The notes under the pieces were generated by a model. That model had not been told where the DNA came from. It saw only the letters and a list, made by a program, of their open reading frames with translations, and did not search any database. DNA of 64,000 nucleotides, from assembly GCA_021295915.1 (NCBI GenBank), contig JAGWBK010000022.1:22740-86739 (forward strand), in the 5' to 3' direction. Below are positions 1 to 64,000 of the stretch, piece by piece. Made by a program: the position numbers and the translations under genes. Positions within the stretch are counted from its first letter, which is position 1. The number at the start of each line of letters is the position of its first letter. The stretch is from Dehalococcoidia bacterium. GTDB taxonomy: Bacteria; Chloroflexota; Dehalococcoidia; Lucifugimonadales; UBA1123.

Positions 1-1264
1 TGCCCATGGGTAGCGACATCTTCGCGATAACAGTTGTCAATCCCGACTACCCTGACAAGACCGAAAGCACTCTGCCTGTTGGAGTCGAGGTTGTCGACCT
101 GGATCGAAACGTCCTGTATGGAGACGCCTCAAACTCGTGCCCGGGTATGCATGGCGAAGCGCACAACCACGACGGGGCAGCATTTGGATGCGTTGGCGGG
201 GTGCTGTTCATCGAGTACCACGACGGCGAGTTCGCTGAGATGCGCGAGGAATCTCGCATAGGCTCAATCTGGGGGCATGAGGCCTCACCGCACTTCTTCG
301 GAAGCGCGTCATACAGAGGCGAGGATGGTTTCGTAAACGACGGAATCTGGATGATCGACCCCGAGGGTCGCTCGATGGTACAGGTGATTACACCAGAAAA
401 CGGTAAGCAGAGCGCTGCCTCAGCATTTGGCGCCGACGGTCACGAGTTCTTCGTGCTCACTTATGACGGATTGCTCAATGTTATCGAAGCAGAGACAGGC
501 GAGGTGGAGGACGTTTCCCACGAGCCTCTCGTGGATCCCATAGAGCCGGGCGGCGCCTCACCGTCGTTCGTAGTTGTAGGGGAATTGCTCTACCTGGCAG
601 ATCCGGCCAGTGGTCACGTGATCGAGTACAGCCTGGAAGAATTGGAGACTGAGCGCGAATGGGAAGTCGATGGGTCCCCAAGCCGAATAGCTTTCCTTGG
701 GCTGCCTGGCATCGAGGATGACGATCACCCTGAAGAGGGACACGACCACGGCCCACTCGATCCTCACTTCTGGTTCGATCCGCATCGTGTAGAGCGTGCT
801 GTGAACGAAATCGCCGCCAGGACGGCAGCGACACCTATCTCTCCAACGCCGCGGCGTACGGTGAGGAACTCGAGGAACTGGACCACTGGATCGAGGAGCA
901 GGTCGCTGCGATACCTGAGGACAGGCGTCTGCTGGTCACCAGTCACGACAGCTTCCAGTACTTCGCAGTCGCGTACGGATTTGAGGTCGTCGGGGCCGTC
1001 TTCCCTGGCGGGACCACGGAGACTGAGCCTTCAGCTCAGGAGATGGCAGAACTGATACACGAAATCGAGGAGGCCGGCGCGCCAGCCGTGTTCACTGAGA
1101 CCATCGTGTCCGATACGCTGGCAGCGCGAATCGCCGATGAAGCAGGCGCGTCGATCATCAACGGCCTGTACACTGGCTCTCTCAGCGCCTCGGGTGGCGA
1201 TGCCGACACGTACCTAGAGCTCATGCGCCACAACACCCTGGAAATAGTCGCAGCGCTCAAGTAA
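1..1264 (+). pseudogene. ZnuA/TroA-family (Zn/Mn) ABC transporter substrate-binding protein. The 5' end lies outside the window and the reading frame switches near 815-825.
   Basis: ORF 6..1055 makes sense up to ...DDDHPEEGHDHGPLDPHFWFDPHRVERAVNEIAAR (His-rich loop plus DPHxW motif). The C-lobe (DTYLSNAAAYGEELEELDHWIEEQ..LLVTSHDSFQYFAVAYGFEVVGAVFPG..APAVFTETIVSDTLAARIADEAG) continues in a different frame to the stop at 1262-1264. Confidence 0.75.
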
Positions 1265-1329
1265 CGGCGGAGTAGCTTCGGGAATCCCTGCCGCTGCATA
1301 TACGGCGCGCAGCTAACCAGAAAGAACTC

Positions 1330-1365
1330 AGCCCTCTCCAGTGGCAGGAGAGGGCTGTTTCATTT
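1330..1365. terminator. Bidirectional rho-independent terminator hairpin between the metal-SBP gene and the tRNA pair
   Basis: GCCCTCTCC/GGAGAGGGC 9-bp stem (1331-1339 / 1347-1355) with a 7-nt loop. It is followed by GTTTCATTT on the plus strand and preceded by a T-rich run on the minus strand. Confidence 0.6.
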
Positions 1366-1413
1366 GGGCAAAAGCTCCTCCGGGCATTGAAGGCGCCGAA
1401 GGTTAGTGAAGTC

Positions 1414-1488
1414 TGGAGCGGGAGAGGGGATTCGAACCCCCGACCCCTTCCTTGGCAAGGAAGTGCTCTACCACTGAGCTACTCCCGA
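1414..1488 (-). tRNA. tRNA-Gly (anticodon GCC)
   Basis: Reverse complement reads TCGGGAGTAGCTCAGTGGTAGAGCACTTCCTTGCCAAGGAAGGGGTCGGGGGTTCGAATCCCCTCTCCCGCTCCA. It forms a cloverleaf with anticodon loop TTGCCAA, T-loop TTCGAAT and an encoded CCA. Pair 1:72 reads U:C. Confidence 0.9.
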
Positions 1489-1491
1489 TAG

Positions 1492-1567
<76 letters not shown>

Positions 1568-1660
1568 TAAATTGGCGTCGTTAATGGTAGGGTTTGGCGG
1601 TTTTGAGTGTCAAGGATGGGTAGGGAACAGGGGGTCCATTCAGTCTTCAATAAGCATTAA

Positions 1661-1684
1661 TATTAACATCAATTGATGTATAAT
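1661..1684 (+). promoter_or_regulatory. Putative vapBC promoter with a palindromic operator
   Basis: Perfect -10 TATAAT (1679-1684) lies directly after a perfect 12-bp palindrome CATCAATTGATG (1667-1678) in an AT-rich patch. GGAGG sits 8 nt before the GTG start at 1719. Confidence 0.5.
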
Positions 1685-1718
1685 ATGATGTACTTGGGTT
1701 AAGCGACGGAGGCCGACT

Positions 1719-1916
1719 GTGAGGACTACGATCAACATCGACGATGAGCTGCTGGAGAGCGCCAGAAGGCTGACCGGGATTGAAGGCACGACCGCGTTGG
1801 TGCGCGAGAGTCTCCGCGCCCTGGTCGAGCGTGAGAGCGCTCGCAGACTTGCCAGGCTAGGCGGCACTCAACCTCACTTGGAATACGTGCCCCGACGTCG
1901 GAGCGAGCCAGCTTGA
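1719..1916 (+). CDS. vapB: Type II antitoxin, VapB family
   Basis: 65 aa, MRTTINIDDELLESARRLTGIEGTTALVRESLRALVERESARRLARLGG. Typical VapB-type N-terminus. 4-nt overlap with the downstream PIN gene. Confidence 0.85.
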   Translation: MRTTINIDDELLESARRLTGIEGTTALVRESLRALVERESARRLARLGGTQPHLEYVPRRRSEPA

Positions 1917-2281
1917 TTCTGGCCGACACTTCAGTCTGGATCGATCACCTCAGGACCAGAGACCACCATCTGGCCCTCTTGCTAGGCGAGGGCCAGGTGT
2001 TAATTCATCCGATGGTGATAGGTGAATTGGCCTGCGGCAACCTGAGTAATCGCACCGAGGTGTTCAGTCTCCTCAGAACAATGCCCAGCGTTACGGTCGC
2101 GACCGACGACGAAGTGCTCTTCTTCATCGAGAATCACCGGTTGATGGGCAGAGGTATCGGATACATCGACGTCCACTTGCTGACATCTGTGGTCATGACA
2201 CCTCCAGCAATGCTGTGGACTATAGACAGACGTCTAATGAGACTGGCAGACGAGCTGGGGGTTGCCTACGATCGCACGTAG
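1913..2281 (+). CDS. vapC: PIN-domain ribonuclease toxin VapC
   Basis: 122 aa, MILADTSVWIDHLR...HPMVIGELACG...IGYIDVHLL. Acidic PIN residues are present. Confidence 0.85.
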   Translation: MILADTSVWIDHLRTRDHHLALLLGEGQVLIHPMVIGELACGNLSNRTEVFSLLRTMPSVTVATDDEVLFFIENHRLMGRGIGYIDVHLLTSVVMTPPAMLWTIDRRLMRLADELGVAYDRT

Positions 2282-2320
2282 CAGAGAAGTAATGTCGACC
2301 GCGAACCACGGTCGCAGTCA

Positions 2321-3787
2321 TTACATGGTTGGGACGGTGTTTACGGAGTTGGGCAGGTTAGTGGAGCCCATGAGGTACTGGTCGATGCCGCGGGCGGCCT
2401 CTCTACCTTCGGCGAGCGCCCACACGACCAGCGACTGGCCTCGGGCCATGTCACCGGCGGCGAAAACGCCTGGGACCGTCGTCATCTTGTCGGCATCGGT
2501 AACGACGTTGCCACGGCCATCAACATCGACTCCGAGTTGCTCGAGCATCCCTGCCTTTTCGGGATGAACGAAACCGAGGGCGAGCAAGACCAGGTCGACG
2601 TCGAGTTCGAACTCAGAGCCTTCAACCTCAATCATGGCGGGTCGACCTGTATGGTCAGGCGGCCCCCAGTCCAGTCGGACTGCGTGCATCTTCTGGACCG
2701 TACCGTTTGAGCCTGAGAAGCTCCTGGTGAGGATGTTGTAATCGCGGACTGCGCCCTCCTCGTGTGAAGACGAGGTCCTGAGTATCGCCGGCCACTGCGG
2801 CCAGGGATTATCGTCTCGACGGACCATCGGAGGCTCGGGCAGCAGCTCGAACTGGTACACGACCTCGGCGCCCTGCCTGTGAGCGGTGCCGACGCAGTCT
2901 GATCCCGTATCACCGCCTCCTAGTACAAGCACACGCTTGCCCTCGGCGAGTATCCGTTCGTCCGAACCGACGGTCTGACCCTCGTTGATGCGGTTCTGCT
3001 GAGTGAGGTACTCCATGGCAAGGTGGACACCATCGAGCTCGCGACCCGGTATCGGGAGGTCGCGCGCAATCGTAGAGCCTCCGGTCAGACAGATTGCGTC
3101 GAAGTCGGAGCGAAGATCAGCGGCGGGTACGTCCTGTCCGACGTAGACGCCAGTCCTGAACGTGACTCCCTCTGCCGCCATCTGATCGACACGGCGCTGG
3201 ACGACTCTCTTTTCCAGCTTGAACTCGGGGATGCCGAGTCGCAGCAGTCCGCCGACGTATTCGTTACGCTCGAATACGGTGACTGTATGTCCGACGCGGT
3301 TGAGCTGCATCGCGGCAGCCATACCCGCAGGCCCGGACCCAATCACCGCAACGCTCTTGCCGGTGCGAGTCTCCGGCGGCTCGGGGACTATCCATCCCTC
3401 GTTCCAGCCCCGGTCGGCAATCGCCTTCTCTATGTACTCGATGGTTACAGGGTCATTGTTGATGTTGAGGACACACGAGCCTTCGCATGGAGCCGGGCAG
3501 ATGCGTCCGGTGAATTCCGGGAAGTTGTTGGTGGAGTGAAGCTCATGAAGGGCCTCGCGCCACTTGCCTCGGTACACGAGGTCGTTGAAGTCAGGGATGA
3601 TGTTGCCCAGCGGGCACCCGCCCATGCAGAACGGCACCGAGCAGTTCATGCACCGACCGCCCTGCTCACGGGCTTCCTTTTCAGACCACTCGTTATAGAA
3701 CTCGAGCCAGTGCTGAGTCCGTTCTGAAGGGTCCTGCGTGGGCGGCGTGCTGCGCGCCCACTCCATGAATCCTGTCGGTTTTCCCAT
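2321..3787 (-). CDS. gltD: Glutamate synthase (NADPH) small subunit
   Basis: 488 aa. Fe-S Cys motifs (CMNCSVPFCMGGCPLGN, CPAPCEGSC), VAVIGSGPAGMAAA Rossmann motif and C-terminal VFAAGDMARGQSLVVWA. Confidence 0.95.
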   Translation of the reverse strand: MGKPTGFMEWARSTPPTQDPSERTQHWLEFYNEWSEKEAREQGGRCMNCSVPFCMGGCPLGNIIPDFNDLVYRGKWREALHELHSTNNFPEFTGRICPAPCEGSCVLNINNDPVTIEYIEKAIADRGWNEGWIVPEPPETRTGKSVAVIGSGPAGMAAAMQLNRVGHTVTVFERNEYVGGLLRLGIPEFKLEKRVVQRRVDQMAAEGVTFRTGVYVGQDVPAADLRSDFDAICLTGGSTIARDLPIPGRELDGVHLAMEYLTQQNRINEGQTVGSDERILAEGKRVLVLGGGDTGSDCVGTAHRQGAEVVYQFELLPEPPMVRRDDNPWPQWPAILRTSSSHEEGAVRDYNILTRSFSGSNGTVQKMHAVRLDWGPPDHTGRPAMIEVEGSEFELDVDLVLLALGFVHPEKAGMLEQLGVDVDGRGNVVTDADKMTTVPGVFAAGDMARGQSLVVWALAEGREAARGIDQYLMGSTNLPNSVNTVPTM

Positions 3788-3852
3788 TCGCCGTTTTTTC
3801 CTAATGGTCGACCGCGGCCGATGGCTGCCGTCTGTCTATTTTTCGGGGAGGC

Positions 3853-6800
3853 CTAATCGCCAGCAGGTACGGCAGTTGCCTGGTCTTTCGCGGCGCGCTC
3901 GGCAAGGACTCGCTTGTAGTCTATCGGCATCACCTTGACGAAGCTCGGAAGCATCTCGTCCCAGTTGTCCAGAACGCGCTGGGCATTGGCGCTGCCGGTG
4001 TAGGCGAGGTGGTCTTCGATCTGCCTTCTGACCGCTGCGATGTCGGCGCTCTCTTCAAGGTCCTCCAGCAGGACCATCTCGGTGTTGCAGAGGTCGCCGA
4101 AGCTACCATGCTCATCGAGGACATAGGCTTCGCCTCCGCTCATGCCAGCGGCGAAGTTGCGGCCCGTCGGTCCGAGTACCACGATGCGCCCGCGCGTCAT
4201 GTACTCACACCCGTGGTCTCCGACTCCTTCAACCACGGCCTCAGCGCCCGAATTGCGTACTGCAAACCGTTCGCCAGCAACACCGCGGATGAATGCCTGT
4301 CCGCTAGTCGCGCCGTACAGGGCTACGTTGCCGATGAGGATGTTCTCCTCAGGGACAAACTGGGCCTGCTCGGGCGGTCTGATTGTCACTCGCCCGCCTG
4401 AAAGGCCCTTGCTGAAGTAGTCGTTCGCATCGCCTTCGACGTGGAAGGTCACTCCCTTGGCAAGGAATGCGGCGAAGCTCTGGCCAACCGAGCCCTTGAA
4501 TCCTATGGTGATTGTGTCCTCAGGAAGACCGTCCTCGCCGTACCTGACTGCAATCTCGTAGCTGAGCGTCGTGCCAACGGTCCTGTTTGCGTTGGAGATG
4601 GGCAGTTCAAGTTCGATTGGAGTACCCGACTCGATCGCGTCGTGACACAGTTCGATGAGCCTGTTGTCGAGGGCTTTGTCGAGTCCGTGGTCCTGGGCCT
4701 CGCAGCAGTAGGTTGCGATGTCGTCCGGGACGTCCGGCATCTTCAGAAGGCGCGAGAAGTCGAGTCCCTTTGCCTTCCAGTGCTCGATGGCCTCCCGCGT
4801 GTCGAGGCGGTCCATCCTGCCGACCATCTCGTTGATGGTGCGGAAGCCCATCTCGGCCATGATCTGCCTGAGTTCCTCGGCAACGAAGAAGAAGTAGTTG
4901 ATTACGTGTTCGGGCTGACCCGCGAACCTCTTGCGAAGCTCAGGGTCCTGCGTGGCGATACCCACAGAGCAGGTATTGAGGTGGCACTTTCTGAGCATGA
5001 TGCAGCCCATCGCGATCAGCGGGGCCGTCGCCATGCCAAATTCCTCGGCGCCGAGCAGGCAGGCAATGGCCACATCTCGACCTGTCTTGATCTGCCCATC
5101 GGTTTGGACGATTATCCGGCCGCGCAGGTCATTCTCGACGAGCACCTGCTGAGTCTCAGCGACACCGAGCTCCCATGGCAGGCCAGCGTACTTGATGGAT
5201 GCCTCCGGCGATGCGCCGGTACCGCCGCTGTCGCCGCTGATCAGCACCACGTCGCCGTGGCCCTTTGATACGCCTGCTGCGATCGTGCCGACTCCGGCCT
5301 CCGCGACCAGCTTAACGTGAATCCTAGACTTCGGGTTCGAGTTCTTCAGGTCATGGATGAGCTGTCCGAGGTCCTCGATGGAGTAGATGTCGTGATGAGG
5401 CGGAGGTGAGATCAGCTCGACTCCGGGCGTCGAGTTGCGGACCCAGCCGATATACTCGTCCACCTTATGGCCGGGGAGCTGTCCACCCTCGCCGGGCTTC
5501 GCACCCTGTGCCATCTTGATCTGCAGGTCCGTCGCATTGGCAAGATAGTTTATCGTCACACCAAAGCGGCCGGATGCCACCTGCTTGATTGCGCTGTTGC
5601 GCATGTCGCCGTTGGGATCGGGCTTGTAGCGATGCCAGTCCTCGCCGCCCTCGCCAGTGTTGGAGCGGGCGTCGATGCGGTTCATGGCAATCGCGAGCGC
5701 TTCGTGTGCTTCCCTGCTTATCGAACCCAGCGATATAGCCCCAGTGGCGAACCGCTTGACGATCTCGCTGGCGGACTCGACCTCATCCAGTGAGACCGGC
5801 TCATCTGCGAACTTGAAGTCGAGCAGGCCGCGAATGGTGCACATCTGCTGGGAGTAGTCGTTGGCCCAGTTTGCGAATTCCTTGTATGTTGCCCAACTGT
5901 TGGACTTAGTGGCGTACTGGAGCTTCGCGATGGTGGTGGGGTTCCACATGTGGTACTCGCCATCGCGTCTCCACTGGTAGAAGCCTCCGGCGTCCAGTTG
6001 CATACTACCCGGCGTTACGAGATTAACGTAGGCGAAGGAGTGTCTTGCTCTCGACTCTTCTTCGATCTCCTCAATGCCGATCCCGCCGATCCGGGAGGGT
6101 GTCCATGCGAAGTACTCGTCGATGAATTCTTCGTCCAGTCCGACGGCCTCGAATATCTGGGCGCCCCGGTAGCTCTGAATCGTGGAGATGCCCATCTTGG
6201 CCATGATCTTCACGACGCCTTTATGGGCGCCTTTGATGAAGTTATACTCCGCGGTCTTGTAGTCGATATCGGTAAGGAAGTATTCCTCGCGGATCATGCT
6301 CTCCATAGACTCGAAGACCATGTACGGATTGACCGCACCGGCGCCGTAGCCCACCAGCAGGGCGAGATGCGCGATGTCGCGCGGCTCTCCCGATTCGACG
6401 ACAAGGCCGCAGCGTGTGCGAGAGCCCTCTCGAATCAGGTGGTGGTGAACACCGGCGGTTGCCAGCAGGCTTGGAATGGGCGCATGATCTGAGTCCACGC
6501 CGCGGTCCGAGAGAATTAGAATCGAGTAGCCTTCCTCGATGGCCTGCGACGCCTCGCGGCACAGACTGTCCATGGCGCGCTTGAGTCCGCCGCGCTCTTC
6601 GGGATCGAAAAGCATCGGCAGCGTCTTGGAGCGAATGCCGTTGACGTCGATCTCACGGATCTTCTCGAGGTCCGAGTTAGTGATAAACGGTTCTCTGATG
6701 GTGAGCTGACGGCAGTGTTCAGGCGACTCGTCGAACAGGTTACGCTCGCGCCCGATCATGGCGCGGGTCGAAGTGACCAACTCCTCGCGAATCGAGTCCA

Positions 6801-8412
6801 ACGGCGGATTCGAGACCTGGGCGAAGCGCTGCCTGAAGTAGTGGAACAGCACTGGGGACTGCTCTGACATAACTGCCAGAGGGACGTCCGTGCCCATTGA
6901 GCCAACAGGGTCTGCTCCGGTGAGGGCCATGGGCTCCAGGATTATGCGGAGGTCTTCAAGAGTGTAGCCGAAGGCTGCCTGCCTGCTTTCCAGAGTTTCG
7001 AAGTCCGTACCGTGGACACTGGCTGGTTCCGGCAGTTCTTCAAGCTGAACCATGTTGTCTTCGAGCCATTGGCCGTATTGCCGCCGCGACGAGAGGGCAG
7101 ATTTGAGCTCGGAGTCCTGCACGATCTCGCCGCGCACGGTGTCGAGCATGAACATGCGGCCGGGGTAGATACGCTCTTTGTAGAGGACTTTCTCTACGGG
7201 CACGTCGAGCACGCCAGTTTCGGAGGCCATAACCAGGATATCGTCTGTGGTGACCAGGTAGCGACACGGGCGGAGACCGTTCCGGTCGAGTACAGCGCAG
7301 ATCTTCTCACCGTCTGAGGCGATGATCAGCGCAGGACCATCCCACGGCTCCATCATGGACGAGTGGTACTCGTAGAAGTCCTTCTTGGACTGGTCCATCG
7401 GGATCTGATCGCCCCACGCCTCCGGGATGAGCATCATCATAGAGTGATCCAGGGAGCGACCTGACGCGAGCAGTGTGTCAAGTGCGTTGTCGAGTGTGGC
7501 TGTGTCGCTCTGCAACGGCGTGACAACCGGCGTGATCTTGGCGATGTCACCGCCGAGAATATCGGACTTGAATTTCTTCTCCCTGGCGGTCATCCAGTTG
7601 ATGTTGCCCTGGAGAGTGTTGATCTCGCCGTTGTGGATGATGAACCTGTACGGATGGGCGAGTCTCCACGCGCCCAGAGTGTTGGTTGAAAAGCGTGAGT
7701 GCACGAGCGCGAAGGCAGTTACCATCTCTTCGTCATTGAGATCATGGTAAAAGTCACTGAGCTGGTGGGCCATAATCAGGCCCTTGTACACGACGGTCTT
7801 CGAAGACAGACTGCAGATGTAGAAGTCACTCTTTGCGGAGAGGTCGTCTCCGAGGATAGCTTTCTCAGCCTGTTTGCGGATGACCAGCAGGCGCAGGTCG
7901 AAGTCTCGCCCTGCCCCGGTCACTTCGCCGCGCCCTACCAGGAACTGCCGAATGGTCGGCATCACACGCGCAGACAGAGTACCTATGTTGTCCGGCGAAA
8001 CAGGAACGTCGCGCCAACCCAGGAACCTCTGCCCCTCTTCTGCAACGATGCGCTCGACGGCTGCCTCGCAGTGTACCCGCTCGTCGGGATCGCGAGGGAG
8101 GAAGGTCATGCCGACGCCGTAGTCGCTCTGTTCGGGCACTGCGATTCCTACTTTGCCGAATACCGACACGATGAATTCATGCGGCATCTGGACCATAATG
8201 CCTGCGCCGTCGCCGGTCGCCGCGTCGGCTCCCGAGGCGCCCCTGTGGCCAAGGTTTATCAGGACCTCAAGGCCCTGCTCGATGACGCTATGTGACTTTC
8301 GGCCCTTTACATTGGCGACGAGCCCGACTCCGCAGGCTTCGTGCTCAAACGCCGGACTGTACAGTCCGTCAGTCGAAAGCTGGGGCGTGTAGTCCTTGTT
8401 ATAGCTGCTCAT
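3853..8412 (-). CDS. gltB: Glutamate synthase large subunit
   Basis: 1519 aa. N-terminal [15 protein letters not shown] (Ntn amidotransferase Cys), FMN/3Fe-4S central domain and [12 protein letters not shown]-terminal domain. Confidence 0.97.
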
Positions 8413-8499
8413 CTCAATCTACCTGGTAGTTCTGATGTAGGGCATGTGCGGGTGGTCCGGCTGAGCCTTCACCGGAGGCCGACCTTGCTGTGCAGAGTG

Positions 8500-9873
8500 C
8501 TACAGGGCCGGCAAGTATCGGGCTATTTCGTAGTCTGTCACCTGAGATCTGTATCGATCCCAGTCGATCTTCTTGTTTTCCACGAAGCTATCGAACACCG
8601 AGTCTCCGAGCGCGCTGCGTACAAGCTCGCTCTCTTCAGTAATCCTTAGCGCTTCCAGAAGGTTGGATGGGAGCGACTCGATTCCGTGAGCCTGCCGTTC
8701 TGCATCGCTCATGCCGAAAACGTTGGCAACCGTAGGATCCGGCAGTTCATACTGCTTTTCGATTCCCTCGAGGCCGGCAGCGAGCATGACGCTGAATGCC
8801 AGATAAGGATTGCAGGCGGGGTCAGGAGAGCGAAGCTCCACGCGTCGAGACTCCTCTCGGCCCTGCTTGAAGCTGGGCACGCGAATCAGGTCTGCCCTGT
8901 TGACAGTAGCCCAGGTAACGTGGACCGGAGCCTCGAAGTTGGGAACAAGTCTCTTGTACGAGTTAACCCACTGGTTGGTGACGGCGGTAATCTCGCGGGC
9001 GTGCTTCAGCAGCCCGGCGATGAAGTGCCTGCCGACGGCTGAGAGACGGTCGGGGTCCTCGGCGTCGTAGAACGCGTTGCGTCCCCCTTCGAAGAGAGAC
9101 TGGTGGATATGCATGCCGCTTCCATTGACGGAGGCGATCGGCTTGGGCATAAAGGTCGCGTAGCAGTCGTGACGCTGCGCGATTTCCTTGACTACCAGCT
9201 TGTACGTCATGACCGTATCAGCCATCGTCAGCGCGTCTGTGTGGCGAAGGTCAATTTCATGCTGGCTGGGGGCCACCTCGTGGTGGCTGGCCTCGACGGG
9301 TATGCCGAGCTCTTCGAGCATGAGCACCGTCTCACGGCGCATGTCTGTGCCGAGGTCGGTCGATCCCTGGTCGAAGTAGCCGCCCCTGTCCATGGGCGAG
9401 GGATCAGAATCGTTGTTGAAGTAGAAGTACTCGATCTCCGGGCCCACGTAGTAGGTGTATCCCACCCTTGCGGCCCGCTCGATGTTACGCCTCAACACGA
9501 ACCTGGGGTCGCCCTCGAAAGGCGTCTCATCCGGCGTAACGATGTCGCAGAACACACGGGCGACCGCGTTTTCACGGGGACGCCAGGGCAATATCGCGAA
9601 GGTGTTGGGATCGGGCAACGCGTAGAGGTCTTTCTCCTCGTGGCGGGCGAATCCCTCGACAGCAGAGCCGTCGAATCCCATGCCCCTCGTCAGGGCGGAT
9701 TCGAGCTCTTCGACAGTAATGGCGAACCCTTTCAGGTTTCCCAGAATGTCGGTAAACCAGAGGCGGATGAACTTAACATCGTTGTCCCTGGCCTCTTTGA
9801 GGGCGTATTCAATTGCGAGGTCGCGGTCTACCACAGGAAAGACCTGAAATAATGGTATCGGAGCGGGGAGCAC
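8500..9873 (-). CDS. glnA: Glutamine synthetase type I (short GSI-alpha-like form). The exact start is uncertain.
   Basis: 457 aa ORF with FIRLWFTDILG, FDGSAVEGF, HHEVAPSQHEIDL, KPIASVNGSGMHIHQSL, NSYKRLVP and RVELRSPDPACNPYLAF motifs. It has no NLYDLP adenylylation loop. Confidence 0.93.
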   Translation of the reverse strand: MLPAPIPLFQVFPVVDRDLAIEYALKEARDNDVKFIRLWFTDILGNLKGFAITVEELESALTRGMGFDGSAVEGFARHEEKDLYALPDPNTFAILPWRPRENAVARVFCDIVTPDETPFEGDPRFVLRRNIERAARVGYTYYVGPEIEYFYFNNDSDPSPMDRGGYFDQGSTDLGTDMRRETVLMLEELGIPVEASHHEVAPSQHEIDLRHTDALTMADTVMTYKLVVKEIAQRHDCYATFMPKPIASVNGSGMHIHQSLFEGGRNAFYDAEDPDRLSAVGRHFIAGLLKHAREITAVTNQWVNSYKRLVPNFEAPVHVTWATVNRADLIRVPSFKQGREESRRVELRSPDPACNPYLAFSVMLAAGLEGIEKQYELPDPTVANVFGMSDAERQAHGIESLPSNLLEALRITEESELVRSALGDSVFDSFVENKKIDWDRYRSQVTDYEIARYLPAL

Positions 9874-9961
9874 CCTTCGGAAAATCGCAGATTGAGCCCT
9901 CGTGTGGAGGGGGATACATTAGACACTGGACACACGTCCGCACCGAGGGAAATCATAGCAA

Positions 9962-9990
9962 AATGTAGCACTTTGTGAAAGTTGTGTCAA
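9962..9990 (-). promoter_or_regulatory. Sigma70-type promoter for glnA(alpha)-gltBD
   Basis: On the minus strand, TTGACA (9990-9985), a 17-nt spacer, then TACATT (9967-9962), about 90 nt upstream of the ORF start. Confidence 0.5.
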
Positions 9991-10106
9991 TCTTCGAGCG
10001 GGTGTTCCCCATACCCTGCCAAGACCCGAGGTCTGAGGTCGCCCCGCTTACCAGACAGGTACCCGTTCAACCGAATATCAGGCCCCATGAGGCGACGTAG
10101 ATGCTA

Positions 10107-10135
10107 AAGGGGCGACCCGTTGTGGATCGCCCCTT
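10107..10135 (-). terminator. Hairpin downstream of the GSI-beta gene (weak U-tract)
   Basis: GGGGCGA (10109-10115) pairs with TCGCCCC (10127-10133). Only TTT follows on the minus strand. Confidence 0.35.
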
Positions 10136-10163
10136 AGTTTGCTCGCTTTTGAACGGGACTGGC

Positions 10164-11563
10164 CTAGGCGTCGTAGTAGAGGAAGAACTCGTATGGGTGC
10201 GGGCGCAGGCGAATGGCGTCCACTTCCTCTGTGCGCTTGTAGTCCAGCCAGGTCTCGATCAGGTCGGACGTGAAGACGTCGCCTGCGAGCAGGAACTCGT
10301 AGTCTTCCTCGAGCGCGTTCAGCGACTCTTCAAGACTACCGGGGACCTGCTGCACGTTGGCAGCCTCTTCGGGCGACAGGTCGTAGAGGTCCACGTCCAT
10401 CGGGTCGCCTGGGTCGATCTGGTTGTTGATGCCGTCCAGTCCGGCCAGCAGCATAGCGCTGAAGGCGAGATACGGGTTGGCCGTCGGGTCCGGGCAGCGG
10501 AACTCTACGCGCTTTGCAGGCGGCGTATCGAAGTATGCCGGGATGCGGCAGCACGCGCTGCGGTTGCGGGACGAGTATGCCAGGTTCACCGGAGCCTCGA
10601 AGCCCGGCACCAGCCTGCGATACGAGTTTGTGGTCGGTGCCGCAAACGCCAAGAGCGCCGGAGCGTGCTGGAGAATGCCGCCGATGTAGAACTTCATCGT
10701 GTCGCTCATGTTGGCGTAGCCGTCGCCGTAGAAGATGTTGGTGCCGTCTTTCCAGATGCTCTGGTGGGTGTGCATGCCGGTGCCGTTGTCGTCGAACAGC
10801 GGCTCTTGTGGGCGATGTTCTTGACCAGGTACTTGTAGATCATGATGTTGTCGGCAGTCTTTACGAGCGTGTCATACACGATGTCGATCTCGCCCTGTCC
10901 GGCGGTGGCGACCTCGTGGTGCTGCTTCTCGATCTTCATGCCCCACTTCTGCATTTCAATGATCATCTCGGAGCGGATGTCGCTCTGAGAGTCAACGGGA
11001 GGTGCGGGGAAGTAGCCGCCCTTGTGACGCGGCCTGTAGCCATTGCTGCGGGTAACTCCGTCCAGCATGTACTCATTGCCGGCGTTCCAGATGCCCTCGT
11101 CCGAGTCCACCCTGTGGTGGGACGAGTTGGCGTCCTGGCCAAAGGTGGCGGAGTCGAAGATGAAGAACTCGGCTTCAGGGCCCCAGTAGCTTGTGTCGCC
11201 GATGCCGGTGGTGCCGAGGTGTGCCTCAGCCTTCTGGGCGATGTTCCTGGGGTCGCGGGAGTAGTCACTGCCCGTCAAAGGGTCGCGGATGTTGCAGAGC
11301 AGGCTGAGCGTCTTGATGCCGTAGACAGGGTCCAGGTTTGCGGTGCTGGCGTCCGGGACGATTAGCATGTCGCTCTCGTCGATGGTCTGGAAACCCCGGA
11401 TGCTGGAACCGTCAAAGCCGGTGCCGCTTGCAAAGAGGTCCTCAGTGATCTCGCTGGGCGGTACGCCTACGTGCTGCAAGGTGCCCGGCAGATCGGTGAA
11501 CTTGAGATCGATGATCTCAACTCCCTCGTCTTGAATGAATCTAATGACTTCTTCTGGTGTCAT
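10164..11563 (-). pseudogene. glnA: Glutamine synthetase type I (GSI-beta form), disrupted by an internal deletion/frameshift of roughly 28 nt near 10803
   Basis: ORF 10706..11563 gives the N-terminal half up to ...[14 protein letters not shown] 10164..10775 gives the C-terminal half, whose frame reads [15 protein letters not shown]... just upstream of its listed Met and includes the DLYDLSPEE adenylylation loop. The conserved [10 protein letters not shown] segment between AHK and PLF is missing and the frames differ. Confidence 0.8.
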
Positions 11564-11627
11564 CTTTCCTCTCCTTAGCTTCTCTCGTCATCACAGCAGC
11601 CAGTCTAAAAGGGGCTTTCTTGGCGCC

Positions 11628-11644
11628 TGTGAACATTCCTCACA
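11628..11644. promoter_or_regulatory. Perfect palindrome TGTGA-N7-TCACA upstream of the GSI-beta gene (candidate operator)
   Basis: TGTGAACATTCCTCACA lies about 65-80 nt upstream of the ATG at 11563, immediately after the terminator of the upstream unit. A TAGACT -10-like hexamer lies about 20 nt downstream on the minus strand. Confidence 0.45.
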
Positions 11645-11680
11645 AATTAAAAGTGCCCGACCGGCAATCGGTCAGGCACC
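11644..11680 (-). terminator. Rho-independent terminator of the small-ORF unit
   Basis: The minus strand reads GTGCCTGACCG-attgc-CGGTCGGGCAC followed by TTTTAATTT. Confidence 0.7.
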
Positions 11681-11761
11681 ATTCTAGCAAAGGGGGTTTT
11701 GGTGTGACGATTCCGCCGAATAGTAGGGTTCGCCCACCCCATCGGCGATCCGCGTTAAACG

Positions 11762-11857
11762 TTACTCTCTGTTCTTGCGCAGCTTGCTGGGAAGGACGAC
11801 CCAGAGTCCAAACAGACCTACGAAAGCTACGCCGCCGAGTATTGCTTCGACACCCAT
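11762..11857 (-). CDS. Candidate 31-aa single-TM micropeptide (MGVEAILGGVAFVGLFGLWVVLPSKLRKNRE)
   Basis: ATG..TAA ORF inside a self-contained unit (phased boxes upstream, terminator downstream). It has a hydrophobic helix and a basic tail. The SD is weak (GGAG 13 nt upstream). Confidence 0.3.
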   Translation of the reverse strand: MGVEAILGGVAFVGLFGLWVVLPSKLRKNRE

Positions 11858-11949
11858 TTTCTTGTTCTTGCTCCTGGTTGCTGGTCTTCGGGCTGCCGGT
11901 GTTTTCCCGGCCCCTTGTTTGTTCGACGCTCACATTATTCCAGCGCCAT

Positions 11950-11987
11950 GTTTCGATGATGTTTCGCAGATGTTAACTTTGTGTTAC
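11950..11987 (-). promoter_or_regulatory. Four direct 5-mers at exact 11-bp phasing (GlnR/OmpR-type box array)
   Basis: The minus strand reads GTAAC-n6-TTAAC-n6-GAAAC-n6-GAAAC. On the plus strand the 5-mers GTTTC, GTTTC, GTTAA, GTTAC start at 11950, 11961, 11972 and 11983. The array lies 93-130 nt upstream of the small ORF. Confidence 0.5.
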
Positions 11988-12055
11988 ATGTCACAAAGTC
12001 CCTGGCATGGACAATCAGCGCTCCGACCGGGAGTCAATCTGCCCAGCGAACCGTC

Positions 12056-12120
12056 CTTCGACAGGCTCCCTTCGACAAGCTCAGGGCGAACGGTTGGGCC
12101 TTGCAGTCACGCTCCATATG
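12056..12120 (+). repeat. Intergenic repeat family A (CTTCGACAGGCTCCCTTCGACAAGCTCAGGGCGAACGGTTG...)
   Basis: 41 nt identical to 13801-13841. Partial copies occur at 41606-41628 and 54834-54849. Confidence 0.9.
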
Positions 12121-12133
12121 GAAAGGAAAGTGG

Positions 12134-12182
12134 TAAAAGAAGAGGTCCCGTCCGCTCAAGCCCCCTTGGAGCGGCCGGGACC
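12134..12182 (-). terminator. Rho-independent terminator of amt
   Basis: The minus strand has GGTCCCGGCCGCTCC...GAGCGGACGGGACC as a long stem, followed by TCTTCTTTT. Confidence 0.65.
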
Positions 12183-12228
12183 TACTAACTAAGGGAATAA
12201 AATCGTCTTTAGGCGATCAACCTGGTAT

Positions 12229-13542
12229 CTAGTTTGCGAGTTCCGGGTAGGCAGTCGCGCCGTGCTCGGGCTCGTCCAGTCCGCTCTCTTCCTCTTCTTC
12301 CGAGGCCCTGAGACCCATGGAGAGGTCGATAGCCTTGAATAGGATGAGTCCGATGCCGAGACCCCAGGCCAGGGCAACGATGATTCCGACGATCTGCGGA
12401 CCGAGCTGAGCGGCGTTTCCGGCGATCAGGCCTTCGACGCCGTTGTGGCCGGATGCGAAGATGCCCACTGCCAGCACGCCCCAGGCTCCGCAGATGCCGT
12501 GAACGGCGACTGCACCAACGGGGTCGTCAGCCTTGACAACGTTCTTGATGAACGCGACGCCCGCGATCATGAGGCCACCGGCGATCAGTCCGATTACCAC
12601 AGAAGCCCACGTGTCCACGTATGCACAGCCGGCCGTTATTCCAACGAGTCCCGCCAGTGCGCCGTTGCATGCCATCTCGATGTCGGCCTTGCCCGTGCGC
12701 ACCATAGTGATATAGATGGCCGCGGTAGCTCCGGCGGCGCCGGCCAGAAGCGTGTTGACCGCGTTCAGGCCCAGGGAGCCGGAGTTTACGTTGAATCCGA
12801 ACCATCCGAAGAACAGAATGAACGTGCCGATAACTACGTACGGGAGGTTGTGTCCCTTCAGCTCGGCGCCCTCTCGGAAGCCCTTCCTGGGTCCGACGAT
12901 GATCGCGCCGGCCAGCGCAAGGAATCCACCTATCATGTGGACGACCGCCGAACCGGCGTAGTCGGCCATGCCCAAGGCGGCGAGCCATCCGTCGTCGCTC
13001 CATGCCCAGTGGCCGTAGATCGGATAGACGACTGCTCCCACGATGAAGCTGTACGCGAAGTAGGCGTTGACTTTCGTGCGCTCAGCCATCGCTCCCGCGA
13101 TGATCGTTGCGGCAGTACCGGCGAATACCATCTGGAAGAACCAGCTCACCAGCTGCGAGTCATCGAAGTCTACGAGGAAGAAGCCCTCGAGGCCGATGAA
13201 ACCGGAAGCAGCGCCGCCACCCATCATCAGGGCGAATCCGAATGCCCAGAATCCAAGTGATGCGATACAGAAGTCCAGGAAGGACTTCGTCATATAGTTG
13301 ATGGTGTTCTTGGAGCGAATCAGCCCCGCTCCAAGGAACGCGAATCCGGCCTGCATGAAGAAGACCAGCGCAGCGGCGACGACTGTGATGAGGTTTTCAA
13401 CCTTCGAGTCGACGTCATCTATGCTCATATCCTGTGCATAGGCTGTCCCTATCGTGCCGAGGAATATCCCCACCCCCAGCAACGCCAGCATTACAAGCCG
13501 GAGCTTAAACGGCGTTAAACCTAAAACTCCTGTGTTGAACAA
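12229..13542 (-). CDS. amt: Ammonium transporter (Amt family)
   Basis: 437 aa, multi-TM, with FMQAGFAFLGAG, AGSAVVHMIGG, FGWFGFN and VHGICGAWGVL motifs. TTG start 8 nt after GAGGAGG. Confidence 0.95.
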   Translation of the reverse strand: MFNTGVLGLTPFKLRLVMLALLGVGIFLGTIGTAYAQDMSIDDVDSKVENLITVVAAALVFFMQAGFAFLGAGLIRSKNTINYMTKSFLDFCIASLGFWAFGFALMMGGGAASGFIGLEGFFLVDFDDSQLVSWFFQMVFAGTAATIIAGAMAERTKVNAYFAYSFIVGAVVYPIYGHWAWSDDGWLAALGMADYAGSAVVHMIGGFLALAGAIIVGPRKGFREGAELKGHNLPYVVIGTFILFFGWFGFNVNSGSLGLNAVNTLLAGAAGATAAIYITMVRTGKADIEMACNGALAGLVGITAGCAYVDTWASVVIGLIAGGLMIAGVAFIKNVVKADDPVGAVAVHGICGAWGVLAVGIFASGHNGVEGLIAGNAAQLGPQIVGIIVALAWGLGIGLILFKAIDLSMGLRASEEEEESGLDEPEHGATAYPELAN

Positions 13543-13628
13543 TTTATTTACCTCCTCATGAAGACGGGGGCCTATAACCTTCGACTAGAGAGCGTAGGCT
13601 ATGGGTGTTTCCAAACCTTTTCTCCGAT

Positions 13629-13666
13629 GTAACATTTTTGTTGCGTTAATGTTGCAGAAGTGTTAA
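13629..13666 (-). promoter_or_regulatory. Second array of four 5-mers at exact 11-bp phasing, upstream of amt
   Basis: The minus strand reads TTAAC-n6-GCAAC-n6-GCAAC-n6-GTTAC. On the plus strand GTAAC, GTTGC, GTTGC, GTTAA start at 13629, 13640, 13651 and 13662. The array lies 87-124 nt upstream of the amt start. Confidence 0.5.
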
Positions 13667-13800
13667 CTGTCGCCTCGTGACATTCCGATCTGACCGTCCC
13701 GCAGAAGGCAACGCCAGTTCTGTCGAGGCGCCGCATGACGAGCTGTGTCACGCGCCAGGGACCTGTTCCGGATTGGTGGGCAGTTCAAGAGGCGAACGCA

Positions 13801-13870
13801 CTTCGACAGGCTCCCTTCGACAAGCTCAGGGCGAACGGTTGCGGGCAAGATGCCCACGCTCCAAATACGG
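13801..13870 (+). repeat. Repeat family A fused to family B (GCGGGCAAGATGCCC hairpin)
   Basis: Same orientation as the copy at 12056. The B part recurs at 54850-54885 and, in diverged form, at 18766-18926. Confidence 0.9.
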
Positions 13871-13977
13871 GTGCCTACTACTCTGGGAGAGAGTCCCGCG
13901 GCAAATCCTGCCTTGTGCAGGGGCAAGAGATGGGAGAGTATTGGGTTCAGAAAACTACCTTTAAGGAGGCGGCCAAA

Positions 13978-14792
13978 GTGGATATGGGACTTACCGACAA
14001 GCTCGCGCTGGTGGCCGGCGGCAGCCGGGGCATCGGCAAGGCGATCGCACTCGACCTCGCCCGCGAAGGCGCGGACGTGGCGATAGCAGCGCGCAACGCC
14101 GAGCAACTGGAGCGTACAGCTGCTGAAATAGAAGACCAGACGGGTAGACGGGCCATTCCGCTGGTCTTCGACGCGACCAGCACTGAGCAGTCAACGAATA
14201 TGGTCAACGATGCCGCTGCGCAACTCGGTGGTCTTCACATTCTCGTAAACAGCGCGTCGCTGCCGGGTGGGTCGCCCTCGGCGACTGGGCCGGTGGAGAC
14301 CGTGGACGAGGAAGACCTGCTGAGAGACTTCGACGTCAAGTATGTCGGCGCGTTGCGCTGCGCCAAGGCGGCCCCCACATCAAGGAGCAGGGCTGGGGCC
14401 GGATCATCAACATCAGCGGCACTAACGCACGGAGGGCTGGCAACCTGAGCGGCGGTGCACGAAATACGTCCATGGTGCACATGACCAAGACGCTTGCACT
14501 TCAGCTTGGGCCGTTTGGCATTACGGTCAACTGCATCCATCCTGGAACGACGCGCACGGAGCGAACTCCGGGCATGTTGGAGGCGCGTGCCAAGGAGCTT
14601 GGCATCACGGCCGAGGAAGTGGAGCAGAGAGATTTCGCTACTGGATCCCCGGGAAGCAACGCTATCGGAAGAATGGTGGACGCAGACGAGGTCGCCTACG
14701 TGACCACCTTCCTAGCTTCTGACAAGGCGTGGGCTATCTCAGGCGAGCTTATCGTTGCGACCGGAGGAGCTGGGAGCTTCGTCTACTACTAG
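13978..14792 (+). pseudogene. SDR-family oxidoreductase with the frame broken at a C5 run (14372-14376)
   Basis: LALVAGGSRGIGKAIALDLAREGADVAIAARN...VKYVGALRCAKAAP in one frame, then HIKEQGWGRIINISG...MVHMTKTLALQLGPFGITVNCIHPG in the next. One extra C would restore a normal SDR. AAGGAGG lies 8 nt before GTG 13978. Confidence 0.75.
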
Positions 14793-15034
14793 GACTCGTC
14801 GAAGTGCACCAGGCATGACCAGAAGCTTCGAGAATCACTGGATTGTCGTGCGGCCCGCCGCGACGGGTGGATTCCGGCCTACGCCGGAATGACGGTTGCA
14901 GGATTAGGACTCGTCAAAGTGCACCAGGTATGACCAGAAGCTTCGAGAATCACGGGATTGCCGTGCGGCCCGCCGCGACGGGTGGATTCCGGCTTTCGCC
15001 GGAATGACGGTTGCAGGATTAGGACTCGTCGAAG
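14791..15034. repeat. 115-bp tandem duplication (2 full copies plus a 14-nt seed inside the pentapeptide gene's 3' end)
   Basis: Units start at 14791, 14906 and 15021 and are about 94% identical. Each unit carries AGGACTCGTCGAAG (the ..FDES* gene end) and a family C hairpin ATTCCGGC-n4-GCCGGAAT. Confidence 0.9.
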
Positions 15035-15762
15035 ACGACTATTCCAAATCCGTCGAAGACCAGGGTGTTGACCTGAGCGGGCAGCATGATCGCGCCGTTC
15101 AGCCTGGCGCGTACGAGGTGGGAACCTGATATCACGGCGCCTCTGAGGTCAGCACCGTCGAACTTCGTTTGATCGTCGACGAACACGCCCGTGAGATGAC
15201 AGTCTACGAATACGGCATCGGTGAAGTCGCAACCACCCAGATCGGCCTCTGTGAAGTTGATCGACTCAAGCTTCTGACCCTTGAAGCTGTGGCCTCGCAG
15301 GGACGCCAGGCTGAAGTCGGTGCGCTCGATCTTGACGCCGTCCAGCCTCGCGCTGGCCAGGTCCACGCCCCTCAGTCGTGACCCAGTCAGGTCGACTCCG
15401 AAGAGGTTGGCTTCGAACATGTCGGCGCCCGAAAGGTCCGAGTCGGTGATCCTGGACAGGTTCAACTGCGCACCTCTGAGCCTGGCCGACGTCAGGTTGC
15501 TTCCTGTTATCTCGGCTTCGTGAGCCTCGATGCGCTCCAGTATTGCGCTCTCGGCCACGGAGTTGGTCAGACGCATCCCAGGGCAGATGAGGTTCGTGAG
15601 GTCCGCCCGGATAAGAGTACAGTTGTCCACCAGGAGCGAGTCGGTCTCGATGTTCCGAAAGTCCGCGCCGTCGAAGTTGCACTCTTTGAATTCGGCAACG
15701 TCATCGAGCATGGCGTAGAAGGCGTCGCCGTCGGTTATGGTGAGGTTTTCGTAGGTCGTCAT
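15019..15762 (-). CDS. Pentapeptide-repeat protein
   Basis: 247 aa with runs of A(D/N)LxG-type pentapeptides (ADLTN, ARLRGAQLNLSRITDSDLSGADMFEANLFGVDLTGSRLRGVDLASARLDG). Confidence 0.9.
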   Translation of the reverse strand: MTTYENLTITDGDAFYAMLDDVAEFKECNFDGADFRNIETDSLLVDNCTLIRADLTNLICPGMRLTNSVAESAILERIEAHEAEITGSNLTSARLRGAQLNLSRITDSDLSGADMFEANLFGVDLTGSRLRGVDLASARLDGVKIERTDFSLASLRGHSFKGQKLESINFTEADLGGCDFTDAVFVDCHLTGVFVDDQTKFDGADLRGAVISGSHLVRARLNGAIMLPAQVNTLVFDGFGIVVFDES

Positions 15763-15795
15763 CTGCGAGCTATTCAGGTTGTGAACGCCGGAACG

Positions 15796-16272
15796 TCAAA
15801 ACTGCCAGCGTGTGGCAGTCTTGGGAAAGTCGCTTTCGGTCCAGGCGATCACCTTGGACATTTCCAGAGTGTACACTTCTTCGAGTTCGCCTCCGAAAGA
15901 AATGCCGTACTTGGATTCATATGCGCTGACGATCTCGGCAGTGGCTCGATGAAACAGCATCTGTCCCTCGAGGATTACGACGTGGTCACCGCTCTCCAGA
16001 TGCACGACTGTCCGGGGATCACGCCGTATGTTCCGATCCTTCAGGGAGTCGGGGTCCGAGAAGAAGTGGAACTGGTCATTCAGCCACAACCCCCAGACCG
16101 GGACTACGTGAGGCGGCCCATCCGCGCGATTGGTTGCGATCCAGTAGCTGCGGGCCTCCGACATCTGCTCAACGACCCACGTCCACTCAACCGGCTCGAA
16201 ACCATACTGTGGATCGCCCACTCCGTAGCCTTCCGGCATGTGCGGGCGGTCTCTCTGTGAATTTGACTCCAA
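15796..16272 (-). CDS. Pyridoxamine 5'-phosphate oxidase (PPOX) family protein
   Basis: 158 aa with SYWIATNRADGPPHVVPVWGLWLNDQFHFFSD...RDPRTVVHLESGDHVVILEG, typical of the split-barrel FMN/F420-binding family. Confidence 0.75.
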   Translation of the reverse strand: MESNSQRDRPHMPEGYGVGDPQYGFEPVEWTWVVEQMSEARSYWIATNRADGPPHVVPVWGLWLNDQFHFFSDPDSLKDRNIRRDPRTVVHLESGDHVVILEGQMLFHRATAEIVSAYESKYGISFGGELEEVYTLEMSKVIAWTESDFPKTATRWQF

Positions 16273-16433
16273 GGGCTCAACACCTCACAAATAACGCCTT
16301 GAGATCCAGATTAGCCCATATCCTCTCGTGAGAATATACTTGACCAAAGGCCAGAAAACTGATATTTGATTGTTAACATCAGTGGTACAATGGTGTGGTG
16401 GGCACCGATTCATAGGTCCAGGACAGGACGGCA

Positions 16434-16685
16434 ATGGTCATCAAGAACTCGCTACACGAACTCGTCGAGGAACTACCGGAGGAGGAGCTGACCACGGCTC
16501 TGAGGTTCCTGCAGTACCTGCGAGACATGGGCGGCGACCCATTCGTCGAGACGGTCATTCCGGATCTCGACGAAGAGGATGAGTTGTCGCTTGAGGAGCT
16601 TCCGCTCGAAGACCAGGAGCGATCGGTCGCTGACGCCTGGCAGGAGTATATCGACAGCAAGGCCACGTCAGGGCAAGCCCTGTAG
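16434..16685 (+). CDS. Small acidic hypothetical protein
   Basis: 83 aa with an acidic Glu/Asp-rich C-terminal half. The N-terminus, LHELVEELPEEELTTALRFLQYL, is antitoxin-like. TGGTACAAT extended -10 upstream. No partner gene. Confidence 0.45.
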   Translation: MVIKNSLHELVEELPEEELTTALRFLQYLRDMGGDPFVETVIPDLDEEDELSLEELPLEDQERSVADAWQEYIDSKATSGQAL

Positions 16686-16872
16686 CCTTCGTGTGTCGAG
16701 GGCCTTCCTCCTGCGGCCCAGTAAGCTTAAGTCTGTATCAGGCCACTCCTGACTTCCCCACGGAGAATTAGCTCTCCGGCATTCTGTCCAACCTTCGCGC
16801 TTCGCACCCAGGTGCACACTCACGCTATCCTTCGTGCGTAGCGTGCCCTACCCACCTGGAGAACTTGTTTCC

Positions 16873-18750
16873 ATGCTGGTCGCCAGTCTTCAAAATGTAT
16901 CCGCCCACTTCGGCTCGCAAATCGTGCTTGACGGGGTGTCGTTCCAGATCGACGACTCTGAGAAGCTGGGACTGATCGGCAGGAACGGTTCCGGCAAGAC
17001 CACCCTGCTCAACATCCTGACCGGAAGCGTGGAGCCGACCTCTGGCACAGTTGTCGTTCCGAGCGCAACGACGGTCGGATACGTACCTCAGTACATCGAT
17101 GCGCAGGACGACGTCACGGTGCAGGGCTACCTGCTGTCAGACTACAACCGGGTCTCAAACGAACTGCGCCGGGCGGAGCAAGGGCTGGAGTCGGCGAACG
17201 AAGCCAGGACGGCCCGCGCCCTGAACGTGTACCAGCGTGCTCGTGATGCCTACGATAGGATGGACGGCGAGCGATTTGTCGACGAGGCAAGGTCGATGCT
17301 GGCGAGCATGGGGCTGGAGGGCAAGGACACACAGCAGATCGGCTCGCTATCCGGCGGAGAGCAGAACGTGCTCTCTCTCACCAAGGCACTGCTCTCCAAG
17401 CCCGACCTCCTGCTGCTCGACGAGCCCGGCAACCACCTCGACTTCCTCGGCATGGCGTGGCTCGAAGACTTCCTGCTCAGGTTCAGGGGCGCGGTGCTGG
17501 TCGTGTCGCACAACCGTTACCTGCTTGACAGGGTCGCCGGCGGAATCCTGGAGCTGGAGAACGGCCGAGTCACCCGCTACGAGGGAAACTACTCTGCGTA
17601 CCGTGCACAGAGACTTCGAGGTCTGCTTTCCCAGCAGTCGGACTACATCGCCAACCAGAAGCGGCTGGCCAAGCTGGAGGCACTCGTCCACCGCTTCGAG
17701 CAGATCGCGAGGGTGAACAGCGACCCAGCATGGGGGAGGCGACTCAGGGCTCGACGCTCACAGCTCGAGCGCGAGAAGAGGCAGGCGGTGGAGAAGCCGG
17801 AGTTCGACACCTCTGCCATTCGCACTCACTTCGACTCCGCTCCCACGCGGGCGAACATCGCGGTGCAGGTGCGCAGCTACACGCGTGGGTATGGCGATGA
17901 ACTGCTCTTCGATGACGCTGAGATGGAAGTCAACGGTGGCGAGACTGTTGCGCTGGTCGGGGCCAATGGGACAGGCAAGAGCACTCTGCTGCGAGACATA
18001 GTCGAGAATGGCGCATGGGACGCCGAGCACATCCGGGTCGGACCAAGCATGAAATTAGGGTACTCAGCGCAGCAGCAGGAGACCCTGGACGACAGTCAGA
18101 CCGTCGTTCAGCAGCTCCGTGAAGTGGCACCCATGTCCATCCAGGCCGCGTTTGTACTCCTCAGCGCCCTTCTGTTCGATCGCGATGACATGGACAAGAT
18201 GGTGGGCGATCTGTCGGGAGGCGAGCGAAACCGACTTCAGATCGCGCGCCTGATGGCGACGAAGCCCAACCTGCTGATCCTCGACGAGCCGACCAACCAT
18301 ATGGACATACCGTCCCAGGAGGCGGTCGAGGAGGCGCTGGATGAGTTCCAGGGCACACTGCTGGTCGTATCGCACGACAGGTACTTCTTGGACAAGCTGG
18401 CCGAGCGGGTTATCGAGATCAGGGACCGCAAGATGGTCTCCTATCCGGGCGGATTCAGCGAGTTCTGGCAGTCTCGGAGACCGACCGACAAGCGTGTGGT
18501 GGGGCGAGTGTCCAGGCGTCGGCGACGATCAGAGCCAGACAGGGTCCAAAGGGCACACGACCGGCAGGCGCAAGCTGATCTCGAAAGGCGCATCCAAGAG
18601 GCAGAGGCGAGGAAGTTGGACCTCGAGAACGAGATGGCCCACGCGTTCGCCAATCGGGAGATGCGGCAGGGACGCCGCTCCCAGCGTCAGCTCGAAAGGC
18701 TGACGTCGGAGTTGCAGGACCTGTACGACAGGTGGGTCGAGTCAGGGTAG
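16873..18750 (+). CDS. ABC-F family ATPase (two ABC domains, no TM domain)
   Basis: Two Walker A motifs (GRNGSGKTT, GANGTGKST), two signature motifs (LSGGEQ, LSGGER) and a charged coiled-coil C-tail. Start taken at the ATG giving MLVASLQNVSAHFG. Confidence 0.9.
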   Translation: MLVASLQNVSAHFGSQIVLDGVSFQIDDSEKLGLIGRNGSGKTTLLNILTGSVEPTSGTVVVPSATTVGYVPQYIDAQDDVTVQGYLLSDYNRVSNELRRAEQGLESANEARTARALNVYQRARDAYDRMDGERFVDEARSMLASMGLEGKDTQQIGSLSGGEQNVLSLTKALLSKPDLLLLDEPGNHLDFLGMAWLEDFLLRFRGAVLVVSHNRYLLDRVAGGILELENGRVTRYEGNYSAYRAQRLRGLLSQQSDYIANQKRLAKLEALVHRFEQIARVNSDPAWGRRLRARRSQLEREKRQAVEKPEFDTSAIRTHFDSAPTRANIAVQVRSYTRGYGDELLFDDAEMEVNGGETVALVGANGTGKSTLLRDIVENGAWDAEHIRVGPSMKLGYSAQQQETLDDSQTVVQQLREVAPMSIQAAFVLLSALLFDRDDMDKMVGDLSGGERNRLQIARLMATKPNLLILDEPTNHMDIPSQEAVEEALDEFQGTLLVVSHDRYFLDKLAERVIEIRDRKMVSYPGGFSEFWQSRRPTDKRVVGRVSRRRRRSEPDRVQRAHDRQAQADLERRIQEAEARKLDLENEMAHAFANREMRQGRRSQRQLERLTSELQDLYDRWVESG

Positions 18751-18765
18751 CCTTCGTACCACATC

Positions 18766-18926
18766 CTTGGAGTGGTAGGTCGATGCGGGCGGGACGCCCG
18801 CGCTCCGCAAGCGCGCTTATTGTATGCTTGGAGCGGTAGGAGAATGTGGGCGGGAAACCTGCGCTCCTAAAGCCTTCATGCTATGTGATTGGATCGGTAT
18901 GGGCAGGTTTGAAACCTGCCCATACA
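18766..18926. repeat. Array of 2.6 diverged 61-nt tandem units, two of them (units 1 and 3) with clear GC-rich hairpins (family B-like)
   Basis: Units start at 18766, 18827 and 18888 (CTTGGAGYGGTAGG...). Hairpins include GCGGGCG-gga-CGCCCGC and TGGGCAGGTT-tga-AACCTGCCCA. Confidence 0.8.
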
Positions 18927-18943
18927 CTGACAGGAGGTGACGA

Positions 18944-19141
18944 TTGAGCAGCCTGACCAATGAAGATGTGCTGGCCATCGCTAGAGCGGTCGACCTCGAG
19001 ATACACGAGCCCGATCTGACCCAGGTGCGATACAGCCTCAATGCGATCCTGGAGGCAATGGACCAGGTCGACATACCGGGTCTGAACGCACAGGAACCTC
19101 TTCCAATCATCCCGCCGCAGGAGGAAGCAGATGGCCGATAG
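18944..19141 (+). CDS. GatC-like small protein (AtzG-like partner of the adjacent amidase)
   Basis: 65 aa, LTNEDVLAIARAVDLEIHEPDLTQVRYSLNAILEAMDQVD, matching the GatC pattern (hxxLAxLxL..eEl..h...l..IL.hh..l). TTG start after AGGAGGTG. 11-nt overlap with the amidase gene. Confidence 0.6.
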   Translation: MSSLTNEDVLAIARAVDLEIHEPDLTQVRYSLNAILEAMDQVDIPGLNAQEPLPIIPPQEEADGR

Positions 19142-20558
19142 AGACCTCATCTACCTGTCAGCGACGGAGCTTGGGCGGAGAATACAGGCGGGTGAAGTCT
19201 CACCAGTAGAGGCCGCAGAAGCGTACCTCGAACGCATCGTAGAGGTGGAGCCGAAGCTCAACGCGTACATCACCGTGCTAGGCGATGAAGCGATCGAGTC
19301 GGCACGGCAGGCCGAGTCCGAGATCGCGGCCGGAAACCACAGGGGGCCGCTGCACGGCGTTCCAGTCGGGGTGAAGGACCAGATTCACACCGCCGGCATC
19401 CTGACGACGAGCGCGTCGAAGCTCAGGGCGGACTTCGTTCCCGACGAGGACGCCACTGTCGTCCGCAACCTTAAGAGAGCAGGCGCGGTGATCATCGGCA
19501 AGCTGAACATGACCGAACTGGCCTTCGGCGACCCAATCACGTCAGCGTTCGGAGTCACTGGAAACCCGTGGGACCCGCCACGAAATCCAGGGACGTCCAG
19601 CACAGGTTCCGGGGCAGCGACAGCCTCGTTCATGTGTGCTACTTCCCTTGGAGAGGACACAGGTGGATCTGTGCGCGGCCCCGCTGCCAACTGCGGACTG
19701 GTGGGCCTGAGGCCATCGTGGGGCAGGGTCAGCCGGTACGGAGTGGACGGCGCGTCGTGGTCGCTCGACACCATCGGGCCGGTCTCCAGGACCGCAGAGG
19801 ACTGTGCGGCGACCATAGGCGCGATAGCGGGCTACGATCCGCGCGACTCGTACACGTGGGACACACCGGTGCCGGACTACCCGTCGCTCCTCGGAGGCGG
19901 CATATCAGGTCTGAGAATCGGCGTGGTCAAGGAGTTCACCGATCCCGAGTTATCTCCCGCCACACCTGAAACGCTTGACGCGATCTCTGCCGCAACTGAA
20001 GTGCTCATCGAGCTGGGAGCGGAAGTCCAGCAGGTGTCGCTGCCGCTGGCTCCACTTGCGGGGGTTGCGAGCCGCACCATCAGCGCGGTCGAGCGGGCAG
20101 GCCTAAACCCGCAATGGATTCGCGAGAGGGCTGAGGACTTCCATCCCAACATCAGGGTGCAGCTGATGACCGCGGACCTGATCCCGGCCACCGTGTACAA
20201 CAAGGCGCAGAAGATGCGGTCGATGATACGCGCCCAGGCTCTCGAGATGCTTGAATCCGTTGACGTGCTGCTGATGCCGACATCGCCTGCTCCACCGCAG
20301 GTGATGGACCTCACCGCGGGCATAAACAGCGAACGCGAAGCATCATCGTGGCTGTCGGATGCCAGTTTCAGGGGCCTGTTCAGCATGGTCAGCGGTCCTG
20401 CGCTGTCCATATGCTGCGGGTTCACCACCGAAGACGGGGTCGAGCTGCCCCTGGCCATGCAGATCGCTGGCAGACCGTTCGATGAGGCCACTCTATTGAG
20501 AGTCGCCCACACTTACGAGCAGGCGACCGAGTGGCACACACGCCGGCCACCGATTTAG
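19131..20558 (+). CDS. Amidase-signature (GatA-like) family amidase
   Basis: 475 aa with GPLHGVPVGVKDQI, GTSSTGSGAATA and DTGGSVRGPAA motifs (Ser-cisSer-Lys family). Confidence 0.9.
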   Translation: MADRDLIYLSATELGRRIQAGEVSPVEAAEAYLERIVEVEPKLNAYITVLGDEAIESARQAESEIAAGNHRGPLHGVPVGVKDQIHTAGILTTSASKLRADFVPDEDATVVRNLKRAGAVIIGKLNMTELAFGDPITSAFGVTGNPWDPPRNPGTSSTGSGAATASFMCATSLGEDTGGSVRGPAANCGLVGLRPSWGRVSRYGVDGASWSLDTIGPVSRTAEDCAATIGAIAGYDPRDSYTWDTPVPDYPSLLGGGISGLRIGVVKEFTDPELSPATPETLDAISAATEVLIELGAEVQQVSLPLAPLAGVASRTISAVERAGLNPQWIRERAEDFHPNIRVQLMTADLIPATVYNKAQKMRSMIRAQALEMLESVDVLLMPTSPAPPQVMDLTAGINSEREASSWLSDASFRGLFSMVSGPALSICCGFTTEDGVELPLAMQIAGRPFDEATLLRVAHTYEQATEWHTRRPPI

Positions 20559-20560
20559 AA

Positions 20561-21541
20561 GTGAGTGACGTCCTGATTACCGGGGCCGCCGGATTTGGCG
20601 GGTCCAACCTGTCGAGAGCACTACTCAAGCAGGGGTACAGCGTAACCGGGCTGGATATCACAGCACCAGGCCACGCTGACCTGTTGCGACACGAACTGTG
20701 CAATCCACACTTCAGCTACGTGTGGAAGAGCATCCAGGACATTCAACCCGGGGACGTGGAGGGCCATTCGGTCGTGGTGCATATGGCAGCTCAACCAGAT
20801 ACCCCCCTTGGCTTCGAGTCACCGCGTTACACCGTCATGCAGAACATAGATGGCACCGTCGCCTTGCTGGAAGCAGTGCGACACGCTGGATGCGTGTCGA
20901 AAGTGATATTTGCTGGATCCGGGAATGAAGTCGGTCGCCCACTCTATTCCCCCATCGACGAAGATCATCCTCTGACTCCGCACAATCCGTACGGGTTCTC
21001 TAAGGCGGCAGCCGAACTCGCCCTGTGGTCGTGGCATCGAGCCTACGGGGTACCGTCAATCGTCATGACCACAGGCGTTGTTATCGGTCCCAACATGCGA
21101 CGCGAGGTCTTCATATTCAAGTGGTTATGGAACGCTCTGTGTGGCAAGCCCATAATCGTTGAGGGCGGACAGCAGACGAGGGATGTGTCCTACATTGACG
21201 ACGCAGTGAAGGCGTGGGTTCTTGCGATTCAAGCGCCTCACAGAGATGTCGTAGGGCACAAATTCCTCGTGGGCTCCGGCCGAGAGTACTCCATCGATGA
21301 ACTGGCAAAGATCTGTCGGAACGTGGCCGGGACAGACGTCCCGATCGAATACGTCGACTACCGACCTGGGGAAGAGGGTCAGCGCGAGGCGTTCAACCCC
21401 GACAAAGCCCGGCGGGTACTGGGGTACTCTCCAAAGATTGGGCCTGAAGAGGCCATCTCTCTAACCGCCGAGTGGATAAGCCACCTTGCGGGCTCCTCGC
21501 CAAGCCACGTTCAGGCCCACGCGCGACCTCCAGAGAAGTAA
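20561..21541 (+). CDS. NAD-dependent epimerase/dehydratase (extended SDR)
   Basis: VLITGAAGFGGSNL Rossmann motif and the YGFSKAAAE catalytic YxxxK. GTG start 2 nt after the amidase stop. Confidence 0.85.
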   Translation: MSDVLITGAAGFGGSNLSRALLKQGYSVTGLDITAPGHADLLRHELCNPHFSYVWKSIQDIQPGDVEGHSVVVHMAAQPDTPLGFESPRYTVMQNIDGTVALLEAVRHAGCVSKVIFAGSGNEVGRPLYSPIDEDHPLTPHNPYGFSKAAAELALWSWHRAYGVPSIVMTTGVVIGPNMRREVFIFKWLWNALCGKPIIVEGGQQTRDVSYIDDAVKAWVLAIQAPHRDVVGHKFLVGSGREYSIDELAKICRNVAGTDVPIEYVDYRPGEEGQREAFNPDKARRVLGYSPKIGPEEAISLTAEWISHLAGSSPSHVQAHARPPEK

Positions 21542-22129
21542 TCCGTCCAAAAAGTCGGGCCACCCAATCTGATCGGCCGACTTTCCGAGCATACTGGCCA
21601 CTAACACAGCCAGTATGGAGTCGTGGGTAACAAACACATTCACACGTCCGCTGCGTCCCAGCCCGCGTGCGACGAGTTCAATTAGCATCCCGACGCCATC
21701 TGCGGTAGGACGCATTCCTGCCGGCGGCTCGGAGCCTGACAACTGGCGGCGTACAATGTCGAGTATATCTGTCTCCAAGAACAGAGGGCCCGAAACTTCG
21801 GGGTCCACGACAAACGGGCCAGGGTCACCCAATGTGCGATCGAGTTGAACCGGGGAGTCGCTGCCACAACCTTGGAGAATAGCCTCAGCGGTCTGAACAC
21901 ACCTCGGCACCGGACTTGATGTGACGAAAACTTGTCTACCCGCGATCAGTGCCTTTCCAAGCTGAGCCGCCGATACGACACCATGCGCAGTCAGTGGAAC
22001 GTCGACTCCAAAAGTGCCAGTCCGGATTTCCTCCCTCTCGGCATGCCTGATTACCAGCGCAGCGTCTATTCGGTCAGGAATCGATTCCAGCCCGTCCAGA
22101 ATGTAGTCGACAGGGCTGTAGCCGTTCAC
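21461..22129 (-). CDS. Histidine phosphatase (phosphoglycerate-mutase-like) family protein
   Basis: 222 aa with LVIRHAEREE (RHxE catalytic motif) and VFVTHDSILAV (second His). Confidence 0.75.
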   Translation of the reverse strand: MNGYSPVDYILDGLESIPDRIDAALVIRHAEREEIRTGTFGVDVPLTAHGVVSAAQLGKALIAGRQVFVTSSPVPRCVQTAEAILQGCGSDSPVQLDRTLGDPGPFVVDPEVSGPLFLETDILDIVRRQLSGSEPPAGMRPTADGVGMLIELVARGLGRSGRVNVFVTHDSILAVLVASMLGKSADQIGWPDFLDGLLLWRSRVGLNVAWRGARKVAYPLGG

Positions 22130-23817
22130 ACTGCCACCGCACGGATTACGGAACTGACCGACTCAGTCGGTATCACGTCAAGTACCCTAAATCCTGAACT
22201 GTCCAGCATGTATCTGAACTGGGCTTCGGTTCGTTCGGCGCCTCCGGTAGTCACGAGCATGTGCAGGTCGAGCAAGCTACCTGAACCTGTTGTGTCATCC
22301 TTAACCATCTCGACTACATAGAGGATGTTGTCTGCGCACATCGATTCCCGGGCGCGTTTCAGAATTCTCAGCGCGTCTGAATCCGACCAGTCGTGCAGCA
22401 CTCTTGCGAGAACTATTGTCTCAGATGATATCGGCCACTTCTCGAACAGGTCAGCACCCACGAAAGTGCAGCGGCCATCCAAGTCTTCTGGGACTTTGGC
22501 GGTAGATGTTACCTCGGGTCTGTCCATCACCACCCCGAACAAGCCAGGACAGGAACGCAACAGAGCAAAGGTCAACTCTCCAGTTCCACCGCCGGCATCC
22601 AAGATACTCTGATGACCGGTGAAGTTGACGGCCTCGGCCAAGTCACGGTAGTCGTGCTTAGCGTACGTGGCCATAGCATTGTGATATGACCGCAGATCTC
22701 CAGGACGTTCCCCCACCCATTCGAAGAAGTTCTTTCCAAAAGCACTTTCAAAGCCGGGCTGACCTGTACGTAGCGCGTGAACTACATCTGACCAGGCCGC
22801 GTACGACTCCCTGCCCCAGTGGAGAGCCGCATCGGCCAGCGAGAGTGGATGTTTCCTAGATAAGTAAGAACCTCTGTCAGTGGGATGGTAGAGATCGCCC
22901 TCGTCTCGGCTTACCAGACCCATTTCCATCAACGCGTGCAGCAATCTGTTGCCGGTATCCGCAGCAAGGTGGCACCTGCTCTCGATTTGCTCCGCCGTGG
23001 CGGGTAACGGTTCAAACACTCCGAGTTCGACCGCGACACGAATGGTCTGAGTCCTCCAGAGGCCAACCATTTCGCCGGAAAGCTCCTCCAGAGGAGAGTG
23101 CGTAGGCTTCCTAAGCTCGAGCGTGGTATTGCCTGAGTGGTTTATCGTCGACAGAGAGCCGTCGAACCTCTCTACTCTGGACTGCCCGTTGTAGAAGGGC
23201 TCAACACTTCTGAACCTACTCTCGTACAGTTGCACTCCCCTTGTGTCCACATGATGCCATCCGTTCGAGTCGCAAGCTCTCGCGTGTCCCTTGTGGAAGA
23301 CATCGAGGTCCAAGAACCAGCGACTGTGGACAAGATTCCCTGACGCGTCTATGTGGGTGTGTTTGCCATCTGACCTCTGAACGACAGCGATTCCGTCCCT
23401 AAAGTCGCCGGCGTAGCTGTAGCGCTCTGAGTAGGCAGGAGAACCGTCGTCAGTGGTGTGAAAATAGCTGCCGTCGTTTAAGCGGACCGGACATCGGCCC
23501 TCCTGGAAGTTCCCGCACCAGGCGTACATCTCCGAGTGAAGGGGACTTCCGTCGGGGAGGATGTGGCACCATCCGCGATGGGTTTGGACTGCAGCTTTCC
23601 CATCGTAGAAACCATAGGTCTCTACGAAGCGGGAGAGATACGCTGGCAACCCGTCAGAAGTGATGTGGTAGGCGCCCGTGCTGTCCCTGGCCGGCGCTAG
23701 ACCAGGCTCGTGAAACTTCTGAACCTCCAAGAACCTCTGGGTGTACGCGGGTTTCCCGTTGAGCAGGTGATGGGTGCCTTCTGTGGACAACGTGTAGTCC
23801 AGCCAAGTGGCGTTCAC
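22126..23817 (-). CDS. Fusion protein with an N-terminal WG-repeat region and a C-terminal class I SAM-dependent O-methyltransferase (small-molecule OMT type with a dimerisation/winged-helix domain)
   Basis: Repeated ..G.AxVxx.dGWghIdxxG.. units (aa 20-245), then LGVFEPL...MEMGLVSRD, then ILDAGGGTGELTFALL...ARVLHDWSD. Likely GTG start at 23817, giving a GTGA overlap with the upstream stop (the ATG at 23844 is also possible). Confidence 0.75.
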   Translation of the reverse strand: MNATWLDYTLSTEGTHHLLNGKPAYTQRFLEVQKFHEPGLAPARDSTGAYHITSDGLPAYLSRFVETYGFYDGKAAVQTHRGWCHILPDGSPLHSEMYAWCGNFQEGRCPVRLNDGSYFHTTDDGSPAYSERYSYAGDFRDGIAVVQRSDGKHTHIDASGNLVHSRWFLDLDVFHKGHARACDSNGWHHVDTRGVQLYESRFRSVEPFYNGQSRVERFDGSLSTINHSGNTTLELRKPTHSPLEELSGEMVGLWRTQTIRVAVELGVFEPLPATAEQIESRCHLAADTGNRLLHALMEMGLVSRDEGDLYHPTDRGSYLSRKHPLSLADAALHWGRESYAAWSDVVHALRTGQPGFESAFGKNFFEWVGERPGDLRSYHNAMATYAKHDYRDLAEAVNFTGHQSILDAGGGTGELTFALLRSCPGLFGVVMDRPEVTSTAKVPEDLDGRCTFVGADLFEKWPISSETIVLARVLHDWSDSDALRILKRARESMCADNILYVVEMVKDDTTGSGSLLDLHMLVTTGGAERTEAQFRYMLDSSGFRVLDVIPTESVSSVIRAVAV

Positions 23818-24911
23818 GAGGTAACTGGTCTCCTCATGTTGCAACCCTGACAGAGGGCGTTCTGCATGTAGTTGGACCGCAGGAAAGTGTATTCACTGCC
23901 ATTCCAAATATCGCTCAAACTCGTGCTATTGAGATTACCGAACTCGCCAAGTGTGCGCCGCAGCACGTCCGGGGCACAGCACGGGTTGAACCTTCCGTCA
24001 GAGGCCACCCATGCCTCATGCCCGAGGAACGGACACTCTCCTCCGGGGGCAATGTCTCCATCGACTTCTTCGTCGAGCCTGAATATGTTCTCGAGAAGTA
24101 CCTTCTCGCCCGAGGGGAGTCTGTGCAACTCCGCCATTTCGTGAGCCTCGTCGACCACAGCGTTCCATCGGGTGATCGCCTCAGGGCTTCGCCGCATCGA
24201 CTGGCGCCGCATTTGATCGAAGTGCACCCACAGGTGGTGCCCCTTCACGCGATCTACACCTAGATTTGCAGCAAGAATCACGACATCCGGAAGCTCCCTA
24301 ATGTTGATCTCCATGAAGGTCAGTTGAAATGTCACACGGCACCGGTTTCCGCCGTTCTGTGCGTGTTCGTCCCTAACTGCGATGAATTGCCTCACGTTGT
24401 CCAAAACTTCTTCCCAGTTGGAGCCCAGCATCACGCTCTCGTGCGTCTGTCGCGTCGAGCCATTCCAGGAGATCTTCACGTCCGATCCCACCGGTACGAT
24501 GCGCTCTGCCCAAGGCCTAGCACCTCTACGCGGGAAGGTCCCGTTGGTGGTCAAGTTCAGCCTCACACCATAGTTGGAACACAGGTCGATGATCTCGTCG
24601 AAGTGCCGATACAGCAGCGGTTCACCCATAGTGGAGGGGATGATTTCACGAAGCGCCGTTCCCTGGGATTCGGCCAGGACACGCCGAACCAGTTCGATGT
24701 CCATTCGGCGCTTGGGACGCCCATCCCTCCTGCGCTCTGCCTGGGTTGTACTGTACGGCGAGTGATCCTCGCACATTATGCAATGCAGGTTGCAGTCGTC
24801 GGGATTCGTGTCGAAGGTTATTCGCCAAGGGCCCTTACCGGAGCCTGCACTTTGGGACGAGGGGTCTAACTTTCGGTCAACCCGTCCATGGAACGTCCCC
24901 GTGGTCATCAC
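23814..24911 (-). CDS. Radical SAM enzyme with a C-terminal SPASM/twitch-type Cys cluster
   Basis: 365 aa with DDCNLHCIMCE (CxxxCxxC), GEPLL and a C-terminal CPFLGHEAWVASDGRFNPCC...ALCQGCNMRR. Confidence 0.85.
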   Translation of the reverse strand: MMTTGTFHGRVDRKLDPSSQSAGSGKGPWRITFDTNPDDCNLHCIMCEDHSPYSTTQAERRRDGRPKRRMDIELVRRVLAESQGTALREIIPSTMGEPLLYRHFDEIIDLCSNYGVRLNLTTNGTFPRRGARPWAERIVPVGSDVKISWNGSTRQTHESVMLGSNWEEVLDNVRQFIAVRDEHAQNGGNRCRVTFQLTFMEINIRELPDVVILAANLGVDRVKGHHLWVHFDQMRRQSMRRSPEAITRWNAVVDEAHEMAELHRLPSGEKVLLENIFRLDEEVDGDIAPGGECPFLGHEAWVASDGRFNPCCAPDVLRRTLGEFGNLNSTSLSDIWNGSEYTFLRSNYMQNALCQGCNMRRPVTS

Positions 24912-26212
24912 TTCCCTCCACGTACCAGAGAGTCATAGATTCTCTCAATTGCCAGGGCGTGCTCAGTCATATCGGGCACATTCCCATCTCTGGATTGGAG
25001 ATAGCCCCGGTTACCTAATCGCTGAGCCAGATCAGGATCATCGGCCATACGCTGCATCTGTTCAGCTAAGGAAGTCGGGTCTCTGTGAGTGAAAAGCAGC
25101 CCGTTGTCCTCGTGGCGCACGTATTCCGCCATGCCTCCGAAGTCGGCCGTAATCACCGGTACGCCGGCCTGTTGCGCCTCGTGAATCACAAGTGGAGAGT
25201 TCTCAGCCCATATTGACGGAACAACGATCACGTCGCACCTGTCGAACACCTCGGAGACAATCTCAGGGTTCCGGTACTCACCCATCCACTCTATTCGATC
25301 TGTCGCCAGGCCAGGCAGGCTATCAGCCAACGACTTCAGTCCCGCCGTCTCCACTCCCCTATCGCGACCCCAGATCCTGAGCATGGCATCACCAGACAGC
25401 CGACCAAATGACTCGATAAGGTGGTCCACGCCCTTTGCGGCTATATGAGTCCCTATGTACCCAAATGTGAAGGGTTCGCCTTCGCACCTGTTTCGACCTT
25501 CCATGCGCTCCCTGTGGAAGCCGTAGTCCAAGTAGGTGAGCTTCTCTGAGGGGATGCCAAACTCATCCCTAAACCGCTCCATCAGATACCTGGCCGGAGC
25601 GATGAATACGTCGACCGCATCACAGACATCTCGCACATGGGCCATTCTTCGTCCGATCCAGTCCGTCCAATAGGATACGTCGGCTTCGTATTCGCTGTCG
25701 GCTCCTGAGAAGTAGCGGACGTAGCAGCGCACTGCGCACTTCTGGTCATCCTGGCCGTCACAGACAGACCAGTTATCTGTCGGGTCTTCGGGAAACATCT
25801 GGATGAACTGACCCCGCGGGCACATGAGCCAGTAGTCGTGCAGTGTGAACACCACGGGAATCTGTCGGTCCCTAGCCCTGAATACCAGCGACGTAGAGAG
25901 ATGGTTGAGATGGCCAATATGGACGATTTCTGGCTGCACTTCGTCAAGTAGATTCCCGAATGCGTCGTCTACAGCCTGGCGCCTGTATCCGTCCCCTCCC
26001 CTGGCCATATTTATCACATGCAGTGTGATCCTGGGATCTGCCACGTCTTGCTCACGAGCCACAACGTACTCAGGGAGGAATGCATTCTCCTGCCTGGTGA
26101 ACACGTGCACCTCGTGGCGATCGGCGAGGGCCTGTGCCAGTCCTTGGGAATACACCTCCGACCCGGCGTTATAACGCATCGGATAGCCATGTATCACTTT
26201 GACTACTCTCAA
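24908..26212 (-). CDS. GT4-type (GT-B fold) glycosyltransferase
   Basis: 434 aa with a C-terminal VVPSIWAENSPLVIHEAQQAGVPVITADFGGMAEYVRHEDNGLLF (E-x7-E region). TTG start 8 nt after GAGGA. Unusual Cys-rich insert MCPRG...CDGQDDQKCAVRC. Confidence 0.85.
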   Translation of the reverse strand: MRVVKVIHGYPMRYNAGSEVYSQGLAQALADRHEVHVFTRQENAFLPEYVVAREQDVADPRITLHVINMARGGDGYRRQAVDDAFGNLLDEVQPEIVHIGHLNHLSTSLVFRARDRQIPVVFTLHDYWLMCPRGQFIQMFPEDPTDNWSVCDGQDDQKCAVRCYVRYFSGADSEYEADVSYWTDWIGRRMAHVRDVCDAVDVFIAPARYLMERFRDEFGIPSEKLTYLDYGFHRERMEGRNRCEGEPFTFGYIGTHIAAKGVDHLIESFGRLSGDAMLRIWGRDRGVETAGLKSLADSLPGLATDRIEWMGEYRNPEIVSEVFDRCDVIVVPSIWAENSPLVIHEAQQAGVPVITADFGGMAEYVRHEDNGLLFTHRDPTSLAEQMQRMADDPDLAQRLGNRGYLQSRDGNVPDMTEHALAIERIYDSLVRGGK

Positions 26213-26384
26213 GAACTTGATCCTCTATCTGGCGACCAGGGCCAGTGCACTTCTTACTTATGCAGGCTCACTAGCCACGATAATATCAGACCACTTCTGG
26301 GTTGGAGTCGACTCACCATCCGCCATGCAATCCCTCACGCTATAATATCCGCAGTCAATAGGGTCTGAGCAGGGGGTTTCTGAA

Positions 26385-26888
26385 GTGCAGTCATCTGAGT
26401 CGATTGAGAACGGCGTTGTATCTCAGCTGGAGTCACTTGGTGTTGATTACGAGATGTTCGAGATCGACCCCGACTTCGCGGATACCGCGCAGTTCTGTGA
26501 GAAGTACGGCTTTCCGCTGGAGAATTCGGGCAACACGATTGTCGTGGCGTCCAAGCGGGGCCAGAAGAAGCACTGCGCCTGCATCGTCGCAGCCACCGAC
26601 AGGCTCGACGTCAACAAGCGCGTCAAGGGGTTGATGGAAGTGTCGCGCGCGTCGTTCGCAGGCGCTGACGAGACGATGGAAATCACGGGCATGATGATCG
26701 GTGGGGTCACGCCGTTCGGACTGCCGTCCGATCTGCCCATATATGCGGACGCGAAATTACAGTCTCTCGACTACCTGATCGTCGGCGGAGGCGGACGGTC
26801 GACCAAGCTCCGGCTCGCGCCGTCTGAGTTGGACAAGCTGCCCAACCTGGAGTTCATCGAGGGGTTGTCGCTGCCGCCGAGGGAGTGA
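26385..26888 (+). CDS. YbaK/ProX-type aminoacyl-tRNA deacylase domain protein
   Basis: 167 aa with KKHCACIVAATDRLDVNKRVKGLM...GMMIGGVTPFGLP...IVGGGGRSTKLRLAP. Confidence 0.7.
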   Translation: MQSSESIENGVVSQLESLGVDYEMFEIDPDFADTAQFCEKYGFPLENSGNTIVVASKRGQKKHCACIVAATDRLDVNKRVKGLMEVSRASFAGADETMEITGMMIGGVTPFGLPSDLPIYADAKLQSLDYLIVGGGGRSTKLRLAPSELDKLPNLEFIEGLSLPPRE

Positions 26889-26910
26889 TAGATCGCTCAG
26901 GCTCTCGCAC

Positions 26911-26978
26911 CAGTGGATTGCCGAGCGGACCGCGGCGACGGGTGGATTCCCGCTTTCGCGGGAATGACGGTTGATGGG
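26911..26978 (+). repeat. Repeat family C copy (hairpin ATTCCCGC-tttc-GCGGGAAT)
   Basis: Aligns with 14838-14905 and 14953-15020. An inverted copy lies at 41566-41590. Confidence 0.85.
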
Positions 26979-27017
26979 TGTTGCCGATCGCTTACACGTA
27001 CAAACAATGGCTGGTGT

Positions 27018-27587
27018 TCAGAACGGGATGCCCCAGAGGGCGTACCAGTTCTCCAGTTTGCGCTGGACTGGGATCCTCTCCTCGCGCATGATCTCTCCGA
27101 TGCGCATTTCGGTGGCGTAGTCGCGCTCGCGGCTGGCTGTCGGGACGAACGGGTAGAACCTGCCGGCCTTGTAGTTGTAAAGCCAGTACGCGGGGCGCCC
27201 CTGGAACTCCATTCCAAATACGGCGGCCAGCAGACGGTCTGCGAAGCCGTGATCGACTATCGTCTCGGTTATGGTGTGGATGAGACTGACGAGGTCCTCG
27301 AAGTCTGGATCATCCAGAATTATCCAGCGGGTGCCAAACTCGTCGTCCTGTAGCTCGAAGCGGGTGCCGGTGGCACGGCCGCTGACTTCGAGCAGGGTGC
27401 GGACCTCAGAGTCCAGACTGTCGAAGTACGATGACTCCACGGGGTTGACCACAACGCCCGCCTTGTAGGTCGGACGCAACTCGGTCCTGGCTTCCAGGTT
27501 GTAGGCAGCGCCTATGATCGAGAAGAATTGCTCTCTGTCCGGTGTCTTGAGTTTGGTGTGTCCGAATATCGCGCTGAAGATGCCCAC
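27018..27587 (-). CDS. Conserved hypothetical protein resembling PspA-associated protein PspAB (assigned from memory of the family pattern)
   Basis: 189 aa: GIFSAIFGHTKLKTPDREQFFSIIGAAYNLEA...GRFYPFVPTASRERDYATEMRIGE...ENWYALWGIPF. GTG start chosen so the gene does not overlap htpX. Confidence 0.5.
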   Translation of the reverse strand: MGIFSAIFGHTKLKTPDREQFFSIIGAAYNLEARTELRPTYKAGVVVNPVESSYFDSLDSEVRTLLEVSGRATGTRFELQDDEFGTRWIILDDPDFEDLVSLIHTITETIVDHGFADRLLAAVFGMEFQGRPAYWLYNYKAGRFYPFVPTASRERDYATEMRIGEIMREERIPVQRKLENWYALWGIPF

Positions 27588-27648
27588 GAGGTCTCGCTCT
27601 CTTCCCTTCCATCTGAAACCCGTGAAAGAGAGTTTATCGCAACCCGGC

Positions 27649-28587
27649 CTACGGGCGGAACGGTGTGCCGCGCTCGAGCTCCCTCTGCATGTTCTGGAGG
27701 CGCTCGATGCGCTTCTCCGTCGGTGGATGGGAAGAGAACAGTCGTGAAATGTCGTTGCCTGACAGCGCCGGAGCGAACATGAAGGCATTGGCATGCCTGA
27801 CGTCGCGGAGGTCCTCGTCGGGGATGCGGTACATGTCGTTGCTGATCTTTGCCAGCGCGGACGCGAGCTGCATCGGCGCGCCGGTCACGATCGCGCCTCC
27901 ACGGTCGGCAGCGTACTCGCGATAGCGCGATAGCGCCATCACCAGGAGTTGGGCCAAGAAGTAGACGACAATGGTCCCCACGTAGACGGCCATCATGATC
28001 AGCATGAGATTGCCGCCCTCGCCTCTGCGGTCGCCGCGTCCCCCGAAACCCCCGAACAGGCTCATCCAGAACAGCATCTGCATGAGGTAACCGGCCGTGA
28101 TTACCAGCAGGCTGGCCCAGGTCATGACAGCGACGTCACGATTCTTCACGTGGGCTAGCTCGTGACCGAGCACGGCCTCGGCCTCACGGTCGGTGAGCCT
28201 GGACATCAGACCGCGTGTGACGGCCACTACGGCGTTGTCCGGGTTCCGACCTGTCGCGAAGGCGTTGGGCACGTGCGTGTCCATTACCGCGATCTTCTTG
28301 GGCTTGGGGATCTCGTACATCTGCGCGAGCCGCTCGATGGTCGCGTGCAGCCACGGCTCCTCCTGTGCAGTGACCTCGCGCGCGCCGGTGGACATCAGCA
28401 CCAGCTTGTCCGACATGAAGTACTGGATCAGGACACCGATTAGAGCGAAGCCGAAGATCAGGACCGGGGAGATGCCCGCCCAGAACAGCAGGCCCATGAA
28501 CACAACCCACAGGCCAGCCAGCATGAACATCGTGAAGAACATGCGGAACGTGAGTCCAGTATCTCTACCGTAGCTGCGTTGTCTCAC
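27649..28587 (-). CDS. htpX: M48-family zinc metalloprotease HtpX
   Basis: 312 aa with 4 TM segments, the HELAHVKNRD (HExxH) motif and YREYAADRGGA. Confidence 0.92.
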   Translation of the reverse strand: MRQRSYGRDTGLTFRMFFTMFMLAGLWVVFMGLLFWAGISPVLIFGFALIGVLIQYFMSDKLVLMSTGAREVTAQEEPWLHATIERLAQMYEIPKPKKIAVMDTHVPNAFATGRNPDNAVVAVTRGLMSRLTDREAEAVLGHELAHVKNRDVAVMTWASLLVITAGYLMQMLFWMSLFGGFGGRGDRRGEGGNLMLIMMAVYVGTIVVYFLAQLLVMALSRYREYAADRGGAIVTGAPMQLASALAKISNDMYRIPDEDLRDVRHANAFMFAPALSGNDISRLFSSHPPTEKRIERLQNMQRELERGTPFRP

Positions 28588-28780
28588 CAGCGGAGCTCCT
28601 GTTGTGCTCTGTTCGGCCCGCCTATGTCTTAATCATAGCGAATGCACAGGATGTCCGAGGCCCCGGTTTGCAGACCTCAGAGAGTACAACGCAGGAGTCC
28701 TTGGTCAGTTAGTGAGAGCCCCTAATGCTGCTGGTTGTCGGCCCCCGACGGAGGCCGTGTCAGGATCACTTTCAATCGCT

Positions 28781-29176
28781 TCAGCCGGGTGGCTGCACCA
28801 GCTCGATGAGGACGTCGTCCGGGCCCTCGATGTAGGCGAGCTTTGCGCCGCCTGCCACCTCGGTGATGGGCAGAACGACCCGGACTCCCGCAGCGGACAG
28901 CCGGTCGATGTCGGACTCGATGTCCTCGACGTCGAACCCGAAGTGCTCCAAGCCCAGCCGGTTCAGTTCCGCAGAGGCGCGCTCGTCTGAAGACCCCGCC
29001 ACCTGTGATGAGATGTTCAGGCGGACGGGCGAGCCCATGTCCATGCTGATCGTCACTGTGCCGGGCATGACCTCGCGCTCGGAGACCTTCGTGGCACCGA
29101 AGTGTTCGGCGTACCAGTCCGCCGACGCGGAGGGATCTGCTGATCGTATGTGAACGTGGTTGATGAGGTATGGCAT
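28781..29176 (-). CDS. VOC (glyoxalase/bleomycin-resistance/dioxygenase) family protein
   Basis: 131 aa with INHVHIRSADPSASADWY...LEHFGFDVEDIESDIDRL...AYIEGPDDVLIELV. Confidence 0.8.
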   Translation of the reverse strand: MPYLINHVHIRSADPSASADWYAEHFGATKVSEREVMPGTVTISMDMGSPVRLNISSQVAGSSDERASAELNRLGLEHFGFDVEDIESDIDRLSAAGVRVVLPITEVAGGAKLAYIEGPDDVLIELVQPPG

Positions 29177-29209
29177 GTGTCATCCTCCTGTTGTCTAGCT
29201 CCCGTTAGG

Positions 29210-29300
29210 TGTCCTCTCCCGTCAGGGAAAGGGTAGAGGTGAGAGCGAAGATTTCCCCTCATCCTAACCTTCTCCCCAGGGAGAAGGGACTTCTTGATCT
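29210..29300. repeat. Repeat family D (CCYTCTCCC..GGGAGARGG hairpins)
   Basis: CCTCTCCCgtcaGGGAAAGG and CCTTCTCCccagGGAGAAGG hairpins. Related copies lie at 41524-41670 and 55726-55746. Confidence 0.7.
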
Positions 29301-29321
29301 CACTTTCGCCTTGCTGTGTGA

Positions 29322-30392
29322 CTACCCGATGCGACCGCCGGGCATGTTTGTCCATGCGCTCATTTCGTGTGCCATCACGACCGGATCGGCCTTGCAGACG
29401 AAGTTCGGGTTGAGCTGGTCAATCGAGGTTACACCCATGAGAGCCATAGCGACGGTGATCTCGTCTTCCAGAAGTTCCAGCACCCTGACTACACCCTCGC
29501 ATCCGGCGGCAGCAATTCCCCAGCCCTGGAGCTTTCCGATTGCGACAGCGTCGGCGCCAAGAGCGACGGCCTTGAGGACGTCAGTGCCGCGCTGTATGCC
29601 ACCGTCCAGTACTATCGTCGCCTTGCCGTCGACAGCCTCGACGATCTCAGGCAGCATCTCAAGCGTTCCCTGTCCGTGGTCTAGCTGTCGTCCACCGTGG
29701 TTGGACACCCAGATGACATCCACGCCGTGCTCTATTGCGATCTTCGCGTCCTCGGCGGTCGCGATGCCCTTGAGCATGAACGGCAGTCCGGCAAGTTCCT
29801 TGATCCTAGCCGCTGTCTCCCAGGTGACCGAAGCCGCATGGGATGGATTGCGCGGGGCGCGGCGCGTGGGTGTGAGATACCTCGTCAGCAGCGGCCGCTC
29901 TCTCCGGCTGTAGTGGGCGGTGTCCACGGTGATGCAGAGACCGATGTACCCAGCGTCCTTGATCGCACCGACACGCTCTTCGATCCACGCCCAGTCGCCG
30001 TGGAGGTAAAGCTGGAATACCTTTGGGTGGTCGACCGCAGCGGCAATATCCTCAAGTCCGGGCTCCGTGACAGAGCTTACGACGTGCATGACGCCGTACT
30101 CGGCCGCAGCCCTGGTGGAAGCCGCGCCTCCCTCGGGATTAAAGACCTGGAGCGAGCCAATTGGTGCAAGCAACACCGGGATCTTCAGGTTCTGTCCCAG
30201 GAATGTCGTGGACGTGTCTACACTGGAGACATCGACCAGCACCCGGGGGCGGAATGCAACCTGGTCGAAAGCCAGCCGGTTGCGGCGCATGGTCGTCTCA
30301 GACTCAGACGCGCCCACCAAGTAGTCCCACGCGCCCTGGTGCAGGTTCACCCGTGCTCTCTGGACGATCTCCTCGTTGCTCAGGAATTCCAT
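29322..30392 (-). CDS. FMN-dependent alpha-hydroxy-acid oxidase/dehydrogenase (LldD/glycolate-oxidase family)
   Basis: 356 aa with the WVSNHGGRQLD motif, a TIM-barrel FMN family signature, and DGGIQRGTDVLKAVALGA. Confidence 0.9.
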   Translation of the reverse strand: MEFLSNEEIVQRARVNLHQGAWDYLVGASESETTMRRNRLAFDQVAFRPRVLVDVSSVDTSTTFLGQNLKIPVLLAPIGSLQVFNPEGGAASTRAAAEYGVMHVVSSVTEPGLEDIAAAVDHPKVFQLYLHGDWAWIEERVGAIKDAGYIGLCITVDTAHYSRRERPLLTRYLTPTRRAPRNPSHAASVTWETAARIKELAGLPFMLKGIATAEDAKIAIEHGVDVIWVSNHGGRQLDHGQGTLEMLPEIVEAVDGKATIVLDGGIQRGTDVLKAVALGADAVAIGKLQGWGIAAAGCEGVVRVLELLEDEITVAMALMGVTSIDQLNPNFVCKADPVVMAHEMSAWTNMPGGRIG

Positions 30393-30606
30393 ATCTACGT
30401 CTTGCTCCTCGCTGTCGGGGTGTTGAGTGTGTTGACCATAACGTCATGGCGACTGAAACAAGGTACCACTGGGATCGTATGACGCTCAATGGCGAGCGCT
30501 CGACGAGCGCTCCCTTACCGATAGGGTTGATGAATCTTGTCCTCGAAAACGTTTGCAAAACGCTGTGATATTATTGGCCCGCTACAACCTACGACGGAGG
30601 CCCACT

Positions 30607-31632
30607 ATGCCTTTTGGCGGAAACGACTGGCTCGCACTGACTGAAGAGGAGACCCTCGAACCCGATCTTCCGATCTGCGACCCTCACCACCACTTCTGGG
30701 ATTTTCGTACCGAGCGAATCCCATACCAGCGGTACCTGCTGCACGACCTCGCAGACGATGTGAACAGCGGACACAACGTACGATCCACCGTGTTCGTCGA
30801 GGCGCGGGCGATGTACAGGTCCGGCGGGCCGGACGAGATGAAGCCCGTAGGAGAGGTCGAGTTCGTCCAGGGGCTCGCTGCTGCGAGCGCGAGCGGGCTG
30901 TACGGCCCGACCCGTGCGGCGGCCTCTATAGTAGGACACGCTAACCTGAACCTCGGCGACGCTGTCGAGCCGGTACTCGAGGCGCTCCAGACTGCGAGCC
31001 CCAACAGGTTCAGGGGAATCAGGCACTCGGTGACCTGGGACCCTCATCCTGAAATCGAGGTCACGTCCGCCTACAGGATGCAGGGACAGCTTGCCAGTGA
31101 CGAATTCCGCGCCGGGGCGCGCGTCCTGTCACGAATGGGCCTGTCCCTGGAGGGCTGGATGTACTTCCCGCAGCTTCCAGAGCTTGCCGACTTCGCCAAG
31201 GCGGTGCCCGATCTCAAGATCATCCTCAACCACATTGGAGGTCTGCTGAGGGTTGGCCCTTATGGCAACAACGACGACGAAGTGCTCGCCACATGGCGCA
31301 GCGGCATTGCGGCAGTGGCCGAGTGTCCAAACGTCACGGTCAAGCTCGGCGGCATCGGTATGCCGCGCACCGGGTTCGACTGGCACGAGCGCGATACACC
31401 GATCGGGTCTGAGGAGCTGGCCGAGTCAATGGCGCCTTTCATGAACTACTGCATCGAGCAGTTCGGGCCAGATCGGAGCATGTTCGAGAGCAACTTCCCG
31501 GTGGACAAGGTCTCGTACTCGTACAACGTCATGTACAACGCCTTCAAGCGCCTATCCAAGGACTACAGCGACTCCGAGCGCGCCGCCATGTTCCACGACA
31601 CCGCAGCGCGGGTCTACAGGGTGGAAGTGTAA
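30607..31632 (+). CDS. Amidohydrolase-2 (metal-dependent hydrolase/decarboxylase, PF04909-like) family protein
   Basis: ICDPHHHFWDF metal-binding start, HIGG and ESNFPVDK C-terminal motifs. GGAGG lies 6 nt before the ATG. Confidence 0.8.
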   Translation: MPFGGNDWLALTEEETLEPDLPICDPHHHFWDFRTERIPYQRYLLHDLADDVNSGHNVRSTVFVEARAMYRSGGPDEMKPVGEVEFVQGLAAASASGLYGPTRAAASIVGHANLNLGDAVEPVLEALQTASPNRFRGIRHSVTWDPHPEIEVTSAYRMQGQLASDEFRAGARVLSRMGLSLEGWMYFPQLPELADFAKAVPDLKIILNHIGGLLRVGPYGNNDDEVLATWRSGIAAVAECPNVTVKLGGIGMPRTGFDWHERDTPIGSEELAESMAPFMNYCIEQFGPDRSMFESNFPVDKVSYSYNVMYNAFKRLSKDYSDSERAAMFHDTAARVYRVEV

Positions 31633-31663
31633 CGCCCAAACGAAGAACGAGAGGAATAGAAAA

Positions 31664-32833
31664 ATGGCGCTCCCGGAAAGAATGAAATTTGGAATCTTCC
31701 TCGGTCCGTTCCACCGTGTGGGCGAGAACCCGACACTGGCCATGGACCGCGACATGGAACTTATCCAATGGCTGGACTACCTGGGCTACGACGAGGCCTG
31801 GATCGGCGAGCACCACAGCGCGGGCTGGGAGATCATCTCGTCGCCCGAGATCTTCATGGCGGTTGCTGCCGATCGCACTCGGCACATCAAGCTGGGAACG
31901 GGAGTCGTGAGCCTGCCGTACCACCACCCTCTGATGGTCGCCAATCGCATGACACAGCTCGACCACATGACACACGGGCGAGTCATGTTCGGCGTCGGCC
32001 CCGGCGCGCTTCCGGGCGACGCCTACATGATGGGAATAGACCCGACCACGCAGCGCGAGAAGATGGACGAGGCGCTCGGCATCATCCTGCGGCTGTTCAC
32101 CGAGACCGACCCGATCACGTACAAGAGCGACTGGTTCGAGCTGAACGAGGCGATGCTCCAGATCAGACCGTTCCAGAAGCCGCACATGCCCATAGCGGTA
32201 GCCTCGGTGCAGTCTCCCGCGGGCGTCGCGCTCGCCGGAAAGTACGGCGCGTCGGTGCTGACCATCACCGTTCCGAGAGACCCATCTTCAGGCGAATCCA
32301 ACCTGAGGGGACTGTGGGACGTTGCGGAGGAGTCGGCGGCGGAGCACGGTCAGACTGTCGACCGCTTCGACTGGCGGCTGACTCTACCCATACACCTTGC
32401 GGAGACCCGCGAGAAGGCGTTCGAAGAGGCCAGGCTTGGCGCGGGTCGATTCCTGCGCGAGTACACTGAAGAGACCAATGGGCGCAAGGCAGCCTACGAC
32501 GGTCCTCTAGAGGGTGTCATCGATCACATGGCCGAGACCGGCTCGTGGGTCATCGGCACGCCGGACGACTGCGTCGCCGCAATCAAGCGTCTCGAAGAGC
32601 AGAGCGGCGGATTCGGCGGGCTGCTGGTGCAGACGATCGACTGGGCTCCAAGAGACAGGATCCTCAACAGCTACGAGCTGCTGGCGCGATACGTAATGCC
32701 GCAGTTCCAGGGGTCGCTGACAGGTTTAGAAGGCTCCAACCAGTGGGCGCGCAATCGCCAGGAGGACCTGGTGAGCGGCAGGGTTGCGGCCATCGACCGC
32801 GCCCACCAGGTTTATGCGGAGCGCCGCGCATGA
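31664..32833 (+). CDS. LLM-class (luciferase-like) flavin-dependent monooxygenase
   Basis: 389 aa with MKFGIFLGPFH...YDEAWIGEHHS...GTGVVSLPYHHP...GRVMFGVGPG. Confidence 0.9.
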   Translation: MALPERMKFGIFLGPFHRVGENPTLAMDRDMELIQWLDYLGYDEAWIGEHHSAGWEIISSPEIFMAVAADRTRHIKLGTGVVSLPYHHPLMVANRMTQLDHMTHGRVMFGVGPGALPGDAYMMGIDPTTQREKMDEALGIILRLFTETDPITYKSDWFELNEAMLQIRPFQKPHMPIAVASVQSPAGVALAGKYGASVLTITVPRDPSSGESNLRGLWDVAEESAAEHGQTVDRFDWRLTLPIHLAETREKAFEEARLGAGRFLREYTEETNGRKAAYDGPLEGVIDHMAETGSWVIGTPDDCVAAIKRLEEQSGGFGGLLVQTIDWAPRDRILNSYELLARYVMPQFQGSLTGLEGSNQWARNRQEDLVSGRVAAIDRAHQVYAERRA

Positions 32834-34926
32834 CGGGGCCAACACACTCGCTCAGCATTGACATTGGCGGGACGTTTACGGACTTCTCTCTCCACGACGT
32901 CGAGACCGGCGACCTCAGCGTTCACAAGGTGCTCACCGATCCTGAAGACCCTGCCAGCGCACTTATCCGCGGCGTTCGGGAGATCCTGGCTGATACCGGC
33001 ACTGCGCCGGAGTCGCTGCGGCTTGTCGTACACAGCACGACGCTTGCCACCAACGCGATCATCGAACGCAAGGGGGCGAAGACCGCGCTGCTGACGACGC
33101 GCGGGTTCCGGGACGTACTGGAGTTGGGGCGCGAGCAGATCTACGACATGCACGATCTTCACGCCCGCTATCCCGATCCGATAGTACCCAGGCATCTCAG
33201 GGCTGAGGTGCAGGAGCGAGTCGATCGCGATGGCAGAGTCTTGCAGGAACTCGACCTGGAGACTTCAGCACAGGTGCTGGACGAACTCGTCGAGCAGGGA
33301 GTCGAGGCGGTCGCGGTGTCGCTGCTGCACTCGTACAACAACCCGGTCAACGAACAGGCGCTGAAAGAGCAGATCGAGAAGCGACATCCAGACCTGAGTC
33401 TGTCACTCTCATCCGAGGTCGCTCCCGTTATCAACGAGTACGAGCGAACGTCAACAACTACCGCCGACGGATACATCAAGCCGTCGGTCACCAGTTACAT
33501 ACGTGGCGTCGAACGCGACCTCGCCGCCGAGGGATATGACGGACGACTGCTGGTGATGCACTCAGCCGGCGGAGTCATGGACGCAGACGCGTCGTGCGAA
33601 AGGCCCATCCGTATGCTGGAGTCCGGCCCTGCTGCGGGAGCACTCGCCGCGGGCTTCTACAGCGACCTGCTGGGTGAACCTGACCTGATCTCGCTTGATA
33701 TGGGAGGCACCACAGCCAAGACCTGCGTCATCGAAGACGGTAGGCCAAGTCAGACGAACACAATCGAGGTGGCGCGAGTCCACCGGTTCAAGATCGGCAG
33801 TGGGCTACCCATTGTCATTCCTGTGCTGGACCTGATCGAGATAGGTTCGGGCGGAGGCAGCATTGCGTGGCTCGATGGGCTGGGCCTGCTGCGGGTCGGC
33901 CCTCAGAGTTCGGGTGCGAGTCCTGGTCCTGCCTGCTACGGTCTGGGCGGTACAGAGCCAACCGTGACCGACGCCAACCTCGTCCTCGGCTACCTGAACC
34001 CCGACTACTTCCTGGGCGGCAGGATGAACCTGGATACCGGCGCCGCACGGACTGCGATGTCCCGTCTCGGTTCGCAGATGGGAATGAATGAGGTCGAGGC
34101 CGCGTGGGGCGTGTACAGCGTCGTGACTGAGAGCATGGCTGCCGCCGCGCGCATACACATTATCGGGCGCAACAAAGACCCTCGTAGGTACGCCATAGTC
34201 GCATTCGGCGGCGCGGGACCGGCCCACGCCTGCGAGGTCGCGAGGATTCTCGGCGCGGCCCGCGTGGTCGTGCCGCTCGGAGCCGGGGTAACGTCCGCAC
34301 TCGGCTGCCTTGCTGCGCCACTGTCGTTCGAGAGCGTACGCTCAGCACCCGGCCTGCTGGAGAGAACAGACTGGGACGAGGTTAATCGCACTTTCGAAGA
34401 GATGGAGTCGTGGGGACGCGAGATGCTCGCGAACTCGGGCGTGTCCGCAGACGAAGTGCAGATGACGCGAACCGGAGACATGCGGCTCGTCGGGCAGATA
34501 CACGAGATCAACGTGCCTGTCCCCGGCGAGACGCTGTCAGGCGACGACATAGAGCGAATAGAGTCGGACTTCCACTCGATCTACCAGGAGCTATACGCCC
34601 GCCGTAACCTCAGCCTGCCTATCGAGGTACAGAACTGGCGGCTTTTGGTCAGTGGCCCTCAGCCTGACCTCTCGCTCAGGGAGCAGGAGGTTGCAGGCGG
34701 AGGGAGCGCAAACCGTGACGCCGTGAAGGGGTCTCGGCAAGCGTACTTCCCAAGTGCGAGCGGGTATGTGGACTGCCATGTGTATGACCGATATCGCCTG
34801 CAAGCGGGCGCGGAGTTCCCAGGTCCCGCGATCATCGAAGAGGCCGAAGCCACAACGATTGTACGTCCCGGCGAAAGCGTATCCGTGGACAGGTGGCTGA
34901 ATCTCGTCATCACATTGGAGGACTGA
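32830..34926 (+). CDS. hyuA: Hydantoinase/oxoprolinase A-type subunit
   Basis: SIDIGGTFTDFSL N-terminus, DMGGTTAK and FGGAGPAHA motifs. ATGA overlap with the LLM stop. The longer 793-aa ORF is an upstream extension. Confidence 0.9.
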   Translation: MTGPTHSLSIDIGGTFTDFSLHDVETGDLSVHKVLTDPEDPASALIRGVREILADTGTAPESLRLVVHSTTLATNAIIERKGAKTALLTTRGFRDVLELGREQIYDMHDLHARYPDPIVPRHLRAEVQERVDRDGRVLQELDLETSAQVLDELVEQGVEAVAVSLLHSYNNPVNEQALKEQIEKRHPDLSLSLSSEVAPVINEYERTSTTTADGYIKPSVTSYIRGVERDLAAEGYDGRLLVMHSAGGVMDADASCERPIRMLESGPAAGALAAGFYSDLLGEPDLISLDMGGTTAKTCVIEDGRPSQTNTIEVARVHRFKIGSGLPIVIPVLDLIEIGSGGGSIAWLDGLGLLRVGPQSSGASPGPACYGLGGTEPTVTDANLVLGYLNPDYFLGGRMNLDTGAARTAMSRLGSQMGMNEVEAAWGVYSVVTESMAAAARIHIIGRNKDPRRYAIVAFGGAGPAHACEVARILGAARVVVPLGAGVTSALGCLAAPLSFESVRSAPGLLERTDWDEVNRTFEEMESWGREMLANSGVSADEVQMTRTGDMRLVGQIHEINVPVPGETLSGDDIERIESDFHSIYQELYARRNLSLPIEVQNWRLLVSGPQPDLSLREQEVAGGGSANRDAVKGSRQAYFPSASGYVDCHVYDRYRLQAGAEFPGPAIIEEAEATTIVRPGESVSVDRWLNLVITLED

Positions 34927-36543
34927 ATGGCACAAGAACGCTTCGATCCAGTATCCCTTGAGATCATGTGGAGCAGGATGCTCAACGTGGCCGAGGAGAT
35001 GTGGTCCACCATCCTGCGCACGGCGGTCTCGACGATCAGCGAGGTCCTCGACGCTGAGGGTCGTTCAATCGCGCACGCTTATCGTTCCATGCCGGTCTTC
35101 AACATGACCATGCCGAACGTCACCAAGGAGATACTCAAGAAGTATCCGGTGGAGTCGATGCACCCAGGTGACGTGTACATGACAAACGACCCGTGGATGT
35201 GCGCCGGTCACCTGCCGGACATCGCTATAGTGTCGCCCGTTATCCACCAGGGTCGGTTCGTGGGATTCGTCGGCAACATCGCCAATACGTCAGACATTGG
35301 CGGTTCTCTCGACGCCAAGGCGGTCACGGACTCTTACGAAGAGGGCATCTTCTTCCCATTGTGCAAACTTTACGACAAGGGAGAACCGAACGAACTGGCC
35401 TTCGACATGTTTAAGTGGAACGTGCGCGGGCCTGAAATGGTGCTGACCGACATCGAGGCGCAGGTAGCTGCGAACCAGGTCGGGGCGCGGCGTTTCGTAG
35501 ACTTCCTTGACGAGTACATGCTGGAGGACCTAACAGAGCTGTCAGAGGCGATTCGCGGACGTTCCGAGACCGCTATGCGCCGTGCCATCGCTGAGCTTCC
35601 AGACGGAGAGTACACCAACGAGGTCTACACCGACGGCATGGGAGACCCCCTGCTCATCAAGGTTCGCATTGAGATCAAGGGCGACGAGATCGCTGTGGAT
35701 TTCGACGGCTCCGCGCCGCAAATCGACCGCGGGGGCCTGAACTGCACAATGATCTACAGCCAGGGTCACACCTACTACCCGCTGGCGTGTCTGCTCACTC
35801 CTGACGTGCCAGTAAACGAGGGGTGCTTCGAGCCGATCTCAGTCACCGCACCCGAGGGCTCGATCATCAACTGCACGTTCCCTGTGTCGGTTGGCTCGCG
35901 TACCAACACAGGCTGGTATATTCACGGCTGCATATTCGGCGCACTCGCAAAGGCGATTCCAGAGCAGATACAGTCGGGCAACGGGCTGATGTCCTCCATC
36001 CGCACCTACGGAAGCGAGGCGGACGGTCGCGTCTTCAACGCCCACCTGTTCTGCGGCGGCGGAAGGGGAGCTACAAGCCGGAGCGACGGCATGGGACTGA
36101 ATATGTTCCCGTCGAGCGCGTCCAACGTGCCCGTCGAGGTGTTCGAGGTGAGCAGTCCGGCACTCATCGTGGGCAAGGAGCTTATGCCAGACTCAGCCGG
36201 AAGCGGCAAGTACAGGGGCGCGCCCGGCCAGAGGGTCACAGTCGGCAAGCTGCCATCGTACGAGAGTCCGCTGAACGTCTACTTCCACCCGAACAGGCTG
36301 TCTTTCGCACCACAGGGCATCTTCGGGGGCAAGGCCGGGACCAAGACCAACGTCATCGTCAACGGCGAGATGATAAGCGATGATCCAGCCTCGATGACTT
36401 CCGGCTACGTCAGCCTGCGCGACACGGACGACAGGCTGGTTCTGGAGTTCCCCAGTGGCGCCGGAGCAGGCGATCCGGCCGAGCGTGACTCTGAGCTCAT
36501 GGAACGCGATGTCAGAAACGGTCTGGTGACCGGAGAGGACTAG
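34927..36543 (+). CDS. hyuB: Hydantoinase B/oxoprolinase subunit
   Basis: 538 aa with DPVSLEIMWSRMLNVAEEM, TNDPWMCAGHLPD and GGGGRGA motifs. Starts 1 nt after the hyuA stop. Confidence 0.9.
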   Translation: MAQERFDPVSLEIMWSRMLNVAEEMWSTILRTAVSTISEVLDAEGRSIAHAYRSMPVFNMTMPNVTKEILKKYPVESMHPGDVYMTNDPWMCAGHLPDIAIVSPVIHQGRFVGFVGNIANTSDIGGSLDAKAVTDSYEEGIFFPLCKLYDKGEPNELAFDMFKWNVRGPEMVLTDIEAQVAANQVGARRFVDFLDEYMLEDLTELSEAIRGRSETAMRRAIAELPDGEYTNEVYTDGMGDPLLIKVRIEIKGDEIAVDFDGSAPQIDRGGLNCTMIYSQGHTYYPLACLLTPDVPVNEGCFEPISVTAPEGSIINCTFPVSVGSRTNTGWYIHGCIFGALAKAIPEQIQSGNGLMSSIRTYGSEADGRVFNAHLFCGGGRGATSRSDGMGLNMFPSSASNVPVEVFEVSSPALIVGKELMPDSAGSGKYRGAPGQRVTVGKLPSYESPLNVYFHPNRLSFAPQGIFGGKAGTKTNVIVNGEMISDDPASMTSGYVSLRDTDDRLVLEFPSGAGAGDPAERDSELMERDVRNGLVTGED

Positions 36544-36797
36544 TTCTAGACCGTCCCTCACACGTTAATGATGAGTTGGATGTTGCTCTTTCGGACGCTC
36601 TTGCAGAGGTCTTTCATCCTAATCAATAGCTGATAGAAGCTTGGTCAGACGGTACTGGGATGGCGGCCTGATCGCCGTTCACATTCCTCACCCGTCCAGA
36701 TAACTCGACCTCAGGGGCTGTCCCTCGCCTATACTCATTAGCAGACTGGCGTCCTGAGTGCGCCTGCGCGACAACGACTAAGCCACAGGACCAATAG

Positions 36798-39700
36798 ATG
36801 GAAGAGATATTCGGCGTCGACACTAATCTGATCATGATCGGTGTCGTCATAGGATTCCTGCTGATCGTCGTAGGCATCGGCGCACTTGCGCTCCTCAACC
36901 GTATCGTCCTCAAGATCGGACTACGCAACATCCCACGCAGGCCAGCGCAGACGGCCCTGATAGTAGTCGGCCTAATGCTCAGCACGCTGATCATCTCGTC
37001 GGCGCTTGGCACCGGCGATACGATGAACCACTCCATCAGGCTAGGGGCAACCAAGGGCCTCGGCGAGATTGACGAGCTTCTTACGGCAAATCTGGCATCA
37101 GGCCTGGGCCGCCCGGGCGGCCTGACTGGCAGCAGCCCTTACTTCCCGATGGAGAAGGTTGACGAGCTGCGACGTGAGCTCGAAGGGTACGACAAGATTG
37201 ATGGATTTGCCCCGTTCATTTCGGAGCGCGCTCCCATCGCCAACCTGACGAGCCAGCAGAACGTCGGTCGGATGAACATCGTGGGCATAGAGGCTGGGAA
37301 CAGCGGTGTCTTTGGACGTTTTTCGTCCATCGACGGAACGGCGCTCGATACTTCAGCGCTTACGGGGAAGAGAGCGTTCCTCAACGATACTGCTCGGGAG
37401 GAGCTGGACGCATCGGTCGGAGATGACCTCGTCATGTATCTGGAGAGCGGCTCCGTCGAACTGGAAGTCGCAGGCATCGCCGAGAACGGCGGCCTGACGG
37501 GGGATGACCCCACCGCCCTGATCTCGATTCCGCAGGCCCAGACATTCTTCGATCGCCACGGTCAGGTTAATACAGTGGCCATATCCAACAGGGGCGATGC
37601 CGGGGAGGGAGCCAAGCTCAGCGATGAGGTAACCGAGCACCTGAGGTCCATCCTTACCGACCGCGATGTCGCGCATCAAATCAAGGACCTTCTCAACAGC
37701 CCTGAGATCGTCGCACAGATAAGGGCCAACGCCGATGACCTACCCGATGGCACCAAGGAGGACATGCTCGAGTTTGCCGACCTGATAGAGGCGCGCGACC
37801 TCGATTCCAAGCTGGTCTCCTATCTTGCAGACGACGCTATATCGGCGCAGGCTCTGATCGCCCTGGAAGAGACGACCTCAGATCCCGTACAGGTCTTTGC
37901 AGCCTTCGGACTCTTCAGTGACCTGAAGACCCTGAGTGTCCAGGACATCAAGTCCGATCTCCTGGACTTCGCGACCACCATCGCCAGCGGAATCCTGTCG
38001 ATATTCATCATCATGGGCCTGTTCTCGATGATGGCTGGCGTTATGTTGATATTCCTGATCTTCGTCATGCTTGCTGCTGAGCGAAAGCCCGAAATGGGAA
38101 TCGCCCGGGCCGTGGGCATGAGAAGGCGCCACCTTGTGCAGTCGTTCATCTACGAGGGACTTGCGTACGACCTCATCTCGGCGCTCGTTGGCGCGCTGCT
38201 GGGAATCGGAGTCGGGCTGGCCATGGTCAGCATCATGGCCAACATCTTCGCCAGCGAGGAAAACGGCTTCGAGCTTGTGATGAACTACCGCTGGCAGAGC
38301 TTCCTGATCTCTTACTGCCTCGGCGTGGTACTGACTTTCGTAACAGTGTTCTTCTCATCGTACAGGGCCAGCCGATTGAACATCGTAGCGGCGATACGGG
38401 ACCTTCCTGACGTGCTCGAGTCGGCAGCAGAAGGATCAAGGCTGAGAACGCTGCTTCTGGCCATCGCAACGCCGTTCGTCAGCCTTGCACGGGCGTGGCG
38501 GGCCCTGCGTCAGGGTAGAATCAGGTCGTCGCTGGCAAACCTGTTGATTGGCCTCTTCAAATTGCTGCCCCCAGTGTGGGCAGCGCTCATACTGTGGTCG
38601 CTGGCACGGGTATCGACCGTAGCCATTTCCAGGGGCTGGCTAACGTTTGTGGCCGGCGTCGCGCTCTCTGTCGTCGGTCTGACGTCCGGTCAGCTTGCTC
38701 CGTTCAGCATTGGTGTGACGATCACGGTGATCGGCATCGGCCTCATGCTCAGGTGGTTGTTCGACAGCCCAAGCTGGGACGCTCGCAGGCAGACCCTTCT
38801 GACAGGAGCACTGGTCCTGCTGGTAGCAGCTTTCTGGATTGGCATCGGTATCGCCAAGGGTCAGGTCCTGACGATAGCTGTCGCCGCCGCAGTTGCCGCA
38901 TTCGAGGTTATAAGGCAGATCAGCCTTGCCAGGGAGACCGCGACTGTTACAGACCTGGAATCACGAAATGCATTTACGTTCACCGGGCTGACACTGATGC
39001 TCTTCTGGGGCACGCCTTTCGGCTCGCTTGACTGGATCGTGCCTGAGCTGAGCGGCAATATCGAGATGTTCTTCGTATCCGGCGTTTGCCTCGTCCTGGC
39101 GGCTGTATGGGTCATCGTGTACAACTCAGACCTGATAACCGACGCGATGACAGCCGCGTTCGGACGCTACTCGCGAATCAGACCCGCGCTCAAGACCGCG
39201 ATTGCCTACCCGCTCGACTCCCGCCTGAGGACCGGTCTGACGCTGGCAATGCTGGCCCTGGTCATCTTCACGCTAATTGTGATGTCTATGCTGAACACCG
39301 CCTTCGCCGATGCGCTGTCGGATGTGGACTCGGTGACTGGTGGATGGGATATCACTGGGGTAGTTAGCTACAACAACCCGATTGATGACATCGAGGCCGA
39401 ACTGCCCTCAGCGCTGGGAGACGATGCCGGACAGATCACCGGTGTGGGCGGATACACGTCCATGCCTGTCGAGATGAGGCAGGTTGGGGCCAAGAACCAG
39501 GAGTGGGAGTCATACGGTGCTAGCGGAGCCGACACGAACTTCCTGGACAAAACCGGACACAAGTTCAAGATCATCGCCGATGGATACGGCACGACGGAAC
39601 AGGAGGTCTGGGCCGCCCTGCAGGATAACCCAACCCTGGCGGTCATCGATGCGGTGGCCGTCCCGTCGCGCGATGGCGGAGGGTTCAACTTCGGCGGACC

Positions 39701-40436
39701 TGAATTCAGGGTCGAAGGCCTCTACTTCGAGGACGAGGAGATGGACCCGATCGAGATACAGGTCCGAGACCCCCGTGAGGGCGGCGTAACCACTGTGACT
39801 GTTATCGGAGTCATGGACGCTCTGAGCGATCACAACGGAGTGGTGATCTTCTCCAAGTCCGTGCTGGACGGCATCTCTCCTGAGCCCCTGCCAATTACGA
39901 CTTACAGGTTCATCGTGAGTGAAGGTGGAGACGTGAAGTCGATTGCCATGCGGCTGGACTCGGCCTTTTTCGAGAACGGGCTTGAGACAACTGTACTGGA
40001 GGAAGTGCTCGAGGAAGCGCGTGAACAGAGCCTTGCAATCAACAGGCTGTTGCAGGGTTTCATGGCCTCCGGTCTGCTGGTGGGAATAGCAGCGCTGGGT
40101 GTTATCAGCCTGCGTGCGGTCGTGGAACGTCGACAGCAGATCGGCGTGCTGCGAGCTATCGGGTACAGGCGAGGAATGGTGCTGGCCAGCTTCCTGATGG
40201 AGTCGAGTTTTGTGGCGCTGCTGGGTATCCTTCTCGGTGTGGCACTCGGCGCACTGCTTTCGTACAACCTGGTGAATTCCATTGGCGAAGACATACCCGG
40301 TCTGAAGTTCACGATTCCGTGGCTGCAGATAGGCACCATAATTGCGATTGCATACGCCTTCTCACTGCTGACCACGTTCCTTCCGGCCAGGCAGGCGTCT
40401 CGGATTTACCCGGCAGAAGCCTTGAGGTACGAGTAG
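36798..40436 (+). CDS. Large ABC-type permease with two FtsX/MacB-like domains
   Basis: 1212 aa with TM clusters around aa 20-60, 385-520, 590-830 and 1080-1212, separated by two large soluble regions. FtsX-type C-terminal ends (AERKPEMGIARAVGMRR.. and ERRQQIGVLRAIGYRR..). Confidence 0.8.
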   Translation: MEEIFGVDTNLIMIGVVIGFLLIVVGIGALALLNRIVLKIGLRNIPRRPAQTALIVVGLMLSTLIISSALGTGDTMNHSIRLGATKGLGEIDELLTANLASGLGRPGGLTGSSPYFPMEKVDELRRELEGYDKIDGFAPFISERAPIANLTSQQNVGRMNIVGIEAGNSGVFGRFSSIDGTALDTSALTGKRAFLNDTAREELDASVGDDLVMYLESGSVELEVAGIAENGGLTGDDPTALISIPQAQTFFDRHGQVNTVAISNRGDAGEGAKLSDEVTEHLRSILTDRDVAHQIKDLLNSPEIVAQIRANADDLPDGTKEDMLEFADLIEARDLDSKLVSYLADDAISAQALIALEETTSDPVQVFAAFGLFSDLKTLSVQDIKSDLLDFATTIASGILSIFIIMGLFSMMAGVMLIFLIFVMLAAERKPEMGIARAVGMRRRHLVQSFIYEGLAYDLISALVGALLGIGVGLAMVSIMANIFASEENGFELVMNYRWQSFLISYCLGVVLTFVTVFFSSYRASRLNIVAAIRDLPDVLESAAEGSRLRTLLLAIATPFVSLARAWRALRQGRIRSSLANLLIGLFKLLPPVWAALILWSLARVSTVAISRGWLTFVAGVALSVVGLTSGQLAPFSIGVTITVIGIGLMLRWLFDSPSWDARRQTLLTGALVLLVAAFWIGIGIAKGQVLTIAVAAAVAAFEVIRQISLARETATVTDLESRNAFTFTGLTLMLFWGTPFGSLDWIVPELSGNIEMFFVSGVCLVLAAVWVIVYNSDLITDAMTAAFGRYSRIRPALKTAIAYPLDSRLRTGLTLAMLALVIFTLIVMSMLNTAFADALSDVDSVTGGWDITGVVSYNNPIDDIEAELPSALGDDAGQITGVGGYTSMPVEMRQVGAKNQEWESYGASGADTNFLDKTGHKFKIIADGYGTTEQEVWAALQDNPTLAVIDAVAVPSRDGGGFNFGGPEFRVEGLYFEDEEMDPIEIQVRDPREGGVTTVTVIGVMDALSDHNGVVIFSKSVLDGISPEPLPITTYRFIVSEGGDVKSIAMRLDSAFFENGLETTVLEEVLEEAREQSLAINRLLQGFMASGLLVGIAALGVISLRAVVERRQQIGVLRAIGYRRGMVLASFLMESSFVALLGILLGVALGALLSYNLVNSIGEDIPGLKFTIPWLQIGTIIAIAYAFSLLTTFLPARQASRIYPAEALRYE

Positions 40437-40442
40437 CTGACC

Positions 40443-41444
40443 ATGTGGGACGCCGTGGGACATGAAAGAGCGGTGGCCGCCCTGCAGCGCGGTCTCGACT
40501 CGGATCGCGTCTCGCATTCGTCCCTGATTGCTGGACCACCTCAGGTGGGCAAGACCACCCTTGCACTCGACATCGCCCGCGCCGTCAACTGCGAGTCCGA
40601 CGACAGGCCGTGCAGTGATTGCGGTCAGTGCAGACGCATCTCCTCAGGGATCCACCCTGATGTGCGCGTCGTCGGGCTGGAGAAAGCCAGGTCCGGCAGG
40701 CTCCGCACTCTCATAAGCATCGAGCAGGTGCGCGACATACAGCGCGAGATCAGCCTGCTCCCATTCGAAGGCAGGTACAGGGTCATAATCTTTGAGAACG
40801 CCGAGCTGTTCAGCGAAGAGGCCGCCAACAGCCTGCTTAAGACTCTCGAGGAGCCTCCTGAAAGTGTGCTGATCATCCTGGTGGCAACCGACACGCGGGC
40901 ATTGCTGCCGACCATCGTCTCACGGTGCCGGCTGGTACAGCTCAGGCCAGTGCCCACGGCGACGATCGCCGACCTGCTGGTGGAACGAAAGAGCCTGAGC
41001 GCAGACAGGGCCCGGGAGATCGCCGGGATTGCTTCCGGTCGTGTCGGCTGGGCTGTCCAGGCGGCTGAGGACCCGGACATGCTTAAGCGCGTGTCGGACG
41101 TGCTGGACGAGGTCGAGACAGTGGTCAGAAGTCCCCTGACAGAGAGATTCGACTACGCAGCCTCACTTGCAGACCGCTTCCCACGTGACCGCCGATCGGT
41201 CTATTCGGAACTGGAACTGTGGCTCTCCTGGTGGCGAGATGTGTTGCTGATCGGGCAGGAGAGGCCGGAGTTAGTTTCTAACGTCAGCAGACTGGAATCA
41301 CTGTCAAGAGCGGCCGAAAGCCTGGCGCCGACTTCGGTCACGAACGCGATCAGGACTGTCATGCGTACGACGTTCCTGCTGGAACGGAATGTCTCGCCCA
41401 GACTGGCTCTCGAAGGCATGATGCTGAAGCTGCCTGCGGTGTAG
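40443..41444 (+). CDS. holB: DNA polymerase III subunit delta'
   Basis: 333 aa with HSSLIAGPPQVGKTTLA, the CxxCxxC zinc module (CSDCGQCRRI), and SRCRLVQLRP. Confidence 0.9.
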   Translation: MWDAVGHERAVAALQRGLDSDRVSHSSLIAGPPQVGKTTLALDIARAVNCESDDRPCSDCGQCRRISSGIHPDVRVVGLEKARSGRLRTLISIEQVRDIQREISLLPFEGRYRVIIFENAELFSEEAANSLLKTLEEPPESVLIILVATDTRALLPTIVSRCRLVQLRPVPTATIADLLVERKSLSADRAREIAGIASGRVGWAVQAAEDPDMLKRVSDVLDEVETVVRSPLTERFDYAASLADRFPRDRRSVYSELELWLSWWRDVLLIGQERPELVSNVSRLESLSRAAESLAPTSVTNAIRTVMRTTFLLERNVSPRLALEGMMLKLPAV

Positions 41445-41523
41445 GCACGTGCTGATCGTCGGCAAGCACAGAGTTCACACTTTGTCGATTACAAGCGATG
41501 CCGCACAAGTAATCTAACCCTAA

Positions 41524-41670
41524 CCCTCTCCCTGAGAGCTGACAGGGGTAGGTATTCGCAAATCGTCATTCCGGCGGCGGCCGGAATCCAGGGGGTAGGA
41601 GTGTCCTTCGACAAGCTCAGGACGAACGAATTATCGTTCTATCTACCCCTGTCAGCCCTCAGGGAGAGGG
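41524..41670. mobile_element. MITE-like 147-bp element with 28-bp terminal inverted repeats (27/28 match) enclosing fragments of repeat families C and A
   Basis: Left arm CCCTCTCCCTGAGAGCTGACAGGGGTAG (41524-41551). The right arm (41643-41670) is its reverse complement with one mismatch. No coding capacity and no obvious target-site duplication. Confidence 0.5.
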
Positions 41671-41698
41671 GACTTCGGATTGAGCTGGTGCAATAGGG

Positions 41699-41938
41699 GT
41701 GCGAATAGTGCCAAACATCGTCGGGGTCAGGCTGTCGTCATCGGGCCGCGTTCGCTTCTGCGATCCGGGAACGCTTTCCCTGAGTCCCGGAGATCGGGTC
41801 GAGATCGAGACAGACGACGGTTCAGCCGTGGGGAGAGTCGCTATTGGCTCAGACCAGGTGGTCCACTCCGACCTGAAGGGGCCACTCTATCGCGTAATCA
41901 GGCTCGTCGAACGGACCGCCATGGGCAACGCTCCCTGA
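41699..41938 (+). CDS. Short PSP1/RicT (YaaT)-like N-terminal fragment protein
   Basis: 79 aa. VGVRLSSSGRVRFCDPGTLSLSPGDRVEIETDDGSAVGRVAIGS...LYRVIRLVE parallels the first ~70 aa of YaaT (VGVRFKKAGKIYYFDP..GDWVIVET.RG.EYGKV). The usual position after holB is kept, but the PSP1 core is absent. Confidence 0.55.
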   Translation: MRIVPNIVGVRLSSSGRVRFCDPGTLSLSPGDRVEIETDDGSAVGRVAIGSDQVVHSDLKGPLYRVIRLVERTAMGNAP

Positions 41939-41947
41939 ACCTGTCGG

Positions 41948-42502
41948 TCAGTTCAGCCAGGGCATGAACGGTCGCCACTCGTCCTGGATCTCGCGATGGT
42001 GGAACATGTAGTACGGGTTCGGCTTGGGGACGTCGGGCTCGCGCATCAGCTTCATGTGTGCCTCTCGCGGAGTCCGTCCGGCCTTGCGATGGTTGCACGG
42101 TATGCAGGCGCTGACCACGTTATCCCATGTGTGCGGACCCTTTCGCCACCTGGGAACGATATGGTCCAGCGTCAACTGCCGGGTCTGCTTTCCGCAGTAC
42201 TGGCACATGAACCCGTCACGGTAGAAGACCGCCTGTCGAGAGAGCCTGCGCCGCATTACGGGTCGCTTGACCATGTAAACCAGCCGGATCACAGACGGCG
42301 CCGGGAAGAGGTCGGAGACGCTCCTTATGTAGCCGCGGCCGTTCTCGATCAGCTCCGCCTTGCCGCGTCCTACAAGCACCAGCGCCCTTCTCACGTTGCA
42401 GATGTTGAGGGGCTGGTAGTTCTGGTTTAGTACCAGCACAGGCGATTGTATGGTCGCCGTTGAGCTCATGTGCGTCTTCCGAGAGCCGGTTCTGAGTCCC
42501 AA
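41948..42502 (-). CDS. HNH endonuclease family protein
   Basis: 184 aa with CQYCGKQTRQLTLDHIVPRWRKGPHTWDNVVSACIPCNHRK. Confidence 0.9.
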   Translation of the reverse strand: MGLRTGSRKTHMSSTATIQSPVLVLNQNYQPLNICNVRRALVLVGRGKAELIENGRGYIRSVSDLFPAPSVIRLVYMVKRPVMRRRLSRQAVFYRDGFMCQYCGKQTRQLTLDHIVPRWRKGPHTWDNVVSACIPCNHRKAGRTPREAHMKLMREPDVPKPNPYYMFHHREIQDEWRPFMPWLN

Positions 42503-42625
42503 GCCGTGCGATTATCTTAAGTCAGGTCTCCTCTAGCGCCCTAGTCTATCGCAAACCCAACCGCGTCTACCATACCGGGAGGAGCGAATCGCAAGAACTT
42601 GAGAAAGGCTACCGGGGTCCGCACA

Positions 42626-43231
42626 CTAGCCCATGTTCTGGTCCAGGATGTCGAGGCCCATGTCGAAGTCGTCGGGGACGAGGCCCAGCATACTCTCAGG
42701 GAGCGCGTCTCTAACTGACATGAAGACGGAGACTCCGCTGGACTCGGTCAGCGCACTCACAAGAGCCTCCCGCTGGTTCTCGATTGAGACGATCCCTGGT
42801 CCCCTGCCGGGCAACTCGCTGGTCGGGACCTCTATGGTGAAGTCGAATGCGAGCCTGGACAGCATTATGATTACGGCACAGACGACTACCAGACCGACGA
42901 TGCCGCCCAGGATCACGCCTCCGATCCTGTCAGTCATGCCTACGGCTCCCAGCGTTCCTATGTTCAGCGCCGTTCGGATCAGGCCCCCGATCTTGACCAC
43001 CACCAACGTTGCGAGGGCGATGACTATCCAGTACGCCATCGCGGTGATTAGCGAGTCGGCGAACGCGACGCTTCCCGCCAGCCCTCCGACGTCATCCGCG
43101 TATCTGCCTGCGAGCCACCACCCTACCACCACACCGATGGCCACGAAGACCGTCTGCAGGATGCCTGTTTTCAATCCCCAAACGAGTGCGGCTGCCAGGA
43201 TGACCAGCAGCAAGATGTCGAACCAGTTCAT
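42626..43231 (-). CDS. cvpA: CvpA-family membrane protein
   Basis: 201 aa with MNWFDILLLVILAAALVWGLKTGILQ and 4 TM segments. Confidence 0.8.
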   Translation of the reverse strand: MNWFDILLLVILAAALVWGLKTGILQTVFVAIGVVVGWWLAGRYADDVGGLAGSVAFADSLITAMAYWIVIALATLVVVKIGGLIRTALNIGTLGAVGMTDRIGGVILGGIVGLVVVCAVIIMLSRLAFDFTIEVPTSELPGRGPGIVSIENQREALVSALTESSGVSVFMSVRDALPESMLGLVPDDFDMGLDILDQNMG

Positions 43232-43309
43232 AGACGTCCTCTGATATAAGGTTGCGCGGTAAGATTATCCCAATCCTGTGAGACGTTCTAGCGAAATTGT
43301 GAGGTCGGC

Positions 43310-44566
43310 ATGACTTCAAACTACGAAGAAGACTCGCGTGAGACCGATCTCTGGCTCGTGGCCAGGGACAGTGGGATCAGCAGGCGTCGCATTTTGCAAC
43401 TGCTCTCTATGGGTGGTGCAGCGGCGGTGCTGGCAGCCTGCAGTGGTATAGGATTCCCGCAGTCTTCAGATTCAGATGCCGGAGGTGTCAGCGCCCCAGG
43501 TCAGGATGAGTTCCCTGGTTGGTTCAAGGATCCGGAGCCGTTCATCCAACGAAAGGCTAGCCTTGAAGCCAGGTTGGAAAATATGCAGGGCGTCATTACT
43601 CCTAACCGGCTATTCTTCGTGCGAAACAACTCCGCGAGTATCGACATCAATTCGGACTCCTGGCGTTTAACCGTTGAGGGAGACGCAGTCGCCAATCCGT
43701 TGGAGCTGTCGCTTCGAGACGTCCGAATCATGCCAAGCCGCACGCTTGTCTCGTACCTTGAGTGCGCAGGCAATCACCGCGCGATGTTCAACCTTGTCAA
43801 TGGGCAGGAGGCGCCGGGCACACAGTGGGAAAGGGGCGCCATCGGTAACGGTGAGTGGACGGGCGTTCGGCTCTCGGATGTTCTCGAACGGGCCGGCATC
43901 ACCGGGGACGCCGCCAGCGTGCTCTTGGTGGATCTCGACAGAGACTCGCCTGAGGAAGGCTTCCGCAGGGTTATGCCCATAGACAAGGCGATGCACCCTG
44001 ACACCATCCTGGCCTATGCACTGAACGGCGAGACTCTGCCAAGGGACCACGGATACCCACTGAGAGTCGTGACTCCTGGATGGGTGGGAAGTTCATGGAT
44101 CAAGTGGCTCGGACAAATCATCGTGTCCTCTGAGCAGCAGTGGACGCGCAACAACACGACCTCGTACGTACTCATCGGTGATGACTATCAGCCCGAAGGT
44201 GCGGCAGACGGGCAGGTGGTCACTACGCAGTCGATTAAGAGCGCGCTCGCGCTGCCGTGGCCTGCTGAGTTGGGCGCCGGTCGGCATCTTGTCCACGGGT
44301 ACGCCCACTCGCCACACGGATCTATATCCAGGGTGGAGTGGAGCACAGACTCAGGCGCAAACTGGAAGTCAGCCAACATCGAGGAATCGCAGCTCAGGTA
44401 CTCATGGGTGCGTTTCGAGTTCGAATGGGACGCCAGTCCTGGTGAGTTCACTCTCATGACACGAGCCACCGATTCTGTGGGCAACACCCAGCCCGACAGC
44501 GTCCCGTTCAACGCGAAGGGCTACCTGTTCAACCAGCCGCTTCCTCACCCCATACGGGTGTCGTGA
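43310..44566 (+). CDS. Sulfite-oxidase-family molybdopterin oxidoreductase with a Tat signal and possible lipobox
   Basis: 418 aa with SRRRILQLLSMGGAAAVLAAC, the Mo-ligand context YLECAGNHR, and a C-terminal dimerisation (Ig-like) domain. Confidence 0.85.
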   Translation: MTSNYEEDSRETDLWLVARDSGISRRRILQLLSMGGAAAVLAACSGIGFPQSSDSDAGGVSAPGQDEFPGWFKDPEPFIQRKASLEARLENMQGVITPNRLFFVRNNSASIDINSDSWRLTVEGDAVANPLELSLRDVRIMPSRTLVSYLECAGNHRAMFNLVNGQEAPGTQWERGAIGNGEWTGVRLSDVLERAGITGDAASVLLVDLDRDSPEEGFRRVMPIDKAMHPDTILAYALNGETLPRDHGYPLRVVTPGWVGSSWIKWLGQIIVSSEQQWTRNNTTSYVLIGDDYQPEGAADGQVVTTQSIKSALALPWPAELGAGRHLVHGYAHSPHGSISRVEWSTDSGANWKSANIEESQLRYSWVRFEFEWDASPGEFTLMTRATDSVGNTQPDSVPFNAKGYLFNQPLPHPIRVS

Positions 44567-44657
44567 CTGGACTCTCGAATCGGCACAAATGCTGAATAGA
44601 AGAGACCCGCGACGACCACGAGAGACAAATCGCCGCGGGCCAAAGGGAGGAGATGAA

Positions 44658-45269
44658 CTACTGTAGTGGCGAGAACTCGGCCGGAATGAGCAGCTTACTC
44701 TCCTGGTGCATTGGCACCACGGGGCTGGCAGGAGGCCAGATTCCCAGGGCATGCGTCTCCTCGCGCACTATCATGCGCTGCTCGAAGCTCTGGTATGCCC
44801 AGATGTGCGTCCACCTGTTCATCGAGCCCCCGTCGGAGTAGAACGCCCCAACGAACGGCGAATACTTCTCGCGCTCCTCGATGGCCTCACCCCAGGCGTC
44901 GATGACCTGCGCAATCTCGCCCGCCATGTACGTGTATGTCCTGATCTCGTACAGGGGCCCGAATTCGGCCTCCTCGAGCGGACGCGTGAACGGCGCTGGC
45001 AGGTAGATGTCGGACTGCATGTTGACGACGAGCTCTCCCAGGTCGCCCCAGACATTCCTTGCCTTCATCTCTCTACGGGCCTCATCGCGCTCCGCCATGT
45101 CTTCGTACGGCCAGATGTGTAGTATCTGGTTCAGCGGACCCGCTTCCGTGTGCCAGAACCCGGCGAGTGGGGAGATTTCCAACCTGGTGGGAAGTACCTC
45201 GGCAACGCCCCTCTCCAGTTCGGGTACGCTGCGTGGCTTGAGGTCGTAGGTGTGGAAGTCATAAATCAT
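44658..45269 (-). CDS. NIPSNAP-domain protein (two tandem domains)
   Basis: 203 aa with YDFHTYDLKP...ILHIWPYEDMAERD and YEIRTYTY...WTHIWAYQSFEQR. Confidence 0.8.
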   Translation of the reverse strand: MIYDFHTYDLKPRSVPELERGVAEVLPTRLEISPLAGFWHTEAGPLNQILHIWPYEDMAERDEARREMKARNVWGDLGELVVNMQSDIYLPAPFTRPLEEAEFGPLYEIRTYTYMAGEIAQVIDAWGEAIEEREKYSPFVGAFYSDGGSMNRWTHIWAYQSFEQRMIVREETHALGIWPPASPVVPMHQESKLLIPAEFSPLQ

Positions 45270-45521
45270 ATCACCTCTCCTTATGCATATAAGCTTACTT
45301 ATTTAAGGCTAGTATATGCAAGAGTGTCGCGCAACAGGAATTTCTAAATAGTTCGCGCCAGATTCTCATCCGTCTCCGTCACAAACTGCACTCGGACAGG
45401 CGCGGCAGGTGCGGTGCTATAATTCGACTGCCGTCAGCGCCAACTTTGTTTACTTTGACTGCACATCTGCCTTGCAATCCGCTGCCGCCCTCCACGGGCT
45501 GATATGTGACTGGAACATTCA

Positions 45522-48179
45522 ATGATCTCCATCGACTTCAAGAAAATTACGCTGTCCAACGGTCTCGACGTAATCCTGTCTCCTGACCGGTCTCTGCCGG
45601 TAACCGCCGTTAACGTCTGGTACCACGTCGGCTCCAAGAACGAGGAGCGCGGCAAGACCGGATTTGCCCACCTGTTCGAGCACGTCATGTTCGAGGGTTC
45701 GAAGAACCACGACGTAAGCTACTTCGAGCCGCTGCAAAAGGTCGGCGCGAACCTGAACGGGTCAACCACCCCAGACCGAACCAACTACTGGGAGAATGTG
45801 CCTTCGAACCATCTCGACCTCGCGCTGTGGCTCGAGTCAGACCGCATGGGATATCTGCTCGAGGTGCTGACAGACCGCAAGCTGGACGTGCAGCGGGACG
45901 TTGTAAAGAACGAACGGCGCCAGAACTATGAGAACCGCCCCTACGGGATGGCGCCGATGCTGCTGCAGCCTGCGCTGTTCCCTGCGCCTCACCCGTACAA
46001 CTGGACTACAATCGGCGATCCGGAGGACCTGGATAACGCGTCTCTTGAAGACGTGAGGTCGTTCTTCCAGACCTTCTACACGCCGAACAACGCGAGCCTT
46101 GCCATCGTGGGCGACTTCGACGTTGACGAGACACTCGCAAAGGTGGAGCGCTACTTCGGAGACATCCCATCAGGTCAGGAGGTCAACCGCACGGGCCGGA
46201 TGGACACGACGCTGACAGGTGCTGTGGACATGGAGGCCCATGACCGCGTCCAGCTTCCGAGGCTGTACCTTGTATGGCCGGCGTTGCCCGGGTTTACGGC
46301 CGACCAGCCCGCCCTCGATATCATCGGCGCCGTACTCGGAGATGGCCGGAGTTCGCGGCTTTACCGCTCGCTGGTCTACGACGCGCGCTCAGCACGCGAG
46401 GTCCGCGTGTACCACCATGCCCAGGAGATTGCCGGCGAGTTCATGGTGCAGGTCACCGCGAACCCTGGACACACGCTCGAAGAGCTGGAGCGGGAGGTCT
46501 ATCGGCAGATCAAGGACATCTCCAGGGGCGACGTCAGCGAGCGCGAGTTGGAGCGCGCCAAGAACCGCATCCAGGCCTCGCACGTCTTCCAGCTTGAACG
46601 GTTCGGAGGATTCGGTGGCCGCGCGGACCAGTTGAACTACTACAACGTGATGACCGGCGATCCGGCGTACATAAACCAGGACATAGACCGGTACCTGGCA
46701 GTCACGCGAGACGACATTGCGAGAGTCGCCGGGATGCTGTCCGATGCCAGGGTGCGACTGGCGATTCACCCGGAGGAGCAACGCACGACCGTGGCTTCGC
46801 CTGTCGATCGCAGCGCGACTCCCGCGGCGTCACCACAGCCCGTGTTTACAGCCCCTGTCCCGAACCGTGCCAAGCTAGGCAACGGTCTGAATATCCTGCA
46901 CGTGGAGAAGAGGGGGCTCCCTACGGTGGCTTTCGGGCTGGTGGTCAGATCAGGTGCGATATCCGACCCTGCAGACAGGGCCGGCCTTGCCCACCTCACG
47001 ACCTCCATGCTGCCTGAAGGGACTTCGAGCCGATCTTCTGCACAGATCTCCGACGAGATCGAATTCCTGGGCAGCCACCTACGCTCCAGCGCGAGCCGAG
47101 AGCACATAGTGCTCATGTCGGATGGGCTTTCCACGACCTGGCATGATGCTCTAAGCATACTGGGCGACATAGCCCAGAACGCAGAATTCCCTACTCACGA
47201 GCTTGAGCGCGTCCGAGCCAACCTGCTGACTGACCTGCGGCGCGTTTCAGACAGTCCTGCGACCATCTCGGGACGAGCCACCCGCGGCGTCATGTTCGGG
47301 CCCGGAACGCCCTACGGACACCCGCTCACGGGTGTAGAGAACTCGGTCGAGCAGGTATCGGCAGACGATCTGAAGGCCTTCTTCGGCGCAAACTTCCGAC
47401 CGGAGAATTCGACGTTTATCATCGTGGGTGACCTGTCGACTGACGAGGCGGTAGAAGCCGCGAACGAAACGTTCGGGCAGTGGTCCGCCGGGCAGGGACA
47501 GGGATCCGAAGTGGCTGAGTCAGAGCCCCCTACACAGTCTCAGACGACGATATACCTCGCCGACAAGCCCGCCGCAGCGCAGTCAGTGGTCAGGTCTGGG
47601 CATCTGACCATTCCACGAAAAGACCCACGCTTCATGTCCTTGAACGTGTTCAACTACATCTTCGGCGGCCAGTTCGGAGCCCGGCTGAATATGAACCTGA
47701 GGCAGGACAAGGGTTACAGCTACGGGTACATGTCCAGCGTCGAGTGGAACCTCGGCCCGTCCATGCTGATCGCAGGCGGCGGAGTGCAGACTACCGTGAC
47801 GAAAGAGACCGTGATCGAGACTCTGAAGGAGTTCAACGAGATCCTCGGCGACCGGCCCGTGACTGATACTGAGTACAGCGACGCTATCGACGGGATAATG
47901 CGAAGCATTCCCAGCCAGTTCGAGACGCAGTTCCAGATACTCAGCCAGTTGACTCGCATCGTCACGTTCGATCTTCCGGACGACTACTTCACGCACTATC
48001 CTCAGCGTCTGACCGAGACTACCCTGGACGACGTGAGGAGCGCCGGTTCCAAGCTGCTGGACGTCGATCACCTCAACATCGTGATCGCAGGCGATGCTGC
48101 CGAGATTGAGCCGGGGCTGAGTGAACTGGGCCTGCCAATAGTACCAATAGACTACGAGGGGCGAGTTATCGGTGGATAG
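45522..48179 (+). CDS. M16 (pitrilysin/insulinase) family zinc peptidase, double-module
   Basis: 885 aa. The first module carries HLFEHVMFEGS (HxxEH). The second M16-like half lacks the motif. Confidence 0.9.
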   Translation: MISIDFKKITLSNGLDVILSPDRSLPVTAVNVWYHVGSKNEERGKTGFAHLFEHVMFEGSKNHDVSYFEPLQKVGANLNGSTTPDRTNYWENVPSNHLDLALWLESDRMGYLLEVLTDRKLDVQRDVVKNERRQNYENRPYGMAPMLLQPALFPAPHPYNWTTIGDPEDLDNASLEDVRSFFQTFYTPNNASLAIVGDFDVDETLAKVERYFGDIPSGQEVNRTGRMDTTLTGAVDMEAHDRVQLPRLYLVWPALPGFTADQPALDIIGAVLGDGRSSRLYRSLVYDARSAREVRVYHHAQEIAGEFMVQVTANPGHTLEELEREVYRQIKDISRGDVSERELERAKNRIQASHVFQLERFGGFGGRADQLNYYNVMTGDPAYINQDIDRYLAVTRDDIARVAGMLSDARVRLAIHPEEQRTTVASPVDRSATPAASPQPVFTAPVPNRAKLGNGLNILHVEKRGLPTVAFGLVVRSGAISDPADRAGLAHLTTSMLPEGTSSRSSAQISDEIEFLGSHLRSSASREHIVLMSDGLSTTWHDALSILGDIAQNAEFPTHELERVRANLLTDLRRVSDSPATISGRATRGVMFGPGTPYGHPLTGVENSVEQVSADDLKAFFGANFRPENSTFIIVGDLSTDEAVEAANETFGQWSAGQGQGSEVAESEPPTQSQTTIYLADKPAAAQSVVRSGHLTIPRKDPRFMSLNVFNYIFGGQFGARLNMNLRQDKGYSYGYMSSVEWNLGPSMLIAGGGVQTTVTKETVIETLKEFNEILGDRPVTDTEYSDAIDGIMRSIPSQFETQFQILSQLTRIVTFDLPDDYFTHYPQRLTETTLDDVRSAGSKLLDVDHLNIVIAGDAAEIEPGLSELGLPIVPIDYEGRVIGG

Positions 48180-48234
48180 ACAACATCATTCAGACGATTC
48201 TGACCAGGCGCTTTGTGAGACTATGGAGGACAGG

Positions 48235-48498
48235 ATGCTTTCTGTAGGTGTCAGAGAGTTGAAGCGAGACGCTAGCGCAATCGTCAAGAAAGTACGTGAC
48301 GAGAAAGAAACCATCGAAGTCACATACAGGGGCATCGTGGTTGCGCAAATCGTGCCGGTTGAGTCTGCCGAAGACCGACGGACAAGGTTCGACATGATTT
48401 GGAAGCAGATGGACAAGCTGGCTGAAGAGATCTCGGCAAAGTGGGACAGCGACGAGTCAGCAGCGGACGTCGTGAGAGAGTCCCGAAGGGAACTCTAA
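48235..48498 (+). CDS. Type II antitoxin, Phd/YefM family
   Basis: MLSVGVRELKRDASAIVKKVRDEKETIEVTYRGIVVAQIVPV. GGAGGA lies 4 nt before ATG 48235. The stop is 1 nt before the PIN gene. Confidence 0.8.
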   Translation: MLSVGVRELKRDASAIVKKVRDEKETIEVTYRGIVVAQIVPVESAEDRRTRFDMIWKQMDKLAEEISAKWDSDESAADVVRESRREL

Positions 48499-48499
48499 C

Positions 48500-48907
48500 T
48501 TGTACATCGTTGACGCGAGTGTATGGGTCGCCAGATTCTGGACCCGCGATCCTCGTCACACTGAAGCCCGCAGCTGGGTGTTTGAGACGCTTTCGCGGGG
48601 AGAAGAGATACTTGCGCCTGCCATTCTGCTGGCAGAAGTTGCAGGGCCACTGGGCCGAAGAACTGGAGAAATAGAACTGGGTCTGACTGCGGCTCGGCAG
48701 CTTGGTAACCTACCAGGCCTCCGCCTCCTGGATATCGATGAACAGATGGCGCGACTGAGTGGCGAGTTGGCCGCTCGACTAAGGTTGAAGGGCGCTGACG
48801 CTGTGTATGTAGCAGCCGCGATGATAGAGAACGCGCCACTAGTTACACTGGACCGTGAACAGAATGACCGGGCGTCTCGCATGGTGACTGCTTTCACCCC
48901 CACGTGA
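48500..48907 (+). CDS. vapC: PIN-domain toxin VapC
   Basis: 135 aa, MYIVDASVWV...LLAEVAGPL...GADAVYVAAA...LVTLDRE. Confidence 0.85.
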   Translation: MYIVDASVWVARFWTRDPRHTEARSWVFETLSRGEEILAPAILLAEVAGPLGRRTGEIELGLTAARQLGNLPGLRLLDIDEQMARLSGELAARLRLKGADAVYVAAAMIENAPLVTLDREQNDRASRMVTAFTPT

Positions 48908-48957
48908 GTTGCCGGGCTCCCGCAGGAGAAAAAGACACCCCTAAACAGGAGGGAGCT

Positions 48958-49203
48958 ATGAGAAGTGAACAATACAAGGGTTGTGACATCGTCGTGATGC
49001 GGGAGTTCGAGGCCGTACCGGACGGACACAACCTGCTCAACACTATGTCTGACGATGCTAAGCCTGTGATCTCTGTGGAGATTCAGTTCCCCGACGGGAC
49101 CGAGATCAAGAACCAACTGCCCATAGAGGACGAGAGCAGCGGAATACTGTACGCCTATCGCATCATCGATGAGATGGAGCGCCGGAATGCTTCGTCCTCC
49201 TAG
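48958..49203 (+). CDS. Hypothetical small protein
   Basis: 81 aa from an ATG 5 nt after AGGAGGGAG. I recognised no motif. Confidence 0.4.
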   Translation: MRSEQYKGCDIVVMREFEAVPDGHNLLNTMSDDAKPVISVEIQFPDGTEIKNQLPIEDESSGILYAYRIIDEMERRNASSS

Positions 49204-49230
49204 GTACTTCTTGCGGGACGGACTATCGAA

Positions 49231-50169
49231 ATGACAACTGCATCTTCGCTCAAGAACCTTCGTCTCATGGAGACGTTCAGAAACCTCTTCTATACGCCGA
49301 TCTACGTGGCGGTCTCCGGAGGCTTCTTCTACCGGCACGGACTCAACGTGATGTTTTCGACAATGCCGGAAGGCGGAGCGGCGATGGACATCATCCGGTC
49401 CGGCGAGGTGGACGTTGTGCAGACAGGCGTCAGCCGCAGCTTCGTTGAGCTGGACCTGGGACATGAGGACGCCCCGCTGCACATCGCGGAGATCAACCGC
49501 CGCGACGGCTTCTTCCTAGTCTCGCGTGAGCCGACAGACGATTGGGAATGGAAGATGCTAGAGGGTACCACACTGGCCCCGGTCGGGTTCACACCCGTTC
49601 CGTGGAACTCGCTCCGAGCAGCCATGTTGAAACACGGCGTCGATCTCGATTCGCTCGACCTGGTGACCGGACTCTCCGCGCAAGATGCGCTGGACCAGTT
49701 CAGGGCAGGCGCTATCGACTATGTCCACATGCCGCATCCACAGGCAGGACTCCTGGTAGCCGAGGGCTCTGGGCACATTGCAACGGCGCTCGGGCCTGAA
49801 CTTGGGCACATCTGCTACAGCTCGTTCGCCGCGATGCCTGACTTCATAGAGTCACATCCGGACACAGTGCAGGCCTTCGTCAACGGCTTCGACGACGCGC
49901 TCCGATGGCTGGCGGGCGCAGAAGATGCTGAGGTAGTGGAACAGGTCGAGCCATTCTTCGCCGAGCTTGACTCCAGCCTGTTGCAAGACTGCATTCACCA
50001 ATACAGGGCGAACAACACATGGCCAGAGAGCGCGGCCATCACGGAGTCCTCTTACAACGGGATGCGGGACATCCTGATCGACGGCGGGATGGTTCGAGGC
50101 CGGCACGAGTACGACAGGCTGGTGAGACCGGAGTTCGCTGCGACGTCGGCCGAGCGGAGTTTTCTGTAA
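49231..50169 (+). CDS. NMT1/THI5-like (nitrate/sulfonate/bicarbonate SBP-fold) protein without a signal peptide
   Basis: 312 aa with LFYTPIYVAVSGGFFYRHGLNV..., a periplasmic-binding-protein type 2 fold pattern and no hydrophobic N-terminus. Confidence 0.6.
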   Translation: MTTASSLKNLRLMETFRNLFYTPIYVAVSGGFFYRHGLNVMFSTMPEGGAAMDIIRSGEVDVVQTGVSRSFVELDLGHEDAPLHIAEINRRDGFFLVSREPTDDWEWKMLEGTTLAPVGFTPVPWNSLRAAMLKHGVDLDSLDLVTGLSAQDALDQFRAGAIDYVHMPHPQAGLLVAEGSGHIATALGPELGHICYSSFAAMPDFIESHPDTVQAFVNGFDDALRWLAGAEDAEVVEQVEPFFAELDSSLLQDCIHQYRANNTWPESAAITESSYNGMRDILIDGGMVRGRHEYDRLVRPEFAATSAERSFL

Positions 50170-50170
50170 A

Positions 50171-50875
50171 GTGAGACTGCCGGCCACGATCGTCGCTATC
50201 CGCCAGGAGACGCCGACGATCAAGTCGTTCGCCTTTGACCTCCATGGGCGAGAGATCGGATTCATGGCCGGCCAGTGGGTGGACTTCTTCGTTACCCTTG
50301 AGGGCGCAGAAGCCGTCGGCGGCTACTCAATAACATCTTCCCCGGCAGAGCAGACGACGTTCAGTCTCGCAGTGAAGCAGGACGGCTCCGACCACCCTGT
50401 CACCAACTGGCTCCATGATGACGCGCGAGTCGGGGACGAGGTCGAGGTCGCACTTGGTGGAGACTTCTACTATGAACCGGAAGAGGCCGACTCGGTCGTG
50501 CTGATTGCTGGCGGCATCGGGCTGACTCCGCTGATGAGCATCGTGAGATCAGCGAACGAGCTTGCGACTCGTACACGTCTGGCCCTCGTGTACAGTGCAG
50601 CGACGCCGGATGAGCTGCTGTTCAGGGAGGAGCTTGTATCGATAGCTGACGCCAATCCTCGCATCAGACCCGTCTTCACAGTCACACAGCCTGAGTCCGA
50701 CGCCTGGGATGGACACACGGGGCGGATTGACGCAGGCCTGCTCAGGTCGGAGTCCGTCGATCTAAATGCCCTCTTCTTCGTGTGCGGCCCACCAGCCATG
50801 ATCCGGGCGATGATCGCGATGCTCCGGGAGCTGGGCGTACCCCGTCCGCGGATACGTTACGAGCAGTGGTGGTAG
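50171..50875 (+). CDS. Ferredoxin-NADP reductase-like FAD/NAD(P)-binding oxidoreductase
   Basis: 234 aa with GQWVDFFV, GGYSITS (RxYS-type FAD motif variant), VLIAGGIGLTPLMS and FFVCGPPAM. Starts 1 nt after the upstream stop. Confidence 0.8.
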   Translation: MRLPATIVAIRQETPTIKSFAFDLHGREIGFMAGQWVDFFVTLEGAEAVGGYSITSSPAEQTTFSLAVKQDGSDHPVTNWLHDDARVGDEVEVALGGDFYYEPEEADSVVLIAGGIGLTPLMSIVRSANELATRTRLALVYSAATPDELLFREELVSIADANPRIRPVFTVTQPESDAWDGHTGRIDAGLLRSESVDLNALFFVCGPPAMIRAMIAMLRELGVPRPRIRYEQWW

Positions 50876-50947
50876 GGGTATGGGCGGGGGGACACGCGTT
50901 ACTGACCTGAAGATGTCGATCCACTTAATCCTGCGTGGCGACTGCGG

Positions 50948-51367
50948 TCACTGACCATCCCAGGGATTGAACACATCTATGTCGAGATGCTGGAAATCTC
51001 GGACATTACGGGTGGCAACTGTAAGATCATGAGCCTTGGCTATTCCGGCGATTAGTATGTCAACGAGGTCGGGGGGACGCCCGGAGCGGACCGCGTCTGC
51101 CCGGAAGCGTGCGGCCCACTCCGCCGCCGCCCTATCAAGTTGCAGGATTCGGTCCGAATAGCCAGTGAGGAACCTTGAGATACCCGCTCGCAGACGATCC
51201 CGGCGCTGTCCCGGGGGCGCGAGTTGCAGGCCAAACTCCAGCTCATGCACAACCAAGGACGCTAGCCACAGATCAGTGGATTGAGCGAGAAATGAGATGA
51301 CCAGGAGATTGGGACGGCTCTTTGTCATCTCCGACACGACATTCGTGTCCAGGAGAAACCCGCTCAC
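50948..51367 (-). CDS. vapC: PIN-domain toxin VapC (FitB-like)
   Basis: 139 aa, FLLDTNVVSE...VVHELEFG...DILIAGIAKAHDLTVATRNVRDF. Confidence 0.85.
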   Translation of the reverse strand: MSGFLLDTNVVSEMTKSRPNLLVISFLAQSTDLWLASLVVHELEFGLQLAPPGQRRDRLRAGISRFLTGYSDRILQLDRAAAEWAARFRADAVRSGRPPDLVDILIAGIAKAHDLTVATRNVRDFQHLDIDVFNPWDGQ

Positions 51368-51669
51368 TCTTTACCCCAGTCGTCATCGTCCCAGTCAGCA
51401 AAGGAAATCTCGCGACGCGACTCCCCGCCACGGTCTGGTATCTCCAGATTTGTCCCACGGGGCATATTCTCGATGAGCCACTTACCCAAGGGTGGCCGGG
51501 ATGGCTGCCTCTCATCCCATACACGGGCAGGTACGACTACGAAGGACTTCCGGGCCCCGATGCGCTGGGGACCCTCTTCTTCCGACAGTCGCAGAATTTC
51601 CGACAGACGCGCTTTTGCCTCTGCTACAGTCCATACTCGTTGAGGTTTAGAGTCAAGCACCGTTTGCAC
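51364..51669 (-). CDS. Type II antitoxin (Phd/YefM-like) paired with the VapC at 50948
   Basis: 101 aa with VWTVAEAKARLSEILRLSEEEGPQRIGARKSFVVVP. 4-nt overlap with the toxin gene. Confidence 0.75.
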   Translation of the reverse strand: MQTVLDSKPQRVWTVAEAKARLSEILRLSEEEGPQRIGARKSFVVVPARVWDERQPSRPPLGKWLIENMPRGTNLEIPDRGGESRREISFADWDDDDWGKE

Positions 51670-51841
51670 TCCTTACCGTTAGTTGGACTAGTCTATCATA
51701 GTCCACTTACCATAACGACACCGACACACCCAAGGCAATGCCCAGGACCTTTGGCTTCACCGCGCTGAACAGATGCCAGTGGTGCTGGCATGACTCCCAG
51801 GCACTAGAATTCTGGACCTACCATATGACAAGAGGGCAAGT

Positions 51842-52489
51842 ATGAAGCCCGCAGATGATCCTCTCGTCGACTATAGGGCCCTCGTTCGGAGTAGCAACGA
51901 CCGGTGTGCCGCCGCCTACTCCGAAGCCCGAATGGGAGAGGTGCATCCTGAGTTGACCCTGCTCAGTGAGCGTCTGGAAAACGGAGCATCAGTACTCGAC
52001 ATCGGCTGCGGCGCCGGGATTCCGGTAGCAAGAGCGCTGGCGGAGAGATTCGCAGTCACAGGCGTCGACCTTTCCGGTGAGATGATCCGACGGGCCCGGA
52101 CGAACGTGCCGGGTGCGAACTTCATTCATGACGATATCACGTCGGTGGAGTTTCCGGATTCGAGCTTCGATGCCGTGGTCGCCTTCTACTCGATATTTCA
52201 CATACCGAGAGAGGAGCACGCCGTCCTGTTCAGTCGAGTCCACGACTGGCTGAAACCAGGTGGCTATCTCATGTGCACACTCAGTCATAGTAGTGAGTCG
52301 GCATATACCGAGGACGACTTCTTTGGCGTGACGATGTACTGGAGCAACTATGGTCTTGGAGACTACCACGAAATCCTGGACGGGCTTGGCTTCAGCATCC
52401 TGAGAACATCCGCTGTCGGCAACGGGTACTCCGAGAGCCATGAGGCACCCGCAGAAGACCACCCGCTCGTGTTTGCCAGAAGGCAATAA
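51842..52489 (+). CDS. Class I SAM-dependent methyltransferase
   Basis: 215 aa with the VLDIGCGAGIPVARAL motif I and FDAVVAFYSIFH. Confidence 0.85.
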   Translation: MKPADDPLVDYRALVRSSNDRCAAAYSEARMGEVHPELTLLSERLENGASVLDIGCGAGIPVARALAERFAVTGVDLSGEMIRRARTNVPGANFIHDDITSVEFPDSSFDAVVAFYSIFHIPREEHAVLFSRVHDWLKPGGYLMCTLSHSSESAYTEDDFFGVTMYWSNYGLGDYHEILDGLGFSILRTSAVGNGYSESHEAPAEDHPLVFARRQ

Positions 52490-52823
52490 CTCTCACCTGG
52501 GGACCATAATCTCCTGCTTCTGAGGTAGGCGACCTCCCCAGGTTTCAGGGACGGCTGCCTCGTCTCCCAATATTAGCAGGCGCTACTTCGTAAGACCCCT
52601 TCATGCCGATGCGCTCTCGAATTTCGGGCCTTCGGACCCGATGACCTGTCAAACACGGCTCCTCATCACTTCCCCTCCATATGACCAGGGCCAGGCGTGG
52701 CGCCTGTCTTCGAAACTACCGAGGAAATTGGTCTTGCCGACCACCTACATCGGATTTACCATAATTATTGATATAAATCTTTATCATACTAGTTTGTTTA
52801 TATAACTTATACAGGAGCCGGAA

Positions 52824-53825
52824 ATGAGAATCGGAGGAGCAATAAACCGCATTGGGAGGGTCCGCGCACCCTGGCTGTCGACAATTCTGTCCGTAGTGAT
52901 GCCGCTGTTAATCATAGGCAGCGCCGTCATTCCTCAGCAGACTGCTTACGCGGACAGCGCTGGAGCAAGTGAGACCAGCGTGTACGAGCAGTGGCTACGC
53001 CTCGAGGACCACAACGTTGAGGTCACTGAGGGCGATGATTTTAGTCTCGAGATATTAAGGGGAGAAGAATCCACCAACCCATCCTCCACGATGAAGGTGT
53101 ACTGGTACACCGCCCCGATCACCGCCGATCAGTCGGACTTCGATAGCCTGAACAGAGAAGAACAGGTCAGCGATGCCGACCAGACCGAAGCGGGAACCAT
53201 GGCACGCACCTTCCAGACCAAAGAGGACAAGTACTCTGAACTGGACGAGACGTTCAAGGTACGGTTCGAGAACGCCAGAGAAGATGGCGAAGGAGGCGAG
53301 TGGATCGTAACCATCAAAGATGACGAGCGTGTAGGCATCTATGACCTGGAAGTGATCTCGCAACCCTCAGGTGGGTCGGAAAACGATACCTATGTGCCGG
53401 GAGACGTCATCGAGATCGCCGCATACTTCACCGGCCCGGTGACACAGGTGAATCCTGACACGGGCAATAGCGCGGACGACACTGGAATCATGATCCGCGT
53501 TGGTGACGGTCTCCGCCATGCAAGCATGCTCAGGGGCGACGGCACTGACACAATCGTGTTCGGATACACCGTGCAGAGAGGCGATGAAGACAGGAATGGG
53601 ATAAGCATCGTCAATGGCAACAGCAAATCGGAAGTAAATGGTCTGTATTTCAGCCAGGGCAACGCCGGTCTCTGGGCGGCTGACTCGGACGAAACCGAGA
53701 AGGTGAACCGGTGGTACCACGGAATGAACTCCATACCAGGCACGCTGGTGGACGGAGATGACAGCGGCTGCAATATGATGTCCGACACCAATGTCGACAG
53801 CGCTCAGTCGCAGCCAAAGTGCTGA
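52824..53825 (+). CDS. Secreted/surface protein with a Calx-beta-like N-terminal domain and an adhesin-type beta domain
   Basis: 333 aa with a signal-like N-terminus (LSTILSVVMPLLIIGSAVIPQQTAYA), then VEVTEGDDFSLEILRG...VYWYT...ADQSDFDS...ETFKVRFEN, then YVPGDVIEIAAYFTGPV...IVFGYTVQRGDEDRNGISI. Confidence 0.55.
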   Translation: MRIGGAINRIGRVRAPWLSTILSVVMPLLIIGSAVIPQQTAYADSAGASETSVYEQWLRLEDHNVEVTEGDDFSLEILRGEESTNPSSTMKVYWYTAPITADQSDFDSLNREEQVSDADQTEAGTMARTFQTKEDKYSELDETFKVRFENAREDGEGGEWIVTIKDDERVGIYDLEVISQPSGGSENDTYVPGDVIEIAAYFTGPVTQVNPDTGNSADDTGIMIRVGDGLRHASMLRGDGTDTIVFGYTVQRGDEDRNGISIVNGNSKSEVNGLYFSQGNAGLWAADSDETEKVNRWYHGMNSIPGTLVDGDDSGCNMMSDTNVDSAQSQPKC

Positions 53826-53851
53826 TTGAGTGTACATGCAGGAGCATCAGC

Positions 53852-53887
53852 GGCCGCAGGGTTTCGGTCCTGCGGCCTTTCTCTTTT
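53852..53887 (+). terminator. Rho-independent terminator
   Basis: GGCCGCAGG-gtttcggt-CCTGCGGCC followed by TTTCTCTTTT. Confidence 0.75.
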
Positions 53888-53902
53888 GGGCGGTGGTGCC
53901 CC

Positions 53903-54679
53903 CTACATCATCGAGTAGCTCTGGCCGCCGTCGACGACCACGCATGAGCCGGTGATGAGGTCGGCACGGTCCGAGGCTAGGAACGCACACAGGTCGCCTA
54001 CGGGCTCGGGCCAGCCGAACCTGCCCATCGGGAGGTTATTCGCGATGAAGGTGCTCACAACCTCCTCGGACTGCTCATTCTGGAACCGCTCCCAGCCACC
54101 CTGGGGGTGGGCGATCGAGCCCGGCGCGATCGAGTTAACGGTTATTCCAGTACCGCCGAGCGACAACCCTGCGTGCTTGGTGGCTGCGATCAGCGCGGCC
54201 TTGGCGGACATGTAGCCGATGTTGCCTCCGTACTCGCGGCCCCAAATCGACGCGATGTTGATCACACGACCCCAGCCCTGCTCCCGCATGTGAGCCAGCG
54301 CGTGCTTGGTGAGCTCGTATCCGCCGAACAGGTTGAGGTCGAACACGGTGCGGAAGTTGTCCAGCGGCGTATCGACGATGTCGGTAGAGCCGACGGACCC
54401 GCCGGCGTTGTTCACGAGAATGTCGATAGGTCCCAGGCCGGCGACCGTCTCGTCGTGGAGCCTCTGCATGTCCGAGGCATCTACCACGTCCGCGACGACA
54501 CCGAATGCCTTGACTCCCATCGATTCCAGTTCCGCCACGGTGCCGTCGATCGTGCCTTGAGTTCGGCCGCATATCGCGACGTTTACGCCCTCGGCGGCCA
54601 GTGAGACGGCGCACTGGCGTCCCAGTCCACGACTGCCTCCGGTAACGAGCGCGTTCTTTCCGGTGATTCCAAGGTCCAT
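53903..54679 (-). CDS. SDR-family oxidoreductase (FabG-like)
   Basis: 258 aa with the ALVTGGSRGLG, NNAG and YMSAKAA (YxxxK) motifs. Confidence 0.9.
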   Translation of the reverse strand: MDLGITGKNALVTGGSRGLGRQCAVSLAAEGVNVAICGRTQGTIDGTVAELESMGVKAFGVVADVVDASDMQRLHDETVAGLGPIDILVNNAGGSVGSTDIVDTPLDNFRTVFDLNLFGGYELTKHALAHMREQGWGRVINIASIWGREYGGNIGYMSAKAALIAATKHAGLSLGGTGITVNSIAPGSIAHPQGGWERFQNEQSEEVVSTFIANNLPMGRFGWPEPVGDLCAFLASDRADLITGSCVVVDGGQSYSMM

Positions 54680-54828
54680 TGGGTTAGCCTCCGATGCTTT
54701 GAGTGTCGAGGTGTAGCGAAAGGCTCATGCCTGTCGTGCGACCTTTGGCCTACTTTGGACTGCGTCACAGCCGCTGTCAAATTGGTGATCCCAAACTGAG
54801 GTCCGGGAGAAGTTGTCCAATGTGAGTC

Positions 54829-54885
54829 GGCAGCTCAGGACGAACGGATGCGGGCAAGATGCCCGCGCTCCATAGAGGGTGTCTA
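54829..54885 (+). repeat. Repeat families A (3' part) and B (GCGGGCAAGATGCCCGC hairpin)
   Basis: CAGCTCAGGACGAACGGATGCGGGCAAGATGCCCGCGCTCCATAGAGGGTG aligns with 13821-13870. Confidence 0.85.
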
Positions 54886-55004
54886 CTCATATGTTACATA
54901 CTCCAGCCGGGAGTAACGCTTGACTGTGACGCGACCGCTTTCATAACATTCGTCAGGCAGCGTTTGGGGGCGCCCTCTATTCTCCCCCCGGGCAGAAGAA
55001 GCGA

Positions 55005-55649
55005 ATGTTCATAGACCTCCACACCCACTCTGTATCGTCTGACGACTCAAGAGCGACCGTCGACCAGTACGTAAAGTGGGTGGGAGTACTCCGCAGGAAG
55101 GGAAGCAGGCTGGACGGCTTCGTCCTGACCGAGCACCGCAAGTTCGACTTCGACAAGGACTACTCAGAGCTCGCCGAGGCCTACGACGTGCTCATCATGA
55201 AAGGGTCCGAGCTCGACACCAACATGGGCCACTTCCTGGTGTACGGCGTCACCGAGGCGCTGACCGACGCCATCGACTTCGGAAACGTCAGCATGGACGC
55301 TCTCGAACTGGTCAGGGCTGCAGACGAACACGGCGCCATTGCCTTGCCAGCCCATCCGGGCAGATTCGGGATCGGCCTGTGCGAGTTCACGGACAACGGG
55401 CAGGACTTCAGCTCGATACGAGCTGCGGAGGGTCTGAACGGCTCGAATCGCCCTGGAGAACAGGAGCGCGCAGAGGAGCTAATACGCCTGCTTGGCGTTC
55501 CAGCCACGGGCGGAAGCGACGCGCACCTCGTGAGCGCTATCGGGAAGTGCATGACCCAGTTCGAGAACCAGGTGCTTAACGAGACCGACCTGGTCAGAGA
55601 GCTCAAGACGGGAGCTTTCGCCCCCGTTGTGCTCTCCGACGCAGTATGA
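55005..55649 (+). CDS. PHP-domain metal-dependent phosphoesterase
   Basis: 214 aa with an MFIDLHTHSVSSDD N-terminus, TEHR, PAHPGR and GGSDAH motifs. Confidence 0.85.
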   Translation: MFIDLHTHSVSSDDSRATVDQYVKWVGVLRRKGSRLDGFVLTEHRKFDFDKDYSELAEAYDVLIMKGSELDTNMGHFLVYGVTEALTDAIDFGNVSMDALELVRAADEHGAIALPAHPGRFGIGLCEFTDNGQDFSSIRAAEGLNGSNRPGEQERAEELIRLLGVPATGGSDAHLVSAIGKCMTQFENQVLNETDLVRELKTGAFAPVVLSDAV

Positions 55650-55725
55650 ACCATCAATTGTTAAGAACCGTCATCCTCAGGGACCTGACGAAGCTATGTA
55701 TCCAGACTTTTCACCCTCACCCCAG

Positions 55726-55746
55726 CCCTCTCCCTTAGGGAGAGGG
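55726..55746. repeat. Repeat family D hairpin
   Basis: CCCTCTCCC-tta-GGGAGAGGG. Confidence 0.7.
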
Positions 55747-55802
55747 GGAACATATCTTGAGAGCGAGGGTGTGACTCATCCTTAGAGAGGACTTTTGTAT
55801 AC

Positions 55803-56273
55803 ATGACCACCGCAGACACTGACATAGTATTTGACCGCAGCCTTCTTGGCGTGGACCACGAGATCGGCTCCTTTCCGGTGACTAGAGAGATGATCGTGAA
55901 GTTCGCCCACTCGACAGGGGAGACTAACCCGGTCTACCTCGACGACGAGGTCGGCGAGGCATCTGAGCACGGCAGCATCATCGCGCCGCCCACCTTCTGC
56001 AACATGTTCGTATCCGGCGTTTCCCGGCCCGACATCAAGCTGGAGTTCGGAGACGTGAGCCTGTTCGCAGGTCAGGCGATCGAGTGCGTCGGCCCGGTCA
56101 AGCCTGGCGACACGCTGTTCGCGAAGACCAGGCTGAAGGACGTCTACGCAAAGACAGGGCGCTCGGGCAAGATGGTCTTCCAAGTCTGGGAGACGAGCTT
56201 CGCCAACCAGGACGACGAGACTGTCGCGCTTGTACAGGAGTCGTTCGTGAAACGCCAGAGGAGGCCCAGATGA
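55803..56273 (+). CDS. MaoC/FAS1-like hotdog-fold dehydratase subunit (HadA-like, non-catalytic type)
   Basis: 156 aa with FAHSTGETNPVYLDDE...GSIIAPPTF. ATGA overlap with the next hotdog gene. Confidence 0.7.
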   Translation: MTTADTDIVFDRSLLGVDHEIGSFPVTREMIVKFAHSTGETNPVYLDDEVGEASEHGSIIAPPTFCNMFVSGVSRPDIKLEFGDVSLFAGQAIECVGPVKPGDTLFAKTRLKDVYAKTGRSGKMVFQVWETSFANQDDETVALVQESFVKRQRRPR

Positions 56274-56713
56274 GCGCCGACGGAGTCTACTACGATGACG
56301 TCGACCTCGGAGACGAGGTCGGACCAGTAGAGCGAATGGTGTCCGACGACCAGGTGATCGAGTTCACACAGGTCTGGGGACGCGAGGAAGGCCCGACACG
56401 GTTCACCAGCCGTGAGAAGGCCCAGAGCGAGGGGCTGCCCGAGGCGATCGTTCCGGGAGCGATGAACATCGCGATCATGTCCCAGCTCATCACTGCGTGG
56501 TCACCGACAGTAAGGCTGGTCAAGCTGGACGTGGTGTTCCGAAGTCCGGTGCTGCACAACCGTCCGCTGACGCTGCGCGGCATGATCACCGACAAGGACA
56601 TGGTGGATGGCGAGCCTCAGATCGAGTGCGACGTCACGATGGAGAACGAAGAGGGCACTCCACACGTAATAGGCAAGGCGACGGTGTCGCTGCCAATGAG
56701 AATTGAGAATTAG
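56270..56713 (+). CDS. MaoC-family (R)-specific hydratase/dehydratase subunit (HadB-like)
   Basis: 147 aa from ATG 56270 (MSADGVYYDDVDLGDEVGP...IVPGAMNIAIMSQL). The longer ORF from 56084 is an upstream extension. Confidence 0.7.
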   Translation: MSADGVYYDDVDLGDEVGPVERMVSDDQVIEFTQVWGREEGPTRFTSREKAQSEGLPEAIVPGAMNIAIMSQLITAWSPTVRLVKLDVVFRSPVLHNRPLTLRGMITDKDMVDGEPQIECDVTMENEEGTPHVIGKATVSLPMRIEN

Positions 56714-56791
56714 GAATGTGGAATTGCGACGTGGCTTCTGTGGGGTGAGTCCTCACTAGGCCGACCGCGCCTAATTCCACATTCTAAATTC
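56707..56791. repeat. 19-bp inverted repeat (17/19) spanning the gap between convergent genes
   Basis: GAATTAGGAATGTGGAATT (56707-56725) against AATTCCACATTCTAAATTC (56773-56791). The 12-bp core GAATGTGGAATT is perfect. Confidence 0.7.
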
Positions 56792-56805
56792 CGACTTCAC
56801 AATTC

Positions 56806-57597
56806 CTAGTGCTCCATCACTGAGCCGCCGTTGATGTTGATCGACTGGCCGTGGATCCACGCGGCGGCCTCGGTGCAGAGGTAGACGCAAAACTCGCCTG
56901 TCTCGTCGTCCGTGCCGTTTCGACCGATCGGAGTCCGCTCCGCCATCTCGACCCAGCGCGTATCGCGGGGGATGTCGTCCATCCTGTGCGTATCGACGGC
57001 TCCCGGGCAGACGCAGTTTACGTTGATGCCCATGGGGCCGAACTCGTGTGCCATCGACTGGGTCATGCCCACGATTGCGAAGTTGGCGGCGTTGTATGCC
57101 AGCGTGTTCGCGCACGAGATGTTGACGATCTTTCCGCCGTGACCCTGCTCCTGGAGAGCGGCGACGAACGCCTTGGTGCACAGGTAGGTGCCGCCGATCT
57201 TGATGTCGATGACAAGCTGGAAGATTCTGTCATCGAGATCGAGCACGGGAACGCGGTCAGGGCCGCGCGCGAAGGCGGCGTTGTTGACGAGCATGTCGAC
57301 GCGTCCGAACTCCTTCACGGCCTGATCGATCATGTTCTGGACATCGTCCTTGTTGGTGACGTCTGCGACCAGCGGCAGAGCCTTTACGCCGTGCGACTCG
57401 ATCTGGTCGGCAACACTGTGAATGTCGCGCCAGTTGACGGCCTTCTCGTCGTCCGGGAACGTCGAAGGGTCCCTGCCCGTTCCGGTTACAACTACGTTCG
57501 CGCCCTGCTTCGCGAAGCCGACAGCGGCGGCTCTTCCGATGCCTCGGAGCCTGCCTGCGCCTGTGACTATCGCGACCTTTCCATCAAATTCGCCCAT
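56806..57597 (-). CDS. SDR-family oxidoreductase
   Basis: 263 aa with the AIVTGAGRLRGIGRA, NNAA and YNAANFA (YxxxN variant in place of YxxxK) motifs. Confidence 0.85.
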   Translation of the reverse strand: MGEFDGKVAIVTGAGRLRGIGRAAAVGFAKQGANVVVTGTGRDPSTFPDDEKAVNWRDIHSVADQIESHGVKALPLVADVTNKDDVQNMIDQAVKEFGRVDMLVNNAAFARGPDRVPVLDLDDRIFQLVIDIKIGGTYLCTKAFVAALQEQGHGGKIVNISCANTLAYNAANFAIVGMTQSMAHEFGPMGINVNCVCPGAVDTHRMDDIPRDTRWVEMAERTPIGRNGTDDETGEFCVYLCTEAAAWIHGQSININGGSVMEH

Positions 57598-57647
57598 GAG
57601 GAGTCCTCGCTTCTAACTGGGATTGGTTTCGTGGCGCAGAGTATATC
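57584..57647 (-). repeat. 64-nt leader/start-codon segment duplicated at 63818-63881 (60/64 identical)
   Basis: The minus strand reads GATATACTCTGCGCCACGAAACCAATCCCAGTTAGAAGCGAGGACTCCTCATGGGCGAATTTGA. It contains a TATACT -10-like box, a GAGGA SD and an ATG. Confidence 0.9.
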
Positions 57648-57739
57648 CGAGACGGCACAGAGTGGCTAGTGTGTTCGCGTATGCGTCCTCTCGGTGGTAC
57701 CCTCTACTGAACACGACCTAGCACAACGAAGGTGCATTT

Positions 57740-58609
57740 ATGCTATCGCTATTTCTCCGTCCTAAGGCCGACTTGCGGGTGGAGATGGACAAGGTGTCCG
57801 CTGCCCCCGGAGAGGAGGTGGCAGCACGCGTCACGCTCTCCTCGGACTCCGATTTTGAGATCCGCGGCGGGACCGTGGCCCTGGTCTGCGTGGAAACCTA
57901 CATTCAGAAGACTAGCAGCCAGTACGGCACTTCATATCAAAAGAAGACGAACATCCTCAGTAGTCAGGAGGAGTCTTTCTCCGACTCCGGTGCCATACGC
58001 AAAGGCACACAGTATTCGACGCAGGTAGCGTTTCAGCTGCCGCCCGATGCGCTCCCAACGCTGCACGGGACCGTCATTCAGAAAATAGAGCCGGGCATAA
58101 CGTGGCAAGTCAGTGCATCAATGGATGTAATCAAGGCGCGGGACCTGTCGGCGAGCCGCGAGATTGCAGTTCCTGCGCAGTCCCCACCTGCCACGCCTCC
58201 GAGTCCGTCTATCGCCGAGGCCCAACACAATCAGGGCGTGCTTACACTACGACTTAACTCCGCGCAGGCGGGCTCTGGCGACACGCTCGAAGGCAGATTC
58301 AGCGCCAGAATGGCCAGCGAAGTATCCGTGCAGGAGATCAGGGTCGACCTGGTCCGGGTCGAAAAGTTTGGCAACGATGAGAATGAACATCCCATAGACA
58401 GCGTTACGCTGAGCCCGGCAGCGACTCTTATGCCCGACGTCGATTCCCAGGAAGCGCTGGATTGGGACTTTCAGCTGAACGTGGGAAGTGTCGAACTGCC
58501 AAGCCTGAAGACCGAAAAGTCGACGGTGCGCTGGCTGGTGAAGGGTGTGCTATCGAGACCTCTGCGTACTGACTTGCGCGTCGAGCAGGAGCTGACTACC
58601 TACATCTAG
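57740..58609 (+). CDS. Hypothetical two-domain beta-sandwich protein, arrestin/Spo0M-like
   Basis: 289 aa. Each half starts with a 'V...APGEEV.ARVTL.S...I.GG.V.L' type pattern (DLRVEMDKVSAAPGEEVAARVTLSSDSDFEIRGGTVALV and LTLRLNSAQAGSGDTLEGRFSARMASEVSVQEIRVDLV), with a Pro-rich linker between. Confidence 0.4.
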   Translation: MLSLFLRPKADLRVEMDKVSAAPGEEVAARVTLSSDSDFEIRGGTVALVCVETYIQKTSSQYGTSYQKKTNILSSQEESFSDSGAIRKGTQYSTQVAFQLPPDALPTLHGTVIQKIEPGITWQVSASMDVIKARDLSASREIAVPAQSPPATPPSPSIAEAQHNQGVLTLRLNSAQAGSGDTLEGRFSARMASEVSVQEIRVDLVRVEKFGNDENEHPIDSVTLSPAATLMPDVDSQEALDWDFQLNVGSVELPSLKTEKSTVRWLVKGVLSRPLRTDLRVEQELTTYI

Positions 58610-58700
58610 CCGCTTGGAGGGCCCAGCTTGGCCCGCAGCCAGTCTCGGAGCATGGGTCTGAGTTCGTCTTTGCACTCCAGGAGGCCGTGTTCGGCGCTAT
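58606..58700 (-). pseudogene. Relic 3' fragment of an alpha/beta-hydrolase paralogue
   Basis: The minus strand encodes ..SAEHGLLECKDELRPMLRDWLRAKLGPPSG*, matching the C-terminus of the hydrolase at 63228 (GAEHGLVECKDELRTMLRDWLRGNLGL*). About 80% nucleotide identity over 67 nt. The fragment begins right at the permease stop. Confidence 0.75.
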
Positions 58701-58704
58701 GAAT

Positions 58705-59604
58705 TTAGCGGCTGCCCCTGAGACGAGGATCGAGCAGGTCACGCATGGCGTCGCCGAACATGTTTATGCCGTAGACGACCGCAGTGATGGCGAGTCCGGG
58801 CCACAGGGCCAAGGCTGGTTTCATCTCCATGTAAGTGCGGCCTTCGGTGCTGAGCATTCCACCCCAACTTGCGGCCTCGGGGGGAAGACCGAATCCCAAG
58901 AAGCTAAGGGATGCCTCCCATAGGATCATGGCGCCTATCGAGGTAGTGAAAACGATGATTGTGGGAGCCATGACATTCGGCATGATGTACAGCATCAGTG
59001 TTCTAAGCGTAGTGTTTCCAACGGCCTCGGATGCGGTAAAGTAGTCATTCTCCTTAATTCCGATAACCGCGCCCCTTATCACGCGGGACGTACCTATTCC
59101 GTGCACCACACCAAGAACCAGGATAATCTGCGGCAGCCCCCGCCCAACAATCGACATCACCGTTAACAGCACGATGAGGGATGGAAAGGACATGAATCCG
59201 TCGACCAACCTCTGAAGAACGATGTCATACTTTCCGCTGAAGTATCCTGAAGGGACCGCAATGATCACAGCGACAGCGACCGCAAGAGTAGAGGCTGCCA
59301 TGCCAACGGTCATCGAGACCCGGGCTCCGTAGATCATGCGGCTTAGTATGTCTCTCCCCAAATGGTCCGTCCCTAGGGGATAGTTGATCGTCGTTCCAAC
59401 TAATCTATCTATGAGGTTGATCTCGTCCATCTCGTGTTGAGCCAAGAACTCCGCGAAGATACCGCTGAGCAGCATCAGCAGGACGATCAGCCCTCCCAAA
59501 AGCCCCAAGGGCTTCTCTTTTGCGAGTCTGGTGAAGAAACTTACTATGGGCCGATGCCTGATTGGCCTATCATCCTGAACAGTCCTGCGGTCGAGTGGTC
59601 TCAT
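58705..59604 (-). CDS. ABC transporter permease (DppC/OppC type)
   Basis: 299 aa with 6 TM segments and an EAA-type loop (TASEAVGNTTLRTLMLYIMPN). Confidence 0.9.
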   Translation of the reverse strand: MRPLDRRTVQDDRPIRHRPIVSFFTRLAKEKPLGLLGGLIVLLMLLSGIFAEFLAQHEMDEINLIDRLVGTTINYPLGTDHLGRDILSRMIYGARVSMTVGMAASTLAVAVAVIIAVPSGYFSGKYDIVLQRLVDGFMSFPSLIVLLTVMSIVGRGLPQIILVLGVVHGIGTSRVIRGAVIGIKENDYFTASEAVGNTTLRTLMLYIMPNVMAPTIIVFTTSIGAMILWEASLSFLGFGLPPEAASWGGMLSTEGRTYMEMKPALALWPGLAITAVVYGINMFGDAMRDLLDPRLRGSR

Positions 59605-59618
59605 GCTTCATGCCTCGA

Positions 59619-60578
59619 CTAGCTGTACCGGACTCTTGGGTCCAGATAGGCGTATGAGAGATCCACCAGTAGGTTCGACATCACTATCGCGGTCGCGATG
59701 ATCAGGTTAACCCCGGATATCACTGTGTAGTCTTTTCCGTGCAGTGCCTCCAGCAGCAGGCGCCCCATGCCGGGCAGGGCGAATATCTGCTCAGCAATGA
59801 TCGCGCCAGCTACCAGCATCGGAAGCTCCAAGCCTATGATGCTGATTACCGGAATCAATGCGTTCTTGAGGGCATGCCTTGTGACAACGACTCCCTCACC
59901 TAGGCCCTTTGCCCAGGCGGTCCTGATGTGGTCCTTGCGCATCTCTTCCAACATCATGGTGCGGGTCATTCTCATTCCGACCCCCGACATCCACATGCCC
60001 GTGACGAAAGAAGGAATTATGAACTGACCCAAGTTGCCCAAGGGATCCTCGGAGAATGGAATTAACTCCATTGGGGGTGACCATCCCCACCAGATGGAGG
60101 GGTAGAGTACTACTAGGGTCGCGGCCCAGAAGCTAGGTATGGCTATGAGGGTTATGGACACGCTGCGGCCCAGATAGTCACCGATCGTATCAGGGCGGAT
60201 TGCCGAATATATGCCAATTGGCAGCCCTATTAGCAATGCCATCACTATGGAGATGAGCCCGAGCTCAAAAGTAACCGCCAACCTACTGCCGATCTTCGCA
60301 GCCACCGGTTCACCGGAGCGCAGGGAGTCGCCCAGATCACCGTGCAGAACGATGTCGCCAAGCCAGCGAGCATACTGAACGTAGATCGGGACATCCAGAC
60401 CAAGGACGCGTTCGATTGCTTCGCGGTCTACGGGTCCCCCACCGGCCAATACCGCACTCTTGGCGATGCTGTCTACTATATCTCCCGGCAAGAGGCGCAC
60501 GGTCAGGAAGACTATCATCGAGACGATAAGCAGTGTGGGTATGATCAGCAGCAGGCGTCTTGTGGTATAGACGAGCAC
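59619..60578 (-). CDS. ABC transporter permease (DppB/OppB type)
   Basis: 319 aa with an MLVYTTRRLLLIIPTLLIVSMIVF N-terminus and TAWAKGLGEGVVVTRHALKNALIPV. Confidence 0.9.
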   Translation of the reverse strand: MLVYTTRRLLLIIPTLLIVSMIVFLTVRLLPGDIVDSIAKSAVLAGGGPVDREAIERVLGLDVPIYVQYARWLGDIVLHGDLGDSLRSGEPVAAKIGSRLAVTFELGLISIVMALLIGLPIGIYSAIRPDTIGDYLGRSVSITLIAIPSFWAATLVVLYPSIWWGWSPPMELIPFSEDPLGNLGQFIIPSFVTGMWMSGVGMRMTRTMMLEEMRKDHIRTAWAKGLGEGVVVTRHALKNALIPVISIIGLELPMLVAGAIIAEQIFALPGMGRLLLEALHGKDYTVISGVNLIIATAIVMSNLLVDLSYAYLDPRVRYS

Positions 60579-60712
60579 ACCAGACCTCGTTCGGCGTGAG
60601 GGCGCAAGTTTAGACCTAATCCCAAGTCTCGCCCATCAATGGACGGGGGAAGAAACAGTTAAGCGCGTGTGTCAGACCTTGATGGGACATGGGGACATGG
60701 GAGTCTCCGAGG

Positions 60713-60739
60713 TGGTTGGTGGGCGATGCCCACCAACCA
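60713..60739 (-). other. Strong intercistronic hairpin between the SBP and permease genes
   Basis: GGTTGGTGGGC-gat-GCCCACCAACC, a perfect 11-bp stem with no U-tract. Confidence 0.6.
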
Positions 60740-60770
60740 ATTCACGTTCCATAAATTGGAAAGGTGTATG

Positions 60771-62870
60771 CTAGTGCCCCATGTCGCTCTTCAGTTCTTG
60801 GTCAACCCAAGTGAACTTGAGAGCAATCGTCCAGCCCTCATCCAGAGCGCCGGCTTCGCCGTTGTAACCCTTGATCCAAGGCGGGTTCATCCTGACGGCT
60901 TGGACTACAGGAGGCCAGAACAGCGCCCAAACCTGGTCGGAGTAGTACTGCTCCATTTTCCTGATGTTGTCATTCAACTCCTCACGTGTGGTAGCCGTTT
61001 CGGCCGCGTCCACAAAGGCATCGAAAGTCGGGTCGTTTACGGCGTAGACACTACCCGCGCCCCACATGGGATCATCTGCGGTGTTGCCCCAGCCCTTCGT
61101 TGAGTGGAAGCGACCGCGAAGGGTGGAGATGGCATCCAACATCTTCCCCCTGCAACCGCACTGCACTAAGTCGTAGTCAAGGGCTTGGTTCTTCTGCCAT
61201 GCGTAGTCGCCATCAGAGAGCTGAATGATCTCGACGTCTATACCGACCCGTTTCCAGTAGTCTCTGGCAATCAGCATCACATCAAGGTCGGCGCCCCAAC
61301 CGTCGGTTACATCCATTGTGGTCTTGAACCTGACGCCATCCGATCCTCTGGGCAGTCCGGCCTCATCAAGGAGCTTCTCAGCAGCCTCTGGGTCGTACAT
61401 GTACTTCCACTTTGTCTCGTCAGGCCATTCCTCATAAGGCGTGAACTGGCCCGCAAGGGGGAAGGCGCTGCCTATCGGAGTAGGGTCTGCGAAGCCCCGG
61501 TAGTAGGCCTGTGCCACAGTGTTCAAGTCAAGCGCTTTCTGCATGGCGATGCGCACATTGTGGTTCCCCAGTGGCTGCCTTGAGAGGTTAAACGCCATAT
61601 TCACCGAAGTTCCTGCTACTTTCGTAACCACAAGTTCGGGATTGGTCTTTTGCAAGCTCCAGACCTGGTCGAGTGGCATCCCTCGTCCTCCCAGCATCGC
61701 AATCCTGCCGGTTCTCAGAGCGGCAACCTTGGTCGCAATATCCGGAATGATGAGCATCTTGATTTCGTCAGCATACGGCAAGCGGTTCGCTGGGTGGACT
61801 GGATCGAATTCCCAGTAGTTTGCATTCTTCTCAAACGTCGCAGATGACCCATCGCGATAGTCAGTTACGAGGTAAGGTCCGGTACCGACAATGTGCTTCC
61901 ATTCGGTGATAGATCCTTGCTCGTTCCCATATTCATTAATCATTTCAGGAGGGACGATAACCGCGCCGCCACTCGATTCGAAGAACAGCACTTCCAGGGT
62001 CTTAAAGCTGAATTCTGAAGACTTCACCTCCACCGTCCAATCGTCGACGGCCTCAACGGAGGTGACGGGAAGAGCCTTTACCTGGTTGACATACGGCCCA
62101 GGTTCAGTGAACCCACTGCCAAGGCCCATCGACCTATGGAAGCTGAACTCGACATCCTTGGCGTTCATCTCGCGGCCAGCGGGCAGGCCCTTATTCTGCC
62201 AGTTTACACCCTGACGTATAGTGAACCTGAGTGTCAGGGGGTCGACCTGCTCCCAGCTTTCTGCCAGTGCTCCAGTTGTCGTATCGATGGAAGACAAGGC
62301 GGTGGCATCGAACTGGTCCCGGGGTATCGAGTAGTCTACTTGACCCAGCCTGTTAAAGATCATCTGGTTAGTCCAGGAAGCACCCTGGCCCTTGAGGATG
62401 TCCATTGGATCCCAAGAGACGAAGTCACCATCTATAGCGACGGGGATCGTCCCACCATATTGAGGCTTCTCCACCACCTGTCCCCAGATGTTCCTAGTGA
62501 ATCTCTCGCCCTCAACCACCACTTCCTTCACTACCTCTGTGACTACCGGGACCTGCTTTTCCACCACTACTGTCTGACCGGGAACCTCGACCTCCTTCAC
62601 CACCTCTATGGTCACGGTCTCACCTGGCACTTCGACCGTCTTGACTACCTCTTTCTCCACCACCACCGTCTCACCAGGAACCTCAACCTCCTTCACCACC
62701 TCTATCTTAACGGTCTCACCTGGCACTTCGACCGTCTTGACTACCTCTTTCTCCACCACCACCGTCTCACCAGGAACCTCGACTGTTCTTGTGCATGCCA
62801 ACGCTGTAACAAGCAACGTGGCTACCAGTGCGGATGTGATCGCCAGTCGGATTGAAGAAACAGTTCGCAT
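60771..62870 (-). CDS. Family-5 (peptide/nickel/opine type) ABC substrate-binding lipoprotein with a repetitive N-terminal linker
   Basis: 699 aa with the lipobox LVTALAC, about 100 aa of VEVPGETVVVEKEVVKT-type repeats, then an SBP_bac_5 body (…TFEKNANYWE…, RIAMQKALD). Confidence 0.9.
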   Translation of the reverse strand: MRTVSSIRLAITSALVATLLVTALACTRTVEVPGETVVVEKEVVKTVEVPGETVKIEVVKEVEVPGETVVVEKEVVKTVEVPGETVTIEVVKEVEVPGQTVVVEKQVPVVTEVVKEVVVEGERFTRNIWGQVVEKPQYGGTIPVAIDGDFVSWDPMDILKGQGASWTNQMIFNRLGQVDYSIPRDQFDATALSSIDTTTGALAESWEQVDPLTLRFTIRQGVNWQNKGLPAGREMNAKDVEFSFHRSMGLGSGFTEPGPYVNQVKALPVTSVEAVDDWTVEVKSSEFSFKTLEVLFFESSGGAVIVPPEMINEYGNEQGSITEWKHIVGTGPYLVTDYRDGSSATFEKNANYWEFDPVHPANRLPYADEIKMLIIPDIATKVAALRTGRIAMLGGRGMPLDQVWSLQKTNPELVVTKVAGTSVNMAFNLSRQPLGNHNVRIAMQKALDLNTVAQAYYRGFADPTPIGSAFPLAGQFTPYEEWPDETKWKYMYDPEAAEKLLDEAGLPRGSDGVRFKTTMDVTDGWGADLDVMLIARDYWKRVGIDVEIIQLSDGDYAWQKNQALDYDLVQCGCRGKMLDAISTLRGRFHSTKGWGNTADDPMWGAGSVYAVNDPTFDAFVDAAETATTREELNDNIRKMEQYYSDQVWALFWPPVVQAVRMNPPWIKGYNGEAGALDEGWTIALKFTWVDQELKSDMGH
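62520..62792. repeat. 96-bp in-frame tandem repeat (about 2.5 copies) inside the SBP gene
   Basis: GGTCTCACCTGGCACTTCGACCGTCTTGACTACC... recurs at 62616 and 62712 and encodes alternating VEVPGETVVVEKEVVKT / VEVPGETV(K/T)IEVVKE units. Confidence 0.85.
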
Positions 62871-63227
62871 CTATCTACCTCCCTAGCCCCAAGTGACTTA
62901 AGTCCCACCCTGTCACTCCACAAACTGCGGCGCGGCCTCAGTTTATCACGGCAAGAGTCTTAGTACACTCTATCTGTAGCACCAGAGTCGTGATCGCCTC
63001 ATATGAGTCTGGAGGATGCTGTACATCGTCCCAGGCCGCCGTTCAGTTAGCGGCTTTAGGGCTCTAATCTACTACGCTGCCCAAGTTAATGGAGCCTTTC
63101 GTGCACCAGCCAGAATCCAGAGATGTGTTGTGCTTACAGTTCTCTCTGAGCAGAGTAAGGTGAAAGATCTGATAGTGCAGGACTAGGCTCCCTCTACTTC
63201 GGGAATGGAAGCTCAACCACCTCTGGC

Positions 63228-63821
63228 CTACAACCCCAGATTCCCCCTCAGCCAGTCGCGCAGCATCGTCCTCAGCTCGTCTTTGCACTCGACGAGGCCG
63301 TGTTCGGCTCCGGGGTAGAGGACCAGCTCCTTGGGCTCTTCGGCCCAGGAGTGGATCATTTCGGAGCAGTATGGGGGAAAGCGTGTGTCGTTGGCGCCGT
63401 GCGCCAGGAGTAGCGGACGCAGGGCGACTTGGGCTGCGCGCTGTGCGCCGTAGGTCTGACTGGACAGCGCGGATAGGGCCTTGATCTCCTCGCTGAACGG
63501 CGCGGTCGATATGACGACTGCGCCTCGGAACGAGTGTCCTACCAGTGCGATGTCGGTGTGCCCGGTGCCGGTCAGGAACGAGACGCCGACCAGCGCGGCC
63601 ATCACGCACTCCGAGATCACGTTCGGCTGGCGGTAGCCGATTCTGACCGAGGTGATCTCATGCCGAAGCTCCTCGGCGATGTCGCGGTAGATGCCCTCGG
63701 CCGGGCCTGCGAAGCCGTCTCGCGCTCCCCACACCCAGATGATGCCCCAGGTGGTGCAGACTTCGTGGTCGTGGTGGACAATCGACCGGACGTCTCCTCG
63801 CGTGTTGTGGAGTGTCGTCAA
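63228..63821 (-). CDS. Alpha/beta hydrolase (dienelactone-hydrolase-like). The start is uncertain.
   Basis: IIWVWGARDG, the nucleophile elbow LVGHSFRGA (GxSxR, non-canonical), LLAHGANDTRFP and YPGAEHGL. The annotated ORF start at 63902 runs through the duplicated leader. TTG 63821 is the first in-frame start after it. Confidence 0.7.
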   Translation of the reverse strand: MTTLHNTRGDVRSIVHHDHEVCTTWGIIWVWGARDGFAGPAEGIYRDIAEELRHEITSVRIGYRQPNVISECVMAALVGVSFLTGTGHTDIALVGHSFRGAVVISTAPFSEEIKALSALSSQTYGAQRAAQVALRPLLLAHGANDTRFPPYCSEMIHSWAEEPKELVLYPGAEHGLVECKDELRTMLRDWLRGNLGL

Positions 63822-63881
63822 ATTCGCCCATGAGGAGTCCTCGCTTCTATCTGGGACTGGCTTCGTGGCGCAGTGTATATC
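63818..63881 (-). repeat. Second copy of the 64-nt leader/start segment
   Basis: See 57584-57647. Here the ATG (63831) is out of frame with the hydrolase ORF. Confidence 0.9.
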
Positions 63882-64000
63882 GTGACAGCGTTTGCCTGAC
63901 AACGACTGGCGGAGGAGAATGCCCTCTCAATGACGCTAGATCTGGGTTTCAAACCAGGGTTCAATCAGATCGACTCCACAGTCCTCGAAGTCGCCAATGT

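Follow-up and report, generated by a model that had tools for sequence, protein, structure and literature searches.

The window, by which we mean the whole 64,000-nucleotide stretch of Dehalococcoidia DNA that was analyzed, carries on its minus strand amt (13542-12229), a REP-like repeat, a set of direct-repeat boxes that we call array 1, an ORF of 31 amino acids (11857-11762), a stem-loop (11680-11652), a first copy of glnA in two ORFs, a second glnA, and gltB, in that order. A further array of boxes, array 2, lies upstream of amt. The product of amt (12229-13542, minus strand) is an ammonium transporter of 437 aa (Pfam PF00909, E = 2.7e-122) that starts at a TTG after AGGAGG. The amt unit is flanked by identical copies of a REP-like element (…TTCGACAAGCTCAGGGCGAACGG…) at 12056-12096 and 13801-13841, and more copies, at the break that follows contig C27 and at other genomic sites, probably fragment the assembly.

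The first gene past array 1 is the small ORF (31 aa, MGVEAILGGVAFVGLFGLWVVLPSKLRKNRE; 11762-11857, minus strand), which encodes one hydrophobic helix followed by a basic tail and has no match in Pfam or NCBIfam. In the genus, 21/21 genomes retain the peptide at 31-33 aa, always with the array upstream, and it also appears downstream of arrays at two more distant loci (L037 and L046). Because of this conservation in the genus and at two further loci, we consider the ORF a real gene, whose small product could partner Amt or glutamine synthetase in the membrane. Between the small ORF and glnA is a stem-loop of 12 pairs followed by TTTAATTT (11652-11680, minus strand), and its stem is maintained by compensatory changes across the genus. 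Immediately upstream of it we found a conserved extended -10, TGnTAGAAT (11681-11689, minus strand), from which glnA may be transcribed on its own, and the hairpin may act both as the terminator of the small ORF and as the 5′ end of the glnA transcript. Since a stem-loop and a separate extended -10 precede glnA, its control by array 1 is uncertain; in other families (G031 and G032), an array is found directly upstream of glnA.

The first glnA copy, encoding glutamine synthetase (10164-11563, minus strand), is composed of ORFs 10706-11563 and 10164-10775, with Pfam matches to Gln-synt_N and Gln-synt_C on both pieces; the ORFs overlap at 10706-10775, reflecting either a frameshift or an assembly error. 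Upstream of glnA there is also a TGTGA-N7-TCACA palindrome (11628-11644), which no genome other than this one and G006, its nearest relative, retains and which is for that reason probably not a conserved operator. An Rfam scan of positions 8000-16000 (E <= 1) returned no RNA family, ruling out a known riboswitch or leader at array 1.

Phased boxes and promoter geometry

Read directly from the plus strand, positions 11950-11987 are GTTTC GATGAT GTTTC GCAGAT GTTAA CTTTGT GTTAC, which on the minus strand, in gene orientation, become GTAAC-n6-TTAAC-n6-GAAAC-n6-GAAAC, exactly as written in an earlier interpretation made from the letters alone (the sequence-only reading). The distance of 93-130 nt upstream of the small ORF given there also holds, as the ATG of the ORF is at 11857. 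The 11-bp phasing that it reported is exact, but its 5-mer unit proved too short. In the plus strand, the base preceding the box G is T in 8/8 boxes of arrays 1 and 2, and therefore the real unit in gene orientation is GnAACA, within a conserved stretch of nGnAACA. Array 1 thus spans 11949-11987 on the minus strand as four direct-repeat boxes in 11-bp phase, GTAACA (11987-11982), TTAACA (11976-11971), GAAACA (11965-11960), and GAAACA (11954-11949), which we propose as putative binding sites for four head-to-tail protomers of a GlnR-like protein.

When one mismatch was allowed, TGTW-n7 x4 matched twice in the window, while shuffled windows gave a mean of 0.01 matches and 0/100 shuffles reached two. 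On both strands of the 3.16-Mb genome, the exact four-box pattern was found only at array 1 and at the amt array. The exact pattern is also present in 24/24 other genomes of the genus, most of them with two arrays 1.6-2.4 kb apart, and these 24 genomes gave 44 matches to the pattern vs 4 to a reversed control. In an alignment of array 1 from 21 genus genomes, the boxes were retained in 21/21; the flank upstream shows no conservation, which sets in abruptly with the first box, and spacers and flanks drift. The genus consensus from these 21 genomes is GTWACACAAA.TTAACAT.TG.GTAACA.C..CGAAACA, followed by ~9 variable bases and an invariant ATAATG. Across 164 non-redundant boxes, we obtained the consensus G-T-A-A-C-A, with A as the fourth base in 164/164 and counts of G 115, T 99, A 136, A 164, and C 139 for the first five positions. 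The 11-bp phase, with its 6-nt spacers, is exact at arrays 1 and 2 and at the CBS-pair and nasA promoters described below, each of which has four or six sites.

Two further features of array 1 put forward by the sequence-only reading stood in part. The a-b-a-b arrangement of sites fits the genus consensus (GTWAC, TTAAC, GTAAC, GAAAC), although the copy of array 1 in this genome fits it less well. The palindrome CTTTGTG-n8-CACAAAG is indeed present at 11977-11998, overlapping the distal box, but only some genomes of the genus conserve it, as it is retained in the closest genomes and missing from L115/L117-type genomes and L132; therefore, it is not a required part of the element.

Upstream of amt, a second array with the phasing of array 1 had been described at 13629-13666 with four boxes. 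The phasing is as described, but amt has six boxes rather than four, so that array 2 extends over 13607-13666 (minus strand). In gene orientation, these are TTAAC (13666-13662), GCAAC (13655-13651), and GCAAC (13644-13640) on the distal side, and GTTAC (13633-13629), GAAAA (13622-13618), and GAAAC (13611-13607) on the proximal side. The four boxes of 13629-13666 are the distal ones, their distance to the promoter exceeding that of the array 1 boxes by 22 bp, and the two additional proximal boxes, at 13607-13611 and 13618-13622, are weaker. All six are conserved in 16 genus genomes. The footprint in the genus reads TTWACA, KYAACA, CAACA, GTTACA, GAAAAG, and GGWAAYA, followed by 10 nt, TAYNNT, and then AGGAGG and the TTG start; both the Shine-Dalgarno sequence and the start codon are conserved in the genus.

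At all four arrays found in the genome, a TAnnnT hexamer, the predicted -10, comes after the last 5-mer with 10 nt in between. For array 1 the predicted -10 is AATAAT (11934-11939, minus strand), 10 nt past the last box, where ATAATG is invariant in the genus alignment; for amt it is TACGCT (13591-13596, minus strand), likewise 10 nt past the last box and within the conserved TAYNNT. No sigma-70-type promoter with a -35 was found at either array in the window. With the hexamer placed at -12 to -7, as predicted, the boxes of array 1 would fall at about -27, -38, -49, and -60. In the activation complex of Mycobacterium tuberculosis GlnR, four protomers (a1-b1-a2-b2) are arranged head to tail on a scaffold covering -64 to +13, with the b2 site downstream of the -35 element (PMC10235972), and the geometry of array 1, measured from its predicted -10, is the same. 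Just past this -10, the sequence TGAAACAT.AGAACAAAC (11900-11933, minus strand) is conserved across the genus; it includes a box-like GAAACA and a CAAAC, the latter in phase with array 1.

Candidate regulon and its distribution

We built a PWM from the boxes and scanned the whole genome for four-box arrays, as the sequence-only reading had suggested. Only four arrays stood out, three of them at amt, at the small ORF and glnA, and at nasA, which bears out the expected association with nitrogen genes. Array 1 scored 42.0, the amt array 37.8 (with further scores of 28.2 and 27.9), and an array at C90:4335-4375 34.1, vs a control maximum of 19.2; the next match, at 20.7, was a weak six-box array at C25:31937-31999. 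On contig C90, 10 nt separate the array from TATAGT, the gene downstream encodes a stand-alone CBS-pair protein (ORF 4496-4888), and the array is conserved before the same gene in at least four other species of the genus (G001, G002, G005, and G017). The array on contig C25, followed by 10 nt and TACCCT, is directly upstream of the gene for a 705-aa molybdopterin oxidoreductase (ORF 31891-29774) that carries an N-terminal Fe4S4 cysteine motif and that we read, from its sequence, as an assimilatory nitrate reductase (nasA). This array appears as a clean footprint in 7/7 genomes having the gene. The 5′ leader of the nitrate reductase gene also contains a conserved hairpin, CTGATAC...GTATCAG, which ends at the start codon and shows compensatory changes between species.

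A limited literature search found no mention of the CBS-pair gene or the 31-aa peptide gene as targets of actinobacterial GlnR. A PII gene is present elsewhere in the genome. Three other genomes carry a conserved array of TTAACA x3 in 11-bp phase, followed by GTAATAATG (L195, L196, and L201; G005:C1:381806, G001:C1:1022901, and G002:C1:393792), with no obvious downstream ORF there and no counterpart in this genome; a small RNA, or a small gene missing from the annotation, may be transcribed from this array.

Arrays of the same type were also found beside amt or the next gene in MAGs of Dehalococcoidia, SAR202, Dehalococcoidales, and unclassified Chloroflexota, whose Amt proteins are down to ~51% identical to the Amt of the window. 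In the same comparison of Amt loci, no arrays were seen at loci of Anaerolinea, Caldilineales, Thermoflexus, or Chloroflexus or at those of other phyla.

A GlnR-like protein in the genus

The sequence-only reading pointed to an orphan OmpR-family regulator as the protein behind the arrays. Such a GlnR-like gene is found in 24/24 congeners (E 1e-40 to 1e-47; partial in G015) but not in the assembly of this genome (G000), in which the best match of a GlnR-like query is the Pho-type regulator. The assembly has only four OmpR-type winged-helix genes, on contigs C14, C92, C29, and C19, and NCBIfam gave no GlnR model among its matches and no name to any of their four proteins. We rejected the C14 gene as a GlnR, as it is RegX3/PhoP-like with its kinase beside pstS, and the genes on C92, C29, and C19, whose common recognition helix is unrelated to that of GlnR. 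Downstream of the C14 regulator, its kinase, and uppP, the pstS promoter has a Pho operator (C14:~640-800, minus strand). The genes at C29:681-3077 and C19:3062-4069 encode fused GAF-PAS-HisKA-HATPase-REC-wHTH proteins of ~800 aa, a type with many copies in the genus, whose recognition helix differs from those of other OmpR proteins.

Synteny between G006, the nearest complete genome, and contig C27 of this assembly stops 8 bp before the contig end, and the GlnR-like gene of G006 is ~650 bp beyond this break. The end of C27 has a 98.8%-identical counterpart in a metagenome scaffold, where a tRNA gene and a REP-like element come next and then a GlnR-like gene; measured on this scaffold, C27 stops ~600 bp ahead of the gene. 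The ~8 kb that follow in G006, including genes for aspartate kinase and homoserine kinase, are also missing from this assembly. Given where C27 ends and the missing ~8-kb stretch, we take the absence of the regulator as an assembly gap, and we infer from the synteny and the contig end that the GlnR-like gene belongs to this genome and was lost at the end of the contig.

In four relatives, the GlnR-like gene adjoins an amt or glnA with an array (G029, G032, L056, and L052), the array being <= 2 kb from the gene in G029 and G032. At L056, an OmpR-family gene with a degenerate receiver is directly upstream of the array and amt, and at L052 such a gene lies between the glutamate synthase genes and three amt genes with a PII gene. 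In G006 and L185 the gene has as neighbors a tRNA gene and the genes for a DUF2442 protein and a class IV aminotransferase, and in G029, L052, and L056 it has amt and glt genes; no histidine kinase gene was found nearby. We also looked for autoregulation and found no array upstream of the GlnR-like gene. Co-occurrence was examined in 16 genomes from other families of the order, with the gene called at E <= 1e-40. All of those with the gene (8/8) also carry plausible arrays, and four genomes have neither. Two AT-rich genomes gave only noise, the sole match of G026 was a Pho box at pstS, and one of the 16 is an exception, G031, with arrays at glnA and no detectable GlnR-like gene. The database names of the homologues are generic, e.g., "response regulator transcription factor."

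Several features of the protein argue for its assignment to GlnR. Among solved structures, the three best matches of the G006 protein are 8HIG, 8HIH, and 8HML, all of them GlnR (E 6e-31 to 1.6e-28). 8HIH shows GlnR of M. tuberculosis on RNA polymerase and 8HML shows Saccharopolyspora erythraea GlnR's DNA-binding domain on DNA (PMC10235972); the Foldseek title of 8HIG describes a co-crystal of the GlnR DNA-binding domain. In the structure of this domain with DNA, the GTAAC bases are contacted by R186, V190, R193, and R194 of S. erythraea GlnR, and these residues, equivalent to R190, V194, R197, and R198 of P0001 (alignment A1), are invariant in 38 Dehalococcoidia homologues. The Pho-type regulator shares R186, V190, and R193 with GlnR and has W at the R194 position. 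The homologues and GlnR also have in common a GGT before the helix, the N of an (R/W)NVGY motif, and a loop with two residues fewer than that of RegX3, VicR, WalR, or MtrA. In a tree of 23 DNA-binding domains with few references, actinobacterial GlnRs and the Dehalococcoidia proteins form a clade with moderate support (88/89), with MtrA outside it. Identity of the DNA-binding domain to GlnR is 51-52%, vs 44% for the Pho-type paralogue, and the best-match relations between the Dehalococcoidia proteins and GlnR hold both ways in the small sets compared.

The C-terminal OmpR-type winged helix (PF00486) was matched in 38/38 homologues (E down to 5.6e-29). The receiver domain is degenerate, as Response_reg (PF00072) matched 1/38, below the cut-off; it has no acidic pair, its conserved Lys is replaced in "VSPP," and it is probably non-phosphorylatable. 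GlnR_1st (PF21695) matched 4/38, also below the cut-off (best E = 0.002). A structure model (pLDDT 85) shows a two-domain OmpR-type protein with a receiver-like fold lacking the first strand, for which Foldseek ranks MtrA, PrrA, RegX3, and PhoP about level with GlnR, so the subfamily is not separated by fold. Taken together, the sequence comparisons make membership of the DNA-binding domain in the GlnR subfamily well supported.

Proposed mechanism, alternatives, and related systems

We consider it probable that a GlnR-like transcription factor uses array 1 as a promoter-proximal operator. The box consensus, the target genes, and the regulator found in congeners agree with one another, and the sequence-only reading of a GlnR-type box array is upheld by them. 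According to this model, the regulator would be an orphan member of the OmpR/PhoB family whose receiver domain is degenerate, and four of its protomers (six at amt) would bind head to tail to GnAACA boxes, one helical turn apart. Placed from the predicted -10, the boxes would span about -60 to -23, with the proximal protomer between the -35 position and the -10 hexamer of a promoter that has no -35 of its own, so that the bound regulator would recruit RNA polymerase, as in the M. tuberculosis GlnR complex. Nitrogen limitation would then turn on a small regulon made up of amt, the gene for the 31-aa membrane peptide, the nitrate reductase gene, and the CBS-pair gene, possibly with glnA behind the peptide gene. 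Physical binding, activation rather than repression, and nitrogen as the signal are what we infer from the sites, their positions, and the genes that follow them.

The same protein could instead be a repressor that occludes the -35 region under nitrogen excess, which we regard as unlikely. The boxes do overlap positions -35 to -23, and RNA polymerase could be blocked by protein bound at these positions; conserved box-like sequence (GAAACAT, GAACAAAC) is also found downstream of the array 1 -10. However, the four promoters have no recognizable -35 and should be weak unaided, the same geometry is that of an activation complex in M. tuberculosis (PMC10235972), and actinobacterial GlnR activates amtB, glnA, and nasA (PMC10704036). 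It is very unlikely that the classical Pho-type two-component regulator (C14:2978-3775) is the main protein on the arrays, even though the pstS promoter of this genome consists of six yTAAC boxes in 11-bp phase followed by 10 nt and TAGAGT, the interval from the kinase gene to pstS in G026 contains GTTAAC x4, the protein shares three of the base-contacting residues with GlnR (R186, V190, and R193), and PhoP and GlnR compete at the glnA and amtB promoters of Streptomyces (PMC3561978). The Pho boxes have C or T as their first base and no A at the end, the pstS array gives no score in the nitrogen-box scan, and the Pho-type protein has W at the position of the G-contacting R194. Moreover, the arrays co-occur and co-localize with the GlnR-like gene and not with the Pho operon. 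Pho-type cross-talk at the arrays is possible.

A CRP/FNR-, NtcA-, or TnrA-like dimer that reads TGTGA-n6-ACACA or CTTTGTG-n8-CACAAAG at the distal end of array 1 would make the 5-mers incidental. A palindrome does exist there (11977-11998) and is retained in the closest genomes, but about half of the genus lacks it while keeping all four boxes, no such palindrome occurs at the amt, nasA, or CBS arrays, and the similar one at 11628-11644 is limited to this genome and G006, making this explanation highly improbable. As for chance, or a degenerate 11-bp tandem repeat without function, true 11-bp tandem repeats do match the pattern elsewhere (e.g., G036:C4:58993), yet only 0.01 matches per window are expected by chance, spacers vary from unit to unit, and the boxes are conserved in 24 species, always before the same genes; uniqueness, conservation, and shuffles together refute this explanation, to which we give almost no credence.

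Returning to activation by a GlnR-like protein, we give about an even chance to the broader proposal that an OmpR-type GlnR regulon is the class-wide nitrogen control of Dehalococcoidia, including SAR202-type ocean bacteria and Dehalococcoidales, with the same code and with the 31-aa peptide and the CBS-pair protein as members. Either of these two proteins could be a missing link in GlnR-type nitrogen sensing or signal transmission. If the proposal is true, one short motif would predict the nitrogen-limitation regulon across a large, mostly uncultured class and would aid in reading metatranscriptomes of SAR202 and related bacteria. A GlnR protein-DNA code common to two phyla would also make its origin, by common descent within Terrabacteria or by transfer, testable, and in so small a regulon the membrane micropeptide and the CBS-pair protein become candidate new parts of nitrogen signaling.

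Other regulators offer partial parallels. Bacillus TnrA and GlnR, of the MerR family, recognize TGTNAN7TNACA, and cyanobacterial NtcA, of the CRP family, recognizes GTAN8TAC, both of which are palindromes bound by dimers. Like the candidate regulator described here, these proteins control amt and glnA by nitrogen status, but their sites are palindromic, unlike the phased direct repeats of this genome. Closer in layout are the pho boxes of Escherichia coli PhoB, 11-bp direct repeats that replace the -35, end ~10 bp before the -10, and are bound head to tail by winged-helix domains. The pstS promoter of this genome shares that layout with the nitrogen arrays, but differs from them in its yTAAC box, the canonical receiver of its regulator, the adjacent kinase, and its other targets. 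In Streptomyces, MtrA and AfsQ1 are described as OmpR-family proteins acting on GTnAC-type repeats at nitrogen genes (PMC10704036, PMC9151340); in contrast to the orphan regulator proposed here, both belong to classical two-component systems and serve as competitors or repressors.

The nearest relative is actinobacterial GlnR with its boxes, known from Streptomyces coelicolor, Mycobacterium smegmatis, M. tuberculosis, S. erythraea, and Amycolatopsis mediterranei. GlnR is described as an actinobacterial regulator (PMC10704036, PMC10235972), and our literature search found no paper linking it with Chloroflexota, Dehalococcoidia, or SAR202 and no study of nitrogen regulation in Dehalococcoidia. 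The S. coelicolor consensus is gTnAc-n6-GaAAc-n6-GtnAC-n6-GAAAc, and the fourth base of actinobacterial boxes, an A, is reported to be irreplaceable (PMC10704036). The arrays described here have the same 5-nt GTnAC/GnAAC sites with an invariant fourth A, the same 6-nt spacers, and usually four sites, and the six sites at amt parallel those described for S. coelicolor amtB, a3-b3, a1-b1, and a2-b2 (PMC5826061). Further likenesses are the predicted placing of the proximal site between -35 and -10, the targets amt, glnA, and nasA, and an orphan regulator with a degenerate receiver and identical base-contacting residues, which has GGTRTVDVH(V/I)RRLR and the N of (R/W)NVGY (R in L052/L056 and W in the genus). 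The differences are that the host belongs to the Chloroflexota (Dehalococcoidia), the box unit is longer by one A (GnAACA), the first strand is missing from the N-terminal domain, which falls below the Pfam threshold for GlnR_1st, no array precedes the regulator gene, and the regulon is very small and includes the 31-aa membrane peptide and the CBS-pair protein. The proposed mechanism and protein-DNA code are those of actinobacteria, and what would be new here is their occurrence in the phylum Chloroflexota and the two unexpected members of the regulon.

What the first reader, a model, noticed from the sequence alone, without database searches (positions are those of the whole stretch)
21461..26212. 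Translationally coupled operon of GT4 glycosyltransferase, radical-SAM/SPASM enzyme, WG-repeat::O-methyltransferase fusion and histidine phosphatase
Four minus-strand genes are joined by 4-nt start/stop overlaps: 24908-24911, GTGA at 23814-17 (if the GTG start is used) and 22126-22129. They are therefore almost certainly one unit.

I cannot map this combination to a characterised pathway:
- a GT-B glycosyltransferase with a Cys-rich insert (MCPRG..CDGQDDQKCAVRC);
- a CxxxCxxC radical SAM enzyme with a SPASM/twitch C-terminal cluster;
- a small-molecule-type OMT (winged-helix dimerisation domain plus DAGGGTG) fused to about 230 aa of WG beta-repeats, a domain of unknown function;
- an RHxE histidine phosphatase.

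Two readings are possible. It could make a glycosyl-phosphate intermediate that is then dephosphorylated (as in the GpgS/GpgP logic), O-methylated and modified by radical chemistry. Alternatively it could be a SPASM-type peptide or protein modification system in which the WG-repeat domain recruits the substrate. A convergent nucleotide-sugar epimerase-like gene (20561-21541) abuts the operon.
Basis: partly seen in the sequence, partly recalled or inferred. Interest (0 to 1): 0.72.

Follow-up and report, generated by a model that had tools for sequence, protein, structure and literature searches.

The report
Relative of Wolbachia's Undecim gene cluster
This four-gene operon is real and turns out to be a Dehalococcoidia version of the core of the Wolbachia phage 'Undecim Cluster', a mobile sugar-modifying gene set whose product is still unknown and which here offers a small, testable form.

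Summary
Four minus-strand genes (GT4 glycosyltransferase, radical-SAM/SPASM enzyme, WG-repeat::O-methyltransferase, histidine phosphatase) are joined by start/stop overlaps and abut a convergent SDR epimerase. No protein reaches a curated family cutoff.

The set is not new as a kind. GT4 and rSAM are 51% and 54% identical to the two halves of Wolbachia WD0613, and WG::OMT aligns end to end with WD0614. These are the core of the phage WO 'Undecim Cluster', described since 2015, whose function was still called unknown in December 2025.

About 67 of 74 Dehalococcoidia loci keep all five genes, in hypervariable flanks and sometimes in several copies. Relatives occur in Corallococcus, Parachlamydiales, Rickettsia and Arsenophonus plasmids and two phage lineages.

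The invariant core is GT4 + rSAM (usually fused) + a WG module. That module is fused to interchangeable enzymes: OMT, phosphatase, kinases, dioxygenase, aldolase and nucleotidyltransferase.

Accessory genes are nucleotide-sugar or phospho-sugar enzymes, and a genuine prokaryotic viperin lies in or beside the cassette in 11 loci.

Best reading (confidence 0.45): a mobile pathway for a radical-remodelled, methylated glycoside or nucleoside-like small molecule used in conflict or host interaction. I rate it a new variant of a known, uncharacterised kind.

The parts
24908..26212 (-). GT4 (GT-B, retaining-type) glycosyltransferase, 434 aa. Homologue of the N-terminal half of Wolbachia WD0613 (UC3). 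Carries an invariant 4-Cys motif (C131, C151, C159, C163) in the N-terminal domain and an invariant E337-x7-E345 motif.
   Evidence: Pfam. 51% identity to phage WO UC3. Cross-phylum alignment A4. Best PDB sequence hit 6kih (Tll1590 protein), 3e-11, then 3c4q/3c48 and 2jjm/3mbo, which I recognise from memory as MshA and BshA.
23814..24911 (-). Radical SAM enzyme with a C-terminal SPASM/twitch-type domain, 364-365 aa. Homologue of the C-terminal half of WD0613. C39xxxC43xxC46 plus seven further invariant Cys (C110, C190, C292, C310, C311, C353, C356). No N-terminal RRE.
   Evidence: Pfam. Alignments A1 and A5. 54% identity over 96% of its length to phage WO. AF2 model with pLDDT 75. Foldseek best matches are SkfB, SuiB, DesII, PqqE, viperin and BlsE at 12-18% identity.
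23110..23817 (-). WG beta-repeat module (residues 1-236 of the fusion). Six repeats of about 35 aa, with an invariant His in repeats 1-5. This is the third member of the conserved core and the shared adaptor domain.
   Evidence: Pfam WG_beta_rep. All-beta repeats at pLDDT above 90. Alignment A3 at 47-66% identity across phyla. No PDB relative. Found on many different fusion partners.
22126..23094 (-). Class I small-molecule O-methyltransferase (winged-helix dimerisation domain plus Methyltransf_2), residues about 242-563. DAGGGTG SAM motif and an invariant H475-D476-W477.
   Evidence: Pfam. PDB sequence hits 6c5b at 1e-50 (titled LaPhzM), MmcR, CalO6 and a phenazine methyltransferase. Foldseek. 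Alignment A2. The whole fusion aligns to UC4/WD0614 at 33% over 547 aa.
21461..22129 (-). Histidine phosphatase (branch 1), 222 aa, with an RHAE motif and a downstream THD. It is the least conserved cassette gene and is not part of the universal core.
   Evidence: Pfam. Sequence. Median 54% identity. Absent from the Wolbachia, Rickettsia and Arsenophonus versions but fused to WG in others.
20531..21541 (+). Convergent GalE-like SDR (nucleotide-sugar 4-epimerase/dehydratase family), 336 aa. Co-conserved with the cassette, and its tail overlaps the HP tail by 81 bp.
   Evidence: Pfam. PDB best matches are UDP-glucose 4-epimerase 7ys8, then 6zl6 and MoeE5 (both UDP-GlcA 4-epimerases as I recall them), with 3vps (TunA, as I recall it) fifth. 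Present in 67 of 74 loci. UGDH lies next to it in 31 loci.
26213..26384 (-). Intergenic region upstream of the first gene. It holds a GAGGA Shine-Dalgarno before the TTG start. No recognisable promoter or riboswitch was found.
   Evidence: Sequence. The promoter scan is at chance level. Rfam finds nothing.

Best explanation
The cassette is a self-contained, horizontally mobile biosynthetic module for a modified sugar-derived small molecule, either a glycoside or a nucleoside-like compound. It is a Dehalococcoidia variant of the core of the Wolbachia phage WO Undecim Cluster.

Proposed steps:
1. The convergent GalE-like SDR supplies an epimerised or otherwise modified UDP-sugar. In many relatives an adjacent UDP-glucose 6-dehydrogenase would make this a UDP-uronate. 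(Inferred from homology and adjacency.)
2. The radical SAM enzyme abstracts a hydrogen from the sugar or nucleotide-sugar and remodels it by oxidation, dehydration, decarboxylation, epimerisation or C-C bond formation, in the manner of DesII, BlsE, BtrN or viperin. (Inferred.)
3. The retaining GT4 couples the sugar to an acceptor that probably carries a phosphate. GT4 and rSAM work as one unit. That they are a functional unit is shown by their fusion into a single polypeptide in most lineages; the order of steps 2 and 3 is not known.
4. The WG beta-repeat module, the third invariant component, binds the common intermediate or docks onto GT4-rSAM and presents the intermediate to whatever tailoring enzyme is fused to it. 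Here that enzyme is an O-methyltransferase. (The adaptor behaviour is shown by domain architectures; what it binds is inferred.)
5. The histidine phosphatase removes the phosphate, releasing or activating the product. (Inferred.)

The product most likely serves in conflict or host interaction (antimicrobial, antiviral or symbiosis factor) rather than housekeeping.
For: - Orthology to UC3 and UC4.
- GT4::rSAM is fused in Corallococcus, Rickettsia pREIP, phage WO, and metagenomic loci L086, L089, L092, L100, L102.
- WG follows GT4-rSAM in all six informative architecture look-ups and in the genome loci. Its partners are OMT, HisPhos, P-loop kinase, Pkinase/APH-like kinase, PhyH, class II aldolase, NTase and TPR.
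- The recurrent accessory genes are sugar- or nucleotide-centric. UGDH occurs in 31 loci. The others are a second SDR, a BshB-like PIG-L deacetylase, a hexapeptide acyltransferase, a NodU-like carbamoyltransferase, an OtnC/MtnB-like phospho-sugar aldolase, and a GlmU-like protein plus a G3P transporter in Wolbachia.
- The nearest annotated outgroup rSAM lies between rfbF and rfbC in a nucleotide-sugar operon.
- Structural neighbours include the sugar- or nucleotide-acting rSAMs DesII, BlsE, BtrN and viperin.
- There is no RRE, no precursor and no protease.
- Catalytic motifs are intact in all four proteins.
- Mobility and diversification: phage WO and a second phage with a terminase, plasmids, hypervariable flanks, and multiple divergent copies per genome.
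- A genuine pVip lies in or next to the cassette in 11 loci, in four different positions.
- Neighbours include defence and toxin genes.
Against: - No product, substrate or activity is known for any member, so every chemical step is inferred.
- The phosphatase is absent from the Wolbachia, Rickettsia, Arsenophonus and Corallococcus versions, so the phospho-acceptor step may be a lineage-specific decoration.
- The OMT belongs to a family that mostly methylates phenolic or enolic groups, not sugar hydroxyls. No source of an aromatic moiety is evident in the window.
- Small-molecule tailoring enzymes do not usually need a large, highly conserved adaptor domain, which fits a macromolecular substrate better.
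- The window's cassette has no transporter.
- The Parachlamydiales copy sits in an O-antigen-like locus with an ABC-2 exporter.
- The closest rSAM folds by E-value are peptide maturases (SkfB, SuiB).
Confidence: 0.45

Rival explanations
1. Surface-glycan modification. The module builds or caps a cell-surface polysaccharide or glycoconjugate (EPS, LPS or S-layer glycan). The WG module would act as a carbohydrate-binding domain that positions methyltransferase, kinase or phosphatase domains on the glycan terminus. This would be analogous to the WbdD kinase/methyltransferase that caps O-antigens made by GT4 polymerases (analogy from my own knowledge).
For: The Parachlamydiales locus is flanked by a GT2, an AsnB-like protein and an ABC-2 transporter pair. 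The literature's working guess for the Undecim Cluster is EPS/LPS biosynthesis (PMC9203015; PMC12801941). UGDH, SDR and GlmU-like genes are typical of glycan loci. An adaptor domain makes more sense for a polymer substrate. Multi-copy divergent paralogues would suit surface variation.
Against: In about 70 Dehalococcoidia loci the cassette is self-contained, with no polymerase, flippase, exporter or lipid-carrier GT nearby. The WG partners include phospho-sugar aldolase or decarboxylase-like enzymes and a nucleotidyltransferase, which act on small molecules. As I understand it (not tested here), Wolbachia lacks LPS. The OMT class is of the natural-product type. The repeated viperin association has no obvious glycan logic.
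Confidence: 0.2
2. Anti-phage or conflict system acting through nucleotide chemistry or nucleic-acid modification. GT4-rSAM would make a chain-terminator-like or otherwise toxic nucleotide derivative, or would hypermodify DNA or RNA. The kinase, phosphatase, NTase or methyltransferase domains would control activation or self-immunity. In mechanism this overlaps the best explanation. It differs in claiming that defence is the function and that a nucleotide or nucleic acid is the substrate.
For: A bona fide pVip (297 bits against a cutoff of 180) lies in or beside the cassette in 11 of about 74 loci, in four positions, and these pVips are only 53-85% identical to each other. Flanks include type ISP and type I RM, DruA, BrxC, DpdF, MADS, PsyrT and TA genes. 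The GT4 passes the Pfam 'GT4-conflict' cutoff. In L102 the module is coupled to a colicin-E3-type Cytotoxic domain protein, and L100 has ADP-ribosylglycohydrolase and ARPP-1 neighbours. The rSAM fold resembles viperin (TM about 0.5-0.67) and gives a weak PADLOC pVip hit. WG partners include dNK/AAA_33-type kinases and a Pol-beta NTase.
Against: No cassette protein matches a PADLOC system model, apart from that generic rSAM similarity. Only about 8% of immediate neighbours are defence proteins, and no control was run. The window copy and its syntenic relatives sit among ordinary metabolic genes. The module is carried by phages and by obligate endosymbionts together with exporters and importers, which suits a secreted metabolite better than abortive or DNA-marking defence. 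The cassette has no nuclease or other effector.
Confidence: 0.12
3. SPASM-type peptide or protein modification. The rSAM would crosslink or otherwise modify a ribosomal peptide or protein, GT4 would glycosylate it, and the WG domain would be the substrate-recruiting element, or itself the scaffold or substrate.
For: The top Foldseek hits by E-value are the RiPP maturases SkfB, SuiB and PqqE. There are seven extra invariant Cys, as in two-auxiliary-cluster SPASM enzymes. The WG module behaves like an RRE-type adaptor shared by different tailoring enzymes. Stand-alone WG proteins exist, and the module has many invariant His, Tyr and Trp residues.
Against: There is no conserved small ORF, no PqqD/RRE domain, no leader peptidase and no RiPP exporter in the cassette. 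The rSAM motif starts at residue 39, leaving no N-terminal recognition domain. The accessory genes are overwhelmingly sugar or nucleotide enzymes. The outgroup rSAM sits in a nucleotide-sugar operon. The identities to peptide maturases are only 14-18%.
Confidence: 0.07
4. Compatible-solute or cofactor-type glycoside made by the two-step 'GT then phosphatase' logic. This would be a housekeeping metabolite such as a methylated glycosyl-glycerate, glycosyl-inositol or LMW-thiol-like compound.
For: The GT4 plus adjacent dedicated phosphatase resembles SPS/SPP and MshA/MshA2 (my reading of the PDB hits 6kih, 3c4q/3c48 and 2jjm/3mbo). A BshB-like PIG-L deacetylase lies upstream in three loci. A G3P-type transporter is present in the Wolbachia cluster.
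Against: HP is the least conserved and most dispensable gene: it is truncated in L001/L007 and absent from several lineages. The cassette is mobile, island-, phage- or plasmid-borne, and multi-copy with divergent paralogues, which is not the pattern of a housekeeping solute. GpgS belongs to another GT family (GT81, from my own knowledge). A solute pathway would not need a radical SAM enzyme or a WG adaptor.
Confidence: 0.08

Closest known systems
Undecim Cluster of Wolbachia prophage WO (WD0611-WD0621; core WD0613 = UC3 and WD0614 = UC4), with laterally transferred copies on Rickettsia plasmids (pREIS2, pREIP, pRhe) and in Cardinium and Phycorickettsia
   Same: Homologous GT4 (51%), rSAM/SPASM (54%) and full-length WG::OMT (33% over 547 aa, E 1e-88), in the same gene order with tight coupling. 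UGDH is associated with the cluster and convergent in both cases. PhyH is present in both, as a separate gene in Wolbachia and as an N-terminal fusion in some Dehalococcoidia loci. Both are mobile, and the function of both is unknown (PMC12801941).
   Different: In the window GT4 and rSAM are two overlapping genes rather than one roughly 780-aa protein. The window has an extra histidine phosphatase. Its SDR is convergent and belongs to a different lineage (27% identity to UC2). It has no GlmU-like gene, ABC exporter, threonine aldolases, G3P transporter or DMT permease. The host is a free-living or sponge-type Dehalococcoidia, not an arthropod endosymbiont. No prophage genes lie next to the window copy. 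Related genomes carry up to three cassette copies (none was found elsewhere in this window), whereas PMC9203015 reports at most one Undecim Cluster per Wolbachia genome.
Tunicamycin biosynthetic cluster (TunA/F SDRs, TunB radical SAM, TunD glycosyltransferase, TunE PIG-L deacetylase, TunG histidine phosphatase, TunM methyltransferase, TunC acyltransferase)
   Same: Strikingly similar gene content, according to the annotations in PMC6965331 and PMC6105854. In both, the rSAM is the most conserved gene, the phosphatase is dispensable, and translational coupling is extensive. 3vps (TunA, as I recall it) is the fifth-best PDB match of the window SDR.
   Different: Homology of the rSAM to TunB and of GT4 to TunD could not be tested, because no Tun sequences were reachable. 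The tun cluster has no WG module. TunM is a 216-aa methyltransferase (PMC6965331), much shorter than the roughly 320-aa OMT part here; whether it belongs to the same family was not tested. The window lacks a TunH-type pyrophosphatase, an ACP and fatty acylation. This is a mechanistic analogy only.
Sugar- and nucleotide-acting SPASM/twitch radical SAM enzymes (DesII, BlsE, BtrN, viperin, MoaA)
   Same: Same fold class, with TM-scores of 0.5-0.67. The genomic company of nucleotide-sugar enzymes is as for DesII and BlsE. The nearest annotated outgroup lies in an rfb-type operon.
   Different: Only 12-18% identity, and no NCBIfam model comes near its cutoff. The window enzyme has seven extra invariant Cys. 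It is fused or coupled to a GT4, which none of these enzymes is.
GT4 plus dedicated phosphatase two-step glycoside synthesis (sucrose-phosphate synthase/phosphatase; MshA/MshA2; GpgS/GpgP as the logic only)
   Same: A retaining GT4 with an EX7E motif lies close to a dedicated phosphatase in the same operon. The best PDB sequence hits are 6kih, 3c4q/3c48 and 2jjm/3mbo, which I take from memory to be an SPS, MshA and BshA.
   Different: The similarity is weak (E 3e-11 to 5e-7, C-terminal domain only). The phosphatase is of the histidine-phosphatase type and is not conserved across the wider family. GpgS belongs to another GT family. The acceptor is unknown.
RRE (PqqD-like) recognition elements of RiPP pathways, as a functional analogue of the WG module
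   Same: A conserved, non-catalytic-looking domain that occurs alone or fused to many different tailoring enzymes, always beside the same core enzyme.
   Different: An unrelated fold (an all-beta repeat of six units of about 35 aa rather than a winged helix). No peptide substrate is evident. There is no sequence relative in PDB.

Membership tests
Undecim-Cluster-type module (WD0613/WD0614 core) | A GT group 1/GT4 domain and a radical SAM + SPASM domain homologous to WD0613 | tested here: met
   tblastn against phage WO MN180251: GT4 51% over 434 aa (E 1e-154) and rSAM 54% over 351 aa (E 9e-139).
Undecim-Cluster-type module (WD0613/WD0614 core) | GT and rSAM fused in one polypeptide (as described for UC3) | tested here: not met
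   The window has two genes with a 1-4 nt overlap. The same is true in all the Dehalococcoidia loci examined. They are fused in Wolbachia, Rickettsia, Corallococcus and metagenomic relatives.
Undecim-Cluster-type module (WD0613/WD0614 core) | A WG (pfam14903) repeat :: O-methyltransferase type 2 fusion directly downstream | tested here: met
   Pfam. Full-length alignment to UC4 at 33% over 547 aa, E 1e-88. The literature description is in PMC4701759.
Undecim-Cluster-type module (WD0613/WD0614 core) | The remaining UC genes: upstream UC2-type SDR, PhyH, ABC exporter, two threonine aldolases, G3P transporter, UGDH, DMT permease, GlmU-like | tested here: not met
   None is present in the window cassette. 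The SDR is convergent and only 27% identical to UC2. UGDH and PhyH occur in other Dehalococcoidia loci.
Undecim-Cluster-type module (WD0613/WD0614 core) | Association with prophage WO or another mobile element | tested here: inconclusive
   The window copy sits among metabolic genes that are syntenic in five relatives, and its G+C is slightly lower than the flanks (0.56-0.57 against 0.59-0.62). Other copies lie in variable islands, on plasmids and in phages.
RiPP maturation system with a SPASM radical SAM enzyme | A precursor peptide gene and an RRE/PqqD recognition domain | tested here: not met
   Pfam finds no PqqD/RRE in any cassette protein. The rSAM motif begins at residue 39. No conserved small ORF sits within the tightly overlapping operon. 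A dedicated small-ORF conservation search was not run.
RiPP maturation system with a SPASM radical SAM enzyme | A full SPASM motif (CX9-15GX4C ... CX2CX5CX3C ... C) binding two auxiliary clusters | tested here: inconclusive
   The Pfam SPASM hit is 44 bits. The sequence shows C292-x13-G-x4-C310C311 and C353xxC356 but no CX5CX3C. Two more invariant Cys (C110, C190) lie upstream. The number of clusters cannot be decided from sequence alone.
Prokaryotic viperin (pVip) defence | A score above the curated cutoff of NF038283 or the PADLOC pVip models | tested here: not met
   The window rSAM scores 22.8 bits against a cutoff of 180, and its PADLOC pVip E-value is 4.5e-6. By contrast, the accessory 292-aa rSAM in related loci scores 297 bits.
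Known anti-phage systems (PADLOC-DB v2) | Any cassette protein matching a system model | tested here: not met
   There are no hits for GT4, WG::OMT, HP or SDR, and only the weak generic pVip similarity for the rSAM.
Tunicamycin-type high-carbon nucleoside pathway | Homology of the rSAM to TunB and of the GT to TunD | not testable with these tools
   No TunB or TunD sequence was reachable. Only 3vps (TunA, as I recall it) could be compared: 94 bits, the fifth-best PDB hit of the SDR, against 119 bits for the best GalE.
GT + phosphatase two-step glycoside synthesis (SPS/SPP, MshA/MshA2, GpgS/GpgP) | The GT uses a phosphorylated acceptor and the adjacent phosphatase hydrolyses the product | not testable with these tools
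   Only adjacency and weak GT4 similarity to 6kih, 3c4q/3c48 and 2jjm/3mbo are seen. All NCBIfam equivalogs are far below their cutoffs.
GT + phosphatase two-step glycoside synthesis (SPS/SPP, MshA/MshA2, GpgS/GpgP) | The phosphatase is conserved together with the GT | tested here: not met
   HP is present in 68 of 74 Dehalococcoidia loci but absent from the Wolbachia, Rickettsia, Arsenophonus, Corallococcus and Ktedonobacteraceae versions.

The most novel reading that the evidence does not exclude
The GT4-rSAM-WG triad is a widespread, phage-, plasmid- and island-borne synthase for a new class of radical-SAM-remodelled nucleoside- or sugar-type antimetabolite. It would be functionally allied to viperin, with the WG module as a product-binding adaptor that recruits interchangeable activating or immunity enzymes. 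By extension, its Wolbachia orthologue (the highly expressed Undecim Cluster) would make a bioactive small molecule that contributes to Wolbachia-host phenotypes such as virus blocking.
Probability: 0.12. Interest if true: 0.95.

Novelty: new variant of a known kind. Interest (0 to 1): 0.62.

Why it matters
The Undecim Cluster is one of the most conserved, most highly expressed and most often laterally transferred accessory regions of Wolbachia and other arthropod endosymbionts. It is duplicated in an obligate strain. Its function was still called unknown in December 2025 (PMC12801941).

This analysis adds several points:
- The core of the cluster is much more widespread than endosymbionts. 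It occurs in dozens of Dehalococcoidia genomes, in myxobacteria, chlamydiae, and a second phage lineage.
- It reduces to a three-part unit: GT4 + rSAM + WG module.
- The WG module is an adaptor for interchangeable tailoring enzymes.
- The unit repeatedly recruits a viperin.

These points turn a vague 'EPS/LPS or antibiotic' annotation into specific, testable hypotheses. They also offer tractable material: a compact five-gene version with separate GT and rSAM proteins, and cultured Corallococcus strains carrying the minimal triad. If the product is a bioactive nucleoside- or sugar-type molecule, it would be a new natural-product class and a candidate effector in symbiosis.

Tried and rejected
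1. NCBIfam, PADLOC and PDB sequence searches looking for a named family. Nothing came near a cutoff.
2. The Rickettsia buchneri 'aminoglycoside antibiotic cluster' as the identity of the plasmid copy. Rejected: it is a different locus (PIG-L, KanB-type aminotransferases, on RAGE-A; PMC8770908).
3. The tunicamycin cluster as a homologue. Only the gene-content parallel could be established.
4. Identifying the WG fold. The profile search against PDB gave only noise (E 1.7). Full-length Foldseek searches were swamped by methyltransferases.
5. A riboswitch or regulatory RNA upstream. None was found. Promoter and terminator scans were at or below chance.
6. A broad census of WG-module neighbourhoods in metagenomes.
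7. WD0614 D483N as a link to antiviral protection. It is one of many SNPs between the variants, so it is not evidence.
8. Gillespie et al. 2012 (PMC3256634) is not held in the library, so their interpretation of pREIS2 could not be read.
9. Literature searches for the WG repeat plus rSAM plus GT, or for SAR202/sponge descriptions of the cassette, found nothing.

Full report
**1. Observation**

- GT4 at 24908-26212;
- radical SAM at 23814-24911;
- WG::OMT at 22126-23817;
- histidine phosphatase (HP) at 21461-22129.

Reading the reverse strand confirms GTGA overlaps at 24911-24908, 23817-23814 and 22129-22126. Two start codons needed checking. The rSAM can start at the GTG or at the very next codon, an ATG at 24908. 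The ATG gives the 364-aa length of database orthologues and a 1-nt TGATG overlap. For the fusion protein, the GTG at 23817 gives 563 aa, the length of most orthologues.

The first gene starts at a TTG preceded by GAGGA, and its N-terminus aligns from residue 1 with all homologues. Pfam confirms every domain, and the quoted motifs are all present. The convergent SDR (20531-21541, + strand) overlaps the HP tail by 81 bp. Promoter and terminator scans are at chance level, and no Rfam element lies upstream.

**2. No named family**

NCBIfam gives no hit near a curated cutoff for any of the four proteins. The best rSAM hit is the tungsten-cofactor maturase model at 77 bits against a cutoff of 380. 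PADLOC gives only a weak generic viperin similarity for the rSAM. The rSAM has no sequence match in PDB.

The OMT half is closest to natural-product O-methyltransferases: 6c5b at 1e-50 (LaPhzM), MmcR, CalO6, and DnrK further down. It keeps the H475-D476-W477 and DAGGGTG motifs.

The GT4 weakly resembles 6kih (Tll1590 protein), 3c4q/3c48 and 2jjm/3mbo. From memory these are a sucrose-phosphate synthase, MshA and BshA.

The SDR is GalE-like. Its best PDB matches include 6zl6 and MoeE5, which I recall as UDP-glucuronate 4-epimerases. 3vps, which I recall as TunA, is fifth.

**3. Co-conservation**

The rSAM has more than 3,000 homologues, and the top 120 clusters are at least 73% identical. A genome scan returned 80 loci. 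About 72 are Dehalococcoidia, SAR202 or Chloroflexota MAGs. Several have bin names that I recognise as coming from sponge studies, but this is unverified. The others are Ktedonobacteraceae, Parachlamydiales and three cultured Corallococcus species.

tblastn shows the order GT4 - rSAM - WG::OMT - HP plus the convergent SDR in almost all of them. Of 74 Dehalococcoidia-type loci, 72 keep the first three genes, 68 keep HP and 67 keep the SDR at 80% coverage or more.

Only five loci share the window's flanks. Elsewhere the flanks are unrelated (522 singletons among 728 flanking ORFs). They include type ISP and type I restriction systems, DruA, BrxC, TerB, toxin-antitoxin pairs and IS elements. PADLOC on 125 immediate neighbours gave single confident hits to DpdF, DruA, PsyrT, MzaA, a Cas3-like protein, BrxH, QueC and pVip, and two hits to MADS. 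That is about 8% of neighbours, and no control was run.

Median identity to the window ranks GT4 (75%) ≈ rSAM (75%) > SDR (71%) > WG (65%) > OMT (59%) > HP (54%).

Several genomes carry two or three copies. Some are recent duplicates in which the rSAM is 100% identical but HP is already down to 72-87%. Others are old paralogues with the rSAM at 74-82%.

**4. The real core**

In Corallococcus coralloides the GT4 and rSAM are a single 804-aa ORF, followed by a stand-alone 241-aa WG protein. There is no OMT, HP or SDR.

A search of 1.8 billion representative proteins with the WG module alone gave 262 clusters at E<1e-30. In these, the module matches end to end but the proteins have very different lengths. 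The fusion partners are OMT (the majority), histidine phosphatase (17 clusters), a P-loop AAA_33/dNK-like kinase (11), a protein-kinase/APH/Kdo-like kinase (7), PhyH, class II aldolase, TPR, a Pol-beta nucleotidyltransferase, or nothing. Some Dehalococcoidia orthologues are PhyH::WG::OMT triple fusions of 847 aa.

In all six informative look-ups of these other architectures, the WG gene lies directly after a fused GT4::rSAM gene of about 780 aa. One further contig was too short to judge.

The invariant unit is therefore GT4 + rSAM + WG. The OMT, HP and SDR of the window are one of several decoration sets.

The WG module is six repeats of about 35 aa, modelled as all-beta at pLDDT above 90. It is 47-66% identical across phyla. 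It has an invariant His in repeats 1-5 and many invariant aromatic and acidic residues. It has no detectable relative among solved structures.

The GT4 carries four invariant cysteines (C131, C151, C159, C163) in its N-terminal domain and an invariant EX7E motif.

The rSAM has seven invariant Cys besides its CxxxCxxC motif.

**5. Link to known biology**

tblastn against plasmids found copies at 53-58% identity on Arsenophonus plasmids from louse flies and on Rickettsia plasmids pREIP and that of R. asiatica. The features there are annotated only as 'glycosyltransferase' and 'WG repeat-containing protein'.

The phage WO genomics paper describes the 'Undecim Cluster' (WD0611-WD0621), in which UC3/WD0613 is a glycosyltransferase::radical-SAM fusion (PMC9203015). 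tblastn against the phage collection hit Wolbachia phage WO at 54% over 96% of the rSAM.

The annotated region and direct comparison give these matches:
- window GT4 against the UC3 N-terminal half: 51%;
- rSAM against the UC3 C-terminal half: 54%;
- WG::OMT against UC4, labelled 'hypothetical' there: 33% over 547 aa, E 1e-88;
- Dehalococcoidia UGDH against UC10: 36%;
- the window's SDR against UC2: only 27%.

Baldridge et al. 2015 had already described WD0613 as GT group 1 + rSAM + SPASM, and WD0614 as an 'unusual fusion' of a pfam14903 repeat to an O-methyltransferase. They detected the proteins by mass spectrometry and noted syntenic homologues in Desulfovibrio, Haliangium, Capnocytophaga and Saprospira (PMC4701759).

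The window cassette is therefore a new variant of a known but uncharacterised kind. It has unfused GT4 and rSAM genes, an added histidine phosphatase and a convergent SDR of a different lineage. It lacks the exporter, aldolase and transporter genes, and it sits in a new phylum.

IMG/VR holds the Wolbachia prophage copies. It also holds a separate contig of 65.6% G+C with a fused GT4::rSAM, a stand-alone WG protein, a terminase large subunit and an SSB. This is a second phage lineage carrying the minimal triad.

**6. What kind of substrate?**

Every recurrent accessory gene points to sugars, nucleotide sugars or small phospho-sugars:
- UGDH next to the SDR in 31 loci;
- a second SDR upstream in several loci;
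- a BshB-like PIG-L deacetylase domain upstream of GT4 in three loci;
- a hexapeptide acyltransferase and O-antigen-type neighbours in Parachlamydiales;
- a NodU-like carbamoyltransferase, and a WG::aldolase most similar to 3-oxo-tetronate-4-phosphate decarboxylase, MtnB and FucA;
- a GlmU-like gene, a GntG-family PLP aldolase and a G3P transporter in Wolbachia.

The nearest annotated outgroup rSAM (24.5% identity, 91% coverage) lies on Brachyspira plasmid pBHWA1 between rfbF and rfbC, with an SDR and a GT.

The AF2 model of the rSAM (pLDDT 75) matches both peptide maturases (SkfB, SuiB, PqqE) and sugar- or nucleotide-acting enzymes (DesII, BlsE with the best TM-scores, viperin, BtrN, MoaA). 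All of these matches are at 12-18% identity.

The cassette has no RRE, precursor peptide or protease. I therefore favour a sugar-derived small-molecule pathway over a RiPP system.

**7. An unexpected association**

The roughly 292-aa second rSAM seen inside some cassettes is a genuine prokaryotic viperin (NF038283, 297 bits against a cutoff of 180).

It occurs in 11 distinct loci of about 74, in four positions: between HP and SDR; between WG::OMT and HP; just beyond the SDR; and 3.4 kb upstream. These viperins are only 53-85% identical to one another. This argues for a repeated or ancient functional link rather than a single insertion.

Other observations point the same way:
- kinases of the dNK/AAA_33 type and an NTase among the WG partners;
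- the Pfam 'GT4-conflict' match;
- a colicin-E3-type Cytotoxic protein coupled to the module in L102;
- defence genes in some flanks.

Together these suggest that the product acts in biological conflict and may be nucleotide-like.

This is not proof. The window copy has no viperin and sits among ordinary metabolic genes.

**8. Mechanism proposed**

The full scheme is given under the best explanation. In brief:
1. The SDR (with UGDH in many relatives) supplies a modified UDP-sugar.
2. The rSAM remodels the sugar or nucleotide-sugar by radical chemistry.
3. GT4 couples it to a probably phosphorylated acceptor.
4. The WG module binds the common intermediate, or docks on GT4-rSAM, and presents it to the fused OMT.
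5. HP removes the phosphate.

What is shown: the gene unit, its homology, the fusion of GT4 with rSAM, the adaptor behaviour of WG, and intact catalytic motifs. What is inferred: every chemical step, the order of steps, and the biological role.

Points that do not fit well:
- the OMT family usually methylates phenolic or enolic oxygens;
- a large, highly conserved adaptor is unusual for small-molecule tailoring;
- the phosphatase is not universal.

**9. Verdict**

The 'unmapped combination' is in fact the core of the Undecim Cluster, a named but functionally unknown island.

Its interest lies in four things:
- the breadth of the family now visible;
- the three-part core and the adaptor principle;
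- the viperin association;
- the availability of compact and cultured versions for experiment.

Noticed in passing
L003:13658-14536 (also L004, L008:8947-9795, L014:11744-12598, L032, L036, L045, L078, L065:12389-13225, L054:2360-3229; split in L041): A bona fide prokaryotic viperin (NF038283, 297 bits against a cutoff of 180) lies inside or right next to the cassette in 11 of about 74 related loci, in four different positions. These pVips are only 53-85% identical to each other. None is present in the window.
   Followed up: partly
window 21461-21541 (HP tail / SDR tail): The convergent histidine phosphatase and SDR genes overlap tail to tail by 81 bp. A 75-81 bp overlap recurs in most orthologous loci (for example L006, L017), so about 25 codons are read on both strands. 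Where a viperin is present it is inserted at this junction.
   Followed up: partly
window 25724-25822 (GT4 residues 131-163): Four cysteines (C131, C151, C159, C163; C-x19-C-x7-C-x3-C) in the GT4 N-terminal domain are invariant from Wolbachia to Dehalococcoidia to myxobacteria. This is a probable Zn or Fe-S site in a glycosyltransferase that is usually fused to a radical SAM enzyme.
   Followed up: partly
L044 vs L081 (one genome, OZ253565); L054 vs L055 (OZ253586): Recent intragenomic duplicates show a steep divergence gradient along the cassette: rSAM 100%, WG::OMT 91-98%, GT4 97%, SDR 88-92%, HP 72-87%. This suggests recombination or accelerated evolution at the HP/SDR end.
   Followed up: no
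L102:4962-9885: A WG::TPR fusion downstream of GT4::rSAM is translationally coupled to a 719-aa protein with a colicin-E3-type 'Cytotoxic' domain (PF09000), followed by a 98-aa DUF6980 ORF. This looks like a toxin/immunity pair attached to the module.
   Followed up: no
L096:406-10839 (IMGVR_UViG_3300048930_000955): A viral contig of 65.6% G+C with a terminase large subunit and an SSB carries a fused GT4::rSAM (828 aa) plus a stand-alone WG protein. It is a second phage lineage with the minimal triad, unrelated to Wolbachia phage WO.
   Followed up: partly
window 19131-20558 and 20531-21541: In the window and its five syntenic relatives, a GatA/AtzE-like amidase overlaps the annotated start of the SDR by 28 nt on the same strand. 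It occupies the position held by UDP-glucose 6-dehydrogenase in 31 other loci. Most orthologues align only from SDR residue 14, so the true SDR start may lie further downstream.
   Followed up: no
L001:12780-13280 and L007: In the 84%-identical syntenic relative the histidine phosphatase is truncated (166 aa, matching only residues 1-158). This is consistent with HP being dispensable.
   Followed up: no
window 22001-26000: The G+C of the cassette (0.56-0.57) is lower than that of the surrounding 2-kb bins (0.59-0.62). This is compatible with horizontal acquisition even in this chromosomal, syntenic context.
   Followed up: no
window 1417-1567 (- strand): Two adjacent tRNA genes are the only Rfam matches at gathering threshold in the 64-kb window.
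   Followed up: no
L094 (Arsenophonus plasmid CP132904) 3286-5965 and 6933-15370: On the roughly 20-kb Arsenophonus plasmids the module (SDR, GT4::rSAM, WG::OMT, PhyH, threonine aldolase) sits beside panB, panC and panE, which are vitamin-provisioning genes of a blood-feeding insect's symbiont. The GT4::rSAM stretch has no entry in the plasmid gene table, so it may be unannotated or a pseudogene.
   Followed up: no
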